From Candidatus Methylomirabilota bacterium (GTDB lineage Bacteria; Methylomirabilota; Methylomirabilia; Rokubacteriales; CSP1-6), in the NCBI GenBank assembly GCA_035936835.1, contig DASYVT010000209.1, positions 11,627 to 75,626 of the forward strand: 64,000 nucleotides of DNA, written 5' to 3'. Shown piece by piece: positions 1 through 64,000 of this stretch. The position numbers were made by a program, and so were the translations under genes. How positions within the stretch are numbered: the stretch's first letter is position 1; every line of letters begins with the position of its first letter. Below the pieces are notes generated by a model. The model was not told the DNA's origin. It did not search any database and saw only the letters and a program-made list of their open reading frames with translations.

Positions 1-1277
1 GCATCGGCCTCGGCATCATGGGGTGGGCCGATCTCCTCTTCGCGCTCGAGATTCCCTACGACAGCCAGGAGGCCCTCGACCTGGCGGGGCGGCTCATGGC
101 CTTCGTCGAGGACAAGGGGCACGACCAGTCGTCGCGGTTTGCCGAGGAGCGGGGGCCGTTTCCGAACTGCTCCCGGTCGATCTACCGCGATGGCCGGCCG
201 CTCAGGAACTCGACGGTGACAACGATCGCGCCGACCGGCACGATCTCCATGATCGCCGGCTGCTCGTCCGGTATCGAGCCGGTCTTCGCGCTGGCGTTCG
301 AGCACCGGGTCAAGGGCGTTGACGGCGAGCGCGTGCTGCCGTTCGTGAGCCAGAGCTTCGAGCGGCTGGGGCGGGAGCGCGGCTTCCACTCGGACGCGCT
401 CATGAGCGAGGTCGCCCGTCGCGGCTCGCTCCACGGCATCCCGGGCGTGCCCGAGGAGGCGCGCGCGGTGTTCAAAACGGCGCACGAGATCCATTGGAGC
501 TGGCACGTGCGCCACCAGGCAGCCTTCCAGAAGCACACCGACAACGGCGTGTCGAAGACCATCAACCTGCCTGCCGAGGCGACCCAAAGCGACGTCGCGG
601 AGGCGTACCTCCTCGCCTGGCGGGAAGGTTGCCTGGGCATCACGGTTTTCCGCGACGGGTGTAAGGGGGGCGGACAAGTGCTTAACGTGGGGGTCGGCAG
701 CGAGGCCGCGGCGCTTCAGGGCGCCGCCGGCGCGCTCGGCGACCGCCTGGGCGACCGGCTGGGCGACCAGCTGGGCGACCAGGTTGTCAAGCCGCGGCCT
801 CACAGCTTGTCGGGCGCCACGCACCGCATGGAGACTCCGATCGGCACGGCCTTCATCACGGTGAACGAGACGCCGGGCGGCGATCCCTTCGAAGTGTTCG
901 TCCAGGTTGGCAAGGCCGGCTCGGATACCATGGCCGTGGCCGAGGCGCTCGGCCGGCTGATCTCGCTGGTGCTCCGGCTGCCGTCGCCGCTCTCGGCCCA
1001 GCGGCGCCTCGAGGAGGTCGTCAGCCAGCTCTCGCGGATCGGCGGCGGCCAGCCCACCGGGTTCGGCGCCGCCAAGATCCTGTCCCTGCCGGATGCGCTC
1101 GCGCGAACGCTGGGCGAGCACATCGGGCTCGGGCGCCGCCAGGAGCCGGAAGTGGACGCGGCGGCGCCGGCGGGACAGCGCCGGGTGGGGGACCTCTGCA
1201 AGGAGTGCGGGCAGGCGACCTTGGTGTACGAAGAAGGCTGCAAGAAGTGTCTGTCCTGCGGCTTCAACGAATGTTAG
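1..1277 (+). CDS. nrdJ: Class II (adenosylcobalamin-dependent) ribonucleotide reductase, C-terminal ~420 aa. The 5' end lies outside the window; the reading frame starts at nt 3.
   Basis: Conserved RNR blocks (TVTTIAPTGTISMIAGCSSGIEP, KTINLP) and a C-terminal CxxC...CxxC zinc ribbon. There is no stop codon upstream in frame to nt 3. Confidence 0.85.
   Translation, partial: IGLGIMGWADLLFALEIPYDSQEALDLAGRLMAFVEDKGHDQSSRFAEERGPFPNCSRSIYRDGRPLRNSTVTTIAPTGTISMIAGCSSGIEPVFALAFEHRVKGVDGERVLPFVSQSFERLGRERGFHSDALMSEVARRGSLHGIPGVPEEARAVFKTAHEIHWSWHVRHQAAFQKHTDNGVSKTINLPAEATQSDVAEAYLLAWREGCLGITVFRDGCKGGGQVLNVGVGSEAAALQGAAGALGDRLGDRLGDQLGDQVVKPRPHSLSGATHRMETPIGTAFITVNETPGGDPFEVFVQVGKAGSDTMAVAEALGRLISLVLRLPSPLSAQRRLEEVVSQLSRIGGGQPTGFGAAKILSLPDALARTLGEHIGLGRRQEPEVDAAAPAGQRRVGDLCKECGQATLVYEEGCKKCLSCGFNEC
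735..782 (+). repeat. 4 x 12-bp in-frame tandem repeat (ctgggcgaccng) encoding LGDRLGDRLGDQLGDQ inside nrdJ
   Basis: Direct reading of the sequence. The repeat lies between the catalytic core and the C-terminal zinc ribbon. Confidence 0.9.
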
Positions 1278-1286
1278 AGAACGTCC

Positions 1287-1583
1287 ATGTTCAGCGGCGG
1301 TGATTACCGCGAGGTTGCGAGGTGGCTCGAGAACTTCGCGACCTCCCACGCCAAGCGGGAGGATCTCCGCGCGGAGTGCGCGCTGGACACTGAAGGTCCC
1401 CGCGAAGGGACGAGTTACGGCCTGCGCGTGAGGGTCGGCGATCGCCTCTCCTCCGAGATCGGGCTCGGGTTCGACGACGTGGCGGCCGGGCGCGGCAGCA
1501 TGGCCTGGTGCCAGTCTCTGGCCGACCGCGTGCGCGGCCTCGTCAGCGAAGCTTCACGTGATAGTTCGCTGAGACCCGCTTAG
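1287..1583 (+). CDS. hypothetical protein (98 aa)
   Basis: ORF with high-GC third positions sitting between nrdJ and the permease gene. No recognisable domain. Confidence 0.3.
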   Translation: MFSGGDYREVARWLENFATSHAKREDLRAECALDTEGPREGTSYGLRVRVGDRLSSEIGLGFDDVAAGRGSMAWCQSLADRVRGLVSEASRDSSLRPA

Positions 1584-1585
1584 CG

Positions 1586-3133
1586 GTGCCGTCCGGGCGC
1601 CGCTCCCCGAGCTGGGTCGCCCCCGGGGACTGGAACGCGTTCTTCGGGCTGGCGCTCGACAACACGACCCAGCTCGTCATCCTGTCGAGCCTGCTCATCG
1701 GGGTGTTCAAGTTCCCCGCTGACCTCGTCCTTGGACGCATGGTTCCCGGCACGGCGGCTGGCGTGCTGGTCGGTGACCTGGTCTACACCGCGCTCGCCAT
1801 CCGCCTCATGCGGCGCACCGGACGTGACGACGTCACGGCGATGCCCTTCGGGATCGACACGCCCTCGCTCTTCGGCATCGTTTTCGGCGTGCTGGGTCCC
1901 GTGATGCTGCTGACCGGCGACCCGGTACTCGCCTGGAAGGTGGGCATGGGCGTGACCGTGGCGATGGGCGCGCTCAAGCTCGTCCTCGCCTTCGCGGGCG
2001 ACCGGGTTCGGAGAATCGTGCCGCGCGCGGCCCTCCTGGGATCGATCGCCGGCGTCGCCATCCTGCTCGTCGCCTTCCTGCCCGCGCTCAAGGTCTTCGC
2101 CGATCCGCTCGTTGGGGTGACCTCGCTGACCATCGTCCTTGTTGCACTGGTTGGACGTGTGAGGCTGCCGGGCGGCGTGCCCGGGGCCTTCGCGGCGGTC
2201 GCGGCGGGCGCGGCGGTGTTCTGGCTGCGGGCGGCGTGGGGCGCCGGGCCCGCCTCGCTCGCGGCGCCCCCTGTGGCGCTCGCCCTGGCCATCCCGTGGC
2301 CGACGCTGTCGTGGGTGCCCGCCTTCGGCGCCGTGCTGCCGTACCTGCCGCTCGCCGCGCCCTTCGCGATCGCCACCGTGATCGGCGGCATCGACAACAC
2401 CGAGTCCGCTATTGCAGCGGGCGACGAGTATCGAACGCGGGACATCCTCCTGACGGAGGCGGTGGCGACGGCGGTGGCGGGGCTCTGCGGCGGCGTGATC
2501 CAGAACACGCCCTACATCGGGCATCCGGCGTACAAAGCCATGGGCGCGCGCGCCGGCTACACGCTCGCGACCGCGCTGGTAATCGGCGTGGGCGGGGCGG
2601 TGGGCGCGGTCTCGGTCCTTGTGAGCGTGCTGCCGGAGGCTGCCGTCGCGCCCATCCTGATCTTCATCGGGCTCGAGATCACGGCGCAGGCCTTCGTCGC
2701 CTCACCGGCTCGCCATGCCGCCGCCGTCGCAGTGTCGTTCATCCCCGCCGTTGCGGCCCTTGTGCTGATCGAGGTAACGAGCTTCCTGGCGTCGGTGGGC
2801 CGGAGCCCGGGGGACCTGGCAGGCGAGGGCAAGGCGGCCTTTCAGCACCTCCTCGTCCTCGGCAACGGCTTCATCGTGACGGCGCTCTTGTGGGGGTGGG
2901 CGCTGGCGTCCATCATCGACGGCCGCCTCGGGCGCGCGGCAGCCGTGTTCGTCGCCTGCGCTGCCGCCACGCTCTTCGGGCTCATGCACTCACCACTGCC
3001 GAGCGGCGCGCTCTTCTGGCCGTGGTCGGCGGGGGGCAGCGGGGCGCTGGCGCTGGCAGCGGCTTATGGCGTCGGCGCGGGGTTCCTGCTCGCGCTGGCC
3101 CACGCCCAGAGCCGGACGCGCGAGGGGCGCTAG
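1586..3133 (+). CDS. polytopic membrane permease, possibly NCS2 / xanthine-uracil-AzgA-like family
   Basis: 515 aa, about 12 hydrophobic segments, loose resemblance to NCS2 permease blocks. Family assignment is tentative. Confidence 0.5.
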   Translation: MPSGRRSPSWVAPGDWNAFFGLALDNTTQLVILSSLLIGVFKFPADLVLGRMVPGTAAGVLVGDLVYTALAIRLMRRTGRDDVTAMPFGIDTPSLFGIVFGVLGPVMLLTGDPVLAWKVGMGVTVAMGALKLVLAFAGDRVRRIVPRAALLGSIAGVAILLVAFLPALKVFADPLVGVTSLTIVLVALVGRVRLPGGVPGAFAAVAAGAAVFWLRAAWGAGPASLAAPPVALALAIPWPTLSWVPAFGAVLPYLPLAAPFAIATVIGGIDNTESAIAAGDEYRTRDILLTEAVATAVAGLCGGVIQNTPYIGHPAYKAMGARAGYTLATALVIGVGGAVGAVSVLVSVLPEAAVAPILIFIGLEITAQAFVASPARHAAAVAVSFIPAVAALVLIEVTSFLASVGRSPGDLAGEGKAAFQHLLVLGNGFIVTALLWGWALASIIDGRLGRAAAVFVACAAATLFGLMHSPLPSGALFWPWSAGGSGALALAAAYGVGAGFLLALAHAQSRTREGR

Positions 3134-4479
3134 CGGTGGAGCAGGGCGAGCATCTCGTCGTCCCTCTTGAACTTGAGCTCTTCGACGCGGGCTAGGGCGG
3201 CGCGGGCGCGCTCTTCGGCTTCAATCCGCTGGACGTCCGCGTAGGTCACCGGCGAGGCGCCGGCCTTCTGGAGCGCGGCGCTGACCGCGTCCAGCACGCG
3301 CTGGGCTTCGGCAGCGGGCCGCTTGGGCCGGGCCTGGAGCCAGTTGACGACGTGCTTGATGCCCGTCTCGGCGTCGAGCTTGGCTCGGCCGACGACGCCG
3401 TCGCTGGCCCGCCGGGCCCATCCGACAACGAAGATCCCCGCGAGCGGCTGCCCTTGCTCGGGATCCCAGACCTGGTACGCCGCGGCGGGATCCTGCTCGG
3501 CGCCCGGGGCGGTGACGTAGAGGCCTTCCTTGTACGGCAGCCCGAACCGCTCGTCGACCCGGTCGCCGACGGCGAAGACCACCGTGTCGCAGGGGATGCG
3601 CGAGACTTCACCGGTGCCGACGGCATTGATGCGCTCGCCCTTGCGCTCGAGCCGCGTCTCCTCGACCTCGAGGGCGACGACGCGACCGCCCGCGGCGATC
3701 ACGCGCTTCGGTGAGGCGAGAAAGCGAAAGCGAAGCCGCGCCCTCGTTGGCTCGGCGGGCTCGGGGTTGCCGGCAAGGGCCTTCAGGAGGTCGTTGGGGT
3801 TTTGGCCTACGGCTTCCAGGCGCGGACGGATACGCTCGAGCTCCTGGCGGTAGAGCTCCCGGTCGAAGGCGTCTTCGACGTCTTCGAACTCCTTGTCCTC
3901 GTACGCCTTCTCGAAGGGGCCCCGCCGCGCGATCGCCACGATCTCGTCACAGTCGCAGTAGTGGGCGCAGTAGTTTGCGACGTCGACCATCACGTTGCCC
4001 ACGCCGACGATGGCCACCCGGCGCCCCATGGGGAACTCCCGCTCGGCGAAGGGCGGGAGCCGGTTGTAGTGATAGACGAGGTCCTTGGCGTGATAGACCC
4101 CCGGGAGCCGCTCGCCCTCGACACCGAGGTACTTGGTGCCCTGGGCGCCGATGGCAAAGACCAGCGCGTCGAAGCCCAAGCCCTGCAGCTGGGTGACGGT
4201 GAGGGGCCCGTCGGGCCCGACGGGCACATGGCCCAGGTACGTGACGCGCGGGTCGGAAAGGATCTTCTGGAACTGGCGCCGGAGCCCGCCCTTCATCTTG
4301 TACTTGTCGAGGAAGATGCCGTACTCGGCCAGCCCGCCGGGCTTGATGTCCCGGTTGAGGAGCAGGACGCGGCAGCCCGCGGCGGCCAGGGCCCGCGTCG
4401 CGAAGAGGCCCGCGGGGCCGGCGCCCACGACACCGACCACGCGTCCGGGCTCGTCCGCCATGGTGCCGGAACATAGCAC
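3130..4479 (-). CDS. fprA: FprA / adrenodoxin-reductase-type NADPH:ferredoxin oxidoreductase (FAD/NAD(P)-binding)
   Basis: N-terminal GVVGAGPAGLFA dinucleotide fold and a second GVGNVMVDVA NADPH fold. Size (~450 aa) fits FprA. The start may be the internal M at 4461. Confidence 0.75.
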   Translation of the reverse strand: MLCSGTMADEPGRVVGVVGAGPAGLFATRALAAAGCRVLLLNRDIKPGGLAEYGIFLDKYKMKGGLRRQFQKILSDPRVTYLGHVPVGPDGPLTVTQLQGLGFDALVFAIGAQGTKYLGVEGERLPGVYHAKDLVYHYNRLPPFAEREFPMGRRVAIVGVGNVMVDVANYCAHYCDCDEIVAIARRGPFEKAYEDKEFEDVEDAFDRELYRQELERIRPRLEAVGQNPNDLLKALAGNPEPAEPTRARLRFRFLASPKRVIAAGGRVVALEVEETRLERKGERINAVGTGEVSRIPCDTVVFAVGDRVDERFGLPYKEGLYVTAPGAEQDPAAAYQVWDPEQGQPLAGIFVVGWARRASDGVVGRAKLDAETGIKHVVNWLQARPKRPAAEAQRVLDAVSAALQKAGASPVTYADVQRIEAEERARAALARVEELKFKRDDEMLALLHR

Positions 4480-4553
4480 GGGGCCCGTCCGGCTGTGAAT
4501 GAGTCATTTGGCTTGACCGTCCTACGGGCGTGATGATATTCGAGTAATGGACT

Positions 4554-4569
4554 TGTGAATCTCGTCACT
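4554..4569. promoter_or_regulatory. candidate CRP/FNR-family operator TGTGA-N6-TCACT in the divergent fprA / cytochrome c intergenic region
   Basis: 9/10 match to TGTGA-N6-TCACA, about 70 bp upstream of the cytochrome c ATG. A second TGTGA and an AATGAgTCATT palindrome lie at 4494-4508. Confidence 0.3.
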
Positions 4570-4635
4570 AATGCCCGAACGGGGTGGCAGGCTACCGAGG
4601 TCTTGCCAAGCACCGCAGGTCTAGGAGGAGAGGAT

Positions 4636-5052
4636 ATGCGCAAGGTTGTGAGGCAGGCGGCAGCGGTAGCGGCGTTCGCGACAGGCGTGATCGTTGCTCT
4701 TGGCCCCTCGGCTCCTGTGCTGGCGCAGGGGGCGTGGGAGGCGCCGACGATGGAGAAGGCGAAGAAGAACCCGCTTCCTGCAAACGCGGCGACCGTCGCG
4801 CAGGGCAAGAAGGTGGCCGAGGTCAACTGCGTGTCCTGCCACGGCGCCAAGGGCAAGGGCGACGGGGCGGCGGCGGTGGCGCTCAATCCCAAGCCCGCAG
4901 ACTGGACGTCCAAGAGAGTCCAGGCCATGTCGGACGGGGAGATCTTCTGGAAGCTCAGCACCGGCCGGGGCGCCATGCCTTCCTGGAAGTTCCTGCCGGA
5001 GAACGACCGCTGGGCCGTGGTCCGCTACATCCGCTCGCTCGGAGGCAAGTAG
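4636..5052 (+). CDS. periplasmic class I c-type cytochrome (single CxxCH haem site)
   Basis: AGGAGG RBS 8 nt upstream, N-terminal signal peptide, CVSCH motif and a distal Met ligand region. Confidence 0.8.
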   Translation: MRKVVRQAAAVAAFATGVIVALGPSAPVLAQGAWEAPTMEKAKKNPLPANAATVAQGKKVAEVNCVSCHGAKGKGDGAAAVALNPKPADWTSKRVQAMSDGEIFWKLSTGRGAMPSWKFLPENDRWAVVRYIRSLGGK

Positions 5053-5133
5053 CGCTCCGGGCTGGGCCCGGCGCTTCGGAAGTTTGTGCGCCACGTGCAC
5101 GCCGCGTAGCAGTAATATCTGGCCGGGTTGCCC

Positions 5134-7599
5134 ATGAGCGACGAGCGGCCGTCTCCTGATTCGAGCGCGCAGGTCCTGAAGGACTCGTTGGACGAGATCC
5201 GCCAGAGCCTCGACGCGCTCGCCGATCGCCTCCAGCGACTGGAGGCGGCGCCCAGCGGTTCGCCGCCTACGCCTCGTGTCACGCCCGCCGACAGTCCCCC
5301 CGCCGACAGTCCCCCCGCCGACGGTCCCGATGACCGCGACGCGCTCTCGGTCGGTCAGGAGATCCTCGCCATCCCGTCTTCGGGGCTCGAGCCCGCCCAG
5401 GTCTTCTCCCTCGCCATGGATCGGGTCGCGCGGCTGCTGTCCGCCGATCGCGCCATGCTCTTCATCTGGGAGCCAGATGGCTCTCGCCTCGTGGCCTGCG
5501 CCGGGCGAGGGTTCCGGCGCGATGATCTCGAGACCATCTCCATTAAAGCGGGAGACGGACTCGTCGGCCAAGCCTTCCAGGACGAGCAGATTCTGCGCTC
5601 CTCGAGCCGCGCCGTCAGCGTCGCCGAGGACCCGTTTCTGGCGCTCTTCCCGGTGCGTGACGCCGTGGCCGTGCCGATCCGCGCCGCCGGGCACGCGGCT
5701 GGGGTCCTCTACGCTGGCCGCCGCGCGCCGCGCCCGGCCTTCTCCGAGCAGGAGGTGCTGCTGCTGCTCGTGATCGCCGACCGCGTCGGCACGGCCCTGG
5801 CCCACCGACAGTTCGTCGAGACCACGGGGGGCCACATCCGCCGACTCCGTGAGCTCGAGGTCTTCCTGGGCCACGTGCTCGTGGGCCAGGAGAGGGAGGA
5901 CATGCTCTCGCGGGCTTGTGAGGTCGCGTGCCGCCTGGCGGGCGTGCGCGTCGCCGCGTTGGGCGTGCCGGCCGGGTCGGCGGGCCTGTCGCTCGCCGCG
6001 GCCTCGGGGCTGCCGGCCGGGGCGGTCAGCTCCTGGCGGGCGGACACCGGCTACGGGCTGACCGGCGAGATGTTCGCGACACATCGCCCCGTGCTGTGCC
6101 GCGACATCCAGAGCCGCGATGGGTGTGAGAACGATGTGCTCCGCGAGGCGGGACTGCGCGCCTGTCTCGTGGTTCCCGTCCGACTGCGGCACCAGACCGT
6201 GGGCGCGCTCTACCTCGCGGATCCCGAGGCGCGCGAGTTCACGCCGGACGAGGTGGCCACTGTCCAGGTGCTGGCCTCGCTCCTCGCGCTGGGGATGGAG
6301 AACAATCGGCTCTACGGCGAGGTCAGGACCGCCTTCGAGGGGATGGCGTCGGCCCAGGACCAGCTCGTCCAGACGGAGAAGGCCCGCGCCGTCGGCGCCA
6401 TGGCGGGCGGTATCGCCAACGAGTTCAACAACCTCCTTGCCATCGTGCTGGGGAAGACCCAGCTTATGCTGACCCGAGCCCCCGAGGGACCCTTGCGCGA
6501 GGGGCTCGCCGCGGTTGAGGAAGCGGCGTGGCGGGCGGCGGACTTCGTACGACGGCTCCAGGGCTTCGCGGCGACGAGCATGGACGACGGCACGGGCCCG
6601 GTGGACTTGGCCGCGGTGGTGCAGGACGCCGTCGCGCTGACGCGCGCGCTCTGGAAGGACGAGGTCGAAGCTCGCGGGGCGCCGATCGAGGTGGTGACCG
6701 ACGTCGACCGGGTCCCGCCCGTGGAGGGGCAGGCGGCCGCGCTGCGCGAGGCGGTGATGAACCTGATCCTGAATGCCGTGGACGCCATGCCGCGCGGCGG
6801 GCGCCTGGGCCTGACCCTCCGGCGGGTCGACGCCGGCGTGGAGCTCCACGTGTCGGATGGGGGCGAAGGAATGCCCGAAGACGTGCGGCGCCGCATCTTC
6901 GATCCCTTCTTCACCACGCGCGCCCCGCACCGGACCGGGCTCGGGCTGTCCGTCGTGCACGGGGTCGTCAACCGGCACCGCGGCAGCGTCCGGGTGAGGA
7001 GCGAGCCCGGCGGGGGTACGACGGTGACGCTCTCGTTTCCGGCGGCTCCCGGTCACACCGTGGACTCGCGCATGCCCCAGATGCCTGCGATTCCAGAGAT
7101 GCCTGCGATGCCCGAGATGCCTGTGATACCCGAGATGCCCGAAATGCCCGAGATATCCGTGATCCCCGAGATGTCCACGATGCCCGTAATGCAGGACCCA
7201 CCCGAAGACGAGATTCGCGCCGCCGCAACCGTCTCCATTCTCGTGCTCGAAGACGAAGAGCATATCCGTACCATGCTGGTGGAGGCTCTGACCGGCGCCG
7301 GCCATAGGGTCGAATCGGCGACCGACGGGCTCACGGGCCTGGCGCGCTTCCAAGGCGGGGCCTTCGACGTGGTCCTGACCGATCTCTCGCTGCCCGAGTG
7401 CTCGGGGCTGGATGTGGCGCGCTCGGTCAAGCGCATGCGTCCGGAAACGCCGGTGGTGCTCATCACCGGGTGGGGACACCTCCTCGACCCCGAGCGACTG
7501 CGCGACAGCGGCGTCGACCTCATGCTGGTCAAGCCGTTCCGCTTCGAGCGCGTCCTGTCCGTGCTCGGCGACGCCCTGCGGCTGCGACCAATCGTATAG
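5134..7599 (+). CDS. hybrid sensor histidine kinase: coiled-coil N-terminus, two GAF domains, HisKA, HATPase_c, Met/Pro-repeat linker and C-terminal receiver domain
   Basis: H-box AVGAMAGGIANEFNNLL; N, G1 and G2 boxes (LILNAVDAMP, DGGEGMP, GLGLSV); REC motifs (LVLEDEE ... DVVLTDLSLP ... KP). Start taken as the ATG at 5134. Confidence 0.85.
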   Translation: MSDERPSPDSSAQVLKDSLDEIRQSLDALADRLQRLEAAPSGSPPTPRVTPADSPPADSPPADGPDDRDALSVGQEILAIPSSGLEPAQVFSLAMDRVARLLSADRAMLFIWEPDGSRLVACAGRGFRRDDLETISIKAGDGLVGQAFQDEQILRSSSRAVSVAEDPFLALFPVRDAVAVPIRAAGHAAGVLYAGRRAPRPAFSEQEVLLLLVIADRVGTALAHRQFVETTGGHIRRLRELEVFLGHVLVGQEREDMLSRACEVACRLAGVRVAALGVPAGSAGLSLAAASGLPAGAVSSWRADTGYGLTGEMFATHRPVLCRDIQSRDGCENDVLREAGLRACLVVPVRLRHQTVGALYLADPEAREFTPDEVATVQVLASLLALGMENNRLYGEVRTAFEGMASAQDQLVQTEKARAVGAMAGGIANEFNNLLAIVLGKTQLMLTRAPEGPLREGLAAVEEAAWRAADFVRRLQGFAATSMDDGTGPVDLAAVVQDAVALTRALWKDEVEARGAPIEVVTDVDRVPPVEGQAAALREAVMNLILNAVDAMPRGGRLGLTLRRVDAGVELHVSDGGEGMPEDVRRRIFDPFFTTRAPHRTGLGLSVVHGVVNRHRGSVRVRSEPGGGTTVTLSFPAAPGHTVDSRMPQMPAIPEMPAMPEMPVIPEMPEMPEISVIPEMSTMPVMQDPPEDEIRAAATVSILVLEDEEHIRTMLVEALTGAGHRVESATDGLTGLARFQGGAFDVVLTDLSLPECSGLDVARSVKRMRPETPVVLITGWGHLLDPERLRDSGVDLMLVKPFRFERVLSVLGDALRLRPIV
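7072..7192 (+). repeat. imperfect 15-bp tandem repeats encoding the (E)MP(A/V/E)(M/I)P linker in the hybrid kinase. A second 15-bp x 3 repeat at 5285-5328 encodes PADSPPADSPPADGP.
   Basis: Direct reading of the sequence. Confidence 0.85.
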
Positions 7600-7619
7600 C
7601 GCGCCTCGAAGTAAGGCGG

Positions 7620-8537
7620 CTGGCTGCCATCGACCTCGGCACCAACACCGTCCGCCTGCTCATCGTGGAGGCCTCCGGCGCCAAATGGCGCGGGCTGCAC
7701 GCGGAGCAGCGCGTGACGCGGCTGGGAGAGGGGCAGGCGGGGACGGGCATGCTCCAGCCGGCCGCGATGCGGCGGACCGCGGAGGTCGTTGCCGCCTTCT
7801 GCCGTCGGGCGGAAGACCTGGGCGTCCACGATGTGCGCATCGTCGGCACCAGCGCTGTCCGCGAGGCGACCAACGGTGCCGAGTTTCTCGCCCAGGTCCA
7901 TTCGTGGAGTGGCCGGCAGGTGCGGGTGATCTCGGGCGAGGAAGAAGCGCGGCTGACTCTCCTCGGCGTGACTCAAGGGCTGCCCGACCTGAAGGGCCAT
8001 TTCCTTCTCTTCGATATCGGCGGCGGCAGCACCGAGTTCGTGCTTTCGCGCGCAGGGCGCGCGCCTCTGGCCGTGAGCGTAAAACTCGGAGTAGTCGAGC
8101 TCGCCGAGCGCTTCATGGACCAGGGCCCCGTCGATCACACGCGGCACGACGCGATGGCCGCCGAGGTCGGGGCCCGGCTCGCCGCCGGCCTCACCGAGCC
8201 GATCCTCCGCCACGGCGCGCCGACACTCGTGGGCAGCGCGGGCACAGTGACGACGCTGGCGGCCCTCGATCTCAACCTCGAGTCCTACGACGCGGCGCGA
8301 GTGCACGGCCACCGCCTCACGCGCGTGGTGGTGGCGGGGCTCTGCGCGCGCCTCGCGGCCCTCAGCCTGGCCGAGCGCGCCGCCCTGCCGTGCCTCGAGC
8401 CCGGCCGGGCCGACCTGATCGTCCCGGGCTCGGCGATCTGTCTCGCGGCCCTGGACAGGCTCGGCTTCGATGCCCTCATGGTCAGCGACCGGGGTCTCCG
8501 GGAGGGCATCCTGTATGAGATACTGGCTGAGCACTGA
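7620..8537 (+). CDS. ppx: Ppx/GppA-family exopolyphosphatase / pppGpp phosphohydrolase (N-terminal ASKHA domains only, about 300 aa)
   Basis: AAIDLGTNTVRLLIVE and LLFDIGGGSTEF motifs. No ATG/GTG/TTG lies between the upstream stop (7599) and the conserved N-terminus; CTG at 7620 or ATA at 7596 are the only candidates. Confidence 0.75.
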   Translation: MAAIDLGTNTVRLLIVEASGAKWRGLHAEQRVTRLGEGQAGTGMLQPAAMRRTAEVVAAFCRRAEDLGVHDVRIVGTSAVREATNGAEFLAQVHSWSGRQVRVISGEEEARLTLLGVTQGLPDLKGHFLLFDIGGGSTEFVLSRAGRAPLAVSVKLGVVELAERFMDQGPVDHTRHDAMAAEVGARLAAGLTEPILRHGAPTLVGSAGTVTTLAALDLNLESYDAARVHGHRLTRVVVAGLCARLAALSLAERAALPCLEPGRADLIVPGSAICLAALDRLGFDALMVSDRGLREGILYEILAEH

Positions 8538-8545
8538 GAGGGGAC

Positions 8546-9022
8546 ATGGCGAACCGATCGGGGCAGTGGAGGGTCACGGATCTAGCAAACGTGCCGGCAA
8601 ACTGGGGCCCTCGCTCCGCCCGGTGGGCGTGGCTCGAGCTGGTGCTGCCGCTCTTTGCCACGGCGGTCCTCCTGGTCTTCCACAAGCCCCAGTACATGCC
8701 GACGATCTTCGTCGAGAGCGCGACCTCGCCGGTGGCCTGGGTAGCGTGGGCACTCCTGGGCGCCATGGGCGGGGTGTTGGCCTTCTCGGGTCTGCTCGTG
8801 GTTTTCTTCCTTGTCTACTCGCCCGTCTACCTGGCCGGCAAGGCGCCCATGCTGGTGGGCAAGGGCGCCTGGACCGACCGTCGAGAGGTCCGCTTCTACG
8901 GGCTCTGCTTCGTGATTCTCTGCGTGCTGGTGGCGCTCCTCTTGTGGGATTGGCGCTGGTTCGTGTCCGCCTTCCTGCTGCTGACGGGCTTCGCGCCGAC
9001 GTTCTGGCGGGCGCTGGTCTGA
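8546..9022 (+). CDS. hypothetical integral membrane protein (about 4 TM helices)
   Basis: 158-aa ORF with hydrophobic segments and coding-like codon usage. Confidence 0.5.
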   Translation: MANRSGQWRVTDLANVPANWGPRSARWAWLELVLPLFATAVLLVFHKPQYMPTIFVESATSPVAWVAWALLGAMGGVLAFSGLLVVFFLVYSPVYLAGKAPMLVGKGAWTDRREVRFYGLCFVILCVLVALLLWDWRWFVSAFLLLTGFAPTFWRALV

Positions 9023-9073
9023 GCGCCCGGAGTTGACAGGCCGCGGCGCCCTGACTATCCTTGACGAACGGAT

Positions 9074-9604
9074 ATGGATGACATAGCGGTCTTGGTGCTC
9101 AACTATACGTACGAGCCGCTGCATTTCACCAGCGCCAGGCGTGCGGTGACGCTCCTGCTCGCCTGCAAAGCCGAGAGCGTCGAGTCGTCGCCGCGCGTGA
9201 TCCGCTCGCCCTCACGCGCCTTCCCGCTGCCCGCGGTGATCCGACTTGCCGCCTACATCCGCAAGCCGTTCCTCGAGCGGGTCGCGTTCAACAAAAAGAA
9301 CATCCTCCGCCGCGACGGGTACACCTGCCAGTATTGCAGCCGGCGCGGTGAGAAGCTGACCGTGGACCACGTCATGCCGCGCTCGCGGGGCGGGCAGACC
9401 ACGTGGACCAACGTCGTCGCGGCCTGTCTCCGGTGCAATCTCTTCAAGGGAAACCGGACGGTGGAGGAGGCCCGCCTGCGGCTCATCCGCGAGCCGGTGC
9501 ACCCGCAGTTCCTGTTCTCGGTGCACCTCATGCGGCACCCCCACGCCACGAGCTTCCTCGACTCGTGGCGGAAGTACCTCGTCGCGGTCCCGTCCTCCCC
9601 CTGA
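9074..9604 (+). CDS. HNH endonuclease family protein
   Basis: CQYCS...[10 protein letters not shown]...[14 protein letters not shown], a zinc-finger plus HNH catalytic motif. Confidence 0.8.
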
Positions 9605-9609
9605 GCGCG

Positions 9610-11634
9610 TTGTTCAGGCTGTCCTCGGAGTTCTCGCCCGCGGGGGACCAGCCGCGCGCAATCGAGCGCCTGAGCGAGCTGCTCGCCGAGGGACGCCGGC
9701 ACAGCGTCCTCCTCGGCATCACGGGCAGCGGCAAGACCTTCACGCTCGCCAACGTCATCGCGCAGCTGGGCCGGCCGGCGCTGGTCATCTCTCCGAACAA
9801 GACGCTGGCGGCGCAGCTCTACGGCGAGTTCAAGTCATTTTTCCCCGCCGGCGCCGTCGAGTTCTTCGTCTCCTACTACGACTACTACCAGCCGGAGGCC
9901 TACATCCCGCAGTCGGACACCTACATCGAGAAGGACGCGCTGGTGAACGACGACATCGACCGCATGCGCCACTCGGCGACGACGTCGCTCTTCGAGCGGC
10001 GGGACGTCGTGGTGGTCGCCTCGGTCTCGTGCATCTACGGCATCGGCGCCCCGGAGACCTACCAGGGCATGAATGTTGGACTGGAGGTCGGGCAGGTGAT
10101 CGAGCGCGACGCGCTCATCCGGGGCCTGGTCGCCATCCAGTATGAGCGCAACGACGTCGACTTCCGCAGGGGGACGTTCCGGGTCCGCGGCGACGTCGTG
10201 GAGATCTTCCCGGCAGCCGCGGAGTCGGAGGCCCTCCGCGTCGAGTTGTGGGGAGACACGGTCGAAAAGCTATCGACCCTGGATCCGCTGCGGGGGGTGA
10301 CGACGGGTTCTGCGTCGGTCGCGAGGATCTACCCCGCGAGCCACTACGTCACGCCGGCCGACCAGCTCGAGCGCGCGGTCGCGGGCATCATGGAGGAGCT
10401 GGGCGAGCGGCTGCGGTTCCTCAAGGGGCGCAACCGGCTGCTGGAGGCCCAGCGGCTCGAGCAGCGGACGCTCTTCGACATGGAGATGCTGCGGGAGATC
10501 GGCTACTGCCACGGCATCGAAAACTACTCTCGGCATCTGTCCGGGCGCAGGCCGGGGCAGAGCCCGCCGACCCTGATGGATTACCTTCCCAAGGACGCCC
10601 TCGTCATCATCGACGAATCCCATGTGACGGTGCCGCAGATACGCGGCATGTACCCGGGGGACCGGTCGCGCAAGGAGGCGCTCGTCGAGTACGGCTTCCG
10701 GCTGCCGTCGGCCTTCGACAACCGGCCGCTCAACTTCGACGAGTTCACGGCCATGGTGCCGCAGACGCTCTACGTGTCGGCGACACCGGGGCCGTACGAG
10801 CTCGGACGGGCGGGCGGGCGCCGGGCGGGACCGGGCACGCCGTGGGAGGGCGGGGCCGTGGCCGAGCAGATCATCCGGCCGACCGGGCTCATGGATCCCA
10901 AGATTACCGTGCGCCCGGCGGGCGTCCAGGTCGACGACCTCATGGCGGAGGTGCGCGCCCACGCGGAGGGCGGCGAGCGGGTGCTCATCACGACGCTGAC
11001 GAAGCGCATGGCCGAGGACCTATGCGAGTACTACCAGCAGAACGGGCTCAGGGTGCGGTACCTGCACTCGGACATCGACACGCTGGACCGCGTGGCGGTG
11101 ATCCGCGAGCTGCGAATGGGCAAGTTCGACGCCCTGATCGGCATCAACCTCCTTCGGGAGGGGCTCGATCTGCCCGAGGTCTCGCTCGTGGCGATCCTCG
11201 ACGCCGACAAGGAGGGCTTCTTGCGCTCGGCGACTTCGCTCATCCAGACTGCCGGCAGGGCGGCCCGCCACGTCAACGGCGAGGTGATCATGTACGCGGA
11301 CACGGTGACGGGCTCGATGCGGGAGGCGATCGCCGAGACGGAGAGGCGGAGGGTAGTCCAGGAGGTGTACAACAAGGAGCACGGCATCACGCCTGAGTCC
11401 GTCACGCGCGGAATGAAGGATCTCCTCGACAGCGTGCCGGAGCGCGACTACTACACGGTCGAGGTGCCCAAGGAGACCGAGCCCGTGTGGGAGAGTCCTG
11501 CGGCGCTCCGGGCGCACGTGGCCGAGCTCGAAGGGGCCATGAAGGAGGCCGCTCGGCGCCTCGACTTCGAGCGCGCCGCGGAGCTGCGCGACCGGATCAA
11601 GGCGCTCCGGAAGGCCGAGTTGGGCGTGCGCTGA
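9610..11634 (+). CDS. uvrB: excinuclease ABC subunit B
   Basis: Full-length similarity to UvrB ([21 protein letters not shown]-terminal UVR coiled coil). The start is TTG at 9610 or CTG at 9601, which would give [17 protein letters not shown] matching E. coli MSKPFKLNSAFKPSGDQ. The CTG at 9601 shares 2 nt with the HNH stop codon (9602-9604). Confidence 0.9.
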
Positions 11635-11651
11635 GGGGCGCCCCACCCGCC

Positions 11652-11864
11652 ATGCTCGTCAAGTGGACCCTGGTGTTCTTCGTGGCCCTCTCACTGGGCC
11701 TCGTTGTGCTATCGAAGGTCATTGCGTTCTTCAACCCGCCGCGCGCGGGACGCCCGCGTGCGCCCGTGCTGCGCCGGATCGATCGTATGCTGCGGTGGAC
11801 CGTCCTCGTCCCCGCGGTCCTCGGGCTCGTCGTCCTCGCGGTGACGCTGTGGCTGGCCGCGTAG
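11652..11864 (+). CDS. hypothetical small 2-TM membrane protein (70 aa)
   Basis: ORF between uvrB and uvrC. Its 3' end overlaps the GTG start of uvrC. Confidence 0.3.
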   Translation: MLVKWTLVFFVALSLGLVVLSKVIAFFNPPRAGRPRAPVLRRIDRMLRWTVLVPAVLGLVVLAVTLWLAA

Positions 11865-13705
11865 CGGCGGCCGACTTCGCGGCCAAGCTCGCCCAGCTGC
11901 CCGACCGGCCGGGCGTCTACCTCTACAAGGACGGCAAAGGGCAGATCGTCTACGTCGGCAAGGCCGCCTCGCTCCGAAGTCGCGTACGCTCCTACTTCCA
12001 GGCGTCGCGGGCGCGCGATGCGAAGACGGACGCGCTCGTCGGGCAGATCCGCGATCTCGAGTGCATCGTCACGGGCAACGAGCTCGAGGCGCTCATCCTG
12101 GAGTCCAATCTCGTCAAGAGGCACCGGCCGCGCTACAACATCATCCTCCGTGACGACAAGCACTACCCCTTCCTCAAGCTGACCACCAACGAAGAGTACC
12201 CGCGCCTCGTCGTCGCGCGGCGGGTGCAGCGGGACGGAGCGGCCTACTTCGGGCCCTTCTACCCGGCGACCGCGATGCGGGAGACGCTGAGACTCGTGCG
12301 CCAGCTCTTCCCGCTCCGGACCTGCAGGATCAAGATAGACGGCAAGAAGTCGCGCCCGTGCCTGCAGTACTACATCCACCGCTGCAACGCGCCGTGCACC
12401 AGCCTGGAGACCAAGGAGGGCTACGACCGCACCGTGCGCGAGGTCGAGCGCTTCCTGGCGGGGAAGAACGACGGCCTGGCGCAGGAGCTGACGGCGCAGA
12501 TGGAAGCCGCGGCGGGGGAGGAAAAGTTCGAGCAGGCGGCGCGGCTGCGCGACCGTGTCCAGGCGCTCAACACGGTTCGCGAGCGGCAGAAGATCATCTC
12601 GACCGAGGACAGCGACCAGGACATCGTGGGTGTCGTCCGCCAGGGGCAGGACGCCTGCGTCCAGCTCTTCTTCGTGCGGCGCGGCAGGCTGCTCGGGCGC
12701 GAGTCCTTCTTCTTCGACCGGCTGTCGGGGTCGAGCGAGGGAGAGGTCCTCTCGGCCTTCCTGCGCCAGTTCTACGCGCGCGAGGTCGTGCCGCCGCCGG
12801 AGATCCTCCTCTCGGTGGACGTGCCCGAGGCCGAGCTGACCGGCGAGTGGCTGGCCGGGCGCCGCGGCGGCCGCGTGGAGCTCCTGGCGCCCCAGCGCGG
12901 GAGAAAGCGCGAGCTCGTGGCGATGGCGGAGGAGAACGGCGCGCTGGCGCTCCAGAGCCATCTCCTCTCGCGGGGCAACCGGACGCAGGCGGTGCTGGAC
13001 GAGCTCCAGCGCGCGCTCGGCCTGCCGGAGCCGCCCCACCGCATCGAGGCCTTCGACGTCTCGACCTTCCAGGGCGGGGAGACCGTCGCCTCCATGGTGG
13101 TCTGGCAGGACGGGGACATGAAGAAGGACGACTACAAGCGCTACCGGATCCGGACGGTTACGGGGACCGACGATTTCGCCGCCATGCACGAGGCCGTGAG
13201 CCGGCGCTACGGGCGAGTCCTCGAGACTGATGGTGTCCTCCCCGACCTGATCCTGCTGGATGGCGGGCGGGGCCAGCTGGCAGCGGGGCTGAAGGCGCTG
13301 GAGGCCATCGGTCTCGACTACGTGCCCATGGTGTCGCTGGCCAAGCGGGCGGAGGAGGTCTACACGCCGGACCGGCTCGAGCCGCTCGTGCTGGACCTGA
13401 CATCCCCCGCGCTCCACGCGCTCCAGAGGGTGCGCGACGAGGCCCACCGCTTCGCCGTGACCTACCACAAGAAGCTCCGCACCCGCCGGACCATCAGTTC
13501 GGTGCTGGATCAGATCCCCGGCGTGGGACCCGCGCTCAGGACCAGTCTGCTCAAGACCCTGGGTTCGGCCCGGGCGGTGCGCGGGGCCTCGGTTGCCCAG
13601 CTGGCGGCCGTGCCCAAGGTACGGCCGAAGCTCGCCCAGCGCATCCACGACTTCTTCCACCCGGCGCCTGCAGGGGAGGAACCATCCGGGGCCGAACCGG
13701 GTTAG
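11849..13705 (+). CDS. uvrC: excinuclease ABC subunit C
   Basis: GIY-YIG N-terminus (PGVYLYKDGKGQIVYVGKA), UVR domain, RNase H-like and HhH domains. GTG start at 11849. Confidence 0.9.
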   Translation: MAGRVAAADFAAKLAQLPDRPGVYLYKDGKGQIVYVGKAASLRSRVRSYFQASRARDAKTDALVGQIRDLECIVTGNELEALILESNLVKRHRPRYNIILRDDKHYPFLKLTTNEEYPRLVVARRVQRDGAAYFGPFYPATAMRETLRLVRQLFPLRTCRIKIDGKKSRPCLQYYIHRCNAPCTSLETKEGYDRTVREVERFLAGKNDGLAQELTAQMEAAAGEEKFEQAARLRDRVQALNTVRERQKIISTEDSDQDIVGVVRQGQDACVQLFFVRRGRLLGRESFFFDRLSGSSEGEVLSAFLRQFYAREVVPPPEILLSVDVPEAELTGEWLAGRRGGRVELLAPQRGRKRELVAMAEENGALALQSHLLSRGNRTQAVLDELQRALGLPEPPHRIEAFDVSTFQGGETVASMVVWQDGDMKKDDYKRYRIRTVTGTDDFAAMHEAVSRRYGRVLETDGVLPDLILLDGGRGQLAAGLKALEAIGLDYVPMVSLAKRAEEVYTPDRLEPLVLDLTSPALHALQRVRDEAHRFAVTYHKKLRTRRTISSVLDQIPGVGPALRTSLLKTLGSARAVRGASVAQLAAVPKVRPKLAQRIHDFFHPAPAGEEPSGAEPG

Positions 13706-13738
13706 ACTATGCGACATCTCACGAAGGGGGGTGAATAC

Positions 13739-13990
13739 ATGAAGAAGATTCTGATAGCTCTGGCCCTGGTGTTGGCGACCGCCGGCGCGGCGTTCGCGAA
13801 CCAGTGCCCACTGCTGGTCAAGCAGATCGAGGACGCGACCGCCGGAAAGACCGACGACGCGTCCAAGAAGGCGGTGGCCATGGCCGCCGAGGCCAAGGCG
13901 CTGCACGCCGCCGGCAAGCACGCCGAGTCGGTGCAGAAGGCCAAGGATGCCGCTGCGGAAATCAAGCTGGAGCTGAAAATGAAGCAGTAG
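13739..13990 (+). CDS. small Ala/Lys-rich secreted protein (83 aa, signal peptide)
   Basis: GGGGGTG RBS, MKKILIALALVLATAGAAFA signal peptide. No known domain. Confidence 0.5.
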   Translation: MKKILIALALVLATAGAAFANQCPLLVKQIEDATAGKTDDASKKAVAMAAEAKALHAAGKHAESVQKAKDAAAEIKLELKMKQ

Positions 13991-13996
13991 GGTCTC

Positions 13997-14038
13997 GACC
14001 CCCGGGGGCTGACCGCCCGCCCCCGGGGACCTTTCTTG
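13997..14038 (+). terminator. putative intrinsic terminator: two copies of the self-complementary CCCCCGGGG(G) separated by an 11-nt loop, followed by a T-rich stretch
   Basis: Hairpin plus a T-rich stretch (accTTTCTTg) directly after the small ORF and before leuS. Confidence 0.4.
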
Positions 14039-14075
14039 CGTCCCGCCTGCTAAGTGTGGGAAAATCAGCGCGAAT

Positions 14076-16570
<2,495 letters not shown>

Positions 16571-16574
<4 letters not shown>

Positions 16575-17092
16575 GCCGGCGCCGCGCGATTCGCGCTCTG
16601 CTGTCTGCCGCGCTCCTGCTCGCCGCGGCCGCGGGGGGGTGTGGCTACTCGCTCAGGGGCAACCTGCCCGACCACCTCAAGACGGTGTCGGTGCCGGTGT
16701 TCAGGAACCGGACGACCGAGGCTGGGGCGGAGAGCACGATCACCTCGGCCGTGGTCAACGCGTTCACGAGCAGCGGCAGACTAAAGGTAGTTTCGCTCGA
16801 CGACGCGGACTCGGTCCTCGACGGGGAGATTACGGGCTACCAGGTCCAGTCGCTCACGTATGACAGCAGGCTCAACCTCCGGTCCTACCGCCTGACGGTG
16901 ACGCTGAACGTCCGCTTCCGCGACCTTCGCCGCACCGAGATGCTCTGGCAGCAGAACGGCCTCGTCGAGGAGGTCTCCTTCGACGTTGCCGGCCAGGTCT
17001 CGGACACGATCAGCCGCGAAGAGGGAGCCGTGAAGCAGGCGGCTCTTGAGATCGGCCGGAAGATCGTCGGTCACGCGGTCGACCGTTTCTAG
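16571..17092 (+). CDS. lptE: LPS-assembly lipoprotein LptE (RlpB)
   Basis: Lipobox (LAAAAGGC) and the conserved position between leuS and holA. Confidence 0.7.
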
Positions 17093-17976
17093 TGCAGTAC
17101 GCGGCCTGGCTCCAAGGGCTGACACGGGGGCAGGCGGCGCCCGTCGTGCTGCTCCACGGACCGGAGCCCTTCCTCATCGAAGAAGCTCTGGCCACGCTGA
17201 CTCGCGCCGTCTGTCCTGATCCCGGGCTCTTGGTCATGTCCCGCGAGGTGCTCGAGGCTCGCGAGGCGGGGGCCGAGGGCATCGTGCGGGCTGCGGAGAC
17301 GCTGCCGTGGGGAACGCCACGGCGGCTGGTCGTAGCTCGCGGCGTCGAGGGGCTCGGCCCGACGCAGGCCGAGCCGCTGGTCGAGTACCTGCGCGCCCCG
17401 AACCCGAGCACGGTCCTGGCCGTGACGGTGCCTCAACCGCTCGCGGGGTCCCACTGGCTCCTGAAGGCGGTGCCCGCCGGGGGAGCCGTCGAGATCCCCC
17501 AGCTCACCGGGCGCGCGCTCGCGGGCTGGCTGCGCGCCCGCGCCTCCGCCGACGGTTTAGAGCTCGAGGAGGAGGCGGCTCTGCTGCTCATCACCCTCGT
17601 TGGCGACGATCCTGCCGCCTTGGCCGGCGAAGCCGTGAAAGCCGCTCTCGCGGGCGGGCCCGAGAACCGGCGCGTCGGAGCGGTCGAGGTGCGCGCGGTG
17701 GTGGGCGAGCACCGCTCGCACGAAGTCTTCGAGCTGACGCGGGCCGTGGAGCGGCGGGACGCCGCCGCAGCGTTGTCTCTGCTCGAGCGCCTGCTGGGGG
17801 CCGGTGAGGAGCCGCTGCGCCTCCTCGCCATCCTTGCGGCGCAGGCGCGGCGAGCGACGCTGCTGGCGGCGGCGAGGCGCCTCGAGCGCTGCTGGCAGGC
17901 CGAGCGCCGGCTCAAGCTGGGCGGCGCGCCGCGTCCGGAGCTGGCGATTCTCGTCGCTGACCTGTGCGAGGCGTGA
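17092..17976 (+). CDS. holA: DNA polymerase III delta subunit
   Basis: Synteny (leuS-lptE-holA) and an N-terminal clamp-loader delta-like region. GTG start overlaps the lptE stop. Confidence 0.7.
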   Translation: MQYAAWLQGLTRGQAAPVVLLHGPEPFLIEEALATLTRAVCPDPGLLVMSREVLEAREAGAEGIVRAAETLPWGTPRRLVVARGVEGLGPTQAEPLVEYLRAPNPSTVLAVTVPQPLAGSHWLLKAVPAGGAVEIPQLTGRALAGWLRARASADGLELEEEAALLLITLVGDDPAALAGEAVKAALAGGPENRRVGAVEVRAVVGEHRSHEVFELTRAVERRDAAAALSLLERLLGAGEEPLRLLAILAAQARRATLLAAARRLERCWQAERRLKLGGAPRPELAILVADLCEA

Positions 17977-19301
17977 GCTCGGACGCCCTCGCGTGGGCGC
18001 TCGCCACCGTGGGGGTGCTGTCGCTTCACGCCGCCGCCGCAGTTCCGGCCGCGGCTTCATCTCTTACCGCCGGGGCCGCTTCTCTCGAAGTCCAGCTGCC
18101 GGCCGGAACGCCGCTCGCCGGCTACGGCGGTTTCCCGCGGCGCGCGTGGATCCCCGATTTCCTCGGGCGGTTCCCCAATACGTTCTGGTTCAACCGGTCC
18201 AGCGGCGTCCACGATCCGCTCCGCGTGCGTGCGCTGGCATTTGAGTCCGGCGGCCTCAGAGTTGTCTGGCTCTCCGTGGACCTGGTCGCCGTCGACCCGA
18301 CCATGGTCGCGGAAGTGCGCGCGCGTCTCGCGGACCGGGGCGGCGAGCCGCCGATCCTCATCGTCTCGGCGTCGCACACGCACTCGGGACCAGGCGCCTA
18401 CGCGGATTCGGCTTTCTGGGCTCTCGTCGCCGCCGATCGGGAATCCCCGGCGGTGCGGAAGGCCATTCTCGACGCCATGGAGAAGGCGGCGCGGGAGGCT
18501 CTACGGCGACGGGCTCCGGCGCTCTTGGCGTGGGGGAAGACCACGGTGACGGGCGTGGCCATGAGCCGCCTCGACCAGCCGCTCGATCCGGAACTCGGCC
18601 TCCTCAAGGTAATGGGCGCCGACGGCCGTCCGGTCGCCCTCGTATGGAACTACGCGGTCCACGGCACCGCGCTAGGCCGCGCGAACTCGCTCCTCTCGGG
18701 CGACCTTATGGCGGACGCATCGGCGAGACTCGAGAGGGAGACGGGGGCGCCGGTGCTCTTCGTCAACGGCGCGGCGGGAGATGTCAGCCCGAGGCAGCGG
18801 GGCTGGCCGGGCGTGGAAAGCGCCGGCGCGGCACTGGCCTCGGCCGCGCTGGCCGCGTGGCGAACACTGCCGCCCGGTCGCGACCTGACCCTCCACGCTG
18901 TCCGGAGCCAGGTGTCGCTGCCCGGCCCCGCACTCTCGGTGCGCAACTGCACAGGCCGCTGGGTGCCGGCGGCGCTCCTGCTCGGGCTTGACTGGACTCT
19001 GCCGTCGTCAGCCGGTCTCACGGCTGTGCGCATCGGGGGCACGGCGTGGGTGACGGTCCCCGGCGAGCTCCAGACGCGGCTCGGTCTCGACATCAAGACT
19101 GCCGGACGGCGGACCTTCGAGGAAACTTTCGTCGCCGGGTACAGCAACGACTATCTCGGGTATTTCCTCACGCGCCGGGATTACGCCCAGCCGAGCTACG
19201 TCGCCTGCGGCAGTCTATACGGCGAGAACGGCGGGGAGACCCTGCGGGACTCTGCGATTGAACTGCTCGACCGTTTGGCGAAGCAGGGGCCCCGCGGCTG
19301 A
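17964..19301 (+). CDS. secreted neutral/alkaline ceramidase-like hydrolase (N-terminal catalytic domain only)
   Basis: Signal peptide. SASHTHSGPG matches the neutral-ceramidase active-site block ATHTHSGPGG. 445 aa, against about 650 aa for full-length enzymes. Confidence 0.55.
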   Translation: MRGVSSDALAWALATVGVLSLHAAAAVPAAASSLTAGAASLEVQLPAGTPLAGYGGFPRRAWIPDFLGRFPNTFWFNRSSGVHDPLRVRALAFESGGLRVVWLSVDLVAVDPTMVAEVRARLADRGGEPPILIVSASHTHSGPGAYADSAFWALVAADRESPAVRKAILDAMEKAAREALRRRAPALLAWGKTTVTGVAMSRLDQPLDPELGLLKVMGADGRPVALVWNYAVHGTALGRANSLLSGDLMADASARLERETGAPVLFVNGAAGDVSPRQRGWPGVESAGAALASAALAAWRTLPPGRDLTLHAVRSQVSLPGPALSVRNCTGRWVPAALLLGLDWTLPSSAGLTAVRIGGTAWVTVPGELQTRLGLDIKTAGRRTFEETFVAGYSNDYLGYFLTRRDYAQPSYVACGSLYGENGGETLRDSAIELLDRLAKQGPRG

Positions 19302-19309
19302 TGGGGGGG

Positions 19310-19564
19310 CTAACTCGCGACCGAGCGGGCCAGGGCCGACTTCTTGCGGGCGGCGGTGTTGCGGTGGATGATGCCGCGGCTCACGGCCCGGTCGAGGATG
19401 CGGATGGCCTCGAGCACGGCCTCTTTCGCCTGCGGGGTCTTCTCGGTCACCGCCGCGCGCGCCGTCTTCACGGACGAGCGGATGGTGCTGCGCACCGCGC
19501 GGTTGCGCAGGCGTCGCTTCAGGTTCTGCTTGATCCGCTTTTTGGCGGAGCGGGTGTTGGCCAC
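19310..19564 (-). CDS. rpsT: 30S ribosomal protein S20
   Basis: MANTRSAKKRIKQNLKRR..., basic, 84 aa. Confidence 0.95.
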   Translation of the reverse strand: MANTRSAKKRIKQNLKRRLRNRAVRSTIRSSVKTARAAVTEKTPQAKEAVLEAIRILDRAVSRGIIHRNTAARKKSALARSVAS

Positions 19565-19656
19565 GGCGAACTTCCTCCCTTGGCAAAAACGCGCATGAAA
19601 CGCGTGACGGCGTCCTGAATGCCTTGCGCGTTGAACGACAGTAGACGGTACCGTCC

Positions 19657-21273
19657 ATGTCCGCGACTGTCAAGGGCAATGTCGCCGTGAGCGAAGCCCA
19701 GCGGGCGGTGCAGCACAGGGTTGTGCGGGCCGTGGGCGTCATCGGGGCCGCCACCCTCGGAAGCCGCGTGCTCGGCTTCGTGCGCGACATGGTCATGGCG
19801 CGGGCCTTCGGCGCGGGGCCGGTGACCGACGCCTTCTTCGTGGCCTTCCGCATCCCCAACCTGCTCCGCCGGCTTCTGGCCGAGGGGGCGCTGTCCACCG
19901 CCATCATCCCCGTCTTCACGGAATACCTGGAACGGGCCGGCCGAGCAGAGTTCGGCCGCATGGTCCGAGCGGTCACGGGTGTCGCCATGGTAGTCCTGTG
20001 CGTTGTCTCGGGCCTCGGCATGCTGCTCGCGCCGTGGATCGTACGGGTGATGACGCCGGGCTGGGCCGACGATCCCGAGCTGATCGGGCTGGCCGGGAGG
20101 CTGACGAGCCTGATGTTCCCGTACCTCCTGCTCGTGGGGCTTGCCGCACTGGCGATGGGAGCGCTCAATGCTCAGCACCGCTTCTTCACCGCGGCCTTCG
20201 GCCCGGCGGTGCTCAACGTCGCGATGATCCTCTCGGTGCTCGTCCTGGCGGGCAGGATGTCGCCGCCGGTCTTCGCCCTGGCAGTGGGTGTCCTCGTCGG
20301 CGGCGCTGGCCAGCTGCTCGTCCAGCTGCCTGAGCTGGCGCGGCTGGGAGTCCCGCTCCGTCCCTCGGTCGAGTGGTCGCATCCCGCCGTCAGGTTGATT
20401 GCCGGCAGGCTCTGGCCCGCGGTCTTCGCGCTGGCTGCGGTCCAGGTGACGGTGCTCGTGAACACGCTCCTGGCCTCGTTGCTGCCCGAGGGCACCGTGT
20501 CCTATCTCTATTACGCCGACCGCGTGATGGAATTCCCCCTCGGAGTATTCGGCGTCGCCCTTGCGACGGCGGCCCTGCCCAGCATGTCGGGCCAGGCCAC
20601 GCGGGGAGAGCATCGCGCGCTGACCGACATGCTCGGCTTCTCGCTCCGGCTTTCGGTATTCGTCGCGCTGCCCGCGGCTGTCGGCCTGATCGCGCTCGGC
20701 CATCCGATCGTCAGGCTGCTCTTCGAGCGCGGTGAGTTCACGCCTTCTGACGCGGTCGCGACGACCCAGGCCCTGGCTGGCTACGCGGTCGGCCTGCCCG
20801 CGTTCTCCGCCACGCGGATCGCTGCGCAGACCTTTTATGCGCTGGGCGACACGCGGACGCCCGTCTGGGCCGGGCTCGCATCCGTCGCCGCCAACGTCGT
20901 CCTTGCGCTCGTCCTCATGTGGCCGCTCCAGCACGCGGGGCTCGCGCTGGCTACCTCGCTGTCGGCCTACGTCAACCTGCTGCTGCTCTGCTGGCTCCTG
21001 CGCCGGCGGCTCGGGCCGATCGGGGGCCGGCAGATGGCGGGTTCGCTGCTGCGCACGGGCGGCGCGTCGGCCGCGCTCCTCCTCTGGTGCGTCTGGGCCG
21101 GCGCGCGGCTGGGCGCGGGGTGGGCCGGCGCCGCGTGGACGGCGGGCGCGCTTGCCGCGGGTATGCTCGTCTACCTGCTTGCGGCCGCGGCGCTCCGGGC
21201 GCCTGAGCTCGGCGTTCTCTACGGCATGCTGCGGCGGCGCGGGCAAACCTTGCCGGGGGCGGGGAGCGGGTGA
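19657..21273 (+). CDS. murJ: lipid II flippase MurJ (MviN)
   Basis: SRVLGFVRDMVMARAFGAG...DAFFVAFRIPNLLRRL, 14 TM helices. Confidence 0.9.
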   Translation: MSATVKGNVAVSEAQRAVQHRVVRAVGVIGAATLGSRVLGFVRDMVMARAFGAGPVTDAFFVAFRIPNLLRRLLAEGALSTAIIPVFTEYLERAGRAEFGRMVRAVTGVAMVVLCVVSGLGMLLAPWIVRVMTPGWADDPELIGLAGRLTSLMFPYLLLVGLAALAMGALNAQHRFFTAAFGPAVLNVAMILSVLVLAGRMSPPVFALAVGVLVGGAGQLLVQLPELARLGVPLRPSVEWSHPAVRLIAGRLWPAVFALAAVQVTVLVNTLLASLLPEGTVSYLYYADRVMEFPLGVFGVALATAALPSMSGQATRGEHRALTDMLGFSLRLSVFVALPAAVGLIALGHPIVRLLFERGEFTPSDAVATTQALAGYAVGLPAFSATRIAAQTFYALGDTRTPVWAGLASVAANVVLALVLMWPLQHAGLALATSLSAYVNLLLLCWLLRRRLGPIGGRQMAGSLLRTGGASAALLLWCVWAGARLGAGWAGAAWTAGALAAGMLVYLLAAAALRAPELGVLYGMLRRRGQTLPGAGSG

Positions 21274-21382
21274 TAGACTTCGTCATGCTTTTGCGGTGGG
21301 TCGGGTTCGCCCCGGTCACGGCCTCGGCAGTACGGAAGGGCCGGTACCGGGGCGTCGCTGTGTCCGGGCCCCGGAGAGCCTG

Positions 21383-22279
21383 ATGGACGTGGTCCGCGAG
21401 TTTTTCGCCGCCCTGCAGACGGAGCGGGGCGCCTCACCCCACACGCTCGCCGCCTACCGCCGCGACCTCGCCGGGTTCACCGCGTTCCTCGGTCGGCGCC
21501 GGCGCTCAGTGGCGACGGCGCGCGTGGACGACCTCAGCGACTATCTCGAGGACTTGAGGCGCCGCGGGCTCGGGGCTCGGACCGCGGCGCGGCATCTCTC
21601 CGCCGTCCGCGGCTTCTATCGCTTTCTCCTGGCCTCGGGTGAGATCCGGCGGGACCCGACCGAGCACCTCGAATCGCCGCGCCCGCCGCGCAGGCTGCCG
21701 CGCACGCTCTCGATCGAAGACGCGGGGGCTCTCGTCGAGTCGCCGGATCTCTCTGCCCCGGAGGGCCTTCGGGACCGCGCCATGCTCGAGCTGCTCTACG
21801 CCTCAGGGCTGCGGGCCTCGGAGTGCCTGACGCTCAGGCTCGAGGACTGGAACGTCACGGCGGGGTACGTCACGGCCACCGGCAAGGGCAGCCGCCAGCG
21901 CCTCGTGCCGGTCGGCGCCCAGGCGCTCCGGTGGGTGGAGCGCTACGTGTCCACGTCCCGCCCAGGCATCGTCAGGCGGAGCGACCCAGGGACCCTCTTT
22001 CTCAACCGCTACGGCCATCCGCTGTCGCGGCAGTCCCTCTGGTCCGTCATCAAGCGCGCGGCGAGGCGGGCGGGGCTGCGGAGCGCGGTTTCCCCGCACA
22101 CCCTGCGCCATTCCTTCGCGAGCCATCTGCTGGAGCGCGGCGCCGACCTGCGCTCGGTCCAGGCGATGCTCGGTCACGCCGACATCGCGACGACGCAGAT
22201 CTACACCCACCTGCCATCCTCCGCCGTCCGGGCGATGTACCGGAAGTTCCACCCCCGCGCGATCAGCAAGGCGAGCTAG
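21383..22279 (+). CDS. xerD: tyrosine site-specific recombinase XerC/XerD (chromosome dimer resolution)
   Basis: Catalytic R...HxxR...Y signature (HTLRHSFASHLL...TQIYTH). No mobile-element context. Confidence 0.85.
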   Translation: MDVVREFFAALQTERGASPHTLAAYRRDLAGFTAFLGRRRRSVATARVDDLSDYLEDLRRRGLGARTAARHLSAVRGFYRFLLASGEIRRDPTEHLESPRPPRRLPRTLSIEDAGALVESPDLSAPEGLRDRAMLELLYASGLRASECLTLRLEDWNVTAGYVTATGKGSRQRLVPVGAQALRWVERYVSTSRPGIVRRSDPGTLFLNRYGHPLSRQSLWSVIKRAARRAGLRSAVSPHTLRHSFASHLLERGADLRSVQAMLGHADIATTQIYTHLPSSAVRAMYRKFHPRAISKAS

Positions 22280-22282
22280 GAC

Positions 22283-26467
<4,185 letters not shown>

Positions 26468-26471
<4 letters not shown>

Positions 26472-27439
26472 CGGATCGCGAGCGGTTGCTCGCCATGGCC
26501 GATCGGGTGCTGCGCCTCGAAGCCGAGAGCATCGGAGGGCTCCGGAGCCGTCTCGATGATCGTTTCGTGCGGGCGGTCGAGCTGATGCACGGCTGCCGCG
26601 GCCGGGTGATCGTGACGGGGATGGGCAAGTCGGGGCTGATCGGAAGGAAGATCGCTTCCACGCTTGCCAGCACGGGGACACCCGCGTATTTCCTCCATCC
26701 GGCCGAGGGCGTCCACGGCGACATCGGCATGGTGGCAAGAGACGACCTGATCCTGGCCCTGTCCAACTCCGGTGAGACCGACGAGGTCCTGGCCGTGCTG
26801 CCCGCCATCAAGCGGCTCGGCGTGCCGCTCATCCTCCTCACGGGAAGCCCCGCTTCGACGCTGGCGCGGCAGGCGGACGTGATCCTGGACGTGGGCGTCG
26901 CCGAGGAAGCCTGCCCGATGAATCTCGCGCCCACGTCGAGTACGACGGCGGCGCTCGCCATGGGCGATGCTCTCGCCATGGCGCTCCTAGACTTAAAAGG
27001 GCTGGGCCCGGAGGACTACGCCGCGCTTCACCCGCGAGGGGCGCTCGGCTGGCAGTCGCTCTTCCGGGTGCGGGATCTTATGCACACGGGCGATGCCCTG
27101 CCGGTGGTCAGCGAGACGGCGACGATGAAGGAAGCGATCGAGGAGATGGGCGCCAAGCGGCTCGGCATGACGACCGTGGTGGACGGGGCCGGGCGCCTGG
27201 CGGGGATCATCACCGACGGCGACTTGAGACGCCAGCAACTGGCGCATGGGGCGCTTCTCGACCGGCGGGCGGGGGATTGCATGACCGCCAACCCGAAGCG
27301 GATAGGCGCCGACGAGCTCGCCGCCCGGGCGCTGGCGCTCATGGAGGGCGTGATCACGAGCCTTGTCATCACGGACGAAAGCGGCCGCCCCGCCGGCGTC
27401 ATCCACATCCACGATATCCTCCGCGCCAAGATCGTGTGA
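26468..27439 (+). CDS. kdsD: arabinose-5-phosphate isomerase (SIS + CBS domains)
   Basis: GMGKSG SIS motif, C-terminal CBS pair, synteny. Confidence 0.9.
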
Positions 27440-27948
27440 AGACGAAGACTCCGTCCAGAGCCGCGAGGATCCGCCTGCTGGTCCTCGACGTGGACGGCGT
27501 CCTCACCGACGGCGTGCTGGTCTACGGCGCCTCGGGCGAAGAGACCAAGCGCTTCCATGTCAGGGACGGGCTTGCCATACAGGTCGCGCGGCGCGCGGGT
27601 GTCGAGATCGCGGTCGTCTCGGGGCGGGCCTCGGCGGCGGTGACCCGCCGGATGAGCGAGCTTGGAGTCGTCGAGGTGCACCAAGGAGTCGCAGACAAGG
27701 AATCCTTGCTGCGCGGTCTCCTGGCGCGGCTCGGCGTGAAGGCGGCTGAGACCGCCGTTATGGGCGACGACCTGGTCGACTTACCCGTCATGCGCATCGC
27801 CGGACTTGCCATGGCTCCGGCGGACGCGGTACCAGAGGTGCGGCGAGCTTCGGGCTGGGTCTCCCGGTCGGCCGCTGGGCATGGCGCCGTGAGAGAAGCC
27901 GTCGAGTTCCTGCTCCGATCCCGCAAGGCCTGGCCGCCCCGCACGTAG
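27436..27948 (+). CDS. kdsC: KDO-8-phosphate phosphatase (HAD family)
   Basis: LVLDVDGVLTDG HAD motif I. GTG start overlaps the kdsD stop. Confidence 0.8.
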   Translation: MKTKTPSRAARIRLLVLDVDGVLTDGVLVYGASGEETKRFHVRDGLAIQVARRAGVEIAVVSGRASAAVTRRMSELGVVEVHQGVADKESLLRGLLARLGVKAAETAVMGDDLVDLPVMRIAGLAMAPADAVPEVRRASGWVSRSAAGHGAVREAVEFLLRSRKAWPPRT

Positions 27949-28026
27949 GCCTCAAAGCGCGGCGCTGCCGGGCTTTGTTGTTTGCCTGGCCTGTGGTGGT
28001 GTGCTACCGTGGTACCGAAATTGCAT

Positions 28027-28617
28027 ATGGACCGTGCAGCCACCGGAATCGCTCTAGGAGTCATCCTCTTCGTGACGGTCGTGATCGGTGTCCTGATCGT
28101 CAAGGGACATCGCGCCTCGGCCCCCCGGCAAGAAGCCGTGTCCTCGCAAGCCGACCAGGAGATCAAGGAGATCCACATCCAGGAGGACGCCAAGGGCGGG
28201 AGCTATCGCTGGAGCCTCGACGCTGAGCAGGCGGAGTCCTATCCGGGGACCGGTAAGACCGTTCTCCGAAAGGTGACGATCGGGGTTGACGAGCCCGGCA
28301 GGCGCTGGAAGGTGACGAGCGACGAGGGCGACCTCCTCCAGGACACCCGGGACGTCGAGCTGCGCGGCAAAGTCGTGCTGGTGTCCAGCGAGGGGCTGCG
28401 CGTGGAGACGACGGTGCTGCGTTGGAACAACGCCGAGGGAAGGGCGTGGACGGACCAGCCGGTGACCATCTATAAGGGCGGAGGCGTGGTCAAGGGCACC
28501 GGACTCGAAGTCCGGCCCTCCGAAGAGATCACGCTCGTCCACGGGCGTGTCACGGCGACCTTCGGCGGGACCAAGGCGACAGCGGCTCCGGCTCCCGTCA
28601 GGAAGGGCAAATCGTGA
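28027..28617 (+). CDS. lptC: LPS export protein LptC
   Basis: Single N-terminal TM anchor, about 190 aa, position kdsC-lptC-lptA-lptB. Confidence 0.65.
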   Translation: MDRAATGIALGVILFVTVVIGVLIVKGHRASAPRQEAVSSQADQEIKEIHIQEDAKGGSYRWSLDAEQAESYPGTGKTVLRKVTIGVDEPGRRWKVTSDEGDLLQDTRDVELRGKVVLVSSEGLRVETTVLRWNNAEGRAWTDQPVTIYKGGGVVKGTGLEVRPSEEITLVHGRVTATFGGTKATAAPAPVRKGKS

Positions 28618-29264
28618 AGTTGACCATTGCGGCGCCCGCGCTCGGCGTTGCTCTCCTGCCCGCGGTCGGCGTAGCCCTTCTGCCCGCGGTCGGCGTAGCC
28701 CTCATGATAGTCTTCGTGTTCACTGGAATAGCGGCGGCCCAGCAGCAGGGCGCTGTCAAGCCGCGCCCCGCGGCCTCGGGCCCGACGTTGACCCCGCCCG
28801 CGGCGCCGGCTGCCGAAGGCAAGAATGGGCCGGTGATCGTAGACTCCGACAGCCTCGAGAGCATGCAGAAGGAAGGGCTCTCCGTCTTCAAGGGCAACGT
28901 CGTGGCCAAGCAGAACAACTCGGTCCAGTACGCCGACCGGATGGAAGTGTACACGGACTCCCAGACGGACCGCATCGAGCGCGTGGTGTCTACCGGCAAT
29001 GTGCGGATCATCACCCGCGACTGCCGCATGGGAACTGCCAGCCGCACCGAGTACTACGAGGCCGAGCAGCGTGTGGTCCTCATCGGCAACGCGCGGGTGT
29101 GGCAGGGGGCCGACATAGTTACGGGCGAGCGGATCACCCTCTACCTCGCCGAGGACCGGAGCCTGGTCGAGGGAGGGAAGCAGGAGCGCGTCAAGGCCAT
29201 CTTCTACCAGGACCGCCAGAAAACCGAGATTAAGATGGGTCCGAATGGGCCCATATGTCCCTGA
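28614..29264 (+). CDS. lptA: LPS transport periplasmic protein LptA (OstA-like)
   Basis: Signal peptide plus an OstA_N-like beta-jellyroll ([11 protein letters not shown]...[13 protein letters not shown]). Synteny. Confidence 0.75.
28657..28704 (+). repeat. 24-bp perfect tandem duplication (LPAVGVAL x2) inside the LptA signal peptide
   Basis: Direct reading of the sequence. Confidence 0.9.
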
Positions 29265-29265
29265 T

Positions 29266-29988
29266 ATGGAAGGCCTGATAGCCCAGGGCTTGAGAAAGAG
29301 GTTTAGGAACCGGCTCGTCGTGGACCGGGTCAGCCTCGACATCCAACGGGGCGAAGTCGTGGGGCTCCTCGGGCCCAACGGCGCCGGCAAGACGACGTCC
29401 TTCTACATGATCGTCGGGCTGCTCCGGGCCGACGGCGGCCGGATCTATCTCGAAGGGCGCGAAGTGACGGACCTGCCGATGTACAAGCGCTGCCGGCTGG
29501 GCATGGGCTACCTGCCTCAGGAATCGTCCGTGTTCCGCAAGCTGACCGTCGAAGAGAACCTGCTGGCCATTCTCGAGACCCTCGACCTCTCCCACGACGA
29601 GCGCCAGGCCAGGCTCCAGGTTCTCTTGGCCGAGCTGGATCTGACCCACCTCGCGCGGCACAAGGCCTACACGCTCTCGGGCGGCGAGCGGCGGCGCCTC
29701 GAGATCACGCGCGCGCTCGTCACGAACCCGCGGTACCTGCTCCTCGACGAGCCGTTCACCGGCGTCGACCCGATCGCCATCGGCGACATCCAGGAGATAG
29801 TCGGCCGGCTCAAGGACCGCGGCATCGGGGTCCTGATCACCGACCACAATGTCCGGGAGACGCTCGCGATCACCGACCGCGCGTACATCCTGCACGACGG
29901 CAAGATCCTGGCCTCCGGCACGGCCAGCGAGCTGGCGAACAACCCCAAGGCACGCGAGATCTACCTCGGCGAGAATTTCTCGCTCTGA
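29266..29988 (+). CDS. lptB: LPS export ABC transporter ATPase LptB
   Basis: Walker A (GPNGAGKTT), LSGGE signature, Walker B (LLLDEP). Confidence 0.9.
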
Positions 29989-30014
29989 TGCGTCCCGCCC
30001 GAACCGTCTGACCC

Positions 30015-31475
30015 ATGCGCCTGTCCCTTCGCCAGACCCAGCGGGTCGTCATGACCCCGCTCCTCCAGCAGGCGATCCAGCTGCTGCAGCTCTCCACGCT
30101 CGAGCTCGAGCAGGTCGTGCGCAAAGAGCTCGAGGAGAACCCGCTCCTGGAGGAGCTGCCGGAGGAGACGCAGGACGTGGACGCGGATGCGCAGGCCCCG
30201 AGCGAGCCCGGAGCGCCGGAGATGGAGGCCGCCCCCGCGCCCGTCGAGCCCGTGTCCAAGGAGACCAGCTCCGTGGACGGCGAGCGGGCCGACGAGCTGC
30301 CCTTCGACCTGACACAGGCCGTCTTCGACGAGCCCGAAGAGCGGACGCCCGTGTCCACGGAGGAGCGGGAGGACCTGCCGTTCGAGAACCTGGGACGCAC
30401 GGGCACCTCTCTCGACGAGCACCTGAACGAGCAGCTGCGCTGGGCGTCCGACGATCAGCGGACCGTCGCCATCGGCGAGGCCATCATCGGCAACATCGAC
30501 GACGACGGCTACCTCCGGGCGGGCGTGGACGAGATCGCCCTCGGCATGGGCGCCTCCATCGAAGAGGTGGAGCAGGCCCTCCGGTTGGTGCAGGGGTTCG
30601 ACCCGACGGGCGTGGGCGCCCGCAGCGTGCACGAGTGCCTGCTCCTCCAGCTGACGGCCGACTCCGAGCCCGACCCCGTGTCCGTCGAAATCGTCGAGAA
30701 GCACTTCGAGGACCTCGAGCGGCGCCGCTACACGGAGATCGCGCGAGCGCTCAAGCTGCCGCTCGACCGCGTCATGGAGTCGGTGGAGGAGATCCGGGCG
30801 CTCGAGCCCAAGCCCGGCCGCCGCTTCGCGGTCTCCGACCAGCGCTACATCGCCCCCGACGTCTCGATCCACAAGGTGGGCGAGGATTACGTCGTCGTGC
30901 TCAACGAGGAAGGCATCCCGCGCCTCCGGGTCAACGCGCTGTACCGCTCGCTTCTTCGCCGCTCCGATGGCGACGCCAAGCAATATGTGGAGCAAAAGAT
31001 CCGGTCGGCCGTGTGGCTCATCAAGAGCGTCGAGCAGCGCCAGCGGACGCTTCGGAAGGTGACCCAGAGCCTCGTCAAGTTCCAGCGCGGCTTCCTCGAC
31101 AGGGGCGTCGCCCACCTGCGGCCGCTCGCGCTGCGCGACGTGGGCGAGGACATCGGGATGCACGAGTCTACCATCAGCCGCGTCACCACGAACAAGTACG
31201 TCGAGACGCCGCAGGGGCTGTTCGAGCTGAAGTACTTCTTCCACAGCGGGATCGCCTCGGACAGCGGCGAGATGGTCTCCTCCGTCTCGATCAAGAAGAA
31301 GATCCGCGACATGGTCGCTGCGGAGGACTCGGGCAAGCCGCTCTCCGACCAGGAGGTCGCCCAGGTGCTCCGGGGGCAGGGCTTGAATATCGCCCGACGG
31401 ACCGTCGCCAAGTACCGGGAGGAGCTGGGCATCATGCCCTCCCACCAGCGGCGGCTCGCGCCCAAGAAGCGGTGA
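30015..31475 (+). CDS. rpoN: RNA polymerase sigma-54 factor
   Basis: N-terminal region I (LRQTQRVVMTPLLQQAIQLLQLS), RpoN box (ARRTVAKYRE). Confidence 0.95.
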   Translation: MRLSLRQTQRVVMTPLLQQAIQLLQLSTLELEQVVRKELEENPLLEELPEETQDVDADAQAPSEPGAPEMEAAPAPVEPVSKETSSVDGERADELPFDLTQAVFDEPEERTPVSTEEREDLPFENLGRTGTSLDEHLNEQLRWASDDQRTVAIGEAIIGNIDDDGYLRAGVDEIALGMGASIEEVEQALRLVQGFDPTGVGARSVHECLLLQLTADSEPDPVSVEIVEKHFEDLERRRYTEIARALKLPLDRVMESVEEIRALEPKPGRRFAVSDQRYIAPDVSIHKVGEDYVVVLNEEGIPRLRVNALYRSLLRRSDGDAKQYVEQKIRSAVWLIKSVEQRQRTLRKVTQSLVKFQRGFLDRGVAHLRPLALRDVGEDIGMHESTISRVTTNKYVETPQGLFELKYFFHSGIASDSGEMVSSVSIKKKIRDMVAAEDSGKPLSDQEVAQVLRGQGLNIARRTVAKYREELGIMPSHQRRLAPKKR

Positions 31476-31480
31476 CCGCG

Positions 31481-32371
31481 GTGAGCGCACCCGAGCCCGC
31501 GGCCGTTCCGGCGCTACGGTTCGTGATCATCACCGGCATGTCGGGCGCGGGCCGGAGCTTCGCGATCAAGTGCCTCGAGGACCTCGGCTACTTCTGCGTG
31601 GACAACCTGCCGACGACCCTGATCCCGACCTTCGCGGAGCTCTGCGCACATTCGAGCCGCGACATGCGCCTGATCGCCCTCGGGGTGGACATCCGGGAGG
31701 GCGAGTACCTCGCCCACCTGATGGAGACGCTCGCCGAGCTCCGCGCCCAGGGGCACAAGCCCGAGGTGCTCTTTCTCGAGGCGGCGGAGGAGACCCTGGT
31801 GCGGCGCTACCAGGAGACGCGCCGCCGCCACCCCTTGGCCGCCGACGGGAGCGTCCTCGAGGGCATCCGCGCCGAGCGCCGGGCGCTCGCCAACCTGCGC
31901 GAGAGCGCGGACCAGATCATCGACACCACGGGCCTCTCGGTCCACCAGCTCAAGGAGCGCTTGGTCGAGGGCTACGGGCCCCAGGGGTCGCGTGACGCGC
32001 TGACGGTCTCGCTCATGTCCTTCGGCTTCAAGCACGGGGCGCCCTACGACGCCGACCTCGTCTTCGACGTCCGCTTTCTGCCGAACCCGCACTTCGTGGA
32101 GGGCCTCAAGCGCCTCGACGGCCGCGACTCCCCCGTGGAAGAGTTCGTCATGTCGTTCGAGGAGAGCCACCAGCTGCTGGCGAAAATCGAAGACCTCTTG
32201 CGCTTCCTCCTGCCGCTCTACCGCCGGGAGGGCAAGGCCTACCTGACGGTCGCCCTGGGGTGCACCGGAGGCCGCCACCGCTCGGTGACCCTCGTGGAGC
32301 TGCTTCGGCGCTCCCTCGAGGGCGCGGGCCTGGCGCCCGTGGTGCGGCACCGGGACATCGACCGTGAGTGA
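31481..32371 (+). CDS. rapZ: RNase adapter / nucleotide-binding protein RapZ (YhbJ)
   Basis: P-loop (ITGMSGAGRS) and full-length RapZ similarity. GTG start. Confidence 0.85.
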   Translation: MSAPEPAAVPALRFVIITGMSGAGRSFAIKCLEDLGYFCVDNLPTTLIPTFAELCAHSSRDMRLIALGVDIREGEYLAHLMETLAELRAQGHKPEVLFLEAAEETLVRRYQETRRRHPLAADGSVLEGIRAERRALANLRESADQIIDTTGLSVHQLKERLVEGYGPQGSRDALTVSLMSFGFKHGAPYDADLVFDVRFLPNPHFVEGLKRLDGRDSPVEEFVMSFEESHQLLAKIEDLLRFLLPLYRREGKAYLTVALGCTGGRHRSVTLVELLRRSLEGAGLAPVVRHRDIDRE

Positions 32372-34469
32372 GGGCCTTCGCTTCCTCTTCGGGGTCCACA
32401 ACCACCAGCCCGCCGGAAACTTCGACTCGGTCATCCTGGACGCCGCGCGGTCGGCGTACCACCCGTTCCTCGAAGCCGCGCGCGCCGTCCCCGGGGTCGT
32501 CCTGACCGTGCACTGCTCGGGAGGCCTCCTAGCCTTCCTCCGCGAGCGGGCACGGCCGACCTTCGACCTCCTGGGCCGGCTCGCGGCCGATGGCTGCATC
32601 GAGCTTCTGACGGGCGGCTTCTACGAGCCCATCCTGTCCATGCTCCCGGACGCGGACAAGGTGGGCCAGATCCAGGCGCTGAGCGAGTTCCTGCGCGCGA
32701 ATTTCGGTGTGAAGCCCCGCGGCATGTGGCTGGCCGAGAGGGTTTGGGAGCCGCACATGCCCAAGGCCCTCAGGCGGGCGGGCGTCGAGTTCGTGGTCCT
32801 GGACGACGCGCACTTCGCCTTGGCCGGCCTCGAGCCCGAGTCGCTGGGCGGTTACTATCTGACGGAGGAGCAAGGCGCGACGCTCGCCGTCTTCCCCATC
32901 AGCCAGCGGCTGCGCTACCTCGTGCCCTTTGCCGAGCCGGCGGAGACCATCCGGTATCTCGGAGAGCGGCGGGGCTCGGGAGCGGTGACGCTCTTCGACG
33001 ACGGCGAGAAGTTCGGCGTGTGGCCCGGCACCCACCGCCTGGTCTACGACGAGGGGTGGCTCGCGCGCTTCTTCGCGGCACTCACCGAAGCGCCGGGCAT
33101 CACGCTCTCCACTTTCTCGGCCTGTCTCGACGCGGCGCCGGCGGCCGGACGCGTGTACCTGCCCACGGCCTCCTACGCCGAGATGGGCGAGTGGGCGCTG
33201 CCCGCCCTTCGCGGCGAGGAGCTCGAGGAGGCGCGCGGGCGGCTTCTGGCGCTGCCCGACGGCGGGCGCCTGGCGCGGCTCCTCCGGGGCGGCTTCTGGC
33301 GCAATTTCCTCGTGAAGTATCCGGAGACGGGAGACGCGTACCGGCGCATGTTGCGCCTCTCGGAGCGGCTCCACGACGCGCTGGCGCGGCGCCCGGACGA
33401 CCCGCGGCTTGTCGCCGCGCGCGAAGACCTGTGGCGCGGCCAGGGCAACGACGCGTACTGGCACGGCGTCTTCGGCGGCTGCTACCTGCCGCATCTCCGG
33501 CGCGCCGTTGGGAGCGCGCTCCTGGCCGCTGAGCGGCGGCTCGACGATGCGCTAGGCGCTCCGGCGCTCTCCTGCGCGCGCGACGACGTGGACGGCGACG
33601 GTCGCGCCGAGCTCAGGGTTCGCACGTCCGAGCTGGCCGTGACGCTGCGCCCGGAGGCGGGCGGCACGGTGACGGAGCTCGCCTTCCGCCCGCGCGATCT
33701 CGATATAGCCGGGGTGTTCACCCGACGTCGCGAGATGTATCACGGCCGCGTCAAGGAGAGCGCGGCGTCGGCCGGCGGCGAGGTCACGACCATCCACGCG
33801 GCTCCGGGATCCAAGGAAGAGGGCTTAGCAGACCTGCTCGACTACGACCCGTTCCGGCGCGCGTCGCTTCTCGATGGAGTCTTCGGTCCCGGGGCGCCTC
33901 CCGATCCGCTTGCCCCCTGGGCGGTGGCGCGGGCCGCGATGGGCGAGAGGCCGATGCCGAGCGAGATCGTCGAGCGGAGCGGCGAGGTCGAGATCGCGCT
34001 CGGCCCGACGGCCCTCGACAGCCTGCCGCTCGCCGTCGAGAAGCGGATACGAATCGGGGCGGAAGGCGCCGGGCTCCGCGCCCGCTACAGCCTCACGTGG
34101 CGCGGCGACGAGGCGTTCGAGGGCACGTGGGCCGTACAGCTCAATCTCGCGCTGACGGCGGGCGACGCCCCGGGGCGGTACTACCGGCTCCCGGGCTCGC
34201 CCTCTCTGGGCTCGCGCGGCTCACTCGCCCGCGCGGCGAGTCTCACCCTGGTAGACGAGTGGATCGGCTGCGAGGTCGAGATCGCATGGAGCGGCACGGG
34301 CGGCGTCGGCTGGGCCCCGATCGAGACGGTGTCGCTTTCCGAAGCCGGATTCGAGCGGATCTATCAGGGCTCGGCCGTCCTTGTCAGCTGGCCATTGGCG
34401 CTGGCGCCCGGGGGGTCGTGGGAGGGCGAGCTTCGCATCGTCCCGCGCTCGATCCCACGGTCCGACTAA
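32364..34469 (+). CDS. glycoside hydrolase family 57 protein (alpha-glucan-active; amylase / branching-enzyme-like)
   Basis: N-terminal GVHNHQP motif (the GH57 HxHQP block) and GH57 catalytic-domain topology. The GTG start overlaps the rapZ stop. Confidence 0.8.
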   Translation: MSEGLRFLFGVHNHQPAGNFDSVILDAARSAYHPFLEAARAVPGVVLTVHCSGGLLAFLRERARPTFDLLGRLAADGCIELLTGGFYEPILSMLPDADKVGQIQALSEFLRANFGVKPRGMWLAERVWEPHMPKALRRAGVEFVVLDDAHFALAGLEPESLGGYYLTEEQGATLAVFPISQRLRYLVPFAEPAETIRYLGERRGSGAVTLFDDGEKFGVWPGTHRLVYDEGWLARFFAALTEAPGITLSTFSACLDAAPAAGRVYLPTASYAEMGEWALPALRGEELEEARGRLLALPDGGRLARLLRGGFWRNFLVKYPETGDAYRRMLRLSERLHDALARRPDDPRLVAAREDLWRGQGNDAYWHGVFGGCYLPHLRRAVGSALLAAERRLDDALGAPALSCARDDVDGDGRAELRVRTSELAVTLRPEAGGTVTELAFRPRDLDIAGVFTRRREMYHGRVKESAASAGGEVTTIHAAPGSKEEGLADLLDYDPFRRASLLDGVFGPGAPPDPLAPWAVARAAMGERPMPSEIVERSGEVEIALGPTALDSLPLAVEKRIRIGAEGAGLRARYSLTWRGDEAFEGTWAVQLNLALTAGDAPGRYYRLPGSPSLGSRGSLARAASLTLVDEWIGCEVEIAWSGTGGVGWAPIETVSLSEAGFERIYQGSAVLVSWPLALAPGGSWEGELRIVPRSIPRSD

Positions 34470-34653
34470 ACGCAGTCTCCGGCTGAGCGCGGTTCAGGCT
34501 GAGCGCGCTGCCCGACTGCGCGCCCTCTATGATGCGGCGCGCGGGCATTTCCCTTGAGGCGCGTGACCGCCCATGCTACTCTGCCGCAAGCGCGTCCTGA
34601 GATGGCGCGCGCCGCATCCACTGGACGACGGGGACACGACAAGGAGGAAGACG

Positions 34654-35805
34654 ATGGCGCGTGAGGAGTACCTGTTCACTTCGGAGTCGGTGACCGAGGG
34701 GCATCCGGACAAGATCGCAGACCAGATCTCCGACGCCGTCCTGGACGCTATCCTGGCCCAGGACCCGACGGGGCGCGTGGCGTGCGAGACGCTCCTGACC
34801 ACCGGGCTCGTCGTCGTGGCGGGCGAGATCACCACCTCCTGCTACGTGGACATTCCGAGGATCGCCCGCGAGACCATCAAGGCGGTCGGCTACACGCGCG
34901 CGAAGTATGGCTTCGACTACGAGACCTGCGCTGTGATCACGGCCATCGACGAACAGTCGGGCGACATCGCCATGGGTGTGGACAAGCTGGGCGCCGGCGA
35001 CCAGGGTCTGATGTTCGGCTACGCATGCACGGAGACCGAGGAACTGATGCCGCTGCCCATCATGCTCGCGCACAAGCTGGTGCAGCGCCTGACGGCGGTG
35101 CGGAAGAGCGGCGCGCTCGACTACCTCCGGCCCGACGGCAAGAGCCAGGTGTCGGTGCGCTACGTCGACGGCAAGCCGGTGTCCGTCGAGACCGTGGTCA
35201 TCTCGACCCAGCACAGCCCCAACGTGACGCTGGAGACGATCCGGCAGGACCTGGTCGAGCAGGTCGTGATCCCCACCATTCCGAAGCATCTGATCGACCC
35301 CAAGCGGATCACCTATCACATCAATCCGACCGGGCGCTTCGTCACCGGCGGTCCCATGGGCGACACGGGGCTGACGGGGCGCAAGATCATCGTGGACACC
35401 TACGGCGGCGCGGCCCCGCATGGCGGCGGCGCGTTCTCGGGCAAGGATCCGACGAAGGTGGACCGATCGGCCTGCTATATGGCGCGGCACGTGGCCAAGA
35501 ACATCGTGGCGGCCGGCCTCGCCGAGCGGGCGCAGGTGCATGTGGCATACGCGATCGGCGTCGCCGACCCGGTCTCCATCATGGTGGAGACCTTCGGCAC
35601 GGGAAAGGTGCCGAACCTCAAGCTCGAGCAGATGATCCGTCGGCACTTCGATTTCACGCCGGCGGGCATCATCAAGTACCTCGACTTGCGCCGGCCGATC
35701 TACCGGAAGACGGCCGCCTACGGGCACTTCGGGCGAAGCGAGCCGGAGTTCACCTGGGAGCACACGAACCGGGTCAAGGACCTGCGCGACGACGCGGGTA
35801 TCTGA
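34654..35805 (+). CDS. metK: S-adenosylmethionine synthase
   Basis: [32 protein letters not shown]. Confidence 0.95.
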
Positions 35806-35833
35806 GCCCGCATCGACGCGGCAGCGAACAGGT

Positions 35834-37151
<1,318 letters not shown>

Positions 37152-37217
37152 CCGCCGCGAGGCGGATTCGACCGCGATGCCCCCGGCGGATGCGCGCCAG
37201 GGGGCCGGAGGTTCTCC

Positions 37218-39938
37218 GTGGCGAACGGACGGCGCTCTCCCCGCTTAGGCTTCTGGCTGGTCCTCGCCTTCATCGTCCTGGCGGGGCTCGGCCAGGCGGT
37301 GCCGCTGTACACCGACTGGCTCTGGTACCGCGAGGTCGGCTTCACCCAGGTCTTCACGACCGTCCTGTCGCTGCGCGGCTGGCTCTTCCTCGGCGTCGGC
37401 GGCGTCGTCTTCCTCTTCATGTACGGCAACCTCTGGGTCGCCGCCCGGACGGCTGCGCCGGACGTCCTCTGGGAGCTCGACGACCAGCTCGGGCTGCCCG
37501 GCCGGGCGGTGCTCGAGCCGCTGATCCGGCGGCTGCTGCTGCCCGTCATCGCGGTGATCGCCGTGCTCTCCGGCCTGCGCGCCGGCGCCTCGTGGGAAAT
37601 GGTGGTGGGCTATGTCAATGCCACGCCCTTCGGCGCCACCGACCCGCTGTTCGGCCGCGACCTCTCCTTCTTCGTCTTCGAGCTCCCGCTCTGGCGCTTC
37701 CTCTACGGCGGTGCGATGACGCTCGTCATCGGCACGCTGCTCCTGAGCGTCGCGACCTACGTGCTCCTGAGGAGCCTGGTGCTGACGGCCCAGGGCCCGA
37801 GGCTGGCGGCGGGCGCGCGTATCCACCTCCTCGGGCTCGGCGCGGTGCTGCTGCTCCTGCGCGCCCTTGGGTTCTGGCTCGACCGCTACGAGCTCCTCTA
37901 CTCGGCGCGCGGCGTGGTCTTCGGCGCCTCGTATACCGACGTACACGCGACGCTTCCCGCGCTCAGCGTGCTCACGGCTCTCGCGTTCCTGTGCGCGGCC
38001 GCGTGTGTGCTCCAGATCAGCCGGCCCGGGTGGGGCTTCCTGGTGGCGGGCCTCGTGGTCCTGGCCGTGGTGTGGGCCGGAGGCCTGGGTGTCTGGCCGT
38101 CACTGCTCCAGCGCTTCCAGGTCACGCCGAACGAGCTCGTCGCCGAGCGGCCGTACATCGAGCACAACATCCGCATGACGCGGCAGGCGTACGGCCTCGA
38201 GTCGATCAAGGAGCAGGACTTTCCCGCCGAGGACCGGCTGACGTCCGCGGCCATCGAGCGCAACAGCCTCACCATCAAGAACATCCGCCTCTGGGATCAC
38301 CGGCCGCTGCTGACGAGCTTCGCCCAGCTCCAGGAGATCCGCACCTATTACAAGTTCGCCGGCGTCGACGTGGACCGGTACACGGTCAACGGCGAGTACC
38401 GGCAGATCATGCTCTCGCCGCGCGAGATGTCCTACCAGCACCTGCCGAGCCGGGTCTGGATCAACGAGCACCTGACCTTCACCCACGGCTTCGGCCTGGT
38501 GGCGGGACCGGTCAACCGGATCACCCCTGAAGGCCTGCCCGATCTCTGGGTCAAGGACATCCCGCCGAACGTGTCGGGGGGATTCCCGAAGATCACGCGG
38601 CCGGAGATCTACTACGGCGAGCTGAGCAACGAATACGTCATCGTCCGCACCAAGTCGCAGGAGCTCGACTACCCTGCGGGCGATCAGAACGTCTACTCGC
38701 GTTACAGCGGGCGAGGTGGGGTGCCCGTTGGCGGGTTCCTTCGGAAGCTGGCGTTTGCCATCCGGTTCGGCGAGATCAAGATCCTGCTCTCGGATGACCT
38801 CAGCGCCGAGAGCCGGGTGATGATGTACCGGCGGGTCGGCGATCGCGTGCGGCAGGCGACCCCCTTCATCCGTTTCGACCACGACCCCTACCTCGTCGTC
38901 ACGGGTGACGGGCGGCTGGTGTGGATCGTGGACGGCTACACGACGACGGACCGATACCCCTACGCCCAGCCCGAGCACGGCCTCAACTACATCCGCAACT
39001 CCGTCAAGGTGACCGTGGACGCTTTCGACGGGACCATGGTCTTCTACGTCGCCGACCCCAAGGACCCCCTGATCCGCACTTGGGCGCGGGCTTTCCCCGG
39101 GCTCTTCACTCCGCTCGAGCGGATGCCGGCCGAGCTGCGGCCGCACGTGCGCTACCCGGAGGATCTCTTCAGCCTCCAGGCGAAGATGTACGGCACGTAC
39201 CACATGCAGGATCCGCAGGTCTTCTACAACAAGGAGGACCTCTGGACCGTGCCGCACCTGACGTTCGACGGACGGGACCGCGAGATGGAGCCGTACTTCA
39301 CCATCATGCGGTTGCCGGGGGAGAAGACGGAAGAGTTCGTCCTGCTCTCGGGCTTCAACCCGGCGCGCCGCGACAACATGATCGCGATCATCGCGGCGCG
39401 CTCGGATGCGCCCAACTACGGCTCGCTCATCGCCTACACGTTCCCCAAGCAGAAGCTCGTCTACGGGCCCCGCCAGATCGACGCCCGCGTGAACCAGGAC
39501 CCCGTGATCTCGGCCGCGTTCTCACTCTGGAACCAGCAGGGCTCGCGCGTGCTCCGCGGATCGCTCCTGGCCATCCCGATCGAGGGCTCGCTGATCTACG
39601 TCCAGCCGATCTATCTCTCGGCCGAGCAGGGGGCGCTGCCGGAGCTCCGTCGGGTCATCGTCGCCTTCGGCAACCAGATCGCCATGGAGCCGACGCTCGA
39701 GCAGTCGCTCCAGCGCATTTTCGGCGGCAGCATCCGCGGGGACGAGCCGACGCGGGCGCGCGGCGCCGATGGCAAGCCCGCCCCGGGGACGCCAACTGCA
39801 ATGACCGGGCTCGTCCAGAGAGCCTGGGAATCGTGGCAGCGGGGGCAGGATGCGCTCAAGCGCGGCGATTGGACGGCCTACGGACAGGCGCAGAAGCAGC
39901 TCGAGGAGACGCTCCGTCAGCTCCGCGAGAGCCGCTAG
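37218..39938 (+). CDS. UPF0182-family large membrane protein (906 aa; N-terminal polytopic region plus a large extracytoplasmic domain)
   Basis: Size, about 7 N-terminal TM helices and overall architecture. GGAGG RBS and GTG start. Confidence 0.55.
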   Translation: MANGRRSPRLGFWLVLAFIVLAGLGQAVPLYTDWLWYREVGFTQVFTTVLSLRGWLFLGVGGVVFLFMYGNLWVAARTAAPDVLWELDDQLGLPGRAVLEPLIRRLLLPVIAVIAVLSGLRAGASWEMVVGYVNATPFGATDPLFGRDLSFFVFELPLWRFLYGGAMTLVIGTLLLSVATYVLLRSLVLTAQGPRLAAGARIHLLGLGAVLLLLRALGFWLDRYELLYSARGVVFGASYTDVHATLPALSVLTALAFLCAAACVLQISRPGWGFLVAGLVVLAVVWAGGLGVWPSLLQRFQVTPNELVAERPYIEHNIRMTRQAYGLESIKEQDFPAEDRLTSAAIERNSLTIKNIRLWDHRPLLTSFAQLQEIRTYYKFAGVDVDRYTVNGEYRQIMLSPREMSYQHLPSRVWINEHLTFTHGFGLVAGPVNRITPEGLPDLWVKDIPPNVSGGFPKITRPEIYYGELSNEYVIVRTKSQELDYPAGDQNVYSRYSGRGGVPVGGFLRKLAFAIRFGEIKILLSDDLSAESRVMMYRRVGDRVRQATPFIRFDHDPYLVVTGDGRLVWIVDGYTTTDRYPYAQPEHGLNYIRNSVKVTVDAFDGTMVFYVADPKDPLIRTWARAFPGLFTPLERMPAELRPHVRYPEDLFSLQAKMYGTYHMQDPQVFYNKEDLWTVPHLTFDGRDREMEPYFTIMRLPGEKTEEFVLLSGFNPARRDNMIAIIAARSDAPNYGSLIAYTFPKQKLVYGPRQIDARVNQDPVISAAFSLWNQQGSRVLRGSLLAIPIEGSLIYVQPIYLSAEQGALPELRRVIVAFGNQIAMEPTLEQSLQRIFGGSIRGDEPTRARGADGKPAPGTPTAMTGLVQRAWESWQRGQDALKRGDWTAYGQAQKQLEETLRQLRESR

Positions 39939-42259
39939 GTTTTAGCGCGGAGAAAAAGCGCCGCGCCGAGCCCTGCAAAAATGATGTTCGCCGTCCAGGC
40001 GCCGAGCATGGGCGGCAGGAGCTCGGCCTTGGCGAAGGCGATCGCCACGGAGTTCACCACCCAGTAGCCCACCGAGATCAGGATGGCCACCGCGACGCCG
40101 ACGCCGCGCCCGCCGCTGCGCGGTGACGCCAGGGCGAAGGGAATCGCCACGAGCGCCATGATGACGTGGACCAGCGGGAAAGAGAGCTTCGAGTCGAGTT
40201 GGACGAGGTATTTGCTGACCTGATGCCCGGTCTCCGCGAGTCGGGTGATGTAACCGCGCAGCTCCAGGAAGCTCATCGTCTCCGGCGCCTTTTGCACCTG
40301 GATCAGGTCGTTGATCTGCTCAGGCATGCTGACCAGCCTCTCCGTGAAGGCGTCGGCCGTGACCTGGTTGCCCGGGCCGACCTGCCGGAACACGCCGTCA
40401 CTCAGCATCCAGGCCTCGCCGGTCCAGACCGCCCTGCCGGCGTCCAGGCGATCCACCAGACGAAAGTCCCGGCTGATGTCGACCACGAGCAGGCCTTCGA
40501 GCGAGCGCGCGATCGGGTCCAGCAGCTCCATGCGCAGGTAGCGCGTGTCGGAAGAGCGGTACCAGATCTGTGTTTGGCGCTGGAGGTGCCGGGGCTGGTT
40601 GCCGCGGATCTTGACGCGGTCGATCTCTTCCGCCTTGGCGTTGATGCCCGGGAGCACCGTCTCCTGCATGAGGCCGGCGGCGAGGCTGATGCCGAAGGCC
40701 ACCAGGAGGACGGGCAGGCTGGCCCGGTAGAGGCTGATGCCGGAGGCCTTGAGCGCGTCGAGCTCGCGCTGCTGGGTCAGCGTCAGGAAGAGGAAGACGG
40801 TCGAGACCAGGACGACGAGGGGCAGCCCCTCGTAGAGCGAGCCGGGCAGCCGGTAGAACAGGTGCTGGACGATGTAGATGAACGGCGGCTTTGCCCGGAG
40901 GAACCGGTCGAGGTACTGGATCAGGTCGACCACGAGGACGAGGATCGCCACCACGACGGTTCCGGTGAGGAGGAAGGTCAGGTACTGGCCGACCAGGTAG
41001 CGGTCGATGATGTAGGTCGAGGCCCGCGGACCGCGCGCACGCGCCGCGGGACCGCTCACGCGCTGCACCGCGGCCCGCTTGGGGAAGACGCTGCGGAAGC
41101 CGCGAGGCACGGCCGCGCGGAGGCGCCAGAAGAGGCGTCTCCACGACGCGGGGGTGCCCGCTGTGGCGCTGTGAAGGAGCAGGAGCCCGACCGCGCCGAA
41201 GATCGCGTTCGGCAGCCACATGGCGACGCCGACGGGGATGCGGCCGCGCAGCGCCATGCCCTCGAGGAAGGTGTGGATGACGTAGTACAGGACGACGACG
41301 CCCAGGCTCAACCCGAGCGCCAGAGCGCGACCGCCACGCTGGGTCCGGATCCCGAGGGGAAAGCCGACGAGGATGAAGACCAGGGGAGCCACGGGCAGGG
41401 AGAAGCGCTTGTGCAGCTCGACCTCGAACGGCGTCACGATCTGCCCCTGGCGCTTGAGATCGGCGATGGTCTCGCGGAGCGTCTGGAGCGACATCTCCTT
41501 TTCGGGCTTCTCGATGCGCTCGGCCGCCCGCTGGGGGTTGTCGAGGGGCAGGTTGAGGTCGTAGAGGCTGAACGCGGTGAGGCGGAACCGCCGCGCGTCG
41601 CCCGTATCGGTCTCGCTGACGGAGCCGTCGATGAACCGCATGGTCACGCGGCGGTTCTTCGCGTCGGAGAAGAGACGCCCCTCGCGCGCAAGGATGATCC
41701 GGGAGAGCTTGGGGTCGCGCTCGTCCGAGACCAGGAGGCCCCGCAGGGCGACCTGCGAGGCGCTGATGTCGTCCACGTACATGACCATCTGGCTGAAGGA
41801 GGCGGTGAAGGTGCGCTCTTTGATGCCCGTGGTGGCCTTGGTCTGGAGGATCTGGAAGAGCTGGTTCTGAAAGGCTCCGCTCGCCGCGGGCGCGATCAGG
41901 AGGGTCAACGTCGCGACGGCGCCGCTGACCACGACCGCGAAGCCCAGGAAGGGTCCGAAGAGCCTGAGCGGGCTCACGCCCGAGGCCTTGAGCGCCGCCA
42001 CCTCGAGGTCGCCGGCGAGACGGCCGCAGACCAGCAGCACCGAGACCAGGAGCGCCATGGGGACTGTGAGAGCGAGGACGCCGGGCAGCATGAAGAGGAG
42101 GAGGCCGAGCACGAAGTGGAAGGGCACGCTCTTGGTGATGACGAGATCGGTCAACTGGTAGACGCGGTCGATGACCAGGAAGAAGGTCAGCACGCCCACG
42201 ACCAGGGCGAAGGGCGGGGCGAGATCCTTGATCATGTACCGGTCGAGGACCCTGAGCAT
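39935..42259 (-). CDS. lptFG: LptF and LptG LPS-export permeases in one continuous 774-aa reading frame (LptF-LptG fusion or missing stop)
   Basis: N-terminal half MLRVLDRYMIKD... is an LptF/YjgP domain; C-terminal half YIIDRYLVGQYL... is an LptG/YjgQ domain. There is no stop codon between them. ATG at 42259 is preceded by a GGAGG RBS. Confidence 0.8.
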   Translation of the reverse strand: MLRVLDRYMIKDLAPPFALVVGVLTFFLVIDRVYQLTDLVITKSVPFHFVLGLLLFMLPGVLALTVPMALLVSVLLVCGRLAGDLEVAALKASGVSPLRLFGPFLGFAVVVSGAVATLTLLIAPAASGAFQNQLFQILQTKATTGIKERTFTASFSQMVMYVDDISASQVALRGLLVSDERDPKLSRIILAREGRLFSDAKNRRVTMRFIDGSVSETDTGDARRFRLTAFSLYDLNLPLDNPQRAAERIEKPEKEMSLQTLRETIADLKRQGQIVTPFEVELHKRFSLPVAPLVFILVGFPLGIRTQRGGRALALGLSLGVVVLYYVIHTFLEGMALRGRIPVGVAMWLPNAIFGAVGLLLLHSATAGTPASWRRLFWRLRAAVPRGFRSVFPKRAAVQRVSGPAARARGPRASTYIIDRYLVGQYLTFLLTGTVVVAILVLVVDLIQYLDRFLRAKPPFIYIVQHLFYRLPGSLYEGLPLVVLVSTVFLFLTLTQQRELDALKASGISLYRASLPVLLVAFGISLAAGLMQETVLPGINAKAEEIDRVKIRGNQPRHLQRQTQIWYRSSDTRYLRMELLDPIARSLEGLLVVDISRDFRLVDRLDAGRAVWTGEAWMLSDGVFRQVGPGNQVTADAFTERLVSMPEQINDLIQVQKAPETMSFLELRGYITRLAETGHQVSKYLVQLDSKLSFPLVHVIMALVAIPFALASPRSGGRGVGVAVAILISVGYWVVNSVAIAFAKAELLPPMLGAWTANIIFAGLGAALFLRAKT

Positions 42260-42283
42260 GCCCCTCCATTGTACGATGGCGCC

Positions 42284-43381
42284 ATGCCCGCCCCGGCCTT
42301 CATCGGACTGGCCCTTGTCGTCGTCGCTGCTGCCACCGCATGGGTCGCTGCTGCCACCGCATGGGCCGCGGGCGCTCCGGCGTGGGCCGGGCCAGCCGGC
42401 GACCGGCTCGAGCGCTTTCGGGAGATCGCCGCGGCGCGCCTGTCCATCGTCGAGGATACGGGCGGCGCGCTCGACCCGGCCTCGCAGGCCGAGATGGACG
42501 GGCTCCTGGACGGCGAGGTGTTGGACAGCCTGCGGGTCGGTGGTCCATTCGCCTCGGTGGAATTCATCCGTGACCGCCTCGACGCATTCGCCGAGGTGTG
42601 GGGCGGCGCGTCGCTGCGTATTGATCCACTCGGCGGCGGGCTTCTCGCGGGGCGCTTCCGTCTCTCGGCAAAGGGCGTGAGCAACTCGGTGCGGCTCTAT
42701 GGTTCCCCGAAGGGAAAGCCGGCGCTCCTCCGGGCGTGGCAGGAAGACGGCGTGCCGGAGGTGTACCCGTGGGCCGCCCCGGCCGGAGGCGGCGCGGAGA
42801 TCCTCGTGAGCTGGTCGGGCACGGCGACGGGGTGGGGAAGCTGGCCGCTCAAGCTCGAGCTCTGGCGCGTTCGAGAGGGGCGCGTCTCCGCGGTGTGGAG
42901 GAGCGCCGAGCGCTATCCGGATGGGCTCTGGGTCTCGCAGGTCGACATCAAGCCGGGACGTGTCCTCCTTCGGCACGAGGTCCGCTACCCGGGCTGGAAG
43001 CCCGGCTGCGACGTTCAGGCGGAGCAGGAGGACCGCTACCGCGCCGATCCAGGCGGAGGGCTCACGCTCGTGAGCAGCCGGCTCTTCAACGGCTGGCACA
43101 GGGAGCTCGGGCGCTCGGCGACGCGGTTCTTTTCCGCCCTCGCGTCGGGAGACCGCAAGGCGCTCGCGGAGCTGGCCCCGGATGTCGCTGTGCGCGCCAG
43201 GCTGCCGGCCGGGCTGTTGCCGGAGGCCGCCTGCGATGCCCAGAACCCGGACACGCCCGGCACCGCAGTCGTCGCTGCGGCCACGCCGCTTCCGGCCGGC
43301 CGGCGTGCCCCGTGGTCGCTCTGGTGGAGCCGCGGGCCGTCCGGCTGGCGCCTGACCGGCGCAGCCCTCGTGCTACAATGA
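42284..43381 (+). CDS. hypothetical secreted/periplasmic protein (365 aa)
   Basis: Signal-peptide-like N-terminus and coding-like GC3 along its length. It is divergent from lptF (24 bp between start codons) and 10 nt upstream of valS. Confidence 0.5.
   Translation: MPAPAFIGLALVVVAAATAWVAAATAWAAGAPAWAGPAGDRLERFREIAAARLSIVEDTGGALDPASQAEMDGLLDGEVLDSLRVGGPFASVEFIRDRLDAFAEVWGGASLRIDPLGGGLLAGRFRLSAKGVSNSVRLYGSPKGKPALLRAWQEDGVPEVYPWAAPAGGGAEILVSWSGTATGWGSWPLKLELWRVREGRVSAVWRSAERYPDGLWVSQVDIKPGRVLLRHEVRYPGWKPGCDVQAEQEDRYRADPGGGLTLVSSRLFNGWHRELGRSATRFFSALASGDRKALAELAPDVAVRARLPAGLLPEAACDAQNPDTPGTAVVAAATPLPAGRRAPWSLWWSRGPSGWRLTGAALVLQ
42326..42367 (+). repeat. 21-bp tandem duplication (AAATAWV/AAATAWA) in the signal peptide of the hypothetical protein
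   Basis: Direct reading of the sequence. Confidence 0.9.
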
Positions 43382-43390
43382 CGGGCTACT

Positions 43391-46048
43391 ATGGCTGAAA
43401 TCGCGGACCGCTACGACCCGAGCATCGTCGAGTCGCGCTGGTACCGCGAGTGGGAAGATCGTGGTCTCTTCCACGCCGACGCCGCCTCGTCCAAGCCGCC
43501 CTACTGCATCATGATCCCTCCGCCCAACGTCACGGGCTCGCTGCACATGGGCCACGCGTTCACGTTCACGCTCCAGGACATCCTGATCCGCTACAAGCGC
43601 ATGGACGGCTACAACGCCCTCTGGCTGCCGGGCACCGACCACGCCGGCATCGCGACTCAGAACGTGGTCGAGCGCCAGCTCGCGGCCGAGGGCAAGAGCA
43701 AGGACGATCTCGGCCGCGAGGCCTTCATCGCGCGCGTGTGGCAGTGGAAGGAAGAGTCTGGCGGGGCGATCATCAACCAGCTCAGGCGCCTCGGAGCGTC
43801 ATTCGATTGGCAGCGCGAGCGCTTCACGATGGACCCGGGACTGTCCCGGGCGGTGCGCGAGGTCTTCGTGCGCCTCTGGGAAGACGGGTTGATCTACCAG
43901 GGCGACTACATCGTCAACTGGTGCCCGCGCTGCCAGACGGCGCTGTCGGACATCGAGGTCGAGCGCGAGGAGCGCGACGACGAGTTCGTGTACATCAGGT
44001 ACGGGCCGCTGACCCTCGGGACAGTCCGCCCTGAGACCAAGCTCGGCGACACAGGCGTGGCCGTCCACCCTAAGGACAAGCGCTACGCCACGTACGTCGG
44101 CAAGACCCTTAAAATCCAGTCGGTCGAGGGGCCGATTCAGATCCGCGTCGTCGCGGACACCGCCGTGGATCCCAAGTTCGGGACGGGCGTCATCAAGGTG
44201 ACGCCGGGACACGATCCGACCGACTTCGAGATCGGCAAGCGGCACGGCCTGCCGGCGCGGACGGTCATAGGCTTCGACGGAAAGATGACCGCCCTCGCGG
44301 GCAAGTACGCGGGCATGGACCGCTTCGAGTGCCGGAAGAAGATCGTCGAGGACATGCAGGCGCTCGGCCTGATCGAGCGCATCGAGCCCTACCGGCACGC
44401 CGTCGGCCTCTGCTACCGGTGCAAGACGGTTGTCGAGCCGCTGATCTCCAAGCAGTGGTACGTGCGGATCAAGCCGCTCGCGGACCCGGCGATCAAGGCG
44501 GCGCGGTCGGGGCGCATGAAGATCCAGCCGCGCGAGTGGGCCAGGAACTATCTCCTCTGGATGGAGAACATCCACGACTGGTGCATCTCGCGCCAGCTGT
44601 GGTGGGGGCATCGCATTCCGGTCTGGTACTGCGAGAAGGACGGCAGCACCCACGTGTCGCGGACAGACCTTGCTGCATGCCCCGCGTGCGGTGGACCCGT
44701 GCGCCAGGATCCGGACGTGCTCGACACCTGGTTCTCCTCGGGGCTCTGGCCCTTTTCGACCCTCGGCTGGCCGGAGTCCACACCCGAGCTCAAGACCTTC
44801 TACCCGACCTCCTGCCTCGTGACCGGCTTCGACATCATCTCCTTCTGGGTCGCCCGGATGGTCATGCTCGGGCTCAAGTTCATGGGCGACGTGCCGTTCC
44901 GCGACGTCTACATCCACGCCCTCGTCCGGGACGCCGAGGGGCACAAGATGTCCAAGTCCAAGGGCAACGTCGTCGACCCGCTTACGATCATGGACAAGTA
45001 CGGCACGGATGCCTTCCGGTTCACGCTCGCTGCGCTCGCGGCGCAGGGACGGGATATCAGGCTGTCCGAAGATCGGATCGAGGGCTACCGCAACTTCGCC
45101 AACAAGATCTGGAATGCGTCACGCTTCGTGCTGACGAACCTCGACGGTTACGACGCCGCGCTCGCGGCGAAGGGCAAGCGATCCGTGGCGGACCGCTGGA
45201 TCGCGAGCCGCCTGGTTGCGGCGGCGGCGGCGGTGCGGACGGCGCTCGACGGCTATCGCTTCAACGACGCCGCCTCGGCGGTGTACCAGTTCGTCTGGAG
45301 CGAGTTCTGCGACTGGTACCTCGAGATCGCCAAGCGCAGCCTCTACCATCGCCAAGACCCGGGCGCGCGCGCAGTGACCCAGCGGACGCTCGTGGAGACC
45401 CTCGAAGTGACGCTCCGGCTGCTGCACCCGTTCATGCCCTTCATCTCGGAGGAGATCTGGCAGCGGCTCCCTCACGGGGCCGGACCGGCGCCAGACTCGG
45501 CCGGATACATTCCAGGCCCCGCCAGGTACGTAATGGTCGCGGCGTTCCCGAAGGCGGGACGCAAGGGACGTGATGCAGCCGCGGAGCGCGAGATGGCGCC
45601 CGTCATCTTGGTGGTGAGCGCGATCCGGACCGTGCGCAGCGAGAGCCGCATCTCCCCGGCCGTGGAATTGACGGTGACCGTCAAGTGTCCCTCTAAGGAC
45701 GCCGCCAGGCTGCGCGCCGCCGTCCCGCTGATCGGCGCGCTGGCGCGGGCCAGGGTGACCGTCGATCCCCGGGCGGCGCGGCCGCCGCAGTCCGCCCACG
45801 CAGTGGCGGGCGGCGCGGACGTGTTCGTGCACCTCCAGGGCGTCGTGGACGTGGGAGCAGAGCGCGCACGGCTCCAGAAGGAGATCGAGAAGGCGCGGAA
45901 GGAGACGAGCTTTCTCGAGGGTAAGCTCGGGCGTGCGGACTTCATCGAGCGCGCGCCGGCCGACGTCGTGGCGCGCGACCGCGAGCGGCTCGCCGAGCAG
46001 GGGCAGATCCTGGAAAAGCTCACCGCGAGCCTGGCCGCGCTCCAGTGA
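43391..46048 (+). CDS. valS: valine--tRNA ligase
   Basis: HMGH, KMSKS, C-terminal coiled coil. Confidence 0.95.
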   Translation: MAEIADRYDPSIVESRWYREWEDRGLFHADAASSKPPYCIMIPPPNVTGSLHMGHAFTFTLQDILIRYKRMDGYNALWLPGTDHAGIATQNVVERQLAAEGKSKDDLGREAFIARVWQWKEESGGAIINQLRRLGASFDWQRERFTMDPGLSRAVREVFVRLWEDGLIYQGDYIVNWCPRCQTALSDIEVEREERDDEFVYIRYGPLTLGTVRPETKLGDTGVAVHPKDKRYATYVGKTLKIQSVEGPIQIRVVADTAVDPKFGTGVIKVTPGHDPTDFEIGKRHGLPARTVIGFDGKMTALAGKYAGMDRFECRKKIVEDMQALGLIERIEPYRHAVGLCYRCKTVVEPLISKQWYVRIKPLADPAIKAARSGRMKIQPREWARNYLLWMENIHDWCISRQLWWGHRIPVWYCEKDGSTHVSRTDLAACPACGGPVRQDPDVLDTWFSSGLWPFSTLGWPESTPELKTFYPTSCLVTGFDIISFWVARMVMLGLKFMGDVPFRDVYIHALVRDAEGHKMSKSKGNVVDPLTIMDKYGTDAFRFTLAALAAQGRDIRLSEDRIEGYRNFANKIWNASRFVLTNLDGYDAALAAKGKRSVADRWIASRLVAAAAAVRTALDGYRFNDAASAVYQFVWSEFCDWYLEIAKRSLYHRQDPGARAVTQRTLVETLEVTLRLLHPFMPFISEEIWQRLPHGAGPAPDSAGYIPGPARYVMVAAFPKAGRKGRDAAAEREMAPVILVVSAIRTVRSESRISPAVELTVTVKCPSKDAARLRAAVPLIGALARARVTVDPRAARPPQSAHAVAGGADVFVHLQGVVDVGAERARLQKEIEKARKETSFLEGKLGRADFIERAPADVVARDRERLAEQGQILEKLTASLAALQ

Positions 46049-46815
46049 CGATGCGGGCGCCGGCGCAACGTCTCGGGCACACCATCCACCGCTTGGGCCG
46101 GGTCGGGTCCACCCAGGGCGAAGCGGCCCGGTTGGCGACGGCCGGCGGCTCCGAGGGAACGGTGGTGACGGCGACGCACCAGAGCGCGGGGCGGGGCCGG
46201 CGCGGCCGCGAGTGGCTCGACGCCCCGGGCGAAAGTCTGCTCATGTCCATCGTGCTGCGCCCGCCGATTCCCCCCGGCCTGGCTCCGCAGTTGTCGCTGG
46301 TCGCGGCCGTGGCCGTCGTCGATGCTCTCGGAACGGCCGGGGTGGCGGCCACGATCCGCTGGCCCAATGACGTCATGGTCGGGGAGCGAAAGATCTGCGG
46401 CATGCTGCCCGAGGCGCTGACCACGCGCGAGGGCACGCTCGAGCACGTGATCCTGGGAATCGGGCTCAACGTCAACCAGCGCGACTTCCCGGCGTCGATA
46501 CGGACGTTCGCGACCTCGGTGAGGATCGAGACCGGGCGCGAGCACGCTGTCGAGGAGATGCTGCAGGCGGTCCTGGCCGGGCTCGAGGGCTGGTACAGGC
46601 GCTTCGTCGAGGGAGGGCTCGACGCGCTCCTCCCGGCCTGGCTCGGGCGCGCTCAAGGCATCGGCTGCCGCGCGCGCGATGCGGACGGGCAGGAGGGCGT
46701 CGCGGTTGGCCTGGCTGCAGACGGCGCCTTGCTGCTCCGGACGGACAGCGGCGAGACGCTGCGGGTCGTCGCGGGCGAGGTCACGACGGAGGTAGAGCAT
46801 GCTGCTGGTCATTGA
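46045..46815 (+). CDS. birA: biotin--[acetyl-CoA-carboxylase] ligase (group I, no HTH domain)
   Basis: GRGRRGREW and IRWPND motifs. Confidence 0.85.
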   Translation: MTMRAPAQRLGHTIHRLGRVGSTQGEAARLATAGGSEGTVVTATHQSAGRGRRGREWLDAPGESLLMSIVLRPPIPPGLAPQLSLVAAVAVVDALGTAGVAATIRWPNDVMVGERKICGMLPEALTTREGTLEHVILGIGLNVNQRDFPASIRTFATSVRIETGREHAVEEMLQAVLAGLEGWYRRFVEGGLDALLPAWLGRAQGIGCRARDADGQEGVAVGLAADGALLLRTDSGETLRVVAGEVTTEVEHAAGH

Positions 46816-47596
46816 CGTCGGCAACACCAACACCAAGGTCGGCGTCTTCAGCGGACCGCGGCTCCTCGTGTCGTGGCGGCTGACGACGCGGCGCGAGCAG
46901 ACGGCCGACGAGTACGGCGTCTTCATCCAGACGCTCCTCAGCACGCGCGGCATCGAGCAGCAGCGAATCACGGGCGTGGCCATCTCGAACGTGGTGCCGA
47001 CCGTGCAGCAGGCGCTCGAGGCCATGTCCGACGCCTACTTCGGGGTGCAGCCGTTCAGCGTGGAGCCGGGCAGGAGCGAGACGGTGCCGCTCTCCGTGGA
47101 AGCGCCGCAGGAGGTCGGAGCCGACCGCCTCTGCGACATCGTAGGCGGCGTCACGCTCTACGGCTCGCCGCTCATCGTGGTCAACTTCGGCACGGCAACC
47201 ACGTTCGACTGCGTGAACGCGCGGGGCGAGTTCATCGGCGGAGCGATCGCCCCGGGCCTCGTCACCGCCTCCGAAGCGCTGATCTCGCGCGCGGCGCGCC
47301 TCTACCGCGTCGAGCTGCTTCAGCCGAAGGAGGCGATCGGGCGGAACACCGTCACCAACATCCAGTCAGGCGTGATGTACGGCTGGGCGGGGCTGGTGGA
47401 CGGCCTCGTCGACCGCATGCGCGCCGAGATGGGCGGCCCCGTCAAGGTGGTCGCCACGGGCGGGCTGGCCGGCCAGCTGCGAGGCGTGGCGCGTACCATC
47501 GATCTGGTCAACCCGGACCTGACTCTCGAGGGCCTGCGGGCGATCTGGGAGCGCGCAAATCCTCAGCAACCGCGGCACGCGTCGACGCAGGGTTGA
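46799..47596 (+). CDS. coaX: type III pantothenate kinase
   Basis: MLLVIDVGNTNTKVG N-terminus. birA-coaX synteny. Confidence 0.9.
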   Translation: MLLVIDVGNTNTKVGVFSGPRLLVSWRLTTRREQTADEYGVFIQTLLSTRGIEQQRITGVAISNVVPTVQQALEAMSDAYFGVQPFSVEPGRSETVPLSVEAPQEVGADRLCDIVGGVTLYGSPLIVVNFGTATTFDCVNARGEFIGGAIAPGLVTASEALISRAARLYRVELLQPKEAIGRNTVTNIQSGVMYGWAGLVDGLVDRMRAEMGGPVKVVATGGLAGQLRGVARTIDLVNPDLTLEGLRAIWERANPQQPRHASTQG

Positions 47597-47621
47597 CAGG
47601 TCGTGGTGACGCTCGTATACT
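47593..47621 (+). promoter_or_regulatory. consensus sigma-70-type promoter TTGACA-17-TATACT, followed by a ~95-nt leader before the guaB3-like gene
   Basis: Exact -35 hexamer, a 17-bp spacer and a 5/6 match at -10. The -35 overlaps the coaX stop codon. Confidence 0.5.
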
Positions 47622-47716
47622 CCCCCTAAATACGGTAGGGTCAGGCCGGCGGCTCTCTATATACGGGGCCTGGGGGGCGCGGCGGGGCCACTCGGGTCCG
47701 GAGAGGACGACAGCGC

Positions 47717-48877
47717 ATGGGCATGTGGGTGGGGCGCGGGCGCAAGGCCCGGGCGGCATACGGCTTCGACGACATCGCGCTGGCTCCAGGAGCGATCACC
47801 ATCAATCCCAACGAGGTGGACATCTCGTGGGAGCTCTGCGGCCGCAACTTTCAGATCCCCATCATCGCCGCGGCCATGGACGGCGTCGTCAGCCCCAAGC
47901 TCGCCATCGAGATGGGCCGCCTCGGCGGGCTCGCGGTGCTCAACCTCGAGGGCATCTTCTCGCGCTATGAGAACCCGGACGAGGTCCTCGACCGGATCAC
48001 CTCCGCCAGCCTCGAAGAAGCGACCAGGATCATCCAAGGGATCTACGGCGAGCCCATCAAGGAAGAGCTGATCCACAAGCGCATCTCGGAGATCAAGAAG
48101 GGCGGCGGGCCCGTCATGGTGTCGGCCATCCCGCAGCGCGCCGAGCGCTTCGCGAAGATCGCCGAGGAGGCCGGCGCGGACTTCTTCGTGGTCCAGTCCA
48201 CGGTCACGACAGCGCGGCACGTGGCGACTGAGTACACGCCGGTGGATCTCCGCGAGCTCAAGAAGCATCTGTCGATCCCCCTTATCATCGGCAACACGGT
48301 CACGTACGAGGCCTGCCTCGAGCTGATGGAGTGCGGAGCCGACGCGCTGCTGATCGGCGTGGGGCCCGGCGCCGCGTGCACCAGCCGAGAGGTGCTGGGG
48401 GTCGGCGTCCCGCAGGTGACGGCGACGGCCGACTCCGCCGCCGCCCGGGACTTCTACTACAAGCGGAAGGGGCGCTACGTGCCCATCATCACCGACGGCG
48501 GCATGACCACCGGTGGCGACATCTGCAAGGCCCTGGCCTCGGGCGCCGACGCGGTCATGATTGGCTCGGCCTTCGCGCGCGCCCAGGAGGCGCCGGGGCG
48601 CGGGTACCACTGGGGAATGGCGACGCCGCACTCGAACCTGCCGCGCGGGACGCGCATCCGGGTCGGGGTGTCGGGTCCGCTCGAGCAGATCCTTTTCGGT
48701 CCCGCCTTCACCGAGGACGGCACGCTGAACCTGGTCGGTGCGATCCGCACGTGCATGGGCTCGGTGGGCGCCATGAGCATCAAGGAGCTGCAGCAGACCG
48801 AGCTCATCATCGCCCCGTCCATCAAGACGGAAGGCAAGGTGTTCCAGCGCGCCCAGAAGCTCGGCACGCCCAGATAG
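47717..48877 (+). CDS. IMP dehydrogenase-family protein lacking CBS domains (GuaB3-like)
   Basis: TIM-barrel IMPDH blocks with the catalytic-Cys loop GVGPGAACTSREV. About 385 aa with no CBS insert. Close overall match to mycobacterial GuaB3-type paralogues. Confidence 0.8.
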   Translation: MGMWVGRGRKARAAYGFDDIALAPGAITINPNEVDISWELCGRNFQIPIIAAAMDGVVSPKLAIEMGRLGGLAVLNLEGIFSRYENPDEVLDRITSASLEEATRIIQGIYGEPIKEELIHKRISEIKKGGGPVMVSAIPQRAERFAKIAEEAGADFFVVQSTVTTARHVATEYTPVDLRELKKHLSIPLIIGNTVTYEACLELMECGADALLIGVGPGAACTSREVLGVGVPQVTATADSAAARDFYYKRKGRYVPIITDGGMTTGGDICKALASGADAVMIGSAFARAQEAPGRGYHWGMATPHSNLPRGTRIRVGVSGPLEQILFGPAFTEDGTLNLVGAIRTCMGSVGAMSIKELQQTELIIAPSIKTEGKVFQRAQKLGTPR

Positions 48878-48988
48878 CGGAGCGGCCGTTGCGCCCGCGC
48901 CACCCGGGAAAGATTCGAGGGACGGCGCCCCCGCCGGCGCCCCCGATGCGACGCAAGTTGTGTGAAGCGGTTCTCGCCCGGAGTCCCA

Positions 48989-50533
48989 ATGGATAAGATT
49001 TGCGTCCTGGATTTCGGCGCGCAGTACGCCCAGCTGATCGCTCGCCGCGTCCGTGAGTTGTCCGTCTATTCCGAGATCGTCCCCTGCACGGAGCCCGTGG
49101 AGAAGCTGCTGGCCGCCGGCTACAAGGGGATCATTCTCTCGGGCGGCCCATCGAGCGTCTACGACGACGGCGCCCCGCTGCCCGACAAGCGCCTCTTCGA
49201 GGCCGGCATCCCCATTCTCGGCATCTGCTACGGCATGCAGGCCATGGGTTACCTCCTCGGTGGAGAGGTCGTGCCGGCGGAGCGTCGCGAGTACGGCCCT
49301 GCTGACCTCCTGCTCGAAGGTGGCGGCGGAGGGCTGCTGGACGGGATGCGGCCTTCGGTGTCCGGCCGCGTCCGGGTGTGGATGAGCCACGGGGATACCG
49401 TGATGAAGCCGCCCCAGGGCTTCGTGCGGCTCGGTTCCACCGACAACTGTCCCGTGGCGGCCATGGCGGATGCCGACCGCAAGCTCTACGGCGTCCAGTT
49501 CCACCCTGAGGTGGCGCACACGGCCCAAGGCAAGACGGTGCTCCGGAACTTCCTGGCGGCATGCGGCGCCAAGGGCGACTGGTCCATGGCCTCCTTCATC
49601 GACACGGAGGTGGCGGCGATCCGGAAGACCGTGGGGCGGGATCGCGTCCTGTGCGCGCTCTCGGGAGGCGTGGACTCCTCGGTGGTCGCGGTCCTCCTCC
49701 ACAAGGCCATAGGGGAGCAGCTGACCTGCCTCTTCGTGGACAACGGTGTCCTGAGACATGGCGAGGTCGAGTCCGTCGTCTCCACGTTCAAGGATGCCTT
49801 CAAGATCAATCTCATTCATGTCGACGCAAGTAAGCGGTTTCTTGACCGGTTGCAGGGTGTGACGGATCCTGAGACCAAGCGCAAGCGTATCGGGAACGAG
49901 TTCATCGCCGTCTTCGAGGAGGAGGCGCGGAAGCTCGGCGAGATCCCTTGGCTCGCGCAGGGCACGCTGTATCCCGACGTCATCGAGTCGGTGTCTTTCA
50001 AGGGGCCCTCGGCTACCATCAAGACCCACCACAACGTGGGCGGGCTGCCCCCCGACATGAAGTTCAAGCTCATCGAGCCGCTCCGCGAGCTCTTCAAGGA
50101 CGAGGTCAGGGAAGTGGGCGGCCTGCTCGGGCTGCCGCGGGAGATCATCTGGCGCCAGCCCTTCCCGGGGCCGGGGCTCGCGATTCGCGTGGTGGGCGAG
50201 GTGATCCCAGAGCGCCTCGCCGTCCTCCGCGAGGCCGACGCGATCGTGCAAGAGGAAGTCCGGCGCGCGGGGCTCGAGCGCGAGATCTGGCAGGCGTTCG
50301 CCGTGCTGCTGCCGGTGCGGACCGTCGGGGTCATGGGCGACTTCCGCACCTACGCCGAGGTCATCGCGCTCCGGGCGGTGACCAGCCAGGACGCCATGAC
50401 GGCGGATTGGGCGCGGCTGCCCTACGAGCTGCTCGCCCACATCTCCTCGCGGATCATCAACGAGGTCAAGGGCGTCAACCGCGTCGTCTACGACATCTCC
50501 TCCAAGCCCCCCAGCACCATCGAATGGGAGTAG
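48989..50533 (+). CDS. guaA: GMP synthase (glutamine-hydrolysing)
   Basis: Class I glutamine amidotransferase N-terminus, PP-loop SGGVDSSV. Confidence 0.95.
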
Positions 50534-53500
50534 GAGACTCCGCAAAAGCCGGCGCGCCGCGCGCCGACTTCGTTCACCTCCACGTCCACTCGGAGTACAG
50601 CCTTCTCGACGGCGCGGCCCAGCTCGAGAAGGTCGAGCGGGTTGGCGGGCAGGGGAAGAAGGAGAAGGACGTCGGCCTCATCGCGCGGGCCGCCGAGCTC
50701 GGCTTCCCGGCCCTCGCCCTGACCGACCACGGCAACCTCTTCGGCGCCATCGACTTCTACACCGCCTGCAGGGGCGCCGGCGTTAAACCCATAATCGGCT
50801 GCGAGCTCTACGTGGCGCCCGGCAGCCGCTTCGAGCGGTCGGGGCAGGACGGCGGCTACGAGGGCGCGAGCCACGCGACGGTGTTGGTCAGGAACGAGGC
50901 GGGTTACCGCAACCTGATCAGGCTCGTCTCCAAGGCCTACCTCGAGGGCTTTTACTACAAGCCGCGCGTGGACCGCGAGCTGCTGGCCCAGCACGCCGAG
51001 GGGCTCCTTGTCCTCTCAGGCTGCCTGAACTCCGAGGTGAGCCGCCTGCTCTCGGCCGGGGAGGACGCCAAGGCCCGCGAGACGGCCGGCTGGTACCAGG
51101 GGGTCTTCGGCAAGGACTTCTACTTCATGGAGGTCCAGTCGCATGGAATAGAAGAGCAGTCGCGGGTGACCGAGGGCACGGTCAAGATCGCCAGGGAGCT
51201 GGGCGCGCCGCTCTGCGGCACCAACGATTCGCACTACGTCGACGCAGGGCACGCGAAGGCTCACGAGGCACTGCTCTGCATCCAGACGGGGTCGAGCATG
51301 AGCGACCCGAACCGGTGGCGCTTCTCGACCGAGGAGTTCTATCTCAAGTCCGCCGACGAGATGCGCGCCGTCTTCAAAGACCTGCCCGAAGCCTATCGCA
51401 ATACCCTGGCCGTCGCCGAGCGCTGCGACCTCGAGCTTGCCTTCGGGCAGTTCCACCTGCCGAAGTACGACGTGCCGGCCGGCCACACGCTCGACTCCTA
51501 CCTCGAGCACCTGGCCTTCGAGGGACTCACGCGGCGCTACGGCGGATCGCCCGCCGACGCCTTTGTGGAGCGGCTCCGCTACGAGCTCTCGGTCGTGTCC
51601 AAGATGGGCTTCTCGGGCTACTTCCTCGTCGTGTGGGACTTCATCACCTTCGCGCGGCGCCAGGGCATCGCGGTCGGTCCAGGGCGCGGATCCTCCGCGG
51701 GGTCGCTCGTCGCCTACTGTCTCGGCATCACCAACGTCGACCCGGTGGGCTACGGGCTCCTGTTCGAGCGCTTTCTCAACCCCGAGCGCGTCTCCATGCC
51801 CGACATGGACATCGACTTCGCCGACGACCGTCGCGACGAGGTCATCCGCTACGTCGCGGAGCGCTACGGCGCGGATCGGGTCGCCCACATCATTACGTTC
51901 GGCACGATGGGCGCCAAGGCGGTGATCCGGGACGTCGCACGGGTGATGGGGTTCCCCTTCGGCGAGGCCGATCGGATCGCGAAGCTGGTGCCGGCTTTCC
52001 CCCTCAACATCACCCTGGACGAGGCGCTCGAGAAAGCGCCGGCGCTGGCCGAGCAGGTCAAGCGCGATCCGCGCGTGGGAGAGCTCTGGGCCGTGGCGCG
52101 GACCCTCGAGGGGTGCACGCGGCACGCCTCGGTCCACGCCTCGGCCGTGGTCATCTCGGACGAGCCCCTGATGGAGCGGGTGCCGCTCTACAAGGACCCG
52201 AAACGGCCCGAGCTGATCACCGGCTTCGCCATGGGCCCGATCGAGAAGCTCGGCCTGCTGAAGATGGACTTCCTCGGTCTCCGCACGCTCACCGTGATTG
52301 CGGACGCGGTTCGGCTCGTCAAGGAGTCGAAGGGCCTCCAGCTCGACCCCGAGGCGCTGCCGCTCGACGACGCGCCCACGTACCAGATGCTCTCGGAGGC
52401 CAAGACCTTCGGGGTGTTCCAGCTGGAATCGGCGGGCATGCGGGACGCGCTTAAGAGCCTGAAGCCCACGAGGATCCAGGACATCATCGCCATGGTGTCG
52501 CTCTACCGGCCCGGCCCGATGGAGCTGATCCCGGAATTCGTCGACCGCAAGCACGGCCGCAAGCCGATCACCTATGAGCACCCGCTCATGGAGAAGCACC
52601 TCCAGGAAACGTACGGAATCATGGTCTACCAGGAGCAGGTCATGGGGCTCGCGGCCGAGCTCGCGGGCTTCACCCTTGGCGAGGCCGACACGCTCCGGAA
52701 GGCGATGGGCAAGAAGGACCGCGAGCTCATGGCCGCGCAGAAGGCGAAATTCCTCGTGGGCTGCCGCGCCAACGAGCTCGACGGGCGCAAGGCCGAACGG
52801 GTCTGGGACCTCATCGAAAAGTTCGCCGGCTATGGCTTCAACAAGTCGCACGGCGCCTGCTACGGACTCGTCGCCTACCAGACCGCGTACCTCAAGGCCA
52901 ACCATCCCGTCGAGTTCATGGCCGCCCTCCTCACGTCGGAAATGGAGAAGACGGACAAGATCGTCCAGTACATGGAGGAGTGCCGGAGCATGGGGCTGCG
53001 CGTCGAGGCCCCCGACGTCAACGTGTCGGGTGCGCGCTTCACCGTGGTGGGCGAGGCGATCCCCTTCGGCCTGGCCGCCATCAAGAACGTCGGCGGCTCG
53101 GCCATCGAATCCATCGTCAAGACCCGGAACGAGGCGGGACGCTTCTCATCGATCGGCGACTTTTGCGCCCGCGTCGATCTCCGGCTCGTCAACCGCCGGG
53201 TGGTGGAGAGTCTCATCAAGGCCGGCGCGTTCGACTCTCTCGGCGGGACGCGGGCGGGGCTCTTGTCCGGTCTCGACCAGGCCATGGAGGCGGGCCAGCG
53301 CAGCCAGCGCGATCGTGAGGAAGGACAGGGCTCGCTCTTCGAGGGGCTGGGCGGCCCGAAGGCTGCGCCGGCCGCGGCGCCGCGGCCAGCCGAGACCCGG
53401 GTGCCGGAATGGCCGAGTGAGGAGCTGCTGGCCGCCGAGAAAGAGGTGCTGGGCTTCTACCTGTCCGGCCACCCACTCGACGGCTACCGCGACCTCGCCG

Positions 53501-54168
53501 CGCGGCTCAAGACCGTGTCGGCCCTCGAGCTGGCGGCGCGGCCCGCGGCCTCCCGGGTGCTCCTGCTGGGCCTGGTCGGCGCGCTGACGGAGAACGCGAC
53601 CAAGAGCGGCAACCGCATGGCCTTCGCCACGCTGGAGCTGGTGGACGGCTCGGTGCCGCTGACGGTCTTCCCCGAGCCCTACCGCGCTTGCTCGGTCGCG
53701 TTGAGACACCGGGGCCCCGTGCTGGTGCGGGGCCGGATCGACGACAGCGACAAGGGGCGCGTGGTGCTGGCCGAGGAAGTCAAGCCGCTCGACGAGGCCA
53801 CGATCGCCGCCGCGCGGGCGCCGGAGAACAGCGAGACCACAGCCCCCAACGGGTCGGACGCCGGGGCGTTAGGCGCCCGGCGGGGCGAGGACGGGGCGCA
53901 CACCTGTAGAATTCGCGTGCACGCGGGACCCGGCGGTCCCCCCGGCGTTCCCCCCGGCGTTCCCGATGAAGCGCTCGCTTCCGTCCGCGGCATCTGCGAA
54001 GCGCACCCGGGGCCCACGCCGGTGTTCGTGCACGTGCTGCTGGCGGACCAGGAGGTCGTGGTGCGCGCCAAGGGGCTGTCGGTCGCGCCGGAGCCGGAGC
54101 TGGTGGCGAAAATCGAAAGCCTGCTCGGGCCGGGCAGTATACTCGTCGAGTATGCCGGACGAGCTTGA
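50524..54168 (+). CDS. dnaE: DNA polymerase III alpha subunit
   Basis: PHP domain ([15 protein letters not shown]), polymerase core, OB fold. About 1214 aa. Confidence 0.95.
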
Positions 54169-55105
54169 GTTCGAGCGGCCGCTTCTGGAGCTCGAGAACC
54201 GTATCGCCGAGCTCCGCGCCTCGGACGACGCGCAGGGCGCGCGCGACGAGATCGGCCGTCTCGATGAGCGTCTGAAGCGCCTCCAGCAGAAGGTCTACGG
54301 CAGCCTGACCCCGTGGCAGCGGGCCCAGCTCGCCCGGCATCCGAAGCGGCCCCACACGCTCGACCTGTTCCGCCTCCTCCTCGAGGATTTCGTCGAGCTG
54401 CACGGAGATCGCGTCTTCGGCGACGACAAGGCCATCGTGGGCGGGCTCGCGCGCTTCGAGGGCGACCCGGTCGTCGCCATCGGCCACCAGAAGGGGCGCG
54501 ACACCCGGGAGAACATCGCGCGCAACTTCGGCATGCCGCACCCCGAGGGATACCGCAAGGCCCTGCGACTCATGGAGCTCGGGGCCAAGTTCCGCAAGCC
54601 CATCATCACGTTCATCGACACGCCCGGCGCCTACCCGGGGCGCGGCGCGGAAGAGCGCGGCCAGGCGGAAGCCATCGCGCGCAACTTGAGCGAGATGGCC
54701 GGGCTGGGCACGCCGATCGTCTGCGTCGTGACGGGTGAAGGGGGCAGCGGCGGCGCCCTCGCCATCGGCGTGGCGAATCGCATCCTGATGCTCGAGTACG
54801 CGATCTACTCCGTCATCTCCCCCGAGGGCTGCGCGGCCATCCTCTGGGGCGAGGCCACGAAAGCGCCCGAGGCCGCGGAGCTCATGCGCATCACGGCGCC
54901 GGACCTTCTCAGGCTCGGCGTCATCGACGGCATCGTGCCCGAGCCGACCGGCGGCGCCCACCGGAACTGGGAGGAGACGGCCGCGAACCTCCGCGGCCCG
55001 CTCCGGGACGTCCTCTGGGAGCTCCGCTCGCGCACGTCGGAGGAGCTGGTCGCCGAGCGCTACGAGAAGTTCCGCAAGATCGGCGTGTTCGAGGAGAGCG
55101 CCTGA
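54152..55105 (+). CDS. accA: acetyl-CoA carboxylase carboxyltransferase subunit alpha
   Basis: Full-length AccA similarity. The start overlaps the dnaE 3' end by 17 nt. Confidence 0.9.
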
Positions 55106-55164
55106 TCGCTGCACCGCTGTTTGACAGGCTCTGGGGCCGATGCTAACGTAAGTGCCGATCTTGT

Positions 55165-56532
<1,368 letters not shown>

Positions 56533-56546
56533 GGGAGGGGACGCCC

Positions 56547-57080
56547 ATGTGGCTCGAGATGAAGGTCAAGGGACTGGCGCTGGACCCTCTCTCCAACATG
56601 CCGATCATCATCCTGCGCGACGAGGAGGAGAAGCGCTCGCTGCCCATCTGGGTCGGGCTCTTCGAGGCCAACGCCATCGCGCTCGAGCTCGAGAAGATCT
56701 CGACGGCGCGGCCCATGACGCACGACCTGATCAAGAACATCCTCGAGGCGCTCGACGCCCGCGTGGTCAAGGTCGAGGTCAACGACCTCCGGGAGAACAC
56801 CTTCTTCGCGGTCATCCACCTCCAGCTGGGATCGGCCGAGATCACCGTCGACTCGCGCCCGTCGGACGCCATCGCGCTCGCGCTCAGGGTGTCGGCCCCG
56901 ATCTTCGTGGACGAGGAAGTCGTGGCCAAGGCCAAGAACGTCGAGGTCGCCAAGGAGCAGGAGCTCGGCGGCAGCAAGACCGACGACCAGGCGAAGATCA
57001 AGGAATGGCTCGATTCCATCAAGCCGGGAGACTTCGGCAAGATCGAGCGCGGCCGTGATCCCAACGCCCCGGATGACTAG
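56547..57080 (+). CDS. bifunctional nuclease (BFN / DUF151) family protein
   Basis: Domain similarity across MWLEMKVKGLALDP...PIWVG...AIALAL. GGGGAGGGG RBS. Confidence 0.75.
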   Translation: MWLEMKVKGLALDPLSNMPIIILRDEEEKRSLPIWVGLFEANAIALELEKISTARPMTHDLIKNILEALDARVVKVEVNDLRENTFFAVIHLQLGSAEITVDSRPSDAIALALRVSAPIFVDEEVVAKAKNVEVAKEQELGGSKTDDQAKIKEWLDSIKPGDFGKIERGRDPNAPDD

Positions 57081-57083
57081 CGG

Positions 57084-58232
57084 ATGCGCGTCGGCCTGTT
57101 CACGAACAACTACCTGCCGTTCCGCGGGGGTGTCACCACCGCGGTAGAGACGCTGCGGCAGGGGCTCGAGGCGCAGGGACATCGGGCCTGGGTCTTCGCG
57201 CCGGCGTCGAGCGCGCCCCACGACGATCCCGCCTTTGTCTTCCGCTACCCCTCGGTGCCCGCGCCGACCTATCCGGGCTTCGCCCTGCCGCTGCCCTTCT
57301 CGAGGCGCTGGAGCCGCGCGGCGCTGGCCCTCGACCTCGACATCTTCCACGCCCAGCATCCGTTCCTCCTCGGCGTGACGGCTCGTCGACTCGCCCGCTG
57401 CCAAGGCCGCCCGCTCGTCTTCACCTACCACACCCGCTACGAGAAGTACGCCCACTACGTGCCGCTCCCGGAACCCCTGGTCGCCTCGCTCGCGGTCAGG
57501 CTCGCCTCCCGCTTCGCCGGCGCAGCAGATCTCGTGATCGCCCCTTCGGCCCGGATCGCCGAGAGCCTCGCGGACCTCGGCGTGCGCGCGCCGATCGCCG
57601 TCGTGCCTACTGGAGTGCCGCTCGATCTCTTCCGTCCGGGCGATCGGGGGGAGGCGAGGCGAGCTCTCGGCCTGGACGAGGACGCGCCGCTGTGCCTCTA
57701 CGTCGGCCGCCTCGATCGCGAGAAGAGCGTGGAGCGCGTGATCGACGCGTTCGGCTCGATCGCCCTGGCCGTGTCGGGGGCGCGGCTTCTTCTCGTGGGG
57801 CAGGGAAGCCACGAGGCGGCCCTCAGGCGCCTCGCCGCGGCAAGCCCTGCGAGCGAAGCCATCTGTTTCGCCGGCTCGGTCGCCCGGGAAGAGCTGCCGC
57901 CGTACTACCAGGCGGCCGACCTCTTCCTCTTCTCCTCCGAGACCGAGACCCAGGGTCTCGTGCTGGCCGAGGCGCACGCCTGCGGGCTGCCCGCCGTCGC
58001 GGTCCGCGCCTCGGGCGTCGACGAGGTCGTGAGGGACGGCGAGACCGGGCTTTTGACGAAGGCCGATACCGAAGAGCTGGCCGACGCGGCCATCGGACTC
58101 CTGCTGGACGCTCCCCGGCGAAGCGCCATGGCGCTCGCCGCGCGTGCTCTCGCGGCGAGCGATTTTTCCGCGTCGCGCCAGGTCGAGGTCATGGCCGGGC
58201 ACTACCTGCGTCTCCTGGGCGGTTTCGCGTGA
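57084..58232 (+). CDS. glycosyltransferase family 4 (GT-B) protein
   Basis: N-terminal Glyco_trans_4 region and C-terminal Glycos_transf_1 region with the E-x7-E motif (ETQGLVLAEA). Confidence 0.8.
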   Translation: MRVGLFTNNYLPFRGGVTTAVETLRQGLEAQGHRAWVFAPASSAPHDDPAFVFRYPSVPAPTYPGFALPLPFSRRWSRAALALDLDIFHAQHPFLLGVTARRLARCQGRPLVFTYHTRYEKYAHYVPLPEPLVASLAVRLASRFAGAADLVIAPSARIAESLADLGVRAPIAVVPTGVPLDLFRPGDRGEARRALGLDEDAPLCLYVGRLDREKSVERVIDAFGSIALAVSGARLLLVGQGSHEAALRRLAAASPASEAICFAGSVAREELPPYYQAADLFLFSSETETQGLVLAEAHACGLPAVAVRASGVDEVVRDGETGLLTKADTEELADAAIGLLLDAPRRSAMALAARALAASDFSASRQVEVMAGHYLRLLGGFA

Positions 58233-58504
58233 GCCCGGCGGGCGTCTCCGGTCGGTGGCTCCGGGCCGCGTTCCAGCCCGCATGGGATCCTGGGGCCGGG
58301 GACGCGGGACGGCGCGGGTTCATGGCGCCCGACCCCCGGGCGCGGACGCTGCTGCGGGTGTTGGTCTCGTACCCGGAGGTGCGCTACGTCCTCCCGGACC
58401 GCGTGGGCCTCACGGCCGGCGCCGACGCCCGCCTGATCGAGACCTTGATGCGCTTCCTGGGGCGCCAGGGATGGCTCATCACGCGCGTGACGTCCTCCGG
58501 TTGA
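58229..58504 (+). CDS. hypothetical small protein (91 aa)
   Basis: GTG-initiated ORF overlapping the GT4 stop. Its stop codon lies in the first copy of the tandem repeat. Weak support. Confidence 0.25.
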   Translation: MSPAGVSGRWLRAAFQPAWDPGAGDAGRRGFMAPDPRARTLLRVLVSYPEVRYVLPDRVGLTAGADARLIETLMRFLGRQGWLITRVTSSG

Positions 58505-58578
58505 GACCCAACCCTTGATCTGGCGCTTGAGACCCAACCCTTGATCTGGCGCTTGAGACTCAGCCCGTGATCTGGAAC
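58501..58578. repeat. 3 x 26-bp tandem direct repeat (TTGAGACCCAACCCTTGATCTGGCGC x2 perfect, third copy 21/26) whose last copy contains the GTG start of the PaaK-like gene
   Basis: Direct reading of the sequence. The unit resembles the 5' end of the downstream gene (GTGATCTGG...GCGCTCGAGAGCC). Confidence 0.9.
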
Positions 58579-59880
58579 CCGGCGCTCGAGAGCCTGCCCC
58601 GCGATTCGATGCGCGCGATGCAGCTCGAGCGTCTCCGCGCGGCGGTGGCGTGGGCGGGCGAGCGCGTGCCGTTCTACCGGAACGCCCTCGCCGAGGCCGG
58701 CGTGGAGCCCTCCACGCTCAAGAGCCTCGAGGACCTCGAGCGGCTGCCCTTCACCCGCAAGGCGCATCTCCGCGAGCACTATCCGTGGGGGCTCTTCGCG
58801 GTGCCGCAGTCCCAGCTCGCGCGGATCCATGCCTCGTCAGGCACCAAGGGCAAGCCGACCGTGGTCGGCTACACGCGAAACGACCTCCTTATTTGGCGAG
58901 AAGTCATGGCCCGCTCCCTCGCGGCGGGGGGCGCCGAGCCCGGCCAGCTCATCCAGATCGCGTACGGCTACGGGCTCTTCACGGGAGGCCTGGGCTTCCA
59001 CGACGGCGCCGAGCACATGGGCTTGACCGTCGTGCCCGTGTCCTCGGGGAATACGCTCCGGCAGATCCTGCTGCTTCAGGATTTTCGGCCCCAGGGCCTG
59101 GCCTGCACGCCGTCATTCGCGCTCCACATCGGCGAGACGATGCGCGAGCAGGGGATAGACCCGCGGAGCGTCGGCCTCCGGTACGGGCTCCTCGGCGCCG
59201 AGCCCTGGACGGAAGGCCTGCGGCGACAGATCGAGGCGCTGTGGGGTATCCACGCGGTCGACTTCTACGGGCTCAGCGAGATCATCGGGCCCGGCGTCGC
59301 GACGGAGTGTGCCGAGGGGCGGGACGGCCTCCACGTCAACGAGGACCACTTCCTGCCCGAGGTGGTGGACCCGGGGACGGGCGAGCCGCTGCCGGCGGGC
59401 ACGGAGGGCGAGCTCGTCCTGACCTGTCTCACCAAGCGGGCGCTGCCCATCCTCCGGTACAGGACGGGCGACGTGACGCGCCTCGATTTCGAGCCGTGCC
59501 GCTGCGGCAGGACCACGGTGCGGATGGCACGCATCAAGGGCCGCACCGACGACATGCTGGTGATCAAGGGCGTCAACGTGTACCCCTCCCAGCTCGAGGC
59601 GGCGCTGTTGACCTTGCCGGACCTGGCACCGCACTATCAGCTCGTGGTGGACCGCGGCAAAGGCTTCCCGACCATCGAGGTGCACGTCGAGCCCTCCGAA
59701 GAGCGCGTGCGCGCATGGGGCGGCTTCGACTCGGCGCGGCCGGAGGTCGTCGCGCTGTCGCTGCGGGTAGGGGAGCTGCTCCGTGCCCACCTGGGCCTCA
59801 ACCCCGAAGTCGCCATCGTACCGCCCAAGACCATTCCCCGCAGCGAGGGGAAGGCGGTGCGGGTCGTGGAAAGGAGCTGA
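58567..59880 (+). CDS. paaK: phenylacetate-CoA ligase family (PaaK / coenzyme F390 synthetase / CapK-like) adenylate-forming enzyme
   Basis: SSGTKGKPT AMP-binding motif, YGLSE, GD motif, about 435 aa. Confidence 0.8.
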   Translation: MIWNPALESLPRDSMRAMQLERLRAAVAWAGERVPFYRNALAEAGVEPSTLKSLEDLERLPFTRKAHLREHYPWGLFAVPQSQLARIHASSGTKGKPTVVGYTRNDLLIWREVMARSLAAGGAEPGQLIQIAYGYGLFTGGLGFHDGAEHMGLTVVPVSSGNTLRQILLLQDFRPQGLACTPSFALHIGETMREQGIDPRSVGLRYGLLGAEPWTEGLRRQIEALWGIHAVDFYGLSEIIGPGVATECAEGRDGLHVNEDHFLPEVVDPGTGEPLPAGTEGELVLTCLTKRALPILRYRTGDVTRLDFEPCRCGRTTVRMARIKGRTDDMLVIKGVNVYPSQLEAALLTLPDLAPHYQLVVDRGKGFPTIEVHVEPSEERVRAWGGFDSARPEVVALSLRVGELLRAHLGLNPEVAIVPPKTIPRSEGKAVRVVERS

Positions 59881-59882
59881 CC

Positions 59883-60713
59883 ATGAGCCAGCGCGTCACG
59901 GAAGCGGAGCTCCTCGCGCGGATCGAGCGCGGCGAGCGCATCGAGTCGACCGAGGAGATGACGGAGGAGTACCGGCAGAGCTTGGTGCACCTCATGACCA
60001 TGCAGGCCGACTCCGAGCTCGCGGGCGGCTACGGCTACGTGCCGTGGATCATGAAGGCTCCCGGCGTCGAGGAGAAGCACGTCGTCGCGCAGATCGTCAA
60101 GGACGAGCACCGGCACGCCGCCGTCATGTACGGGCTCCTCGCCGACCTTGGAGTGGACGTGGACGCCCACGTGCGGGCCCACGACGAAGCCTTCGCCATG
60201 CGCATCGACGCGTCGGCCGATGACATCGGCACCGCTCGGATCGGCGCCGACAAGCGCGTGAACATCTTCTACTACCCGATCGACACGTGGGCCGACTTCA
60301 TCTTCTTCAACTTCTGCATGGACAGAGGGGCGGGTCACCAGCTGGAAGACGTGCGGCAGTGTTCCTACGGCCCGTGGGCGCGAGCCATCGAGGGCATCTT
60401 CAAGGAGGAGAAGTTCCACATCCGCCACGGCGAGTATTGGGTCACGAAGCTCGGCGGGGACCCCGCCACGCGGGGTGAGGCGCAGGCGACGCTCAACAAG
60501 TGGTTCATCCGCACGATGAACATCTTCGGCCGGCCCGGCTCGCCCAAAAACGCCCTCTACCGGAAGTACAAACTCAAGGTCCGGGACAACGATGAGGTCC
60601 GCCAGGCCTTCGCGGCCGAGGTCAAGGAGAAGGCTTTAGCAGTGGGCCTCACGCTGCCCGAGTGGATTCCGGTCTGGGACCGGCTGCCCGAAGAGGCCCA
60701 GATCCCAGGCTAG
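59883..60713 (+). CDS. PaaA/PaaC-family ferritin-like diiron protein (1,2-phenylacetyl-CoA epoxidase subunit A-like)
   Basis: Alignable to PaaA through YRQSLVHLMTMQADSELAGG...KDEHRHAAVMY...FFNFCMDRGAGHQLEDVRQCSYGPWARAIEGIFKEEKFHIRHGE. Confidence 0.7.
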   Translation: MSQRVTEAELLARIERGERIESTEEMTEEYRQSLVHLMTMQADSELAGGYGYVPWIMKAPGVEEKHVVAQIVKDEHRHAAVMYGLLADLGVDVDAHVRAHDEAFAMRIDASADDIGTARIGADKRVNIFYYPIDTWADFIFFNFCMDRGAGHQLEDVRQCSYGPWARAIEGIFKEEKFHIRHGEYWVTKLGGDPATRGEAQATLNKWFIRTMNIFGRPGSPKNALYRKYKLKVRDNDEVRQAFAAEVKEKALAVGLTLPEWIPVWDRLPEEAQIPG

Positions 60714-60718
60714 CTGCC

Positions 60719-61384
60719 ATGCCCCGCGTCGCGGCCTTACTCCTCGCCACGAGTCTTCTGGCATGCGCCGTTCCTGGCGAGTGCCAGACGGGCCGCCAGG
60801 TCAAGGTTGTCCTCGAGTTCCAGCAGCAGGGGCAGGACAGCCGCCAGGGCGTCCAGGGCCGTGTGAGCGGGGTCATCATCCAAGATGGTACGACACGCGG
60901 GCAGGACGGCAAGGCGCGAGGCCGCGGCGGTGTCGCGGTTCAGGACACGACGACGCGGACCATCCGGAGCGAGGGCATCTTCACGATCGTCCAGGACGGC
61001 GGCACGGCGAGCATGCTGGTGGCGAGCGAGGTGCCGGTCACCGTGGTCGGGTGGTTCCGCGACTACGCGGCGGGGCAGGGGTACGCGGCGCAGGGGATGG
61101 CCTGGCAGCGCGTCGGCACCACCCTCGTCGTGAGCCCGACCATCCTGCCCAACGGGCAGATCCGCGTCCGGCTCATTCCACAAGTAAGCTACTTCTCGCC
61201 CCAGGGCGACGGCAGCATCGAGTTCAACGAGGCCGCGACCGAGGTGATCGTGCCCAACGGTCGCGCGATGCGGATCGGCGGCGCCACCCGCGGCATCAAC
61301 CAGGTGACGCGCCAGATCCTCGGCTACCGCGAGCAGCAGTCCTCGAGCGAGTCGAGCTTCATCCTCACCGCCACCGTCCAGTGA
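60719..61384 (+). CDS. small lipoprotein whose C-terminal region resembles a secretin beta-domain
   Basis: Lipobox LLACAV. LVVSPTILPNGQIRVRLIPQVS...EVIVPNGRAMRIGG follows the secretin pattern L-x-V-x-P-x-I-x-x-G-x-I-x-L-x-I-x-x-x-V-S ... GG. Confidence 0.45.
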   Translation: MPRVAALLLATSLLACAVPGECQTGRQVKVVLEFQQQGQDSRQGVQGRVSGVIIQDGTTRGQDGKARGRGGVAVQDTTTRTIRSEGIFTIVQDGGTASMLVASEVPVTVVGWFRDYAAGQGYAAQGMAWQRVGTTLVVSPTILPNGQIRVRLIPQVSYFSPQGDGSIEFNEAATEVIVPNGRAMRIGGATRGINQVTRQILGYREQQSSSESSFILTATVQ

Positions 61385-61846
61385 CCTCGTCCCCCCCAGT
61401 GAGCTCCTCAGCCGACGATTCCTCCGTTCCGGCGGAGCTCAAGGCCCGAATCGAGGGCCGACCCCTGGACCCGGGCGCTCGGCATACAGTTCCTCGCCCT
61501 GGGGCGTGGCTTCTGCCGGCTGGGGCTGACCGTCCAGCCCCACATGGTCAACTTCCAGGGCTATCCCCACGGCGGGGTCATCTTCTCCCTGGCGGACATC
61601 GCCTTCGGCGCGGCCTGCAACTCCCACGGCGGGACCGCGGTGGCGCTCAACATGACCATCAGCTTCCTGACTGCCGTCCAGGCCGGCTCGCGGCTCGTAG
61701 CGGACGCGCGGGAGATCAAGCAGGGCAGACGGGCAGGCTTCTACCAGGTGAGCGTGACGAGTGAGAAGGGGGCGCTGGTAGCGCAGGTCCACTGCGTGGC
61801 GCATATGGTGCCGGTGCTGGGGGGGTGCCCGCCGAAGAGTGATTGA
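61381..61846 (+). pseudogene. paaI: PaaI-like hotdog-fold acyl-CoA thioesterase interrupted by a +1 frameshift near a poly-C tract (about 61461-61470)
   Basis: The conserved DPWTRALGIQFLALG...HGGVIFSLADIAFGAACNS is in frame 2, which has no ATG/GTG/TTG after its upstream stop at 61400-61402. The only plausible N-terminus (GTG at 61381 or 61399) is in frame 1. Confidence 0.55.
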
Positions 61847-61908
61847 CATAATACCTCTTATCAGACACTGGCCAGCGATGGCAGACGCCAAACTGGCTTC
61901 AGAATGGA

Positions 61909-62559
61909 TCAGGGCTTGGCTGGTGTCTGAAGGCTCGCTACGCGGGAGCGGATCTCCTCGGCGCGGCGAGTGTCCGGCAGGTCTTTGAGCAGGCGCTGAT
62001 ACGTCTCCACGGCCGCGGTCCGCTTGCCGCCGAGCTCCTGGGCGCGGGCAGCGTCGACCATTGCCTCCTCATAGAGGAAGTCCTTAGGCTTGGCCCTGCT
62101 AATAGCTGATAGGTATGCCTTCTCAGCGGCATCGTAGTTCTTCTCGACCTCCCAGCAGTAGCCGATATTGAGACCGGCCAGCGCTGCCAGGCTGCTGGAG
62201 CCGGCCTTGGCGCGGGCAAGCTCGAAGCTCGAGCGGGCCTGCGGGTACTGCGCGGCGCCGTAGCGGAGGCTTCCCAGGAGATAGGCGGCCTGGGCAACCG
62301 AGGACAGGCGCGGATAGTCCGCGATGACGGCCTGCAGCGCCTTCTCGGCGCGCTCGCGGACGTCGGCCGCGGCGCCGGGAGTCTGTGCCTTGGCCACGAG
62401 GGTCCGCGCCTGGGCGAACGCCATGCTCCCTTGTGACTCGTAGCGGCTCTTCCAAGCCGCCCAGCCGGCCCCCCCGAGACCCACGACTATGACGACGCTC
62501 AGGCCAAGGACGACCCAGCGAGTCCAGGGCCGCTCCCGAAGCCAGTCGAGAACGTTCAT
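61909..62559 (-). CDS. membrane-anchored tetratricopeptide-repeat protein (YfgM-like)
   Basis: Single N-terminal TM helix followed by TPR-like helical repeats. ATGA overlap with the bactofilin stop. Confidence 0.6.
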   Translation of the reverse strand: MNVLDWLRERPWTRWVVLGLSVVIVVGLGGAGWAAWKSRYESQGSMAFAQARTLVAKAQTPGAAADVRERAEKALQAVIADYPRLSSVAQAAYLLGSLRYGAAQYPQARSSFELARAKAGSSSLAALAGLNIGYCWEVEKNYDAAEKAYLSAISRAKPKDFLYEEAMVDAARAQELGGKRTAAVETYQRLLKDLPDTRRAEEIRSRVASLQTPAKP

Positions 62560-63044
62560 CGGGCGTTCTCGTCGTCCAGGCCCGGGTCGCTGACGCGCGC
62601 GGGCTCCGCGCGCTCGAGCCAAATCTCGCCTTTGACGGAAGATCCCTCAGCGGCCGAGAAGCTGCCGGCCTTGAGGGTACCGGTCAGGACGCCGGTGGGA
62701 AGGATGTCGAGGTGCGTGCTGGCCGTAAGGTTGCCGCGCACCTTGCCCGCGATGACGATCGAGGCCGCGTTGATATTGGCGTCGGCCTGAGCCGCCTCCG
62801 ACACGACCACGCGGCCCGAGACGTCGATCTCGCCCTCGAAGCGCCCGTAGATGTGAAAATCCCCTTCGCCTGTGATCTCGCCTCGGAGCGAAAGTCCGCT
62901 GCCGAGGACGGCACGGCCGGGATCGGGAGGGGCTCCGACAGGCGAATTCCCGATCGATGGCGGCGCGGCCTCTTCAGGCGAGCCCGCGAAGCCCAGGAAG
63001 CGCCACACCCCGCCGATGCCGCCCGCACGCCCGGAAGGAGCCAC
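62556..63044 (-). CDS. bactofilin (DUF583) cytoskeletal protein
   Basis: Repetitive beta-helix signature GEITGEGDFHIYGRFEGEIDVSGRVVVSE...ASIVIAGKVRGNLTAS. Confidence 0.75.
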   Translation of the reverse strand: MAPSGRAGGIGGVWRFLGFAGSPEEAAPPSIGNSPVGAPPDPGRAVLGSGLSLRGEITGEGDFHIYGRFEGEIDVSGRVVVSEAAQADANINAASIVIAGKVRGNLTASTHLDILPTGVLTGTLKAGSFSAAEGSSVKGEIWLERAEPARVSDPGLDDENAR

Positions 63045-63053
63045 GGGGTTAGT

Positions 63054-63689
63054 CTAAGTCGAGCGGCGGCCCAACCTCAAGGAGCTTCTGCGGTTCTCCC
63101 CTCGTCCCCTGCCCGATTTCCGCCCGAGGCGGCGCACCTCCGCGTGGCGGAAGCACGAGATCAGGTGGTCGTTGACGAGCCCGGCCGCTTGCATGAAGGC
63201 GTAGCAGATCGTGGGGCCCACGAAGGTGAATCCGCGACGCCGGAGATCGCGGCTCAGCTTGCGCGAGAGCGCCGTCTCGGCCGGGACTCGCCGCGGCGCG
63301 AGCCGGCGGTTCTGGATTGGCCTTCCGCCGACCGAGCTCCAGAGATAGGCCGCAAAGCTGCCGTGCTCGCGCTGGACCTCGAGGAAGGCGCGCGCGTTCC
63401 CGACGGCGCTCTCGATCTTTCCGCGATGGCGGATGGTGCCCGGATCGCGCAGGATGCGTGTCACCGCGGCAGGCGTGAAGCGCGCGACCCGCCTCGGGTC
63501 GAATCCTGCGAACGCCCGGCGGTACCCGCTCCGCCGTCGGAGCACGATGGACCAGCTGAGCCCCGCCTGCGCCCCTTCGAGGATGAGGAGCTCGAACAGC
63601 CGCCGGTCGGCGCGGATCGGAACGCCCCACTCGCGGTCGTGGTACGCGATCTCGGGCTCGCCGCGGGCCCAGTGACAGCGGCGGGGCAC
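63054..63689 (-). CDS. tag: DNA-3-methyladenine glycosylase I
   Basis: RCHWARGEPEIAYHDREWGVP...ICYAFMQAAGLVNDH aligns along the full length of E. coli Tag. GTG start. Confidence 0.85.
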   Translation of the reverse strand: MPRRCHWARGEPEIAYHDREWGVPIRADRRLFELLILEGAQAGLSWSIVLRRRSGYRRAFAGFDPRRVARFTPAAVTRILRDPGTIRHRGKIESAVGNARAFLEVQREHGSFAAYLWSSVGGRPIQNRRLAPRRVPAETALSRKLSRDLRRRGFTFVGPTICYAFMQAAGLVNDHLISCFRHAEVRRLGRKSGRGRGENRRSSLRLGRRST

Positions 63690-63694
63690 TGGAC

Positions 63695-64000
63695 TCAGCG
63701 GCAGTCGCTGTAGGCCGACGAGCCGATGTGGTACGTGTAACAGCGCAGGGGGGACGCGGGCGGCGGCACCGGACCCGCCTTCTTCTCGCGGGGCGCGCTC
63801 AAGCGAGGAGCGGGCACGGGAGCGCACTCGGCATGCGTGTCAGACCCGACGGTGTAGTTGTGACAGGCGACCGCTAAACTTTGGGGCACCGAACCGGGGG
63901 GCGCCGAACCGGGCGGGGCACAGGCGGTATGTGTGTCGGAGCCCGTCGAGTAGCTGGCGCAGTACGCGGGTGAGTCCGCGCCGGTCCCTCCGGCCGGCGC
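63695..64000 (-). CDS. Cys/Pro-rich repeat protein, 3' portion. The ORF continues past the window end, so its 5' end is not in the window.
   Basis: Three 15-aa modules (YCASYSTGSDTHTAC / CHNYTVGSDTHAEC / CYTYHIGSSAYSDC) separated by Pro-rich linkers. No in-frame stop up to nt 64000. Confidence 0.5.
   Translation of the reverse strand, partial: APAGGTGADSPAYCASYSTGSDTHTACAPPGSAPPGSVPQSLAVACHNYTVGSDTHAECAPVPAPRLSAPREKKAGPVPPPASPLRCYTYHIGSSAYSDCR

Follow-up and report, generated by a model that had tools for sequence, protein, structure and literature searches.

The phenylacetate-CoA ligase (PaaK)-like gene of a Methylomirabilota (Rokubacteria) metagenome-assembled genome begins inside a 26-base tandem repeat present in three copies. 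We estimate at about 0.72 the probability that this array is a locus-specific variable-number tandem repeat (VNTR), generated by tandem duplication of a stop-spacer-start junction, that alters neither of the flanking proteins and whose effect on translation is near-neutral or restricted to a modest tuning. We class the array as an ordinary VNTR of local origin, situated at an operon junction. It is most likely a length polymorphism of near-neutral effect, with a tuning of translation at the very most, and it implies no new class of element or mechanism. Positions are those of the whole 64-kb stretch of DNA that we analyzed (the window); all genes described around the array are on its + strand.

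A triple repeat at an operon junction

The 26-base triple tandem repeat at 58501-58578 is real. It was recognized by reading the sequence, by Tandem Repeats Finder (58501-58575, period 26, 2.9 copies, 93% matches, score 129), and by a repeat search, and it consists, as the original prediction had it, of two perfect copies and one diverged copy. The copies are direct, head to tail and in register, and the unit falls within the ~10-100 bp typical of VNTRs and minisatellites. Copy 1 (58501-58526, + strand, TTGAGACCCAACCCTTGATCTGGCGC) contains the stop codon of the small upstream ORF (TGA at 58502-58504), which had been correctly seen to terminate there, followed by a copy of a 10-nt spacer and by a decoy start codon, TTG at 58515. 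Copy 2 (58527-58552, + strand, TTGAGACCCAACCCTTGATCTGGCGC) is identical to copy 1 and has its decoy TTG at 58541. Copy 3 (58553-58578, + strand, TTGAGACTCAGCCCGTGATCTGGAAC) represents the ancestral junction; it matches copies 1-2 at 21/26 bases and differs from them at 5/26. As noticed at the outset, this diverged copy provides the true GTG start of the paaK-like gene (58567), the perfect copies reading TTG at that position. The repeated unit thus comprises the stop codon of a 91-aa ORF, the 10-nt spacer, and the first three paaK codons. The natural register of the duplication is CGS-TTGAGAC...NTGATCTGG (58498-58575), that is 26 nt ending with paaK codon 3. A derivation from a 33-nt in-frame duplication followed by a 7-nt deletion was considered and is needless, as the register CGG...TGG gives a plain 26-nt duplication.

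The unit had also been likened to the first 30 nt of the gene, which is partly right. Copy 3 holds gene nt 1-12, and the 5' half of the unit, CGCTTGAGACCCAACCC, matches at 13/17 positions gene nt 17-33, a 17-nt stretch inside paaK (58583-58599, + strand, CGCTCGAGAGCCTGCCC; P ~4.5e-4 per random 60-nt stretch of the window). This match may be an older layer of duplication or a microhomology favoring slippage. None of 100 shuffles of the window yielded two unit matches. The unit had been proposed for a search elsewhere in the genome: there is no further copy in the 64-kb window at <=3 mismatches, and a metagenome pattern scan returned this locus and chance matches.

The genes around the array are tightly packed. 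A GT4-family glycosyltransferase gene (57084-58232, + strand), assigned from the ORF list and from Pfam matches for the same gene order in L081 and other contigs, ends with a TGA overlapping the GTG of the next ORF (GTGA at 58229-58232). This small ORF (58229-58504, + strand) encodes ~91 aa, or 60 aa in some gene calls that start it at ATG 58322, and has no Pfam or NCBIfam match. By tblastn, its residues 1-88 out of 91 were detected in every fetched Methylomirabilota-type locus and were absent from the paaK loci of other phyla (L022-L080), and most of the substitutions among strains affect third codon positions. It is located immediately 5' of paaK in nearly all Methylomirabilota-type loci and further upstream in L009 and L014. 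To judge from its conservation, the 91-aa ORF is a real gene, and it may be a lineage-specific partner of the PaaK-like enzyme. We rejected the idea that it forms the C-terminal tail of a longer GT4 protein, which 443-codon frames in relatives might suggest, since these are GC-rich alternative frames of GT4.

The PaaK-like gene itself (58567-59880, + strand, 437 aa) carries the Pfam domains AMP-binding and AMP-binding_C_2; its product scores 544 bits against TIGR02155, under the 646-bit cutoff, and its N-terminus, MIWNP, is aligned from residue 1 by homologues across phyla. Two nucleotides past its stop begins a PaaA/PaaC-family gene (59883-60713, + strand) with a strong Shine-Dalgarno match, GGAAAGGAGC, followed by genes for a secretin-domain protein and a 4HBT thioesterase. 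The GT4-to-4HBT gene order (57084-61846) is conserved in close strains. The set is unusual, as it associates GT4, the 91-aa ORF, the PaaK-like gene, a lone PaaA/PaaC-family gene, a short secretin-domain protein, and 4HBT; no other phenylacetate oxygenase subunit gene occurs between the PaaA/PaaC-family gene and the 4HBT gene. The conservation of this unusual order suggests a role other than canonical phenylacetate catabolism. Within the GT4 coding sequence, ~70 nt before its stop, we also observed a perfect 11-bp GC-rich hairpin followed by ATTTTTCC and resembling an intrinsic terminator (58132-58161). The codons there spell ALAARALAAS, and the hairpin may have arisen by chance from the coding sequence or may mark a site of internal attenuation upstream of the small ORF and paaK.

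Copy number and history of the junction

The original prediction had called for a comparison of copy number across strains. We compared the contigs encoding the closest PaaK homologues (96-98% protein identity, 93-97% DNA identity). At this same locus, copy number differs among these close relatives: the gap between the stop of the upstream ORF and the paaK start measures 10, 36, or 62 nt, corresponding to one, two, or three copies. The 10-nt gap, with the spacer GAATCATCCA or GACTCAGCCC, is present in L081-83, L085-89, L091, L106, and L107-110; 11 different contigs encoding seven different close PaaK proteins have this gap. A single copy with the same gap is found in L092, a 90% relative. Three contigs have a gap of 36 nt: L084, which is the same as L098, reads GACCCAACCC-GTGATCTGGCGG followed by GACTCAGCCC-GTG, and L090 and L103, from separate samples, read GACCCAGCCC-GTGATCCGGCGG followed by GACCCAGCCC-GTG. 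The 62-nt gap is restricted to the window, so that the three-copy allele is known from one assembly only. Both flanking ORFs are intact in every allele.

This variation among closely related strains supports the slippage-type origin that had been proposed, in the sense of a locally generated tandem duplication. Copy 3 has the same spacer, GACTCAGCCC, as the one-copy strains L091, L106, and L107-109. As these strains carry the exact last-copy sequence, the native junction was duplicated in place and the array does not reflect an insertion. Position 4 of the spacer is a T in the one-copy alleles and in the last copy of the window and of L084, and a C in all upstream copies, which is consistent with a single origin of the duplication. 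The upstream copy and the true copy differ by 19%, indicating that the first duplication is old, and the presence of two perfect copies in the window indicates that the last expansion is recent.

We propose that the 26-nt segment made of the stop, the spacer, and the first three paaK codons was duplicated by replication slippage or unequal exchange. The most parsimonious history would start with one old duplication from one to two copies, after which the upstream copy diverged. In the lineage of the window, this diverging copy would have undergone a change of the decoy start from GTG to TTG and a G to C substitution, before a recent duplication of the upstream copy, from two to three, produced the two perfect copies. 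All multi-copy alleles can be explained in this way by two expansion events. The paaK gene nearest to that of the window is the one-copy L081 (96.7%), and because strain relationships are star-like or recombinant, this order of events is a matter of parsimony and not of proof. The sole effect of the extra copies would be a spacer of 36 or 62 nt instead of 10 nt. The stop is still the first TGA and the PaaK start still the last GTG, so neither protein is changed, and the extra copies would be tolerated because only the length of the spacer varies.

Similar events were found in relatives. A sister lineage (87% PaaK identity) has at its small-ORF/paaK junction an independent 15-nt repeat, GGATGACACGCGGGC, present in one, three, or four units (L001 2954-2995; L111 1454-1495; L112 416-467). 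The corresponding gaps are 40 nt in L001 and L111, 55 nt in L112, and 10 nt in P0026, the last measured from gene coordinates only. L111 (three units) and L112 (four units) encode an identical PaaK protein, their paaK DNA is 99.2% identical, and their unit sequences differ in concert. In this lineage, an ATG overlapping the small-ORF stop begins a mini-ORF, 15 or 20 codons long, ending on the paaK GTGA. In L010, the paaK start region is tandemly duplicated over 17 nt (2979-3016; ATGATCGGGGACCGCGC and GTGATCTGGAACCGCGA, 13/17), and a decoy ATG there opens a 6-codon ORF whose TGA overlaps the true GTG. In L021 (5113-5166), a perfect 27-nt duplication (two copies) covers the final codons of a PaaA/PaaC-like gene, its TAG stop, and the GGAGC that comes next. 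We discarded L012 and L015/L016 as start-region duplications, the similarity being too weak.

Tandem duplications are common in these GC-rich genomes. The 64-kb window contains 13 tandem arrays, mostly located inside genes and with periods that are multiples of 3. We do not retain the junction as a statistical hot spot: it is enriched compared with the mostly coding flanks, but the enrichment is not significant against the intergenic background, for which the two intergenic arrays of the window give ~0.5 expected versus 2 observed in other lineages, on a small sample chosen post hoc. Other arrays were recorded in passing. The largest one in the window (7067-7186; nested periods 9, 18, and 36; score 140) is located within an open frame at 5116-7599 and presumably encodes a repetitive peptide segment. 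An in-frame 24-nt repeat of 2.9 copies (28634-28703) encodes LLPAVGVA three times in an N-terminal hydrophobic segment (signal or membrane) of the gene at 28614-29264. A perfect 14-nt duplication (CCCGCTGTGAATCG, 1.9 copies, 35834-35860) is located in the 77 nt that separate a metK-like gene (34573-35805) from an ahcY-like gene (35883-37151); this spacer has no Rfam family, hence no S-adenosylhomocysteine riboswitch, at the gathering threshold. On a related Methylomirabilota contig (L004), a 135-bp tandem repeat of 2.0 copies (7016-7286, score 433) is found ~4 kb 3' of paaK, at the end of the fetched stretch of 7287 nt.

Translation across the junction and alternative explanations

In most relatives, the distance from the small-ORF stop to the paaK start is -4 to +9 nt, gaps of +10 nt also occurring, and this small gap represents a classic translational-coupling geometry. 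The paaK GTG region pairs with a Shine-Dalgarno partner at -2.7 kcal/mol, where the background has a median of -3.5 and the PaaA-like gene and ahcY reach -9.5 and -8.6, respectively; by this comparison of pairing energies, the paaK start has no Shine-Dalgarno match. The two ORFs thus show the features of a coupled pair, with stop and start overlapping or very close and a downstream start devoid of a strong ribosome-binding site. These sequence features make it probable that the translation of paaK is coupled to that of the upstream ORF.

The repeat creates a chain of predicted mini-ORFs, all on the + strand. The TTG of mini-ORF a (58501-58518; TTG AGA CCC AAC CCT TGA) overlaps the stop of the upstream ORF (TTGA), and its TGA overlaps the TTG at 58515. 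There begins mini-ORF b (58515-58544; nine codons, LIWRLRPNP*), whose TGA overlaps the TTG at 58541, the start of mini-ORF c (58541-58570; nine codons, LIWRLRLSP*), whose TGA in turn overlaps the true paaK GTG at 58567 (GTGA). The chain is present in the window, L084, and L090; the decoy start is a GTG in L084 and L090. The decoy ORFs of nine codons end on the next start because the period of 26 is 2 mod 3 and paaK begins with NTG-ATC; every paaK start shows the NTGA overlap. Terminating ribosomes may be relayed from mini-ORF to mini-ORF up to the true GTG and, judged by geometry alone, the chain would keep coupling across the longer spacer. The relay geometry itself is no evidence of selection, since it follows automatically from the conserved NTG-ATC (NTGA) start at a period of 2 mod 3. 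Two further points weaken the case for a relay: TTG is a weak start codon, and the L085-type one-copy alleles (TTAAG) have no bridging mini-ORF, so that a gap of 10 nt can do without one. In net effect, the extra copies would be near-neutral, or would tune PaaK translation modestly and probably downward; they would not act as an on/off switch.

The array had been described as possibly leader-like, and a prediction of its RNA structure had been suggested. The fold of 58470-58620 is no better than that of shuffled sequences (z = -0.84). An Rfam search of 57500-59500 at E<=10 returned only sub-threshold noise, the whole window has no Rfam match at the gathering threshold, and neither a promoter nor a terminator was found within the array. 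In every allele, 8-18 kcal/mol are required to open the start region, with no trend according to copy number, either among the natural alleles or when the window is edited in silico to one, two, or three copies. The array therefore lacks the alternative RNA structures, or the terminator after a leader ORF, of leader-peptide attenuators and riboswitch leaders, and the term leader-like applies only in the weak sense that nine-codon mini-ORFs are encoded.

The suggestion that the repeat is phase-variable was not supported. A contingency locus would switch PaaK expression within a population by frequent and reversible gain or loss of 26 nt. Differences in copy number among close strains would fit with such a behavior, as would the two perfect copies of the window, which imply a recent expansion, and the pair L111/L112, identical in PaaK protein, one 15-nt unit apart and with units differing in concert. 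However, copy number switches neither frame nor promoter spacing: the frame and start of paaK are constant from one to three copies, both proteins are unaffected, and no promoter on which the repeat could act was detectable. The unit is long and limited to three copies, in contrast to the classical tracts of 1-9 nt. Most strains have a single copy. The 19% divergence between copies 1-2 and copy 3 implies a long-persistent two-copy state, and two expansions cover every allele seen, which indirectly argue for a slow turnover. We consider phase variation improbable. A second explanation, which we hold to be unlikely, though less so than phase variation, is a selected translational rheostat, in which spacer length and decoy mini-ORFs would set the stoichiometry of the 91-aa protein and PaaK and lineages would adjust it by gain or loss of units. 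At least three independent duplications have occurred at the same junction (26, 15, and 17 nt). The two periods that contain the start, 26 and 17, both belong to the 2 mod 3 class, the only one in which a decoy ORF ends on the true start (P = 1/9); this shared class is weak evidence for a selective filter, and the doubtful 8-nt case of L015/L016 would fit it as well. The mutation of the decoy GTG to TTG in the window and the lack of a Shine-Dalgarno match for paaK also point in this direction. Against selection, the sample is small and was picked after the fact, the excess of arrays at the junction is not significant in the comparison with intergenic DNA, and the mini-ORF geometry is automatic. 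In its broadest form, this proposal would make the Methylomirabilota 91-aa ORF/paaK junction a recurrently remodeled "coupling rheostat" where duplications are kept only when the chain of mini-ORFs is unbroken; we put it forward as a tentative and rather unlikely extension of the sequence comparisons. If true, unit number would tune PaaK output between strains, and the array would be a locally generated, non-mobile counterpart of the mycobacterial MIRU-VNTRs in an uncultured phylum.

Two further possibilities are less probable still. The repeats could be iterated operator sites for a DNA-binding regulator of paa-like genes, as direct repeats can be, or an assembly artefact, given that one metagenome-assembled genome is the only source of the three-copy allele. 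There is no promoter-like site nearby, the operon around the junction is tightly packed, its stop and start codons overlapping, and the spacer of one-copy strains may differ (GAATCATCCA), so that no conserved motif is kept, which speaks against operators. An artefact is unlikely, since typical reads and assembly k-mers exceed the 78 nt of the array and three samples yielded two-copy alleles in independent assemblies. Taken together, operator sites or an artefact are very improbable. An even smaller probability is attached to the insertion at the paaK start codon of a mobile or interspersed element similar to the MIRUs, even though the intercistronic position in an operon and the unit ORFs overlapping the flanking stop and start match the descriptions of these elements (PMC12548453, PMC3184786). 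No other copy of the unit was found in the 64-kb window. A scan of JGI metagenomes with a degenerate pattern detected 14 contigs, three corresponding to this locus and 11 to chance matches in unrelated genes, and the one-copy strains reveal the unit as the native junction, duplicated in place.

A local, near-neutral VNTR remains our preferred reading. The repeat is a ready strain marker for this Methylomirabilota population. The natural series of one, two, and three copies and the parallel 15-nt series of the sister lineage could be used to probe the effect of spacer length and decoy mini-ORFs on termination-reinitiation coupling at a start codon without a Shine-Dalgarno sequence. The array also illustrates a general rule: tandem duplications spanning a stop or a start codon are invisible to the proteins, and consequently build up at operon junctions.

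Comparison with known repeat systems

The array shares with the contingency loci of Neisseria and Haemophilus its position adjoining a gene start and a repeat number that varies among related strains. It differs from them by a unit of 26 nt instead of 1-9 nt, by a maximum of three copies, and by the absence of a frameshift or promoter-spacing effect; the divergence of its copies also indicates a slow turnover, unlike that of contingency loci. Like generic bacterial minisatellites, it is made of head-to-tail units within 10-100 bp, is polymorphic among strains, and has newer copies that are more alike than the older ones. Unlike these, its unit spans a stop, a spacer, and a start, leaving the neighboring ORFs intact and creating decoy mini-ORFs. 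Short ORFs delivering ribosomes to a coupled downstream gene have been described (PMC12548453). As in these termination-reinitiation systems, the downstream start of the array has no Shine-Dalgarno sequence and is overlapped by a TGA (NTGA), but its putative mini-ORFs are by-products of duplication, with weak TTG starts in the window.

The nearest analogue described is the class of MIRU-VNTRs of mycobacterial operons, such as the intercistronic repeats of senX3-regX3 (Supply et al. 1997, as reported in PMC3184786 and PMC12548453). MIRUs are 40-100 bp long, interspersed at ~40-50 loci, and thought to be mobile (PMC3184786, PMC12548453). The unit described here measures 26 nt, derives from duplication of the native junction, is found at this locus only both in the 64-kb window and in the metagenome pattern scan, and belongs to a different phylum; no pair of filled and empty sites among the alleles indicates a foreign insertion. 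In both cases, tandem intercistronic units lie within an operon, oriented with the genes, and vary in copy number among strains. In both, short ORFs in the units overlap the flanking stop and start, here as TTGA and GTGA with mini-ORFs of nine codons. This includes the downstream overlap of -4 (NTGA), the distance at which the MIRU ORF is coupled to the gene at its insertion site (PMC12548453). The rationale put forward for MIRU-VNTRs, that coupling is kept and expression barely disturbed, may, as a proposal, be extended to the tandem copies of the 91-aa ORF/paaK junction.

Follow-up and report, generated by a model that had tools for sequence, protein, structure and literature searches.

The phenylacetyl-CoA ring oxygenase normally consists of five subunits, PaaABCDE, and is considered to work only as a multicomponent enzyme, with PaaA and PaaC together serving as genomic markers of the pathway. 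The locus described here, from a soil Rokubacteria genome, raises the question of what a PaaA-like protein does in a gene cluster that encodes none of the other four subunits. Within the window, that is, the whole 64,000-nucleotide stretch of DNA that was analysed, four ORFs were confirmed on the + strand that span exactly positions 58567-61846. Their products, in order, are a ligase of the PaaK type, a PaaA-like diiron protein of 276 aa, a secretin-domain protein of 221 aa and a hotdog thioesterase of the PaaI type. The ORFs are tightly packed, with the PaaA-like gene starting 2 nt past the paaK stop codon, a gap of 5 nt before the secretin-domain gene, and a 4-nt overlap between the secretin-domain and thioesterase genes. 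The original prediction had placed a four-gene cluster at these limits, assigned the proteins to the same families, and described the arrangement as something other than a textbook paa operon; all of this is borne out, and profile searches recovered matches to TIGR02155 (PaaK), PF05138, PF00263 and PF03061 for the respective proteins.

The genes from DnaE through the thioesterase all run in one direction and are never more than 62 nt apart, and convergent genes for TPR, bactofilin and Tag proteins lie 3' of the cluster. On the 5' side are genes for a BFN nuclease (56547-57080) and a GT4 glycosyltransferase (57084..58232, + strand; PF00534 and PF13439, E 1e-34 to 1e-36), as had been predicted. 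Among NCBIfam models the latter best matches MGlcDAG synthase, with a score of 170 bits that does not reach the cut-off of 400, and 71 of the 74 related loci carry a GT4 gene upstream. The earlier claim that the cluster follows the GT4 gene is correct as to the upstream neighbour and needs amending as to the gap, where a conserved ORF of 91 aa and a tandem repeat with a 26-nt unit are located; from the GT4 gene through this small ORF and paaK to the PaaA-like gene, each gene overlaps its neighbour or all but touches it.

The PaaA-like gene (59883..60713, + strand) encodes a stand-alone diiron carboxylate protein that matches PF05138 with 144 bits (E 5.5e-42). Against TIGR02156, the PaaA equivalog model, it scores 138.6 bits, far below the cut-off of 280. 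Nonetheless, the ligand pattern of E, ExxH, D, ExxH is complete: E45, E75, H78, D147, E176 and H179 align with E42, E72, H75, D126, E155 and H158 of E. coli PaaA, so that the diiron site suspected from the letters alone has all six of its ligands. F108, the residue that orients the phenyl ring, is also retained. In PaaA, Lys68 and Glu49 form a bridge beside the diiron site, with a proposed role in electron transfer; in the protein described here the corresponding residues are Ile71 and Tyr52, and the bridge is likewise absent from all of the lone-type relatives that were compared. In addition, the protein is without the C-terminal extension of about 55 aa found in PaaA, and carries an extra, poorly modelled segment of about 25 aa between helices (residues 95-125). 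An AF2 model (pLDDT 87) has PaaA as its best match in the PDB (3pw8_C, TM 0.78), ahead of SSO1313, PaaC and BoxB. Short PF05138 proteins with a full ligand set are common, representing 54 of 106 full-length cluster representatives.

The search for partner subunits covered 64 kb of the source genome and, for each relative, some 20 kb, with 80 Methylomirabilota species-level relatives as the comparison set and locus counts taken over 74, 70 or 65 loci. No credible tblastn match to E. coli PaaB, C, D, E, F, G, H or J was found in the whole 64-kb window, and neither PaaB-PaaE nor PaaF-PaaJ are encoded within 10 kb at any of the 80 related loci. In the Pfam tables of six related Methylomirabilota loci, no PF06243, second PF05138 gene or PaaE-type domain is listed among the neighbours. 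Similarly, there is no reductase gene near the PaaA-like gene, and no ring-processing genes are found nearby in any Rokubacteria locus compared. Thus, the prediction of a PaaA-like subunit standing alone, with no PaaB, C, D or E, holds both for the window and, within 10 kb, for its relatives.

In other lineages, relatives of the protein are found in a more telling context. Proteins that are 59.6% (L086), 59.9% (L091) and 62.2% (L092, an Elusimicrobiota member) identical to the window protein occur in three unrelated lineages, and in each case the lone gene lies between genes for PaaG (43-48% identical to the E. coli protein) and PaaH (40-51%). PaaF and PaaJ (52-59%) are encoded there too, joined in two of the three operons by an aldehyde dehydrogenase. 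Each operon has a single PF05138 gene, and none contains PaaB, PaaC, PaaD, PaaE or a GT4 gene. The three relatives share the features of the window protein, namely the full ligand set, the missing lysine bridge and the short C-terminus. Such replacement of the whole complex by a lone protein within paa operons suggests a simplified enzyme form that has not been described before.

Comparison with characterised systems is instructive in this regard. With the PaaABCDE epoxidase of E. coli and Pseudomonas (PDB 3PW1, 4IIT), the PaaA-like protein has in common the PF05138 domain, the ferritin-like fold, the six ligands and Phe108, as well as a setting near genes for a PaaK ligase and a PaaI thioesterase or, for its relatives, beside PaaF, PaaG, PaaH and PaaJ. 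It differs in being encoded by a single gene and in being only 29% identical to PaaA. E. coli PaaA is insoluble by itself and requires PaaC, and the PaaABCDE reaction requires PaaB, PaaC and PaaE (PMC4498308). The second-best structural match, SSO1313 of Sulfolobus solfataricus (PDB 4MUD; TM 0.70 query-normalised, 0.86 target-normalised; sequence E 2e-17), is likewise a short, stand-alone PF05138 protein with a ferritin fold, determined by structural genomics and annotated as 'phenylacetic acid degradation-like', but is only 23-24% identical. A functional precedent for a single-subunit enzyme is provided by the benzoyl-CoA 2,3-epoxidase BoxB, a diiron aryl-CoA epoxidase that has no structural subunit and receives electrons from a separately encoded reductase (PMC4498308). 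BoxB differs in its length of about 475 aa, in its sequence (21% identical; the BoxB family match is weak, at 33 bits against a cut-off of 499), and in having a dedicated reductase, BoxA, encoded nearby.

The ligase gene immediately upstream (58567..59880, + strand, 437 aa) encodes an ANL-type N-terminal domain and an AMP-binding_C_2 domain (PF00501 and PF14535, E 1e-20). Over 430 aa, the protein shares 47% identity with E. coli PaaK, and its score of 544.1 bits against TIGR02155 is close to, without reaching, the PaaK cut-off of 646.3, with the next unrelated family at 191 bits. The motifs of PAL enzymes, a P-loop of SSGTxG, Y(R/K)TGD and R(S/T)DDM (PMC13186573), appear in the translation as SSGTKGKP, YRTGD and RTDDM. 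Judged by its sequence, the ligase is a true member of the PaaK clade, and its substrate, within the aryl-acetates, is probably phenylacetate. An unknown acyl-CoA, as had been suggested for the cluster, is therefore probably not the substrate, given a PaaK-clade ligase and relatives of the oxygenase (59-63% identical) that reside inside paa operons of the beta-oxidation type.

Across the Methylomirabilota, the conserved unit consists of paaK and the PaaA-like gene only. An intact paaK adjoins the PaaA-like gene in 63 of 74 loci (Rokubacteria), whereas the secretin-domain gene follows the PaaA-like gene in 26 of 70 and the thioesterase gene is present in 12 of 70; the full set of four, whose conservation in related genomes had been put forward as a check, is found in 12 of 65. 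The PaaA-like protein is 75-92% identical across the 80 species with all ligands kept, and its median identity of 79% compares with 77% for AccA and 71% for MiaB. In the closest relative, L090, paaK is deleted and the PaaA-like protein is kept at 97.5% identity. paaK is absent at 10 of 74 loci, and the PaaA-like gene there or in L090 is still 75-97% identical. Retention of the gene without paaK therefore implies a function that is independent of the adjacent ligase. The order of GT4, small ORF, (PaaK) and PaaA-like gene is kept in the deep branches L087, L088 and L093, at 68-77% identity.

The remaining two genes are lineage-specific accessories to this core module. The secretin-domain gene (60719..61384, + strand) encodes a secreted protein of 221 aa whose residues 90-197 match positions 17-130 of the 169 in PF00263 (41.5 bits, gathering score 27.5); GspD and PilQ models match weakly (18-21 bits against cut-offs of 284-351). 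A C-terminal secretin domain is thus shared with the secretins GspD, PilQ, CpaC and InvG, but these are several hundred residues long with periplasmic N domains, which the present protein does not have, and no secretion or pilus genes are found among its neighbours. Its structural model is too poor for use (pLDDT 50.6). The protein had been termed a secretin-motif lipoprotein, and the secretin domain stands; the lipoprotein assignment is doubtful, as none but the closest sequences have the lipobox cysteine of 'LLAC', with S, F or G in its place in other orthologues. A signal peptide is present, and an AxA-type signal peptidase I site is conserved among the orthologues. In other relatives the slot after the PaaA-like gene is filled by a Liv-type ABC transporter (L027, L028, L045) or a Phenol_MetA_deg outer-membrane protein (L041, L049), genes that would fit a role in aromatic-acid uptake. 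Envelope and transport genes thus occupy the slot after the oxygenase gene, much as paa clusters of Pseudomonas include the PhaK/PaaM porin and the PhaJ/PaaL permease, a precedent for an outer-membrane channel with uptake (PMC3224230). There is no sequence relationship to these Pseudomonas proteins, the domain here being of the secretin type rather than an OprD-type porin fold.

In the case of the thioesterase (61381..61846, + strand; PF03061, E 2e-17), the gene starts with a GTG that overlaps the secretin-domain stop codon. The protein is 41% identical to E. coli PaaI and scores 108 bits against a cut-off of 119 on TIGR02286, the PaaI model, and the catalytic region HGG ... LAD is present ('PHGGVIFSLADIAF'). 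The predicted hotdog/PaaI family is thus correct, but the reading frame is broken: five intact orthologues read through in one frame, and the gene here is frameshifted because of a 1-nt insertion near 61457, leaving a residual ORF at 61544-61846 that corresponds to the last 100 codons. The same sequence is found in two Logan assemblies. The thioesterase of L090 is intact (146 aa; 105 bits on TIGR02286, cut-off 119). An activate, oxidise and release set, as was envisaged for the cluster, is not upheld, with the 'release' enzyme frameshifted here and the 'activate' enzyme deleted in L090.

Taken together, these comparisons mildly favour reading the PaaA-like protein as a stand-alone PaaA-type phenylacetyl-CoA oxygenase that works with PaaK. 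PaaK would form the CoA thioester of phenylacetate or of a closely similar aryl-acetate, and the 276-aa protein would then oxygenate the ring of the thioester, most likely by 1,2-epoxidation. PaaB, PaaC, PaaD and PaaE would not be needed, and electrons could be supplied by a general donor of the ferredoxin or flavodoxin type. The secretin-domain protein may aid passage of the substrate across the outer membrane, and the PaaI-type thioesterase would be a CoA-releasing safety valve, inactivated in this strain. A wider proposition is put forward more tentatively, and could well fail: that a single-polypeptide PaaA-type enzyme, probably a homo-oligomer, epoxidises aryl-CoA rings without PaaB-E, has replaced the five-component enzyme in several phyla, and is near-universal in Rokubacteria, where it is conserved like core genes.

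Counting against a stand-alone oxygenase are the sub-cut-off TIGR02156 score, the lack of the Lys68/Glu49 bridge and C-terminal extension, the insolubility of E. coli PaaA without PaaC, the lack of a nearby reductase, persistence of the gene without paaK, and the lack of ring-processing genes at Rokubacteria loci. Some of these points recur in an unlikely alternative, in which the protein belongs to the core enzymes of Rokubacteria, uses its diiron site on another substrate (for instance, an acyl or aryl group of the envelope, a glycolipid or a cofactor), is tied to the GT4 gene and small ORF, and has no part in phenylacetate catabolism. The co-directional run of genes from DnaE, the near-contiguity from GT4 to the PaaA-like gene and its retention in the deep branches would suit such a role, as would a level of conservation at least equal to that of AccA and MiaB survival of the gene after loss of paaK, and the lack of downstream paa genes nearby. 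However, gene order within one phylum may simply be inherited, and canonical PaaA is also highly conserved, so conservation alone is no sign of a housekeeping role. Moreover, the paa operons of other phyla that house relatives of about 60% identity contain no GT4 gene, and the ligase, with 544 bits for authentic PaaK and 142-191 bits for F390-synthetase and CapK-like relatives, is much the closer match to PaaK. The CapK-like polysaccharide or lipid modification system that had been proposed, which belongs under this alternative, is unsupported, with GT4 synteny as the sole point in its favour.

It is quite improbable that the protein is a true catalytic subunit of the PaaA type but depends on PaaC-like, PaaB-like and reductase proteins encoded elsewhere and acting in trans. 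The requirements of the E. coli enzyme for PaaB, PaaC and PaaE, and of its PaaA for PaaC in order to be soluble (PMC4498308), are those expected of such a subunit, and the view is limited to 64 kb here and about 20 kb per relative. In L004, a second PaaK-like gene lies 10 kb away, which implies that paa-type genes are scattered in these genomes. Yet the paa operons of L086, L091 and L092 hold every other step of the pathway and no partner subunit, the C-terminal extension and lysine bridge of PaaA are missing, short full-ligand PF05138 proteins are common, and BoxB, a structural relative, functions without a structural subunit. Lastly, the thioesterase frameshift, the paaK deletion in L090 and the tandem duplications that disturb the paaK start region might suggest that the cluster in this strain is a decaying remnant without current function. 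This is very improbable, as neither paaK nor the PaaA-like gene is disrupted here, and the identity of the PaaA-like protein in L090 and across the 80 species, with its ligands kept, is a pattern of purifying selection rather than decay.

If the stand-alone oxygenase reading is true, surveys that require PaaABCDE undercount the potential for phenylacetate and aromatic degradation in soil phyla, Rokubacteria and Elusimicrobiota among them. The protein would offer a far simpler enzyme for the study or engineering of CoA-thioester aromatic ring epoxidation, a hint at the ancestral form of the enzyme before the PaaA/PaaC duplication, and a first function for a large, uncharacterised branch of PF05138.

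The small ORF between the GT4 gene and paaK (58229..58504, + strand) starts at a GTG codon that overlaps the GT4 stop codon (GTGA), and has a coding-type GC3 of 0.92. It was detected by tblastn in 48 of 74 loci, with homologues of 70-91 aa and 40-98% identity at the same position in L003, L087, L088, L090 and L093. It has no Pfam or NCBIfam match, and a comparison with PaaB gave no similarity (hhalign probability 0.5%). The tandem repeat (58501..58575, + strand; TRF score 129) consists of 2.9 copies of the 26-nt unit TTGAGACCCAACCCTTGATCTGGCGC and bridges the two genes, from the small-ORF stop codon into the GTG at which paaK starts; the chance expectation of two exact 26-nt copies is 0. L090 has one copy only, and in L006, L017 and L022 independent short duplications are found at the same small-ORF/paaK junction.

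The region 58567-61846 carries four genes on the forward strand, encoding a PaaK-type ligase (58567-59880; PF00501 and PF14535; 544 bits to TIGR02155, against a cut-off of 646; 47% identity to E. coli PaaK), a 276-aa PaaA-like protein (59883-60713; 144 bits to PF05138 and 139 bits to TIGR02156, against a cut-off of 280), a 221-aa secretin-domain protein (60719-61384; 41.5 bits to PF00263), and a PaaI-type hotdog thioesterase (61381-61846) that has a GTG start at 61381 and a broken frame. Successive genes are separated by 2 nt and 5 nt at the first two junctions and overlap by 4 nt at the third, and they lie in a co-directional run that extends from DnaE, AccA, MiaB, BFN and GT4 through to the thioesterase with intergenic gaps of no more than 62 nt. 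Given these family matches, tight junctions and shared direction, the four-gene cluster of the original prediction is confirmed by open reading frames and profile searches. Convergent TPR_21, bactofilin and Tag genes follow on the 3' side. The G+C content of the window is ~70%, and the closest homologues of its proteins are found in Methylomirabilota/Rokubacteria MAGs. No regulatory RNA was matched in Rfam, no sigma-70-like promoters were identified, and terminator-like sites are no more frequent than expected by chance.

The PaaA-like protein had been described as lacking PaaB, C, D and E, and this description holds. Using E. coli PaaB, C, D, E, F, G, H and J (from NC_000913) as tblastn queries, no credible match to any of the eight was found in the 64-kb window at E values of up to 5, the matches being short noise. 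When a single genome was scanned for each GTDB species, the PaaA-like protein had 215 relatives. The best 80 are 75-92% identical to it and all show Methylomirabilota-type synteny; in none of these 80 loci is PaaB to PaaH or PaaJ found within 10 kb. Six related Methylomirabilota loci for which Pfam tables were precomputed likewise show no PaaB to PaaH or PaaJ. It is rather unlikely that partner subunits are encoded elsewhere, outside the roughly 20 kb examined per genome.

The iron ligands of E. coli PaaA are E42, E72, H75, D126, E155 and H158 (PMC4498308), and all six are kept in the PaaA-like protein, as E45, E75, H78, D147, E176 and H179. Phe108 of PaaA is also retained (F129), whereas the Lys68/Glu49 'lysine bridge' is replaced by Ile and Tyr, the C-terminal extension of ~55 aa is missing, and an extra segment is inserted at about residues 95-125. 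The AlphaFold2 model has a mean pLDDT of 87 and is poor at residues 112-124 only; its top PDB match is PaaA (TM 0.78), followed by SSO1313 (4MUD), PaaC, BoxB and aldehyde-deformylating oxygenase. Among representatives of 50%-identity clusters, only 41 match the PaaA-like protein at E ≤ 1e-30; 54 of 106 full-length representatives examined are nearer to it than to E. coli PaaA and have the full ligand set, with the lysine bridge absent from nearly all of the 54. The PaaA-like protein therefore falls in a large branch of short PF05138 proteins, separate from canonical PaaA and PaaC. A MiaE-like tRNA hydroxylase, an idea prompted by the nearby MiaB gene, was rejected, there being no match to the MiaE family and no MiaE structure among the Foldseek matches.

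Relatives of this protein also reside within phenylacetate operons. In three loci of 45-54% G+C (L086, L091 and L092, the last from an Elusimicrobiota MAG), a lone PaaA-like gene whose product is 59.6%, 59.9% and 62.2% identical, respectively, to the window protein is flanked by PaaG (43-48% to E. coli) and PaaH (40-51%), and the operons also carry PaaF (44-47%) and PaaJ (52-59%). An aldehyde dehydrogenase is present in two of the three, with a MenB/BadI-type crotonase additionally in L086. Each operon has one PF05138 gene, and PaaB, C, D and E were found in none of them. These operons are otherwise complete phenylacetate-type pathways with the lone protein in the oxygenase slot. A 209-220 aa protein conserved in the three operons was considered as a partner subunit and rejected: those of L086 and L091 are polytopic membrane proteins, the L092 candidate is unrelated to them, and none of the three was found either in the window or at the loci of Rokubacteria. 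The two membrane proteins (213-220 aa; L086 11682-12323, L091 10019-10681) are conserved 3' of PaaJ and have no family match. In the case of the more distant Sulfuritalea-type lone protein (35% identical; L089), the gene lies in a paa cluster that also encodes a flavodoxin, but the protein was not counted as supporting evidence, since K and G occupy two of its iron-ligand positions. This gene (L089 8001-8795) is the only PaaA/PaaC-family gene in its cluster (PaaY, ALDH, flavodoxin / PaaG, PaaI, PaaJ).

Conservation was counted across Methylomirabilota loci with sufficient flanking sequence. The paaK gene lies directly 5' of the PaaA-like gene in intact form in 63 of 74 loci, is partial in one and absent from ten, while a secretin-domain gene is found on the 3' side in 26/70 loci and a thioesterase nearby in 12/70. 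The complete set occurs in only 12 of 65 loci, and thus the arrangement is not generally conserved as a unit of four. Median identities to the window proteins are 79% for the PaaA-like protein, 77% for AccA, 75% for BFN and 71% for MiaB, and 64% for GT4, 64% for PaaK and 55% for the secretin-domain protein. In the closest relative (L090, GCA_030647435.1), where the PaaA-like protein is 97.5% identical and the thioesterase is intact at 146 aa, an in-frame deletion of ~1.2 kb at L090 9010-9162 has removed the equivalent of window positions 58524-59740, and with it paaK codons 6 to about 393. Because of these counts and identities, and the loss of paaK from L090, the PaaA-like gene is the constant element, usually with paaK, and the secretin-domain gene and thioesterase are lineage-specific accessories. 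Short AhpC/TSA (peroxiredoxin) fragments, which may represent a degraded or miscalled peroxiredoxin gene, lie directly 3' of the PaaA-like gene in L062, L077, L078, L080, L083 (11097-11306) and L087 (8883-9356).

The 335-nt gap following the GT4 gene contains a conserved 91-aa ORF (58229-58504, forward strand) and then 2.9 tandem copies of a 26-nt repeat (58501-58575). The start of the ORF overlaps the GT4 stop codon, and homologues occupy the same position in distant Methylomirabilota. Such ORFs of 70-91 aa, sited between GT4 and paaK or the PaaA-like gene, were absent from the original prediction and have no match in Pfam or NCBIfam; a role as a PaaB analogue was rejected on an hhalign probability of 0.5%, together with the lack of matches in these databases. 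The repeat joins the ORF stop codon to the GTG start of paaK, which sits in the third, diverged copy, and the deletion in L090 starts beside it. The unit is single-copy in L090. L006 (15 nt x 2.8), L017 (17 nt x 2.2) and L022 (17 nt x 2.0) each have an independent short duplication of this junction or of the start codon. Repeated duplication at the paaK start may be a recurrent means of altering paaK translation.

We lean towards a reading in which PaaK and a stand-alone PaaA-like diiron oxygenase act on a phenylacetyl-CoA-type substrate without PaaB to PaaE. Here, PaaK would produce phenylacetyl-CoA or a near analogue, the diiron protein would oxygenate the ring using a general electron donor, PaaI would hydrolyse surplus thioester, and the secreted secretin-domain protein may assist substrate passage across the envelope. 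BoxB functions without a structural subunit (PMC4498308), and the PaaA-like protein is proposed to work likewise. Domain identities, iron ligands, synteny and operon contexts are direct observations; the substrate, reaction, self-sufficiency, electron donor and envelope role are inferred. A different core function linked to GT4 and the small ORF, including the idea of a CapK-like system, would also fit the close co-directional spacing of the genes, their deeply conserved order, and a PaaA-like protein that is highly conserved and persists without paaK, but the ligase is clearly of the PaaK clade and GT4 is absent beside the relatives in paa operons, making this unlikely. That the cluster is a decaying relic is very doubtful: the PaaA-like protein is strongly conserved, which contradicts it. 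Literature searches on stand-alone PaaA-like oxygenases, on Rokubacteria and phenylacetate or paa genes, on SSO1313 function, and on Sulfuritalea and PaaA found nothing relevant, and a 2026 survey still takes PaaA and PaaC as the pathway markers.

For the secretin-domain protein, the label of lipoprotein is doubtful, as orthologues have S, F or G in place of the 'LLAC' cysteine and keep an AxA-type signal-peptidase-I site. The AF2 model has a pLDDT of 50.6, and a PDB sequence search returned only insignificant matches to PilQ. N domains are absent from the protein, as are secretion or pilus genes from its vicinity, and close homologues number in the hundreds in soil metagenomes (766 at E ≤ 1e-3). 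Genes of transport type are found repeatedly 3' of the PaaA-like gene in Rokubacteria, encoding the secretin-domain protein, a Phenol_MetA_deg protein or a Liv-type ABC transporter. The five transporter genes (binding protein, two permeases, two ATPases) lie between the secretin-domain gene and thioesterase (L027 11566-16200; L028 7583-12200; L045 about 11591-16100), and the outer-membrane-type Phenol_MetA_deg protein (PF13557; L041 10851-11546, L049 10836-11540) belongs to a clade without the secretin-domain gene.

The thioesterase is present as predicted, but its reading frame is not intact: the 25 N-terminal codons, from the GTG at 61381 (overlapping the stop codon of the secretin-domain gene), are in a different frame from the rest. 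DNA alignment with five orthologues, each a single uninterrupted frame, places one extra base near 61457. Since two independent Logan assemblies have the same sequence (99.9-100% identity), the frameshift probably reflects a true mutation rather than an assembly artefact. The thioesterase gene of another related locus, L009, is disrupted too, in a different way.

Follow-up and report, generated by a model that had tools for sequence, protein, structure and literature searches.

We describe here a small, Cys-rich protein family that we read as a Rokubacteria-specific, Sec-exported and disulfide-stapled three-hairpin protein of the cell envelope, encoded by a genuine gene and having a non-enzymatic binding or scaffold role; we give this reading a probability of roughly 0.7. 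The member from which the analysis started (hereafter, the Cys protein) lies at the end of the window, that is, the whole 64,000-nucleotide stretch of Candidatus Methylomirabilota DNA that was analysed. The family is undescribed, having neither a name nor a Pfam or NCBIfam model; its general kind is familiar.

A conserved three-module gene at the end of the window

The reading frame is on the minus strand, corresponds to frame 1 of the reverse complement of positions 63695-64000, and comprises 101 sense codons that remain open to the window end and are closed by a TGA at 63695-63697. Its translation is APAGGTGADSPAYCASYSTGSDTHTACAPPGSAPPGSVPQSLAVACHNYTVGSDTHAECAPVPAPRLSAPREKKAGPVPPPASPLRCYTYHIGSSAYSDCR*, and the product is laid out as APAGGTGADSPAY-CASYSTGSDTHTAC-APPGSAPPGSVPQSLAVA-CHNYTVGSDTHAEC-APVPAPRLSAPREKKAGPVPPPASPLR-CYTYHIGSSAYSDC-R, in which three modules with C-x12-C spacing (CASYSTGSDTHTAC, CHNYTVGSDTHAEC and CYTYHIGSSAYSDC; M1, M2 and M3 below) are separated by Pro/Ala-rich linkers. 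The original prediction of a Cys-pair repeat protein with Pro-rich linkers, running off the window, is borne out by this layout. It named no strand. Its C-x12/13-C spacing needs correction, as x12 occurs in all three modules and x13 in none, and its GSD(T/A)H core stands as GSDTH in M1 and M2 only, M3 having GSSAY. The features of the gene are as follows.

63695..64000, minus strand: partial coding sequence of the Cys protein, approximately the 3' 85% of a gene for a predicted exported three-hairpin protein of ~119 aa (translation, homologues, GC3, dN/dS and DNA alignment with locus L019)
63920..63961, minus strand: module M1, CASYSTGSDTHTAC (C-x12-C), predicted beta-hairpin at fragment residues 13-19/22-28
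63887..63916, minus strand: linker 1, a 15-nt tandem duplication (PPGSA/PPGSV; family alignment and DNA alignment)
63824..63865, minus strand: module M2, CHNYTVGSDTHAEC (C-x12-C), predicted beta-hairpin at residues 44-51/54-61
63743..63823, minus strand: linker 2, APVPAPRLSAPREKKAGPVPPPASPLR, Pro-rich, partly conserved and of low pLDDT
63701..63742, minus strand: module M3, CYTYHIGSSAYSDC (C-x12-C), followed by the C-terminal Arg; best-conserved module and predicted hairpin of highest pLDDT, residues 87-92/95-100

A six-frame regular-expression scan revealed no other occurrence of the module pattern in the 64-kb window; mononucleotide shuffles yielded 0.43 matches per window by chance, with a maximum of 2. 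Scans of the window for tRNAs and Rfam elements returned no matches, and a promoter and terminator scan of the related locus L003 was uninformative.

A search of 5.8 billion proteins retrieved 83 homologues with E values from 1e-21 to 2e-52, all of them annotated as "hypothetical", with no Pfam domain, and 111-138 aa long except for the truncated P0081 (58 aa). The full-length members now number about 88 (110-138 aa), and each of these 88 carries, after an N-terminal segment, exactly three C-x12-C modules and six Cys. In alignments made first with 53 members and then with 60, no member departs from the six Cys, and several positions with Tyr, Gly, Asp or Thr are fully or almost fully conserved. 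A HMMER profile scan of 1.84 billion cluster representatives gave 15 matches, about 12 of which are genuine; all of the latter are 110-128 aa long and have three modules, none having more or fewer. Among the candidates examined as distant relatives or as different architectures, P0093 (an 806-aa FN3-like repeat protein) and the low-complexity P0096 were false positives, and P0088 and P0092 were frame-fusion artefacts of gene calling. P0084, encoded on a 763-nt ENA contig, joins the N-terminal ~128 residues of Tag, the product of the next gene downstream, with the C-terminal ~35 of the Cys protein; this apparent fusion is best read as a short-read assembly chimera at a shared APR microhomology.

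The original prediction did not recognise the family, and neither did we find a profile match in Pfam, NCBIfam, PADLOC or PHROGs or a match in PDB by sequence or by fold; no known Cys-rich domain family and no upstream stop or frameshift came to light. Nothing relevant emerged from a literature search on cysteine-rich Rokubacteria proteins and GSDTH. Orthologues are already public as "hypothetical protein" of Candidatus Rokubacteria MAGs, for instance P0029 (Q7W02_02235, GCA_030647435.1); they are 60-89% identical to the window protein and resemble it in length, in the three modules and in their neighbours. All sources with taxon names are Candidatus Rokubacteria or Rokuibacteriota MAGs, and a pattern scan of GTDB genomes added a single locus, also in a Rokuibacteriota MAG. 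Judging from these sequences, the family appears to be narrow, lineage-specific and restricted to soil Rokubacteria (phylum Methylomirabilota). It is under-counted in protein databases, because in L013/L014 (4255-4572) the gene is intact with its three modules, yet was left uncalled by the gene caller of the source; there its last 10 nt are shared with the start of Tag.

The Cys-protein ORF is a genuine, conserved protein-coding gene. In a genome of 69% GC, long ORFs arise in all frames, many overlapping ones are present in the window, and this one leaves the window with its start codon out of view, so that a spurious frame, non-coding or an antisense shadow, had to be considered. This explanation is refuted by the homologues, the invariant Cys, GC3 and dN/dS, and we attach practically no probability to it. 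Full-length homologues bearing start codons are known from dozens of metagenomes, the frame shows a strong codon bias (GC3 of 0.81-0.86 versus GC1 of 0.62), and the two other minus-strand frames contain stops. Purifying selection is indicated by Nei-Gojobori dN/dS values of 0.21-0.36 in nine of ten pairs (window plus four loci); the closest pair only, which has few substitutions, gave 0.62. The syntenic position, with junctions of 4-5 nt to the flanking genes in most loci, likewise speaks against a spurious frame.

Far more of the gene is visible than the 3' third that had been supposed. Since homologues are 110-138 aa long and the nearest one, P0001 (119 aa), has the same short N-terminus as the window protein, about 85% of the gene appears to lie inside the window, with about 18 codons, all probably belonging to the signal peptide, past its end. 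At the DNA level the window and the P0001 gene (L019) have in common this short N-terminal form and the 15-nt duplication in linker 1. The duplicated unit is present once in most members, twice in the window and P0001, and three times in P0017; this change in copy number is a small in-frame slippage polymorphism.

Predicted hairpins and a probable export signal

The relationship among modules was assessed by cross-scoring module HMMs. M1 and M2 scored against each other with medians of 24-27 bits, versus a maximum of 14 in composition-preserving shuffles, and are clearly homologous. The sequence similarity of M3 to the other modules is marginal (medians of about 0-11 bits); what it has in common with them is the spacing, a Tyr at position 4, the turn formed by Gly7 and Ser8, and beta-branching of residue 6. 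No part of the protein is better conserved than M3 with the terminal Arg, and this holds for the most divergent members too (e.g. RCYSYAIGASVYTDCR in P0089); the C, Y, Y and C of M3 are invariant.

AlphaFold2 was run twice, once on P0001 with 53 sequences and once on the window fragment with 60. Both runs produced exactly three two-stranded beta-hairpins with two-residue turns and a Cys at both ends. Hairpins 2 and 3 were the more confident, with a block-mean pLDDT of about 72-92, against 59-64 in hairpin 1. The linkers were predicted as disordered and, like the N-terminus, scored a pLDDT <50; mean pLDDT was 61-65 with a pTM of 0.24-0.28, and the models contain no fixed mutual arrangement of the hairpins. 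In the modelled register, position 4 (Tyr) lies opposite position 11 (His/Tyr) and position 6 (Thr/Val/Ile) opposite position 9 (Asp/Ser); Cys1 would lie opposite Cys14, the geometry expected of a terminal disulfide clamp. With six invariant Cys whose pairs fall at the ends of predicted hairpins, the protein probably contains three disulfides.

The tolerance of linker 1 to 15-nt tandem duplications is consistent with the role of a tether. In linker 2, V, L, PP and the R before Cys are conserved in at least 90% of members, which may be more than a "beads on a string" picture allows for.

The export signal, which lies outside the window, was judged from homologues. Full-length relatives start with a typical export signal such as MSRLLSAGTLAALLIVCAAPRTGEGSAEPAGGTGADSPAFC..., a K or R occurs within the first 8 residues in 78 of 88 members, the maximum 12-residue Kyte-Doolittle score has a median of 2.49 (hydropathy script, 88 members), and cleavage-like sites of the kind GSA|E or ASA|Q occur often. 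By inspection and hydropathy the Cys protein would therefore have the tripartite organisation of a Sec signal. At the lipobox place 68 of the 88 members have a Cys, usually preceded by a non-canonical Val at -1 (L-I-V-C) and in some members by the variants L-I-A-C or L-S-A-C; in the other 20 this place holds F, Y or S or has no Cys. Most members are possibly lipid-anchored. The suggestion of a secreted, disulfide-rich repeat protein in the original prediction fits the signal-type hydrophobic N-terminus of the homologues and the invariant Cys at the predicted hairpin ends. As to known classes, the protein can be assigned only to the generic one of signal-peptide proteins and, plausibly, to disulfide-bonded extracytoplasmic proteins. 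The net charge is -1, -2 and -1 for the consensus modules and 0 for the 101 residues encoded in the window, so that the modules lack the net positive charge of cationic beta-hairpin antimicrobials.

The gene string and its surroundings

The Cys gene belongs to a string of genes ordered 2-TM mini-protein, Cys protein, Tag, bactofilin and TPR_21, which was found in L001-L012 and L019/L020 and, without Tag, in the P0073 locus. The window holds the downstream part of the same string (61909-63689), and the first gene is known from related loci:

63054..63689, minus strand: Tag, DNA-3-methyladenine glycosylase I (Pfam PF03352, E 2e-73; GTG start)
62556..63044, minus strand: bactofilin (PF04519, E 6e-23; exact start codon uncertain)
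61909..62559, minus strand: TPR_21 (YfgM-like) membrane-anchored TPR protein, last gene of the string (PF09976 and TPR_6)
Off-window (L003 9777-10004; L001 9777-10004; L019 714-941): gene of the 2-TM mini-protein

The string is presumably an operon. The GTG start of Tag lies 5 nt past the Cys-protein stop in the window, as it does in L001 and L003; the distance is 4-5 nt in most loci and 44 nt in L006-L008. Tag is a same-strand neighbour, probably co-transcribed with the Cys gene, and we regard it as functionally separate from the Cys protein. A functional link to Tag was rejected as unnecessary, the P0073 locus keeping the 2-TM and Cys genes without it. More generally, co-transcription says little about function here because the string mixes cytoplasmic (Tag, bactofilin) and envelope proteins. 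The bactofilin gene is kept in every related locus. The TPR_21 start was placed at an internal ATG, in a 4-nt overlap with the bactofilin stop, as in L001 (216-aa orthologues); an orthologue has an N-terminal TM anchor, which we take to fit a periplasm-facing YfgM-like protein.

Wherever a locus extends far enough, the Cys gene is directly preceded by the gene of the 2-TM mini-protein (75-91 aa), whose stop overlaps the Cys-gene start by 4 nt. The core of the mini-protein, SRYASLLWLLAALSLVGWLIVNLDTAGWIIISLVxGLMAWQLTRRERRER, is near-identical across loci whose Cys proteins differ by 25-30%. No Pfam or NCBIfam family corresponds to it, and the JGI labels that it carries ("Flp pilus assembly protein TadB" or "cytochrome b561") are wrong. 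The 2-TM family extends to 180 clusters across Methylomirabilota, always near the bactofilin and TPR_21 pair. In the more distant Methylomirabilota loci L015-L018, the 2-TM, bactofilin and TPR genes are present together with another small membrane protein, and the Cys protein and Tag are absent. An obligate pairing of the 2-TM and Cys proteins was rejected on these grounds, and because of the same loci we regard the Cys protein as a dispensable, lineage-specific add-on; the distribution indicates that it was added within a sub-lineage to an older set made up of the 2-TM, bactofilin and TPR genes. Directly upstream of bactofilin, L015 (4476-4706) and L017 (4445-4693) encode a different predicted membrane protein of 76-82 aa, which has no Pfam family.

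Several features of the surroundings were recorded on their own account. The tRNA-Arg(CCT) gene upstream of the 2-TM/Cys pair (L003 9651-9727) is an integration hotspot, occupied in L001 (1-9600) by a prophage-like block (Prim-Pol/PriCT, terminase-like, ParD/ParE) and in L006 (300-3300) and L007 by an integrase and ParDE. Beyond this tRNA lies a conserved block of surE, pcm, acylphosphatase, nlpD-like (LysM+M23) and sigma-70 genes (L003 5524-9314, L010 1910-5615, L011 1812-5596), which has the E. coli-like order surE, pcm, nlpD and sigma factor with acylphosphatase inserted; it suggests that its 316-aa sigma-70 protein is an RpoS-like factor in Rokubacteria. On the plus strand of the window, positions 60662-61384 encode a protein of ~213-240 aa with a partial Secretin domain only (PF00263, E 1.7e-10). 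The gene of this odd, truncated secretin-like protein is flanked by those of a PaaA/PaaC-like protein and a 4HBT thioesterase, in a phenylacetate-CoA-type context, and is conserved in all related loci.

Proposed role and comparison with known systems

We propose that the gene would be translated into a pre-protein of ~119 aa whose N-terminal signal directs it to Sec export and is then cleaved by signal peptidase I or, perhaps, in most members by signal peptidase II at the lipobox-like L-I-V/A-C. In the oxidising periplasm each invariant C-x12-C pair would form a disulfide clamping the ends of a 14-residue two-stranded beta-hairpin, made up of a predicted strand C-x-x-Y-x-(V/T/I), a G-S turn and a strand (D/S)-(T/A)-(H/Y)-(T/A)-x-C. 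The mature form may then present three rigid, neutral-to-acidic hairpins with Tyr/Thr/His faces on flexible Pro/Ala-rich tethers. The protein has no catalytic features, and its most likely role in the cell envelope would be a non-enzymatic one, in binding or as a scaffold; contacts would then probably be made by the C-terminal hairpin (CYTYHIGSSxYTDCR), the most conserved of the three. A more specific version, which we consider a long shot, is that the hairpins constitute a new extracytoplasmic mini-domain that docks onto the 2-TM protein and/or the YfgM-like TPR protein and links a periplasmic element to the bactofilin cytoskeleton; if true, Rokubacteria would have a trans-envelope module of their own, serving cell shape or the organisation of the envelope. 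Less likely than such docking is that the modules are released and act as disulfide-cyclised signalling peptides of a new, Sec-dependent class.

The original prediction also raised a multi-core precursor and a metal-binding protein as readings of the repeat. As a RiPP- or bacteriocin-like precursor, the protein would have three cores that, once cut from its Pro-rich linkers, would be set free as disulfide-cyclised 14-mers, and the 2-TM protein would be an immunity or export factor. Short Cys-bounded modules with linkers between them are what such a precursor would look like, linker length varies, and the translationally coupled gene for a small membrane protein upstream recalls a bacteriocin/immunity pair. 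Against the precursor reading, this 2-TM protein is found without the Cys protein in other Methylomirabilota. The reading is unsupported because no radical-SAM maturase, leader or other peptidase, or ABC or other exporter adjoins the gene in more than ten loci whose neighbours were checked. The adjacent genes in L001-L014, L019 and L020 are those of the 2-TM mini-protein, Tag, bactofilin and TPR_21 (the P0073 locus having no Tag), and the radical-SAM genes within 10 kb are only of the MiaB type (UPF0004 + Radical_SAM + TRAM) and the PDZ/DUF512 type, several kb away from the Cys gene and inside conserved housekeeping blocks. The N-terminus resembles a Sec signal and not a leader, the hairpins are neutral to acidic, the module number is fixed at three in all 88 members, and linker 2 contains conserved residues. 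Bacteriocins typically have a patchy, accessory distribution, whereas the Cys gene has the same conserved chromosomal position in every recovered locus and is under purifying selection. On this balance we consider a multi-core precursor very improbable.

A periplasmic binder of Cu, Zn or Ni, to which each module would contribute His, Asp and possibly Cys ligands, seems unlikely to us, though less so than a precursor. Among close relatives His, Asp and Cys are more than 85% conserved in M1 and M2, in the models H2, Y4, D9, H11 and E13 of M2 would share one face of the hairpin, and genes for CutA1 and MerR are found ~5 kb upstream in L003, L010 and L011. The case is weakened because divergent members carry other residues in place of the module His: at position 11, P0087 has Tyr in both modules, P0089 has Arg in M1, P0090 has Gln in M2 and P0091 has Gln in M1, and M3 has Tyr there in every member. 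Full invariance is limited to the six Cys, Gly, Asp, Thr and two Tyr. The protein has no CxxC, CxC, HxH or Met-rich motif, and Cys at hairpin termini suits a disulfide better than chelation. The CutA1 and MerR genes belong to a separate conserved block, past the sigma-factor gene and, in L003, tRNA-Arg, and no metal transporter or oxidase gene is adjacent.

If the envelope-protein reading is right, an uncultured soil phylum gains another small envelope protein that is specific to one lineage, and the family is a compact case of disulfide-stapled hairpins and proline tethers making up a whole protein. The family might appeal to those who catalogue small or orphan proteins and to designers of stapled hairpin scaffolds; no standing question is answered by it, and a tempting but unsupported natural-product (RiPP) lead is now removed. 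The string of 2-TM, bactofilin and YfgM-like TPR genes across Methylomirabilota may be of wider interest than the Cys protein itself.

Three kinds of known systems offer themselves for comparison, and the Cys protein belongs to none of them. Multi-core RiPP precursors of the cyanobactin or orbitide type likewise have short core-like repeats and spacers in one small ORF; unlike them, the Cys protein lacks a leader, recognition sequences and a neighbouring maturase, protease or exporter, and has a fixed copy number and a conserved syntenic position. Thanatin, arenicin and the tachyplesin/protegrin group are two-stranded antiparallel hairpins tied by Cys-Cys bonds, and are single, strongly cationic, amphipathic host-defence peptides of eukaryotes cut from pro-peptides. 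The likeness is that of a short end-tied hairpin of 14-21 residues; the Cys protein, in contrast, has three neutral-to-acidic hairpins, apparently kept in one bacterial, Sec-exported protein, with neither evident sequence similarity to these peptides nor processing machinery. The choline- or cell-wall-binding repeats (CW_binding_1) are hairpins that pack into one unbroken solenoid, have neither disulfides nor linkers, and are detectable with Pfam. Tandem hairpins of ~14-20 residues with conserved aromatics and a Gly turn, and a non-enzymatic extracytoplasmic ligand-binding role, would be common to both; the Cys protein differs in having no Pfam match, in its putatively Cys-clamped hairpins and Pro-rich linkers, and in a predicted structure without confident packing (pTM 0.24-0.28).
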